DNA of 64,000 bases from assembly GCF_006345805.1 (NCBI RefSeq), contig NW_021833083.1, forward strand, positions 1-64,000. The letters run 5' to 3'. Below the pieces are notes generated by a model that saw nothing but the letters and a program-made list of their open reading frames with translations, did no database searches and was not told where the DNA came from. This DNA comes from Octopus sinensis. Lineage: Eukaryota. Of the stretch, positions 1 to 64,000 are shown in pieces. Position 1 is the stretch's first letter. Every line of letters begins with the position of its first letter. A program made the translations under genes and the position numbers.

Positions 1-12494: not shown

Positions 12495-12905
12495 TCTTTC
12501 TCTTTCTCTTTTTCTTGTTTTAGTCATTTGATAGCGGCCATGCTAGAGCACCGCCTAGAAGGGTTTTAGTCGAATAAATCGACACCAGCACTCTTTAAAA
12601 ACATAGTACTTATTCTATCGGGATCTTATGCCGAACTGTTAAGTTACAGGGACATAAACATACCAAAAACGGTTGTCAAGTGCTGGTGGGGATACAAATA
12701 CAGATACACAAAGACACATACACACACACGCACACATGTAACACACACACGTATGGATTGGCTTCTTTCAATTTCCGTCTACCATATCCAATCACAAGGC
12801 TTTGGTCGGTCAGGGTTGTAGTAGAAGACACTTGCCCAAGGTGTCATGCAGCGGAACTGAATACGGAAACGTGTGTTTGGGAAGTAAGCTTCTTACTACA
12901 CTGAT
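12495..12905 (-). mobile_element. SINE family B, diverged full-length copy
   Basis: Both modules are present: AGACACTTGCCCAAGG (reverse complement of the CORE-like box) and GCGGCCATGCTAGAGCACCGCC. Confidence 0.85.
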
Positions 12906-12920
12906 GCCTGTGTTTATAAG

Positions 12921-13019
12921 AAATATGGAACGCTTCACGAATATGCGTGTCATCCTTGAGAAACGGCTATGCTAATCTTCTCTGTATCATTGCAATTTTA
13001 TTATATGTATTGCCGAAGC
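12921..13019 (-). pseudogene. U6: U6 snRNA pseudogene
   Basis: Minus strand reads GCTTCGGCAATACATATAATAAAATTGCAATGATACAGAGAAGATTAGCATAGCCGTTTCTCAAGGATGACACGCATATTCGTGAAGCGTTCCATATTT. That is about 11 substitutions in 99 nt versus U6 as I recall it. The ACAGAGA box is intact, the ISL is mutated, and the first ~6 nt are missing. Confidence 0.93.
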
Positions 13020-13119
13020 CTGTGTGCTGATGATATTTTTACTTATTTATTGGTATATCTGTTGCCGAAGCAATAGATATACTAATAAATAAGTGAAAAT
13101 ATCATCAGCACACAGGCTT
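13016..13119. repeat. 50-bp-arm fold-back (hairpin) with a 4-nt loop
   Basis: Arms at 13016-13065 and 13070-13119, loop CGAA. There are 47/50 Watson-Crick pairs, and the other three are G-U on the plus strand. Confidence 0.95.
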
Positions 13120-13327
13120 GCTACAGAACTGTAATACAACACTGTGTTGTTTCCATAAAAATGTAACATAGCAATAATTTATTTTGAGAATCGAGACCAC
13201 TGTTTGAATAATTTATAAACATTGAAAAAGTGACTGAAGAGGCGGCGAAAAGTTTTTCGGAAAAGAAAGACCGTAGAGAAACAAGTGAGGTGTTGATAGT
13301 TTTAGTAATATGGCTCTTGTAAATCGA

Positions 13328-13700
13328 TGAGCTGGCAGAAACGTTAGCACGCCGGGCGAAATGTGTAGCCGTATTTCGTCTGTCGTTACGTCCTGAGTTC
13401 AAATACCGTCGAGGTCGACTCTGCCTTTCATCCTTTCGGGGTCGATTAAATAAGTACCAGTTACGCATTGGGGTCGATATAATCGACTTAATCCGTTTGT
13501 CTGTCTCCTCTGTGTTTAGCCCCTTGTGGGTAGTAAAGAAATAGGTATTTCGTCTGCCGCTACGTTCAAATACCACCGAGGTCGACTTTGCCTTTCATCC
13601 TTTCGGGGTCGATTAAATAAGTACCAGTTACGTACTGGGGTCGATATAATCAACTTAATCCGTTTCTCTGTCCTTGTTTGTCCCCTCTATGTTTAGCCCC
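13328..13700 (+). mobile_element. SINE family A head-to-tail dimer (tail-1)
   Basis: A full unit runs to ...TAAAGAAATA (13543). A second unit restarts at GGTATTTCGTC (13544) and ends AATAAAGAAATA (13700). Confidence 0.92.
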
Positions 13701-14229
13701 TTGTGGGCAATAAAGAAATAAGAATCGTTAGTACGATCGTTAGCAGAATCATTAATTGTTACCACCTCCCCGAACTTGCCAAAATTTGAAACCAATAATA
13801 TGGCTCTTCAAGGCATCGAACAGGTAAATTCGTTTAGCACGCCAAGTAAAATGCTTAGTGAAATTTCGTACATTTCTACGTTCTAAGTTCGAATTCTGCC
13901 GAGGTCGACTTTATCTTTCATTTTTCCGGGGTCGATATAATAAGATGCAGTTGTGTACAGGGGTTGATGTAATAAATTAAACTTCCTCCTCTGAACGTGC
14001 TGGGCTTGTGCCAAAATTTAAAATCAATAATGTATCGCTTTCGAACTGAAAGAAACTTAGTCTTAGTCAAACAGAAAGTTATATCATATTGTGTGTGTAT
14101 GCGCGTGTGTGAATTTGTATGTTTGTTTGTGTTTGAGTATATATAATTATACAGACGTATGTTTATATATTAAATATGTTTATATAAATGCTTGTAACTA
14201 CATTCGTATGCCTTCATGTTGTCTTACTC

Positions 14230-14687
14230 TTTTTAATTTAGAATAAATTTTGACCGACCACCTGCTTGGTAGCAAGGCTGTGAAGGAAAGTTATCTTCCT
14301 TTGTTCAGCCTTTAAATCTTAAGAAGATTTTGCAGATTTTTATAATTCCAGATATCGCGATCATTTGTACTGCATTAAGGATTTGTGTTCTTATACCCCA
14401 CGCCAATCGAAACACAAGTTCTGCTATACTTTGCTCCAGATGGGTTGGCGCGTATCCTTTTGCTTCAATAATAATAGGTATGAAGTTGAAAGTGTTTCTT
14501 GTGTACTGAATCTGCAAACTCCTTATCAATGGTCCATAGGTGTCCCTTTGTATTTTTCTAACCGTATTGGTGTCCAGAGGGCAGCGAATTTCTACATCTT
14601 TTCCATGCGGACCCACAAAACAATATCTGGTCGACTGGATTTTAATTTGATAGCTGTTTTAAGTATTAAGTTTCACGAATATTCTTT

Positions 14688-14690
<3 letters not shown>
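14230..14690 (-). mobile_element. RLE-type (R4-clade-like) non-LTR retrotransposon 3' relic
   Basis: Minus-strand SSRPDIVLW...(frameshift)...VEIRCPLDTN...FNFIPIIIEAKGY...ISGIIKICKIFLRF is a degenerate PD-(D/E)xK endonuclease C-terminus. Its 5' truncation abuts (ACAT)n. Confidence 0.75.
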
Positions 14691-14719
<29 letters not shown>

Positions 14720-15033
14720 TGTATGTATGTATGTATGTATGTATGTATGTATGTATGTATGTATGTATGTTTGTATGTATGTATGTATGTATGTATGTAT
14801 GTACGTACGTCCATACGTATGTATGTACACATGAAATGTATGTACATATCTATCTATATATGGGTGGTAGTGAGGTTTTTGCGTGCTTGTATGAGTATAT
14901 GCATATCTGCGTCTTTCTTTATCTCCTCCTCTATCTGTATATGTATATACATCATAGATAGAAAGATAGATACATACATACACACACGCATACATATCCA
15001 CAAACACTCACATACACACAACACACAGAGACT

Positions 15034-15101
<68 letters not shown>

Positions 15102-15955
15102 CCACTACCACACAACAACAACAAGGCAAACACAAGCCAAACGAAGCAGCATCAATCCCTTATTAGACAAGGATGAAAAGCGACACAAAAAGATTTTTAA
15201 GGATGAAAAAAAAAACAAATAAATAAATATTGTAGACGTGGAAGTTACTCTTTTGAAGAAGGGAAAAAAATGAAACTTATTTCTCTTTTTTGAACATATA
15301 TAAGAACAAGAAAATATATATAATTAAAATAGAATTCTTAAGAGCACTTAAAAGTCCACAAATGGTTCTCTGAAGAAGAATTCTTTTTTCTCTTTTTGCG
15401 CCTTGTATCTGATGAGAAAAACATGTAAAAACTAATGTAAAAAATTATACGTTGTAAATAGACTCAACAATAACAAAACAACCGAGAACTGTTTCAACAA
15501 ATAATAAACACCAGAAGAACAATCGTATTAACACTAGAAAAGAGTTTCCATTTATTTTTTAAACTATATTAGAAAATGATATGTTCACACATTATCTAGT
15601 TATTTTCTTTGCTTCTCGTCGTTGTCGTCGTCATTATCACGATCACCATAACAACCACAAACACAATGACGACGACGACGACGACCACCACCACCACCAC
15701 TACCACCACCACCATCACCATCACTGCTGCCCGTAATCTCCGCTCCACCATTACTAACGCGGCATTAATAATAATTGTCTCGTGGTAGTTTGAGGGAGGA
15801 GAGCGTCGATTACATCGGCCCCCAACGCTAGATTGTTACTTCATTACATCGCAGCCGAAAGGACGAAAAAGCAAAGTTAAGCCTAGACAGATTCGAAGTT
15901 AGAATGTAAAGAGCCGAATTCAAACATATGTAATGAATTTGCTGTACCATCGCCC

Positions 15956-16032
<77 letters not shown>

Positions 16033-16033
<1 letters not shown>

Positions 16034-16543
16034 GATGGTATAGGCACACACCAGAAAAGGTCACAGAAAACGAGAAAGCAACCATACTCTGGGATATGCC
16101 GATACACACATATAGAGAAATTAAGGCCAACAGACCAGATATAGTTGTCAGAGATCATGAAGAAACAAAATGCTTTCTAATTGATGTATCAATACCGGCA
16201 GATGACAACGTGTCTCTAAAAGAAATGGAGAAACTCTCAAAATACAAAGACCTGGAAATAGAGGTAACTAGAATGTGGAATCTGAAAACAGAAACAATTC
16301 CTATCATAGTAGGTGCATTAGGCATGATAAAAAAATATTCAGACAAATACATAACAAAAACACCAGGACTTACAAACACATATAACATACAGAAAATTGC
16401 ACTACTAGGCACTGCACACATCCTACGCAGAACACTTTCCATACAATAACCATCAGAGCATCACAACAAATCACAGCACATACCCAAGGCACACAGAGCT
16501 GCGCTCGGTAGTGAAGTGAAAGCACGCTATAAAAATAAAACTA

Positions 16544-16546
<3 letters not shown>
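16033..16546 (+). mobile_element. Dong/R4-like non-LTR retrotransposon, 5'-truncated, in (TAA)n
   Basis: ORF 16096-16449: EIKANRPDIVVRD...CFLIDVSIPADDNV..KEMEKLSKYKDL...IPIIVGALG...IQKIALLGTAHILRR (restriction-like endonuclease). (TAA)n flanks both sides (15957-16032 and 16547-16578). Confidence 0.93.
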
Positions 16547-16578
<32 letters not shown>

Positions 16579-16579
<1 letters not shown>

Positions 16580-17322
16580 CTCAACGATTCTATGTGGTGA
16601 AAAGATGAGAAAACAGCAACATTCCCACAAAAAGCCTTCTTGGCAAGAGCGTATTCAACACCAAATTAAGCTTCTTAGGTCTGACAGAGAATGTTTGAAA
16701 AACCTTGAGTTTGACAAGACTACCAAACCTACAAAAACCCGAAAATTAAAGAAAAAATATAATATGAAAACCATACTTGACATTGATACCACCGTAGAAA
16801 CGATCAAGCAAAAGTTATGTGCTAAAGCTGCACGCATAGCGTGGTATGAAAAGCGTGTTAGATTCTTCAAGGACAACATGTTAAAAAATAAGCCCAAAAA
16901 TTTTTACAGGAAGATAGGGAAAACACCAGTTACTGTAAAATCTGTCCCATCAAAAGAAGTGCAGGGATTTTGGAATAAAATTTAGGCAGAAGTAAAACAC
17001 ACAACTAAAAGGACCCTTGGATTGATAGAATATCTACAGACTTGGACTCCTTAGAGGGGCAAAAGTGGGAGGGTGTCAAGGTAGAATATATAAGATCTGC
17101 TCTCAGGAGGTCAAGCACGTGGAAATCTCCAGGAAAAGATAAAATTCCTAACTTCTGGTTGAATACCTTCCCAGAGAGACATGAACTGCTAACAAAACTT
17201 TACAACGATGGTTTGCAACACCCTAGTATGATGCCCTCTTGGCTAGTTAATGGTTTAACATTCCTGCTTCCAAAAAGTGAAGAAACAAATGAACCAAAAA
17301 ATTATAGACCCATAACCTGGGT
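16579..17322 (+). mobile_element. R4/Dong-like pre-RT and RT N-terminal relic (pseudogene)
   Basis: KKPSWQERI...ETIKQKLCAKAARI...KPKNFYRKI...FW and WKSPGKDKIPNFWL...WLVNGLTFLLPKS....KNYRPIT (RT domains 0/1), with a stop and frameshifts. Confidence 0.88.
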
Positions 17323-17410
17323 GCATCAAACCAAATGTTTAGCGGCATTTCTTCCAACTATACGTATGTATTCAAATCGAGACCAATTTTCCTTTAATAA
17401 ATTCAGAGTC

Positions 17411-17810
17411 GCAGGAGTGGCTGTGTGGTAAGTAGCTTGCTTACCAACCACATGGTTCCGGATTCACTCCCACTGCGTGGCACCTTGGGCAAGTGTCTTC
17501 TACTATAGCCTAGGGCTATAGTGGATTTGGTAGACGGAAACTGAAAGAAGCCCGTCGTATATATGTATATGTATATATATGTATGTGTGTGTTTGTGTGT
17601 CTGTGTTTGTCTCCCCCCCAACATCGCTTGACAACCGATGCTGGGGTGTTTATGTCCCTGTAACTTAGCAGTTCGGCAAAAGAGACCGATAGAATAAGTA
17701 CCAGGCTTACAAAGAATAAGTCCTGGGGTCGATTTGCTCGACTAAAGGTGGTGCTCCAGCATGACAGCAGTCAAATGACTGAAACAAGTAAAAGAGTAAA
17801 AGAGTAAAGA
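17411..17810 (+). mobile_element. SINE family B (tRNA head, CORE-like box, internal microsatellite), full length
   Basis: A box TGGCTGTGTGG, B-box-like GGATTCACTCC, CACCTTGGGCAAGTGTCTTCT, and (AAAGAGT)n tail. TSD AGAGTCG at 17405-17411 and 17810-17816. Confidence 0.92.
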
Positions 17811-20248
17811 GAGTCGATAAATTAAAGTACTAATTAAGCACTGGGGCTGATGCAATCGGCTAACCCACTTCTTCCTAAAATATTACTGGTTTTGTGCCGA
17901 AACCAGTAGCAACATTTCGTGTCTATATAAAATATTTGGAATTTTTACTCAATTCCGCGCATTCTTTATACCATTTCTCTTATTATCCAAACAACAAAGG
18001 AAATCCTTATTAATATAATATATTGATTAGGAGAGAAATGCTGTGAAAGTTTTCCTCTTGAACCATCTTTTACAGAGGCCATAATTCATTGCTCAGATGT
18101 TTTTTTAGTTTAAAAAGATACAGAGAAATAATCAGACGTAATAATACTTGTGTTACTAACAACACTTGTATCACCAATAAGCTGGATATTGAAACAATAT
18201 AATTCAATACTTTAAGGTGCTCATATATTGGTATTTAAGTTTCCGTGTTTTATATATGACATCCTGACATTTAATATGATTTAATTTGTAAACACTTAAC
18301 TATTATTTTTCATACGAATGGTGTCTCTGAGTTAATTTATTTCCTAAAATCTTGTGAGTATTCTTTTACTATTTTGGCATATACGTAAAAGCAAATGCTT
18401 TGCTGATGTGATATTAATCAGATCCAAACATGCCTCAGGCTTTCTCCTGCATTTGCTGAAGTATTTACAATAATATTAGTCATTAAGTAATAATGATTTT
18501 TTTTCCAGACCGCATAATTGTTTCTCGTTAGTCTTTTGATCTACCTTACATCAACTATGTTAACACTTGCTAGACTTATGGTATTAAAACACTATTAAAA
18601 TAACCTCTTATTTACACATTATGTCTGTAATCTGAAAGCAGTAATTCCTTCGTGTATCACTAATCTTTACTCTTATGTATATAACATCAGTAAATTGCTT
18701 CATAAAGTCGAGATAAAAAAAAACTGTAATTTTGACCACTCATTTGTAAAGTTATTATAGGAAATTAACTTTGAAACACAATGTTAATTTAAGTAAAAGA
18801 AATTATAGTTTCCCACTGTCTTTGTGAAATTTCAACGCAGGTTTGAAAGTTCTAATGTAAAGTTAAAGGTTAAATATTGTAAACAATTAATAAATAAAAG
18901 AAAATTCTTAAGACAATAAATTTCAATAAAAGGTCAAATATAATGTAAACTAAAACAAACAAACTAAAACAAACATGTAAATATTAACTGTTAGGTGAAC
19001 TGTGCATATCTAGAAAAATATGCCACACATTTCAAATTACATCTCTTTCCGAGACCCTGCCCTTTATAATTCTAATATAGCGAGAGAATTTAAAGAAAAA
19101 CAAACTTCCATCCACATTTAATAAGGCACTAATATTTTAAGTCCAGACTAATAAAGTAGTTTTACACTTCTCTCTTCTCTAAATAAATGCCCTAGGTAAA
19201 GATGTCAATAGTACGAATAACAGCGACAACAACGAAAATTACTAATTGGCTGATCTTTATCTGAAATAATATATAAATACGGATGTTGGCTTGAAGAAAC
19301 AAGCCAACCTCCATACGCTTTTAAGAAGAGGAACTGAATAATTAAATGTTGTGCGAAAAGACCTTGTTGAATGAATTAGAAAAGCACTTGGCGACTCCAT
19401 AAACGCGGGTTGTAGATAAAACAAAGGTATAAAGTTTCTTGCTCTTTAGAACGGAACTAATTTCATTTTATAAACTGCTCATGCGTATGCGAAGAAACGG
19501 AAAGAAATGCAAGTTTGGCTTAAATAAAACTCGAATTTAGAAGCAGGCTGCATGAAATCCAAGACATTTCAAACAAAAATAAGTTAAGAATTCGTGTGAT
19601 TCTTAGAGATTTGAAGACGATTAATGATTTCCAGTGAACCTGAAGTATATATATTTTTTACACGAATACTTTTATTTTCTTACGAATAAAATGATAATTG
19701 TTCATATTTATTTGTTTCTTTTTCTAGTCCGATGGTTATTTTTTAGTCAGCCATTTCTGGTGTACATATTTCGGAGTTTATACACTTTTATTCCGAACCA
19801 CTTCACAATTACTGTAGTATGAATCATATTTGATCCCAGTAAACCACGCAATGGAAAGAAAAAAAAATGTTGAACCAGACGACAGTGGTGAGAACAAGAA
19901 TAATAAACCAATGACTACGACGACGATGGCGATAATTGAAACAACAACATACTTCATTTTTAATAATAATTACACGTTTAAAGTAAAACAAAACACTAAG
20001 ATATTTGAAGAATGAAAACTATTAAATTAACAGAGATAAAGATCTAAAAAAAAGAAATCATTGGATGGAAGCTGTTTTGGTATTAATAAATGAATGTTTT
20101 TATTTAAATACGGGAATGTTTTAAATCAAAATATGGGAATGATTTGATATCAAACCGTAAGTGTCGTAACAAACAGAATTTAAACCTTCGGTCTCTTTCT
20201 CATCTTTTTATAATTAAAAAGAACATTATTTTTTATTTACCCTTATGC

Positions 20249-20346
<98 letters not shown>

Positions 20347-20516
20347 GTCTGTCTGTCTGTCTGCCTGCCTGCCTGCCTGCCTGTCTGTCTGTCTGTTCGT
20401 TATTAGAGATGGAATCAGTATTAGTTCAAAACAGCAATCTGTATATCATACTTTACGCAGAGGAAAATCGTTCAGCAGCGGTGATGATATTGTTTCTTTG
20501 AGCTTCGTTAACACAC

Positions 20517-20561
<45 letters not shown>

Positions 20562-21089
20562 CACGCACACACACACATGCACACACGTCACACACACACA
20601 CACAAATACACACACACGCGCATACACACACCAGAGCCACACATATAACAATAATGATCAAATGGATGTTCCTCGTACTTTTATGGAAACCTGGCTAGGT
20701 TATATGGAACCAAAGCAAATAACATCTATAATAGTTACTTCTAAGACTAATTGCTCTAGCCGCCATTTGCAACTGAGTTTCACTTCGTAACATGCGCCAT
20801 ATTTTCGCTAGTAGTTTTAGGTACCCATGCGCTCGTGAACAGATATTTCCTCGACCCCGTCACCAACTCATGAACAAGTGGAACATCCTGGATGCACCTA
20901 CGCTCTGTTAGTACTCATTACCGCTGAGCAGACTGGAACAACGGAAAATGAAATGCCTTGTCCAAGCACGTAGAGCGACATCTTGTGAGCTAATGATCAT
21001 GAATTGAATACCATAGCAACTAAGCTACGTGCCTTCAGGTTTTTTTCATAAACATGAATCTTTTGAAATATTTCTAAGGAAATAGGAGT

Positions 21090-21262
21090 AGGCGTAGGAG
21101 TGGCTGTGTGGTAAGTAGCTTGCTTACGAACCACATGGTTCCGGGTTCAGTCCCACTGCGTGGCACCTTGGGCAAGTGTCTTCTACTATAACCTCGAGCC
21201 GACCAAAGCCCTGTGAGTGGATTTGGTAGACGGAAACTGAAAGAAGCCCGTCGTATATATGC

Positions 21263-21344
<82 letters not shown>

Positions 21345-21560
21345 ATATGTTTGTTCTGTGTTTGTCCCCCTAGCATTGCTTGACAACCGATGCTGGTGTG
21401 TTTACGTCCCTGTCACTTAGCGGTTCGGCAAAACAGACCGATACAATAAGTACTAGGCTTACAAAGAATAAATCCTGGGGTCGATTTGCTCGACTAAAGG
21501 CGGGGATCCAGCATGGCCTCAGTCAAATAACTGAAACAAGTAAAGGAGTAAAAAGAGAGA
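21090..21560 (+). mobile_element. SINE family B, full length
   Basis: GGCGTAGGAGTGGCTGTGTGG...GGTTCAGTCCC...; internal (TA)n ~21255-21345; 3' module to AAACAAGTAAAGGAGTAAAA. Confidence 0.93.
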
Positions 21561-21849
21561 GAGAGAGTAAATAAAATGGAAGGTTGTAATGCCTATTACT
21601 TTCTACAAGGTAATGCTGGTAAATATTTTACCTTTACCAGACGTGAACATGGAACAAGTAGAAAATTCACCTCTAAGGGTTCGGGACCTACACGGAGAAA
21701 ATTGAAATTTTTTAACTGGCAATCGCGTTAAATTTAGCTTAACCAGTGACTTGTTGGAAAAATAACGCAAAGAAAGAGCAAAATTGTACAAAATAGGAAA
21801 ATTTGTTAATAGGCATAAAATAATCTTCTTTCAACATATGCACGAGGTC

Positions 21850-22460
21850 AGAAGTCTAGTAAACTGGCTCAGTATCTGACTGGTTCTCTATTTCATTGAT
21901 CCTGGTGGGAAAAAAGGGTAAAATCAACTTTGACGGAACATAAACTCAGAATGTAAAAGACCGGAACAAAATACTGCATCTTATTCTTTCCGATGCCATA
22001 ACAATTCTGTCAATCCACTGCTCTCGCAGTTATGAAATAATGCTTTCTAATTTAGGTACAAGGCCAGCAATTTTGAAGGGAAGGGGTTAGTTATTACTAG
22101 TGACTCTAGTAATTGACTGGTACTTTATTTTATTGGTCCCAAAGTTAACCTCGGCGTGATTTAAACTCAGAACGTAACAATCAGAGGAAATTCCGAAAGG
22201 AAAATTGTTTACGACACTCTAACGATTCTGGCAGCGCATCGCCTCAAACATTTGCTTCTAATTTAGGTATAAAGCCAGCAGTTTGGAGGAGAGTGGGGTT
22301 AGTTGATTACATCGATATTAGTTCTTATTTTATCGATCTTGCAAGGATTAAAGCAAAGTTGATACTGGTGCGATTTGAACTCAGAACGTAATGAACTGAA
22401 ACAAATACAGGAAGCGTATTTTGTGCGAAGCTGTAATAATTCTGCTAATTGGCCGCCCTT
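21850..22460 (-). mobile_element. Three consecutive decayed SINE family A copies
   Basis: Recurring AACTCAGAA(C/T)GTAA and ACGATTCTG/AATTCTG motifs at ~21945, ~22165 and ~22380, each preceded by a tail-2-like AAGGCCAGCAATTTTG or a core relic. Confidence 0.7.
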
Positions 22461-23587
22461 ATAAACACCAATACATAACAAATCGATGATCTAAAATCGA
22501 TTCATCTTTCTTCTTCTTCTTTTTTCTCTCCCTTTATCTCTTATTCTATTTACTTCCCTTGTATTTTGTAAACAACATCCGAAAGAAGGCAACGAGAAAC
22601 TATCTTTGTATTGATCCTGGCAAATTCCATGACAAGTACATAGTTCTTGATCAAGAAGTCATGCTGATTTTTCGTCTACCTGGGGTTAAAAAAGAACACC
22701 AACAGCAGTAACAACAATAATTAGACATGCAGATACGTTAGCTACATGCAGATGCATACACACTCTCACATATATCAAACTTACACCGACGTTACACACC
22801 CACTTTGTCTGTCTCACACGCATATATATACATACGTATTCATTATATGTATATACATACATGTGTAAATATATGTATATATGATGGCTGCAGCTCAATT
22901 TTGAGCCATGCTATCGCTTGATTGTTGTCTTAAACATTATTAGTGCAGATGTGGCTTTTAAGTTTTGGTAGTGACCTGCACTCATCTGTGGTACCGAGGT
23001 AATAACCTTGGATGCCTTTTGTAGTTGGTGTTCAGAGATCATAACAGCCACGCTGACACCGGCCTTCATTCCATCATGGAGTTTTGCATTAAGTGTTTTG
23101 CCTTTCTTGGCTACCGCCAACCATAGTATACAAGACACAATAGAGACTTTAAAAATCAATCGATGTGTATATATACATGTTTATTAGAAGGTTTGGAGAT
23201 TATGTACAGGTATTTTATATTAGAAGAAATGAGGTACTCAGAAATTCGGATGGTTTTATATTTACAGATATTTATTTGTATGTTACATATTTTTATACAT
23301 TATATATCATATATCATATATTAGCGCTTTGGTCCATTCTAGTATATATACATACACATACACATAAACATACACATACACATACACATACACATACATA
23401 TTTACAGTCCACTCATCTTTAAATGGGTAATCCTGCGACAAATTGGGGTCCCGTTCGGGTGGAATGTTGACCTGCCCACCAAGCTAGCGGGGTGGTATTG
23501 TTCGGATGCTATGATAATGCGAAGAAGAATATTAGGACCAGCAGTTGTATATCGACATTTGATATTCTGGATGAAACTGCGATATTC

Positions 23588-23620
<33 letters not shown>

Positions 23621-24765
23621 TGCGTGTGTGTGTGTGTGTGTGTGTATGTGTGTGTGAGTGTGGGTATGTATGGATGAATAGCTAGGAAATAAATCTGTAA
23701 CACTAGATTTCAATTTAGCCCTGATCAAGATAAACGAAAATATCACGAAACAGTCTTTTTATATAATTGCTGTTTTGTTCATCTTTGATGATCTAAATAC
23801 AAAATTGATGACAGCTTTTGGAGATTCCTAAACACTTTCCATATGAAATTTTCTGGAGTTGCTTTTAACACCTTTGTTTCATAAATAACAAGTATATTTT
23901 TGTTGAAAATTATTTCTGCGACCAAATATTTTTTTTTGTCAAAGCATTTATACCAATTAACAAATATAGAAAACAAAAATAAAACAACACCACCAAAAGT
24001 ATAAATATATATATATATATATATATAAGAATTATATAAATATATAAACAACAGATAAACGCTACCTCTCAACAGCAATGTTCTATATATAAACAATTCA
24101 TTCAACCCCGCAAACTATAAATAAAAAAATAAATAGATGTTCTCACTGCAATCTTTATTTGACGTTACTTGTAAAATGTTTTTTAGATTTAGTACTGATA
24201 TAACTATTTTGTCAAGTGCTACCGTAATGGTATGCCCTGGTACGATATTTAGTGCTCTATACAAAAGTAAGGTCTTTATTTGTGCAGTTAGACACTTGGA
24301 TATTTCCATTTCTTTCTTTCCATTCCAGTTTTAGTTTATCTTTTGTATTTTACTATTTTTGTCTTCTTGGAATCTAAACAAAACCACCTAAAATTTCTTT
24401 CTTTCGAGATTATATATACAAAGCTATTTCTGTGAGAGGAAATATTATCTGCGGTGTACTTTTCACGTTCAGATGTATTCTTGATATAACCAGTGATGAT
24501 CACAAATGATAAATACTTTGCTCATTTGAAGATAATCCATCTTGGAGAAGGAAAATTAAGACTTCCAACTAAATAAATAACAATCCCCATGAGGACTGAA
24601 GCACATAGATGGCTAAGAAGATCCCATTGCAATCACGTAGTCTTTATGTCGATTCCACTAAACGGTACTTTAGGTAAGTATCTTCTACTGTACCCTCTGG
24701 TTGACCGTTACCTTGTGAGTATGGCATTTGGTGAATGGAAACCGTACAGAAGTCCATAAATTCTC

Positions 24766-24988
24766 TTTACTCTCTCTTTTACTCTTTTACTTGTTTCAGT
24801 AATTTGACTGCGGCCATGCTGGAGCAACGCCTTTAGTCGAGCAAATCGACACCAGGACTTATTCTTTGTAAGCCTAGTACTTATTCTATCGGTCTCTTTT
24901 GCCGAACCGCTAAGTTACGGGGACGTAAACACACCAGCATCGGTTGTCAAGCGATGTTGGGGGTACAAACACAGACACACAAACACAA

Positions 24989-25047
<59 letters not shown>

Positions 25048-25213
25048 GACATATATACGACGGGCTTCTTTTCAGTTTCCGTCTACTAAATCCACTAACA
25101 AGGCTTTGGTCAGCCCGAGTTGAAGACACTTGCCTAAGGTGCCACGCAGTGGGACTGAACCGGGAACCATGTGGCTGGTAAGCAAGCTACTTACCACACA
25201 GCCACTCCTGCGC

Positions 25214-25214
<1 letters not shown>
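24766..25214 (-). mobile_element. SINE family B, full length
   Basis: Reverse complement of the 17411-17810 pattern, including CCACACAGCCACTCCTGCGC at 25195-25213. Confidence 0.93.
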
Positions 25215-25244
<30 letters not shown>

Positions 25245-25274
25245 CATACATACATACATACATACATACATACA

Positions 25275-25304
<30 letters not shown>

Positions 25305-25305
<1 letters not shown>

Positions 25306-39895: not shown

Positions 39896-39958
39896 AGCCT
39901 ATTAAACAGTCACGCCTACGCCTATTAAAAAGAAATCAGAAACTAGCACTATATACAT

Positions 39959-40073
<115 letters not shown>

Positions 40074-40568
40074 TACACACACGCACATGTATAAAGGCGT
40101 ATGTGATAGATAAATCAATGGAAAATTTGCTAACGCTTTTATTAAGAATCAAAATATTAATTTTTTTTCGAGGAAACTAAATCGTTTATATGATAACATA
40201 AAATGTTTGTTTATGCATAAACAAAACTTTATAATCAATAATTATACATGATTATATACTAAAATTATCTTTTAAGCTTTTTAATCATTCAGATATCTGT
40301 CTAATCATAGTGTCTACAAGATTTTTCAATAATGCAAATATTTATTCATACCATTATTCCTAACTGACGCAGATAACGATTTCTTGTTTTTAAAAGTTCT
40401 TGAATTTCATTTTGATTGAATCATATTCCATAAATTTTCAATAAAGTTTAGGTTTGGAGATTGTTGAGGCGAAAATAATGTCTGAATTCGAAGACGTTGC
40501 AGAAATGTTTTCACTAATTAGATAGAATGAATAGAAAAATTACCATGCTGGTATTTAGCCAGTTTAAT

Positions 40569-42044
40569 AAAAAAAAAAAAATAACCGTTGTAGAAAGTAG
40601 AAAATATTATGTTTTAAAAAAAATTTCTTCTATGTAATATAATTGTTTCTAAATTAAGCCCAAGGGCAATAATTTTGAACTGGAAAAAATAAGTCGATTA
40701 CATCGGCCCCAGTACAGGATTGAGTACATCGTGATTAGGTGAATGCAGTGGACGTTTGTTTGACTTGAACTTTCGTGGTTCGGCAAGATAAACGTGTGCA
40801 GTGGCCTGGCGGGCATAAATAAAAAGAATTATAGTTTTCGTGGAAAAGAATTAGAGCAAGTGGATTGATATGTAGAAGAGAAACTAGTGCCTCGTACGTT
40901 ACAAGGATGGGATGCTTTATAACAGGAGCGGATATATAATGATTATAATAGTTGTAGAAGGAACGCAGAGAAGAAACAATACTTCTGTTGGCAAGTGGTT
41001 GTTGCTATTAACCACAGGTCAGCTGAGAACTGGTTAGACCTATGTTTGATAACGTTCCATTCGTGACTAATCCATCGAATATTTTATTTTCTAACCTTGA
41101 AAAGTAAGCCTGCTATTTGTGATGCAGTGTCAATGATAATTCGTATGTATGCTTTCGTGTTAGGAACGGACGAGAGAAATCGTTTTGGTGCTTATGTTAG
41201 AAATCACAATTTTTATTGGGAATGTATATGCATTTAAGTTTATTGAGGAAATTATTGGATCGCGAATGCTTTTATAAAACGATGAATGAATGAATGTCTC
41301 AACATACGATCCCTCATTCCACATAAATCTGAGGCATAATGCCTCTCATAGGAATCACTCTTTATATTTTCACATTTTGTCATTTACAGCTATATTCTCA
41401 CATTATTTTTTCTTCCGTGTTTTTTTTTTGTATCTGTCATTCATACTCTTACTGTTCGTTTTTGTTGTTGGGTAGGGGGGACAAGAAAAGAAAAGGGGAA
41501 TCCGGCTGTTGTCATTTAAAAAAAATTTCTGTCCATCTTTTTTTTTTTTAACCGACATTTTCTGCTTCTTTTTATACTTCCTTAATCCTTTCCCAGTTTT
41601 TCTATATTTTTCTTCTCTTCTGATATTTTATCGTCCTTTGAATCCTTTGAAAACGTTTACTGATATGGATATTTTCAGTATAGACAAACTGCTCCACCCC
41701 CTATTCTTCTTCCTTCTTTTTTCTTCATTTCCTTATCTTATTTATTTATTTATTTTTTTTTACTCGCATCTTTCTGTTCTGTTCAATCATATTTGTTTAT
41801 GTATCTCCACATCCTTCCATTTTTCAAAAAACTTACACCTCATATTCTACAGTTTCTATTCCCTTCAGCTTCATACACTCCTTTCTCATCAATTTCTCAC
41901 ATTTCTCTCTTTATTTTTCATACACATTTTTTTTTTCAATATTTCTGAAAACACATTCTATTTGTTTTACTTCTTTCTTTCCTCCCTTTTTGCACAGATT
42001 TCCATTTTATTCACTCTGTTCATTTCTTGTTTTTCTTTTCTTCC

Positions 42045-42077
<33 letters not shown>

Positions 42078-43552
42078 ATTTCAAAAAAAAAAAAATAACC
42101 GTTGTAGAAAGTAGAAAATATTATGTTTTAAAAAAAATTTCTTCTATGTAATATAATTGTTTCTAAATTAAGCCCAAGGGCAATAATTTTGAACTGGAAA
42201 AAATAAGTCGATTACATCGGCCCCAGTACAGGATTGAGTACATCGTGATTAGGTGAATGCAGTGGACGTTTGTTTGACTTGAACTTTCGTGGTTCGGCAA
42301 GATAAACGTGTGCAGTGGCCTGGCGGGCATAAATAAAAAGAATTATAGTTTTCGTGGAAAAGAATTAGAGCAAGTGGATTGATATGTAGAAGAGAAACTA
42401 GTGCCTCGTACGTTACAAGGATGGGATGCTTTATAACAGGAGCGGATATATAATGATTATAATAGTTGTAGAAGGAACGCAGAGAAGAAACAATACTTCT
42501 GTTGGCAAGTGGTTGTTGCTATTAACCACAGGTCAGCTGAGAACTGGTTAGACCTATGTTTGATAACGTTCCATTCGTGACTAATCCATCGAATATTTTA
42601 TTTTCTAACCTTGAAAAGTAAGCCTGCTATTTGTGATGCAGTGTCAATGATAATTCGTATGTATGCTTTCGTGTTAGGAACGGACGAGAGAAATCGTTTT
42701 GGTGCTTATGTTAGAAATCACAATTTTTATTGGGAATGTATATGCATTTAAGTTTATTGAGGAAATTATTGGATCGCGAATGCTTTTATAAAACGATGAA
42801 TGAATGAATGTCTCAACATACGATCCCTCATTCCACATAAATCTGAGGCATAATGCCTCTCATAGGAATCACTCTTTATATTTTCACATTTTGTCATTAC
42901 AGCTATATTCTCACATTATTTTTTCTTCCGTGTTTTTTTTTTGTATCTGTCATTCATACTCTTACTGTTCGTTTTTGTTGTTGGGTAGGGGGGACAAGAA
43001 AAGAAAAGGGGAATCCGGCTGTTGTCATTTAAAAAAAATTTCTGTCCATCTTTTTTTTTTTTAACCGACATTTTCTGCTTCTTTTTATACTTCCTTAATC
43101 CTTTCCCAGTTTTTCTATATTTTTCTTCTCTTCTGATATTTTATCGTCCTTTGAATCCTTTGAAAACGTTTACTGATATGGATATTTTCAGTATAGACAA
43201 ACTGCTCCACCCCCTATTCTTCTTCCTTCTTTTTTCTTCATTTCCTTATCTTATTTATTTATTTTTTTTTACTCGCATCTTTCTGTTCTGTTCAATCATA
43301 TTTGTTTATGTATCTCCACATCCTTCCATTTTTCAAAAAACTTACACCTCATATTCTACAGTTTCTATTCCCTTCAGCTTCATACACTCCTTTCTCATCA
43401 ATTTCTCACATTTCTCTCTTTATTTTTCATACACATTTTTTTTTTCAATATTTCTGAAAACACATTCTATTTGTTTTACTTCTTTCTTTCCTCCCTTTTT
43501 GCACAGATTTCCATTTTATTCACTCTGTTCATTTCTTGTTTTTCTTTTCTCC

Positions 43553-43585
<33 letters not shown>

Positions 43586-43603
43586 ATTTCAAAAAAAAAA
43601 AAA
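40569..43603. repeat. Tandem duplication of a ~1.51-kb unit, two copies
   Basis: Copy 1 at 40569-42082 and copy 2 at 42083-43590, delimited by three A13 runs (40569, 42083, 43591). The differences I saw are only small indels in homopolymers or simple repeats. Confidence 0.97.
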
Positions 43604-44304
43604 TTATTTTTTGCTGTTGTTTTATAATCTGTTATTTCATTGCCAACTTACCGTCACCTAAATTCTACTTTATTAAAGTACTCGATCTATCTCTGTATTC
43701 ATCTCCGTTAGTCAACGTATTATTGCTTCTTTTCATTCTCCAACTTCTCATTTCTGACTTTCGCTACTGTTTCTTCCTCAACACTTTCCGATTCTTTCCT
43801 CTTTCCTTCCTGTTATGATATTGTGTCATATTCGTAAATTTTCGTTGATTTTCCTCCTATTTCATCAGGTTCCTCCTGTCATCATTTTGGTGTCCTCTTC
43901 CCTGATTGTGCATCCTTTTCCAGAACTCTTTATCATATATACAATTGCTTGTGATTTGCACATTTTCCTCATATTTTCTCGACTGTACCTTTCTTACCCT
44001 GTCTTTCTCTCCTTTTCTTCCTTCTTTTTCTTTATATTTGAGCCTATATACATATATACTCTTACATATATATATATGAGCTCAAAATGAATGCATATAG
44101 TTTTCATTTAATATGAGCATAGATTGCCATCAATCTGCATTTACGTATATTCATATATATATATATATATATATAGATATATATATATATATATGCAACA
44201 TATATAACATATATAAATATAATACACATACATGTACATACATAAACATATACAGACGCACACACACGTATGTAGATACACACACATACTCTCTCATGTA
44301 CATA

Positions 44305-44354
<50 letters not shown>

Positions 44355-45221
44355 TATATATATATATTGCATTTCTTCTGTATTTCTCCATTCCCGTCAC
44401 ATTTCTCTTTTCTTATCTGTTCAGAAATGTTTTTTTTCTCTCCAAAAGACAAATATTTGCTATCTATCCAATCCTTCCATTTGTTGTTTCTACACTTTTC
44501 ACAATTTCCTGTTTATAACTATTCCATTCCATCTTCTTTCGTAACGTTTCGTCACTTCTCTATCACATTTATCTTTCCCTTCTTTAATTTCAGCCATTAA
44601 GAAGAGAAGTATGGGAGGTATCCAAAAGGTAAAGATTTATTTTCTTACCCAAGAAATATTTGTTTTCTTATCCCCGAAGAGACCTGTAAGATAAAGCAAA
44701 ATTGGGGTCATATCAGTAGACTTCTTATGGCCATAAACACAGCGACGCTGAACCAGTTTAAACAAAGAGGAAGTCTTCGACAGAACAAAAGATTCATGTT
44801 CGTTTCGAGTTGTTGTTGACACAACTCAAAGACAATGAACAAAGTCCACGATGACCTAGTATTCTCCTATTTGTAATACTGTTCTCATTTCAATAGTCTG
44901 TGGCGAATTAACATGGGCAGAGTTTACGAGAAGCGGGCCACATGAGAAATGGGTCATCATTATGCGAACCGCACTGCTAAACAAATTCAAGGATGTTTTT
45001 CCTTAGGTGTGCCATTGGAAAAAGTCCCGCCAGCCGTACTATGTATTAGAGCATATGACAAAACGCTTCGTGGAATTTTTTGCTAAGTGTTCAAATCCCA
45101 CTAAGGTCAAATTTGTCTTGCATTTCTTTAGAGTTGGTATTGTTAGAGTGTCCAACGAGATTCTTTGTGTTATTTCTACTGGATCTTGCAATCTGAGATC
45201 ATATGTAACTGGTAGACTTAA

Positions 45222-45435
45222 TCTTTTCTACTCTAGGCACAAGAACCGAAATTTTGGGGGAGGGGGCCAGTCGATTAGATCGACCCCAGTACACAACTGG
45301 TACTTAATTTATCGACCCCGAAGGATGAAAGGCAAAGTCGACCTCGGCGGAATTTGAAATCAGAACGTAACGGCAGACGAAATACGGCTACGCATTTCGC
45401 CCGGCGCGCTAACGATTCTACCAGCTCGCCGCCTT
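45222..45435 (-). mobile_element. SINE family A, full length, tail-2
   Basis: Reverse complement runs from AAGGCGGCGAGCTGGTAGAATCGTTAGC to GTTCTTGTGCCTAGAGTAGAAAAGATT. Confidence 0.93.
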
Positions 45436-45807
45436 AACCGAAAAGCAATATTATCATAATATATCATAACGATCTCATCTTATTTTCAAATACTTCCTAT
45501 TATCTACTGTGTCTTTCACCTTTTTCTTTTCAGGGCAACCGCACGTGTGTATGATTTGAGTTGAGATTTGGTTCGAAAACATTTACTGTAGGATTGATGA
45601 GAAAATGATAAAATAGTGTTCCCAGAACATTTAGTTAATGAGAGTGACTCTCATGAATGAGTGACCCTCACTAATGGAAGCAGAATAAAAATGTTGAGAT
45701 AAACAAGGAGCGAACTCGTGCTAAGAAAATATATATGCTTCTATCAGGACCCGTAACGGTCATTCCTTTTTCTTATCATTACGACATATGTATTTTCTTA
45801 TACAAGA

Positions 45808-46320
45808 CTAGCAGTATCGCCCGGCATTGCTCGGGTTTGTAAGGGAAATAACTATATAAGCATTTTTAGAGAGTTACTTCCCTTATAGATGCCAATTCGG
45901 GCTTTCTTAGCCATTTCTGTTTTGGTGTCTTCAAGCCATGAAGTCGTTGCTCTAAAAGAACGCTGGTCTCCTTGACAACGCTTTACGACGTTGATTTCCT
46001 TACACTCCCTTCCCCACAGCTTCACGAGGGAGGGAAGAAGGGGGAGAAGCAAACAGGTGCAGGTGTGAGCGTGGACGCCAACTCCGTTGCCATCGACACA
46101 CGAAAAATTATGCATTAAAATGGAATAAAAAATGATGTTAAATTATTTTAAAAATCGTAGACTCATCGTAGACGCGAGCTAATACTCAGACGGGCTCGAT
46201 ATGAATCACGACTATAAGATACCCGAATTTGGTTAAACTGCACCGCAAAATATGGGAGTAGTTAGGAATCTAAATCGAAGGGGACAGACACTCACACAAC
46301 TACAGTTTTATATATATAGA
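45808..46320 (-). mobile_element. Non-autonomous Helitron (513 bp)
   Basis: Minus strand starts A|TCTATATATATAAAA and ends with the hairpin CCCGAGCAATGCCGGG, a short spacer, then CTAG|T. It is inserted in an AT dinucleotide with no TSD. Confidence 0.88.
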
Positions 46321-46644
46321 TTATTGGCTCCTTCGCAACTCAGTCTTACTTATCACATGAACGTCATCCGATTTCAATAAAACTAAGCATAATTCGAAAT
46401 TTAAAGTTACAGGCTACCGTTTCTTCCAAAAGGTTTCACCGTAAAGGGGAACATAGAGACATACATGCTCGTACATACAGATATACATTGGATTGCCTAT
46501 GTTCAGTCCACTGTGAATAACGGTCTGATGTGGAGGCCATGAGCTTGAGATCAAATTAGTTTGATGAGCAGACTCTCCCATATTAGCTCGACATGGCTCG
46601 GCAGAGGGGTGCAGTTTACTTTCATACTCTTACTCAGAATTAGT

Positions 46645-46808
46645 TAAGTCGATTGCATCGGCTCTAGTGCTCAGCTGATACTTATCGATCTCGAAAGAAT
46701 GAAAATAAAGTCGACCTCGCTGGAATTTGAACTCAGAACGTTACGACGGACGAAATACTGATAAGCATTTCGCCCGGCGTGCTAACGACTCTGCCAACTC
46801 GCCGCCTT
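46645..46808 (-). mobile_element. SINE family A copy
   Basis: AAAGTCGACCTCGCTGGAATTTGAACTCAGAACG...CCCGGCGTGCTAACGACTCTGCCAACTCGCCGCCTT. Confidence 0.9.
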
Positions 46809-46901
46809 ACAGGTATGCATAAATAGATATATACACACAAACACGCACACACATAGATACACAGACATACACACAAACACACACACACGCACGCACACAC
46901 A

Positions 46902-46932
<31 letters not shown>

Positions 46933-47128
46933 CATTCACCAGTCTGCAGCGCAGTTTTCATCTTCCAATTTATTGACCGATTCCACTCGTAAAACACTGG
47001 GGCAATAAAGATACCTGTCTGCGACACCACACCTTAGGACAGAACCCTTGACCCCGTGGTCGCGAAGCGAAATCATTAACTACTCTGGCAATATATATCA
47101 TATCTCTCTCCCCCTCTGATTGGTCTCT

Positions 47129-47168
<40 letters not shown>

Positions 47169-47411
47169 ATGTATGAATGCATGTATGTGTGTGTATGTGT
47201 GTGCGTATCGTTGTGGAGTCTCCTATCGTAGGAAGCAAACGATATGTTTATTGTGATCAAACGTCTATGCTCATTTCCTCCTTGAAATAGACATTGCTTG
47301 CACAAGTTCACGGTGTGTCGCACGTCAGATGCTGGAGTGATTACAAAGCAACGTGAATGGAAGTGTTTCGCTCGGAAACAACAACGTACAATCGGTCCGG
47401 GAATCGAAATC

Positions 47412-47680
47412 ACGATCATCCTCATCATCATCATTGTTCGACCGTGGTCGAGACAATGGAATTTACCATGCTACGCCAGACTTCACGGTCCATCATGGCA
47501 TTACGGAGGTCCTGTTGCTGGATGCCTGTATCCCTGGAGATTACATCAGGGTAGGAGAGTGTGCGCCCTCTGGTATTGCGAGTAGATGGCTTCCAGAGGA
47601 GAAGAGTAGAAATTACTTCTTTTTCAGCTCTACAACAATGTCCACCAAACTGGACTCTCCTACCTTTCACAAGAGATGAC
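47412..47680 (-). mobile_element. RTE-clade LINE 3' end with a (TGA)n tail
   Basis: RRVQFGGHCCRAEKEVISTLLLWKP...YPDVISRDTG...DLRNAMMDREVWRSMV...EQ* followed by TGATGATGA. Confidence 0.9.
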
Positions 47681-47781
47681 AAGTGATCGTGGATGTAACA
47701 CCAAATCCGTTAGGCCATGCACCCTCTCACACACACACATACGCACACTCACATATACACACACATGCATGCATACACACA

Positions 47782-47826
<45 letters not shown>

Positions 47827-48172
47827 AGAACAAGAGTGGTGATATGCTCATGTTTATTCAATGATTTTTGAATAAACGTGTGAATAAACCTTTCGTTTTC
47901 TAGATATCGAGGCAAAACGAGATATTTCGAAAAATATTTCGATTTGTCTTCAAGGATGCATCTTCCGAATCATAAAGGAACAATTCAAGTTTTTATAGAT
48001 ATATATATGTCATTCTAAACACCGAAGTACACAAGTATAATAATATGTGCGTACTCTCTATATATGATATACTGCCTATGTATTTCGGTATATAGAATTT
48101 AAAATATAACTAATGACTAAAACTTTATTGTTGCTTTACAAACACACACACACAAATATATATATGTGTGTG

Positions 48173-48204
<32 letters not shown>

Positions 48205-48227
48205 ACTGCGTGTGTATCGTTGGCGAT

Positions 48228-48413
48228 TTTTTTTCCTCCGTCTTCCCTTCCTTGGATCTTTCCTTTTTCTATGTTTCTGACGAAGAGCTCCGCTCGAAAC
48301 GATAAATACTCCTTCTTTCTTTCCTTCCCTGAGCGTCTAATAACACTATATTTGTTCCACGTCCACGCGTTGTTTTGTTTTCCCATTGTGTTTTCATATT
48401 TGGATTAACTATT

Positions 48414-48415
<2 letters not shown>
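48228..48415 (+). mobile_element. Penelope-type terminal repeat relic with a hammerhead motif
   Basis: GTTT-CTGACGA-A-GAGC TCC GCTC-GAAA-CG-AT-AAATAC (48274-48309), then CCCTGAGCGTCTAATAACAC. It sits between (TG)n and (TA)n. Confidence 0.65.
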
Positions 48416-48497
<82 letters not shown>

Positions 48498-48533
48498 ATA
48501 TATATATATATATTATATATATATATGTATATA

Positions 48534-48575
<42 letters not shown>

Positions 48576-48597
48576 AATATATATATATATATGTATA

Positions 48598-48639
<42 letters not shown>

Positions 48640-48727
48640 GTATATATATACATATGTATATATATATATGTGTGTATATATATACATATGTATATATACA
48701 TACACACATATATATATATATATATAT

Positions 48728-48759
<32 letters not shown>

Positions 48760-48860
48760 GTATATGTATATATGTATGCGTGTGTATGTGTTAGTGTGTG
48801 AATGTGCATGTATATATGTATATAGGTATACGCACAGAGACACACAAATATACATATATA
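48415..48860. repeat. Long (TA)n/(TATG)n tract
   Basis: Seen directly. Confidence 0.97.
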
Positions 48861-50076
48861 CAGGGGTTGGACAAAATAATGGAAACACTTAGCATCATAG
48901 CATCATAATTTATGTATCTATAAAACCATCAAAAGCTTGTTTATTTTATATTTTTTATTTATTATTAGTGTTGCTTAATATGTTTTGCTAAAATTGCTGT
49001 TTATCTTAAGATATTATCAGAAAAAAGGTAATTAACATTCATTAAAATGACAGATCTATCGGACTTTCAAAGAGACCAAATTGTTGGTGCTCGTATCGCA
49101 GGCGCTAGAGTAACGAAAACAACCGAAATGTTTGGTGTATCAAGAAGTACTGTCTGGAAAGTAATAACAGTTTTGAGAAAGAGGAAAAAACCTCCTCGTC
49201 GAAATAAAACTCCGGAAGAAAACCAAAACTTTCAGAAAGGAACCGTTGGACTCTTATGCGAATTGTTAAAAAGGATCATAAAAGTACAGTTCCAAAAATT
49301 ATTGCAGAGCTTAATGACAACCTCGAGAACCCAGTTTCCACAAAAACTGTTCGCTAGGAGCTGCACAAGGCCGGATTTCATGGGAGGGCTGCAATCAGAA
49401 AATCATTATTTTCAAAAAGAAACGTCGCAAAGCGTTTAGAGTGGATGGTCCCAAGAGCAGAGGAAGAATATTATTTTCTCGGACGAGTCATTCTTTACCT
49501 TATTTCCGACCACTGGCCGAATATATGTGTGGAGCCAAAAGAAGCATTTGACCCAGACTGCCTTCTTCCAACTGTTAAACATATATCTTGGAAATCCGCC
49601 GGTCCAATGGTTTCCCTTCATGGCAGAATTAATAGTCAAGACTATTTCAGCAGATCATCTGATCAAATTCATGCTATGGTTGCGGAACAGTTTCTGGAGG
49701 GAAATGCAATCTTTCAGGATGATAATACACCAATTCTCACAGCTAAAGTTGTTTCTGAATGGCACGAGGAACATTCTAGAGAAATTGAAGATCCTATCTG
49801 GCTACCACAGTCCTCAGATCTCAATATCATTGACCATTTATGGTGCATTTTAGAAAAAACAAGTAAGGAGTCGATATCCTCCACCATCATCACTACAAGA
49901 ACTGGAGACTGTTTTAGCTGAAGAATGGACAAAAATTCCTTTGGAAACAATTCAAACTTTGTACGAGTCCATACCTCGTAGAATTCAAGCTGTAATTACT
50001 GCCAAAGGTGGTCTTGTCCCATAGAATAAATTTGTTTGAATTTTTAAGGTGTTTCCATTACTTTGTCCAACCTCTG
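48861..50076 (+). mobile_element. Full-length Tc1-superfamily transposon (1216 bp), DD36E-spaced, inactive
   Basis: 30-bp TIRs CAG(G/A)GGTTGGACAAA(A/G)TAATGGAAACAC and a TA TSD (48859-60, 50077-78). Transposase 49047-~50024 is broken by frameshifts: MTDLSDFQRDQIVGAR...DE...FQDDNTP...DLNIIDHLW...ESIPRRIQAVITAKGG. Confidence 0.96.
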
Positions 50077-52051
50077 TACTTATACATACAAATATTGAGT
50101 GAGTAATAAAATATCGGTTAGCTTGGTTTAATGTACGATCTTAGTTCTCGTTTGGAACTATTTAAACGCTGTAGATAACCTTTGGTAAATTATATTTGTC
50201 ACAACTCCCAATTTTGTTTCTCCTATCGTAAAATTACTCCCTTGTTGCTGTTGCTGTTCATATGATGAAAATTCATTTAATATTCAGGTACTTATCACTC
50301 TTCCCACAAACACGTCTTGGGTTGAAATAACATGATAAAAGACACTGTCCCAAGATACACGCAGTGGAATCGAACCCGACACTTCACAATTGAGAAGTAA
50401 CACTCTTAATCATTCGGCAGGCCTGCACCGAAACATAGAAACACACACACACACACGACACAAGACAAGGAATTTATTCATGGTTTATATAAGAGAAACG
50501 AAAAATAAAAAAGAGCAAGAATTATAATTTCAAGTTTAACTATAATTAAAAAAAAAATAATTTGAATTGCTTAAAGAATGTCTTCTTCCCCAACCCTTAT
50601 GTAAAATGTCACATCAGACTCAGAAGCACTAAATTAATGATGCTGATTAGGCGATCTACAATAAGTCAGAAACATTGATAAGAATATCTCTTCTGAATGC
50701 AAATGGAAATAAATCGCATTATGCATTGAGATTTAACTTCAGTAATCGTTGTGTCACTATAGGCTAGAAACAGAGCAGGTGATACACTTGCATTTTATAA
50801 ATGTTTTATAATATAATGGGTTATCAAGCAACATAGTTTTAGGGACGTGTTAATAAGGAGAATAAATTTATAAATTCGAAGGAATTACCTAACATTTGCC
50901 CTGACGAGAATTTCTGATACAAATATGATTTCGTAATTATAGCTGGTTGGAAGATGTATATATTTCAGTGTATACAGGAGAATATAATAGAAAGAAAGAA
51001 AAAAGAATTCAATTAATCAGTTTAATATGTAGAAAGCTTTTCACAATCTAAAAACTGGTCAAAATCAACAGAAATTTTAGGGAATTAATTTGCTCATTTC
51101 TTATCTCTCCGTTGAGTTTTCAGGAAAGTCGGCCATATTTCAGTCGCTCTAGGTAATCCATTTTCATCAATGACATAATAAATAGATTTTTATAAGAAAT
51201 TTCCACTTTTACAAGTTCAAGTTTAAATAAATGTCTTTGTATATTTACAACTCCCTACACTTCAAATCAATTTAATCATTCAAAATAAATAAAACGGATG
51301 CGTTGTCTTTCTCTTTCTCGGCATTCAACAGAGAAAAGATATTCAGTTCTCTATATCTCTCATGTAATTCTTTTTCTTTTTCTTCATCTATATTGAAGAA
51401 ACAAATATTTTCTCTCTTACGTTCACTTAGTTTCTGTCAGTTGAAAGAGAAGTGAGAGAAGTGATGAAATATCGTCCCTTTTACTTTCTTCCTCACTTTA
51501 ATATCTTCCAAGTATTGCTGATTCCAACCTTTACATATTCCTTCACCCATTTTTTCTCCTTCATATCTTTTAATTGTCTCATTTATTCTACGTCTAACAG
51601 ACATATGAGCCAAAATACTTTGTTCATATCTTTTACTTTATTTTATTTTTAGTTTCAGTGGGTAAAAAAAAGAAGAGAGTAAGAACACAGAAAACAATAT
51701 AAAATACACATAAAATAAATATAAATATAAAAATAAATACGTCATAAAACGATAAAAGCAATGAAGACAAGATGGTCATTAATCTAGATTCTGCCTTCTT
51801 GATAGATTTGAGTCATTAGAGATTTCTACAAAACAGCAGATACACTCGGCAAGTGGTAAGATAACAGTAAGGAAAGCAAAGTAAAAGGTTCGGAAGAATA
51901 ATGACAGTAACAGCAGTAACAGCAGCAGCAGCAGCACCACCACGAGACAAAAAAGTAGCAGCAGCAGAGTAAACATAATAAAATGAAAAGCAATAGCAGC
52001 ACCTGCAATTTGGCTCCGTTCCTACCTCAACACGGTGCCAGGCGTAAAAAA

Positions 52052-64000: not shown

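What the first reader, a model, noticed from the sequence alone, without database searches (positions are those of the whole stretch)
12906..13119. U6 pseudogene fused to a 50-bp fold-back whose apex is a second U6 5' stem-loop
Seen: on the minus strand the hairpin apex reads TTGC-TTCG-GCAA followed by CAGATATACCAATAAAT, which resembles U6 nt ~5-33 (GCTTCGGCAGCACATATACTAAAATT). GCTTCGGCAA recurs 52 nt later as the start of the near-complete U6 copy. All three non-Watson-Crick positions in the stem (13040/13095, 13052/13083, 13061/13074) are G-U on the plus strand, antisense to U6, so that RNA would be a continuous 50-bp duplex. Inference: either a template-switch or fold-back product made during U6 retroposition or repair, or one member of a U6-containing repeat family (U6-headed SINE or MITE-like). 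If transcribed, it could be a Dicer or ADAR substrate. Three of three wobble-compatible changes is also easily chance, since these are transitions.
Basis: partly seen in the sequence, partly recalled or inferred. Interest (0 to 1): 0.7.

Follow-up and report, generated by a model that had tools for sequence, protein, structure and literature searches.

The report
Decayed U6 copy with fold-back hairpin
A dead copy of the U6 splicing RNA gene in an octopus genome has had 52 bases of its own upstream flank copied backwards into its 5' stem-loop, most likely by a DNA copying error, making a 50-bp hairpin; it is a neat but ordinary mutational scar with no sign of function.

Summary
A U6 match (RF00026, 82.8 bits) lies at 12919-13027 on the minus strand. 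A 50-nt inverted repeat (13016-13065 / 13070-13119, 47/50 paired, loop TTCG) overlaps its 5' end. GCTTCGGCAA occurs twice, 52 nt apart. The three mismatches are G·U on the plus strand. The inner 16 nt of each arm are U6 nt 13-28 in register; the outer ~29-34 nt are not U6-like.

The U6 is a pseudogene: five substitutions in the invariant GGCCCCUGCGC stretch, an unpaired 5' stem and a broken T-tract. A full-length tRNA-type octopus SINE starts 2-3 nt after the T-tract in the same orientation. This suggests a U6-SINE template-switch retrocopy, but no target-site duplication was found.

A single intrastrand template switch reproduces the 261-nt sequence except for the three arm mismatches: fold back on TATTGC/GCAATA, copy the flank, return at GCTT. 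The arms differ by 6%, against about 11% for the U6 body and about 20% for the SINE, so the hairpin is probably a later DNA-level event.

The hairpin is unique in 140 kb of octopus DNA. Genome-wide copy number, expression and the pre-event allele could not be tested. The G·U strand bias is compatible with chance (p about 0.25). Low interest.

The parts
12918..13019 (-). U6 snRNA pseudogene body: U6 nt ~7-107, from GCTTCGGCAATAC to the broken T-tract TTTCTT. Rfam places the match at 12919-13027.
   Evidence: RF00026 82.8 bits, E 1.6e-19. ACAGAGA and AGC are intact. There are five substitutions in GGCCCCUGCGC, further changes elsewhere, and TTTCTT in place of T5.
13016..13065 (-). Right arm (R) of the palindrome. 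In the favoured model it is the inserted reverse-complement copy of the left arm.
   Evidence: Inverted repeat I1. 47/50 complementary to 13070-13119.
13066..13069 (-). Apical loop TTCG, which is the U6 5' stem-loop tetraloop.
13070..13119 (-). Left arm (L). 13070-13075 (TATTGC) acts as the 5' strand of the U6 5' stem. 13070-13085 is antisense to U6 nt 13-28. 13086-13119 is non-U6 flank.
13050..13065 (-). Inner right arm: a sense copy of U6 nt 13-28 (GCAACAGATATACCAA).
   Evidence: In-register match to animal U6, 13/16. The 12-mer test gives 1.25e-4.
13060..13071 (-). Direct repeat copy 1, GCTTCGGCAA(C/T)A. Its partner is at 13008-13019.
   Evidence: exact 10-mers 52 nt apart; family D3.
13008..13019 (-). 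Direct repeat copy 2, GCTTCGGCAATA. The first four bases (GCTT) are the proposed return microhomology.
12493..12915 (-). Full-length tRNA-type octopus SINE in the same orientation as U6. It starts 2-3 nt after the U6 T-tract and is a possible partner in a U6-SINE chimeric retrocopy.
   Evidence: blastn finds 8 copies in the window, with alignments starting at 12901 and ending at 12493-12500. The 5' and 3' end alignments show the head AAACACAGGC matching the subfamily AGGTGCAGGC. The family is shared with O. bimaculoides L001 at up to 97% identity.

Best explanation
The locus is a non-functional, decayed retrocopy of U6 snRNA in an octopus genome. Its 3' T-tract abuts the 5' end of a full-length tRNA-type SINE, so U6 was probably captured when a LINE reverse transcriptase switched from the end of the SINE RNA onto U6 RNA (inferred).

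The hairpin is a secondary mutational product seeded by the U6 5' stem-loop.

Step 1 (inferred): a short fold-back at the stem-loop placed an antisense copy of U6 nt 13-28 directly upstream of the loop. This could have been self-priming of the cDNA at retroposition, or a small replication template switch. It lengthened the native ~6-7-bp stem to ~16 bp.

Step 2 (shown to be sufficient, not shown to have happened): during later DNA synthesis the nascent strand copied through ...TATTGC-TTCG-GCAATA and folded back on its own TATTGC. It then copied the upstream flank backwards for 44 nt, out to AAGCC. Finally it re-annealed through the 4-nt microhomology GCTT to the U6 loop on the original template and carried on.

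The net result is a 52-nt insertion inside the U6 5' stem-loop, a 50-bp palindrome centred on the TTCG loop, and a 12-nt direct repeat GCTTCGGCAATA. Three transitions have accumulated since.

Nothing indicates that the hairpin does anything. If an overlapping transcript exists, the hairpin would be a long dsRNA.
For: - U6 identity and decay are shown.
- The palindrome is statistically extreme and unique in the window.
- The inner arms are U6 nt 13-28 in register. The outer arms are not U6. This rules out a simple tandem U6 duplication.
- A 209-nt precursor plus one fold-back and return reproduces the actual 261 nt, with differences only at 13061, 13052 and 13040, the three known arm mismatches. 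The two junctions have 6-nt and 4-nt microhomologies.
- The model explains four features: the palindrome centre is the U6 tetraloop; its outer edge falls at TT|CG of the second GCTTCGG; complementarity stops abruptly there (C/C and G/G at the next positions); and Rfam flags non-pairs in the present 5' stem.
- Relative ages: arms 3/50 pairwise, U6 body 10/88 from animal U6 (plus my own knowledge of the animal sequence), SINE 20% from its consensus. If the arms were as old as the U6, about 11 differences would be expected. P(3 or fewer) is about 0.005 by my Poisson calculation.
- The SINE is full length and starts 2-3 nt after the U6 T-tract. From the window's density of this SINE's heads (7 per 128 kb of strand), a same-strand head within 6 nt of a given point has p about 3e-4.
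- Template-switch mutations that create perfect hairpins, including combinations of inverted and direct repeats, are documented (PMC10710096). U6 chimeras with L1, L2/Mon-1 SINE and RTE through template switching are documented (PMC4476161).
Against: - No pre-event allele or orthologous locus could be examined, so the direction of copying (L to R or R to L) is inferred from parsimony and microhomology only.
- The simulation matches partly by construction, because R is the reverse complement of L.
- Step 1 is needed as a separate event, so the history takes at least two events.
- No target-site duplication was found for U6+SINE, for the SINE alone, or for hairpin+U6+SINE. The chimera is therefore unproven, and the SINE may have inserted independently next to the T-rich U6 end.
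- Low arm divergence could reflect gene conversion between the arms rather than youth.
Some 'substitutions', such as A16 and T17 in the stem, may be native.
- The U6-like heptamer CAGCACA in the outer arm is unexplained.
Confidence: 0.6

Rival explanations
1. Same kind of event in the opposite direction. The precursor was [U6 nt 1-28]-[~26-nt filler]-[U6 nt 7-107]-SINE. It could have been a multi-jump reverse-transcription product or an older partial duplication. The left arm was then made later as a reverse-complement copy of the right arm by an inter- or intrastrand template switch that returned at TATTGC.
For: The inner right arm is genuinely U6-derived and in register with GCTTCGG, as expected if it is an original partial U6 copy. 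The outer arm contains CAGCACA, identical to U6 nt 14-20 (seen directly). Tripartite chimeras from double template jumps are known (PMC2104539, listed).
Against: It needs an extra, more contrived precursor. The remainder of the 52-nt unit shows no similarity to U6 nt 31-56. There is no microhomology at the outer switch point (C/C, G/G). It gives no reason why the palindrome edge should fall exactly at TT|CG.
Confidence: 0.17
2. The hairpin plus U6, with or without the SINE, is one old member of a dispersed repeat family in octopus: a snRNA-headed SINE ('SINE/U') or a MITE-like fold-back element. On this reading it is not a locus-specific mutation.
For: A curated O. vulgaris repeat annotation lists one 'U' SINE family (369 kb) and one 'U-L1' family (PMC13282606), so snRNA-related repeats exist in the genus. 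U6 sits directly on a SINE head. The 140 kb examined is too little to see a family of a few hundred copies.
Against: There is no other copy of the hairpin, of U6 or of the junction in the window or in 76 kb of O. bimaculoides. No TSD or terminal repeats flank the palindrome. U6 uses an upstream promoter and the SINE's internal promoter lies downstream of U6, so a U6 head would not be carried into new transcripts (established pol III biology). The described SINEU heads are U1/U2 and were found only in crocodilians (PMC4494074).
Confidence: 0.15
3. A selected structured RNA gene, such as a hairpin-RNA/endo-siRNA or miRNA-like precursor or a dedicated ADAR substrate. On this reading the G·U-only mismatches reflect selection to keep the plus-strand RNA fully paired.
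For: The plus-strand RNA is an uninterrupted 50-bp duplex. Several miRNA covariance models give sub-threshold matches. Template-switch hairpins can evolve into miRNA genes (PMC10710096).
Against: All Rfam miRNA hits are far below their gathering scores (for example 49 against 139.7) and only reflect a generic long stem. A 50-bp stem with a 4-nt loop is unlike the ~35-bp stem and loop of 10 nt or more preferred for miRNA processing (PMC10710096). Three of three transitions on one strand has p = 0.25. There are no conservation or expression data.
Confidence: 0.05
4. Assembly or library artefact, for example a chimeric fold-back read.
For: Fold-back chimeras occur in amplification-based and long-read libraries (general knowledge). 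No reads were available to check.
Against: The arms differ at three positions, all transitions, as expected of real divergence rather than a fresh artefact. The structure returns to the normal template after only 50 nt with microhomology at both junctions, unlike read-level fold-backs, which run to the end of the molecule.
Confidence: 0.03

Closest known systems
Template-switch mutations (TSMs) that create perfect hairpins in one step (Löytynoja and co-workers; PMC10710096, PMC8794818). This is the same process as quasi-palindrome correction by intrastrand switching.
   Same: A near-perfect inverted repeat arises next to its source. It is explained by a brief fold-back of the nascent strand and a return to the original template. 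The product combines an inverted and a direct repeat, and point mutations accumulate afterwards.
   Different: The event here is a net 52-nt insertion seeded by the stem-loop of an snRNA pseudogene. It is longer than, for example, the 28-base human event described in that paper (which also reports one of up to 83 bases). No phylogenetic before/after pair is available to prove it.
U6 chimeric retrocopies made by LINE reverse-transcriptase template switching: U6/L1, U6/L2 and U6/Mon-1 SINE in platypus, U6/RTE in opossum (PMC4476161).
   Same: A U6 copy is joined through its 3' T-tract to the 5' end of a retroelement in the same orientation. The U6 has no recognisable upstream promoter in the inferred precursor.
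   Different: The host is a mollusc, and the partner is a full-length tRNA-type SINE rather than a 5'-truncated LINE. No TSD could be found, so membership is unproven. U6/Alu-type chimeras are reported to be rare.
SINEU, SINEs with snRNA-derived heads (PMC4494074)
   Same: An snRNA-derived sequence lies at the 5' end of a SINE body. The snRNA is proposed to have been added by template switching.
   Different: SINEU heads are U1/U2 and the families are multi-copy with master genes. Here the snRNA is U6, only a single copy has been seen so far, and there is no way for the SINE's internal promoter to transcribe the U6 part.
Functional U6 snRNA genes (RF00026)
   Same: The match covers the full model length and has intact ACAGAGA and AGC motifs.
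   Different: The 5' stem is unpaired in its present arrangement. There are five changes in the invariant U4-pairing/ISL stretch, the terminator is broken, and no TATA-like element lies at -30 in the inferred precursor.

Membership tests
U6 spliceosomal snRNA (RF00026), as sequence homologue | Covariance-model score above the gathering threshold over the full model | tested here: met
   82.8 bits against 44, model positions 1-105
Functional U6 gene | Base-paired 5' stem-loop | tested here: not met
   cmscan marks 3 of 5 stem pairs as non-standard in the present arrangement. Pairing is restored only if 13020-13071 is removed.
Functional U6 gene | Invariant ACAGAGA box and AGC triad | tested here: met
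   GATACAGAGAAGATTAGCAT is an exact match at 12969-12988
Functional U6 gene | Conserved GGCCCCUGCGCAAGG region (U4 pairing and internal stem-loop) | tested here: not met
   The locus reads AGCCGTTTCTCAAGG: five substitutions at Rfam upper-case positions, with no compensating change in the 3' strand
Functional U6 gene | Pol III terminator of 4 or more T | tested here: not met
   TTTCTT at 12923-12918
Functional U6 gene | Upstream PSE and TATA box at about -30 | tested here: inconclusive
   The inferred precursor has CTGATGAT at -31..-24. The present arrangement has GATATACC there by accident of the insertion (read). No cephalopod PSE consensus was available.
U6 template-switch chimeric retrocopy | U6 3' T-tract joined head-to-tail to a retroelement in the same orientation | tested here: met
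   The SINE head starts at ~12915, 2-3 nt after TTTCTT
U6 template-switch chimeric retrocopy | Target-site duplication flanking the whole chimera | tested here: not met
   No 9/9, 10/11, 11/13 or 12/15 match between 12905-13170 and 12430-12512, and none expected by chance either. Elements this old (11-20% diverged) may have lost it.
U6 template-switch chimeric retrocopy | Both parts arrived at the same time (absent together from an outgroup) | not testable with these tools
   No orthologous octopus locus could be fetched
Template-switch mutation hairpin | Sequence explained by one switch-and-return on a nearby template | tested here: met
   Simulation from a 209-nt precursor gives the actual 261 nt with only the 3 arm mismatches, using 6-nt and 4-nt microhomologies
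Template-switch mutation hairpin | Ancestral state without the inverted copy seen in related sequences | not testable with these tools
   No route to other octopus assemblies by DNA
miRNA precursor | Match to a curated family, or miRNA-like geometry (~35-bp stem, loop of 10 nt or more) | tested here: not met
   Best score is 49 bits against a gathering score of 139.7. The hairpin has a 50-bp stem and a 4-nt loop.
MITE or dispersed fold-back repeat, or snRNA-headed SINE family | Multiple dispersed copies with shared boundaries | tested here: inconclusive
   No second copy in the 64-kb window or in 76 kb of O. bimaculoides. The sample is far too small for a low-copy family.
MITE | TSD directly flanking the terminal inverted repeats | tested here: not met
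   The flanks read ...GTAGC | palindrome | CGGCAA..., with no direct repeat

The most novel reading that the evidence does not exclude
Two linked possibilities remain. First, the locus may record LINE reverse-transcriptase template switching onto U6 in a cephalopod; the survey read here traces such chimeras from birds to mammals. Second, the U6 5' stem-loop may act as a recurrent seed for fold-back synthesis, so that U6 retrocopies are a repeatable source of long perfect hairpins. In a lineage with very heavy A-to-I editing and many lineage-specific small RNAs, such hairpins would supply raw dsRNA substrates.
Probability: 0.12. Interest if true: 0.5.

Novelty: new member of a known kind. Interest (0 to 1): 0.25.

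Why it matters
If the reconstruction is right, this is a clean single-locus example of two things. A native RNA stem-loop, once copied into DNA, becomes a hotspot for template-switch mutation. One such event can then produce a 50-bp perfect hairpin, the proposed raw material for new small-RNA genes. It would also hint that U6 capture by retroelement reverse transcriptases operates in molluscs. Neither point changes current understanding. The locus itself looks like neutral debris.

Tried and rejected
**Searches for the same or related loci**
1. Exact-product look-ups of five window ORFs next to or across the hairpin, to fetch the same locus from other assemblies: none is on record.
2. Homology search with the 151-aa ORF that ends at the hairpin: one hit, a SINE-derived O. 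bimaculoides protein. This showed that the protein collection holds no ORF-level calls of octopus DNA, so I ran no further searches of that kind. Its locus, L001 (76 kb), carries the same SINE family but no U6 and no hairpin copy.
3. Metagenome scan for a 21-mer of the arm: 0 matches.

**Sequence tests**
4. Simple 52-nt tandem duplication of U6: rejected. Beyond the first ~26 nt the two units are unrelated.
5. Pure chance complementarity between the flank and U6: rejected for the inner 16 nt.
6. TSD search at every plausible boundary: nothing found.
7. tRNA scan to type the SINE head: no call.
8. Tandem repeat scan of 12000-14500: nothing found.
9. Rfam at permissive thresholds: only generic long-hairpin miRNA models far below their cut-offs.
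10. Search for a host-gene exon in the window, to fetch an orthologous gene range: no convincing coding frame, so I dropped this route.

**Mechanism considered and rejected**
11. Reverse-transcriptase snap-back as the origin of the whole 50-bp palindrome: rejected. The outer arms are not U6, GCTTCGG occurs twice, and the arms are younger than the U6 body.

**Literature**
12. No paper on octopus U6 genes or pseudogenes was found.

Full report
**What is there**

On the minus strand the region reads as follows: unique flank; left arm L (13119-13070); loop TTCG (13069-13066); right arm R (13065-13016); then CGGCAATACATATAATAAAATTG... running on as U6 to ...CCATATTTCTT (12918); then a SINE.

- Rfam's U6 model matches 12919-13027 (-) at 82.8 bits (gathering score 44), over the full model.
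- The arms are 50 nt, 47/50 complementary, with a 4-nt loop.
- GCTTCGGCAA occurs exactly twice, 52 nt apart.
- The three mismatches are C·A or A·C on the minus strand and so G·U on the plus strand.
- The plus-strand RNA folds to an unbroken 50-bp stem (-77.6 kcal/mol, z -19). The minus-strand RNA folds to -65.7 kcal/mol (z -16).
- Every other long hairpin in the window is a TA-type microsatellite. This is the only one with complex arms.

**Organism and setting**

The window is AT-rich and full of simple repeats and SINEs. The one protein homologue found for a neighbouring ORF is from Octopus bimaculoides. The 76-kb O. bimaculoides locus fetched through it carries the same SINE family at up to 97% identity. 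The window is therefore octopus, or a close relative.

**The U6 is a pseudogene**

ACAGAGA and AGC are intact. Against that:

- The stretch that is GGCCCCUGCGC in Rfam's invariant positions reads AGCCGTTTCTC.
- There are further changes at UUGG, AACG and CGCAAAU.
- The terminator reads TTTCTT.
- cmscan flags three of the five 5'-stem pairs as non-standard.
- Against the animal U6 sequence as I know it, the body differs at about 10 of 88 positions.

**How much of the arms is U6**

Reading from the apex, the arm consensus is GCTTCG-GCAATAGATATACTAA.... Positions corresponding to U6 nt 17-28 match the animal sequence 10/12 in register, and only 1.25e-4 of all 12-mers in the window match as well. 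The arm keeps the canonical C25 that the U6 body has lost. Beyond about nt 28 there is no significant similarity: the second half of the 52-nt unit against U6 nt 33-58 is no better than shuffles. So the inner 16 nt of each arm are U6 nt 13-28, sense in R and antisense in L. The outer ~29-34 nt are something else. This rules out a plain tandem duplication of U6.

**A SINE sits on the U6 3' end**

blastn of the region against the window finds eight copies of one SINE, and five alignments begin at 12901. Aligning the 5' ends with their flanks gives the family start ...AGG(C/T)GCAGG.... It also shows that the local copy, AAACACAGGC, is full length and starts at ~12915. That is 2-3 nt after the U6 T-tract, in the same orientation. 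The 3' end, (TAAAAGAG)n-like, lies at ~12493.

From the density of this family's heads in the window, a same-strand head within 6 nt of a given point has p about 3e-4 (my calculation). This is the architecture of U6 chimeric retrocopies made by LINE reverse transcriptase jumping from the 5' end of one RNA to the 3' end of U6. Such chimeras are described for L1, for L2 and Mon-1 SINE in platypus, and for RTE in opossum (PMC4476161). However, I found no target-site duplication for any choice of boundaries. The chimera therefore remains an inference, and independent insertion of the SINE next to the T-rich U6 end is possible.

**How the hairpin most likely arose**

Delete 52 nt (13071-13020). The sequence becomes flank-...TTAGTATATCTATTGC-TTCG-GCAATACATATAATAA...: a U6 whose 5' stem TATTGC/GCAATA is paired and extended by TATAT/ATATA and TTA/TAA.

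From this 209-nt precursor one intrastrand template switch suffices:
- copy through GCAATA;
- fold back on TATTGC;
- copy the flank backwards out to AAGCC, which gives ...CAGGCTT;
- re-anneal through GCTT to the U6 loop on the template and continue with CGGCAATAC....

The simulated product equals the real 261 nt except at 13061, 13052 and 13040, the three arm mismatches. Part of this agreement is by construction. The model nevertheless accounts for features that otherwise need coincidence: the palindrome centre is the U6 tetraloop; the outer edge falls at TT|CG of the second GCTTCGG; complementarity stops dead at that point; a 12-nt direct repeat GCTTCGGCAATA results; and the present 5' stem is unpaired.

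The precursor itself needs an earlier, shorter fold-back that put antisense U6 nt 13-28 upstream of the loop. Self-priming of the U6 cDNA on its own stem-loop at retroposition, or a small replication switch, would do this. That step is inferred only.

Template-switch mutations that make perfect stems in one step, and that can yield combined inverted and direct repeats, are documented (PMC10710096).

**Timing**

The arms differ at 3/50. The U6 body is about 11% from canonical, and the SINE about 20% from its family consensus, although it belongs to an older subfamily. If the arms dated from the retroposition, about 11 differences would be expected, and P(3 or fewer) is about 0.005. The long palindrome is therefore probably a later DNA-level event. 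Arm-to-arm gene conversion could mimic this.

**Rivals**

1. The mirror-image history, in which R is original and L the copy. It needs a more contrived precursor, U6(1-28)-filler-U6(7-107), and has no microhomology at the outer junction. I cannot exclude it, and the U6-like heptamer CAGCACA in the outer arm would fit it.
2. A repeat family. There is no second copy in 140 kb and no TSD. A recent O. vulgaris annotation does list one 'SINE/U' and one 'U-L1' family without saying which snRNA is involved (PMC13282606), so a low-copy family is not excluded.
3. A selected hairpin RNA. The Rfam miRNA hits are generic and far below threshold, the geometry is wrong for a miRNA, and three of three G·U on one strand has p = 0.25.
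4. An assembly artefact. This is unlikely given the three transition differences and the microhomology-mediated return.

**What could not be done**

The tools give no DNA-level access to octopus assemblies or reads. Exact look-ups of five ORFs, one homology search and one metagenome scan led nowhere. Copy number, the orthologous pre-event state, read support and expression remain open. These are the decisive tests.

**Verdict**

It is best read as a decayed U6 retrocopy, possibly a U6-SINE chimera, whose own 5' stem-loop seeded a template-switch insertion that built a 50-bp hairpin. It is a new example of known processes, with no evidence of function. Interest is low to moderate.

Noticed in passing
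window 12493-12915 (-); other copies near 17407-17810, 21090-21560, 24766-25215, 27050-27468, 39750-39892, 57814-57976, 59092-59508, 12047-12169: One tRNA-type SINE family occurs about once per 8 kb. It has young copies (3-8% from consensus) and old ones (12-20%). It is shared with O. bimaculoides L001 at up to 97% identity. ARAGORN does not recognise the head as a tRNA.
   Followed up: partly
window 13371-13600: Two tandem copies (spacing 167-174 nt, 90-92% identical) of a different SINE-like unit (...GGGGTCGATTAAATAAGTACCAGTTAC...) lie just upstream of the unique flank of the hairpin.
   Followed up: no
window 41509-42078 and 43022-43627 (+): Two ORFs of 189 and 201 aa share an identical first ~80 residues, which points to a ~1.5-kb local duplication.
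   Followed up: no
window 49047-49921 (+): Relic of a Tc1/mariner-type transposase split over two frames. HTH_23 and DDE_3 matches fall below Pfam's cut-offs.
   Followed up: partly
window 17042-17431 (+): An ORF contains KNYRPIT, a motif typical of LINE reverse transcriptases (my own knowledge). Pfam found nothing. The ORF's last ~25 nt overlap a SINE copy that starts at 17407 and runs to ~17810.
   Followed up: no
window 21422, 24899, 27347, 40777, 42291, 57946, 59218: GGTTCGGCAA, one mismatch from the U6 loop motif, occurs seven times. At least five of the seven sites fall inside copies of the abundant SINE, and this explains the excess of near-matches to GCTTCGGCAA. It is unrelated to U6.
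   Followed up: partly
window 13023-13029 (minus strand) and its mirror at 13106-13112: The outer arm contains CAGCACA, identical to animal U6 nt 14-20, within TCATCAGCACACAG (10/14 to U6 nt 10-23). It could be chance, or a trace of a third U6 fragment.
   Followed up: partly
window 61251-61509, 48438-48639, 1173-1494, 33440-33529: Long (45-124 nt arms), self-complementary TA-rich microsatellites form the window's other 'hairpins'.
   Followed up: partly
literature: PMC13282606, supplementary table 1: The O. vulgaris repeat annotation lists a single 'SINE/U' family (369 kb) and a 'U-L1' family (53 kb). Which snRNA they derive from is not stated. It would be worth checking them against this locus.
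   Followed up: partly
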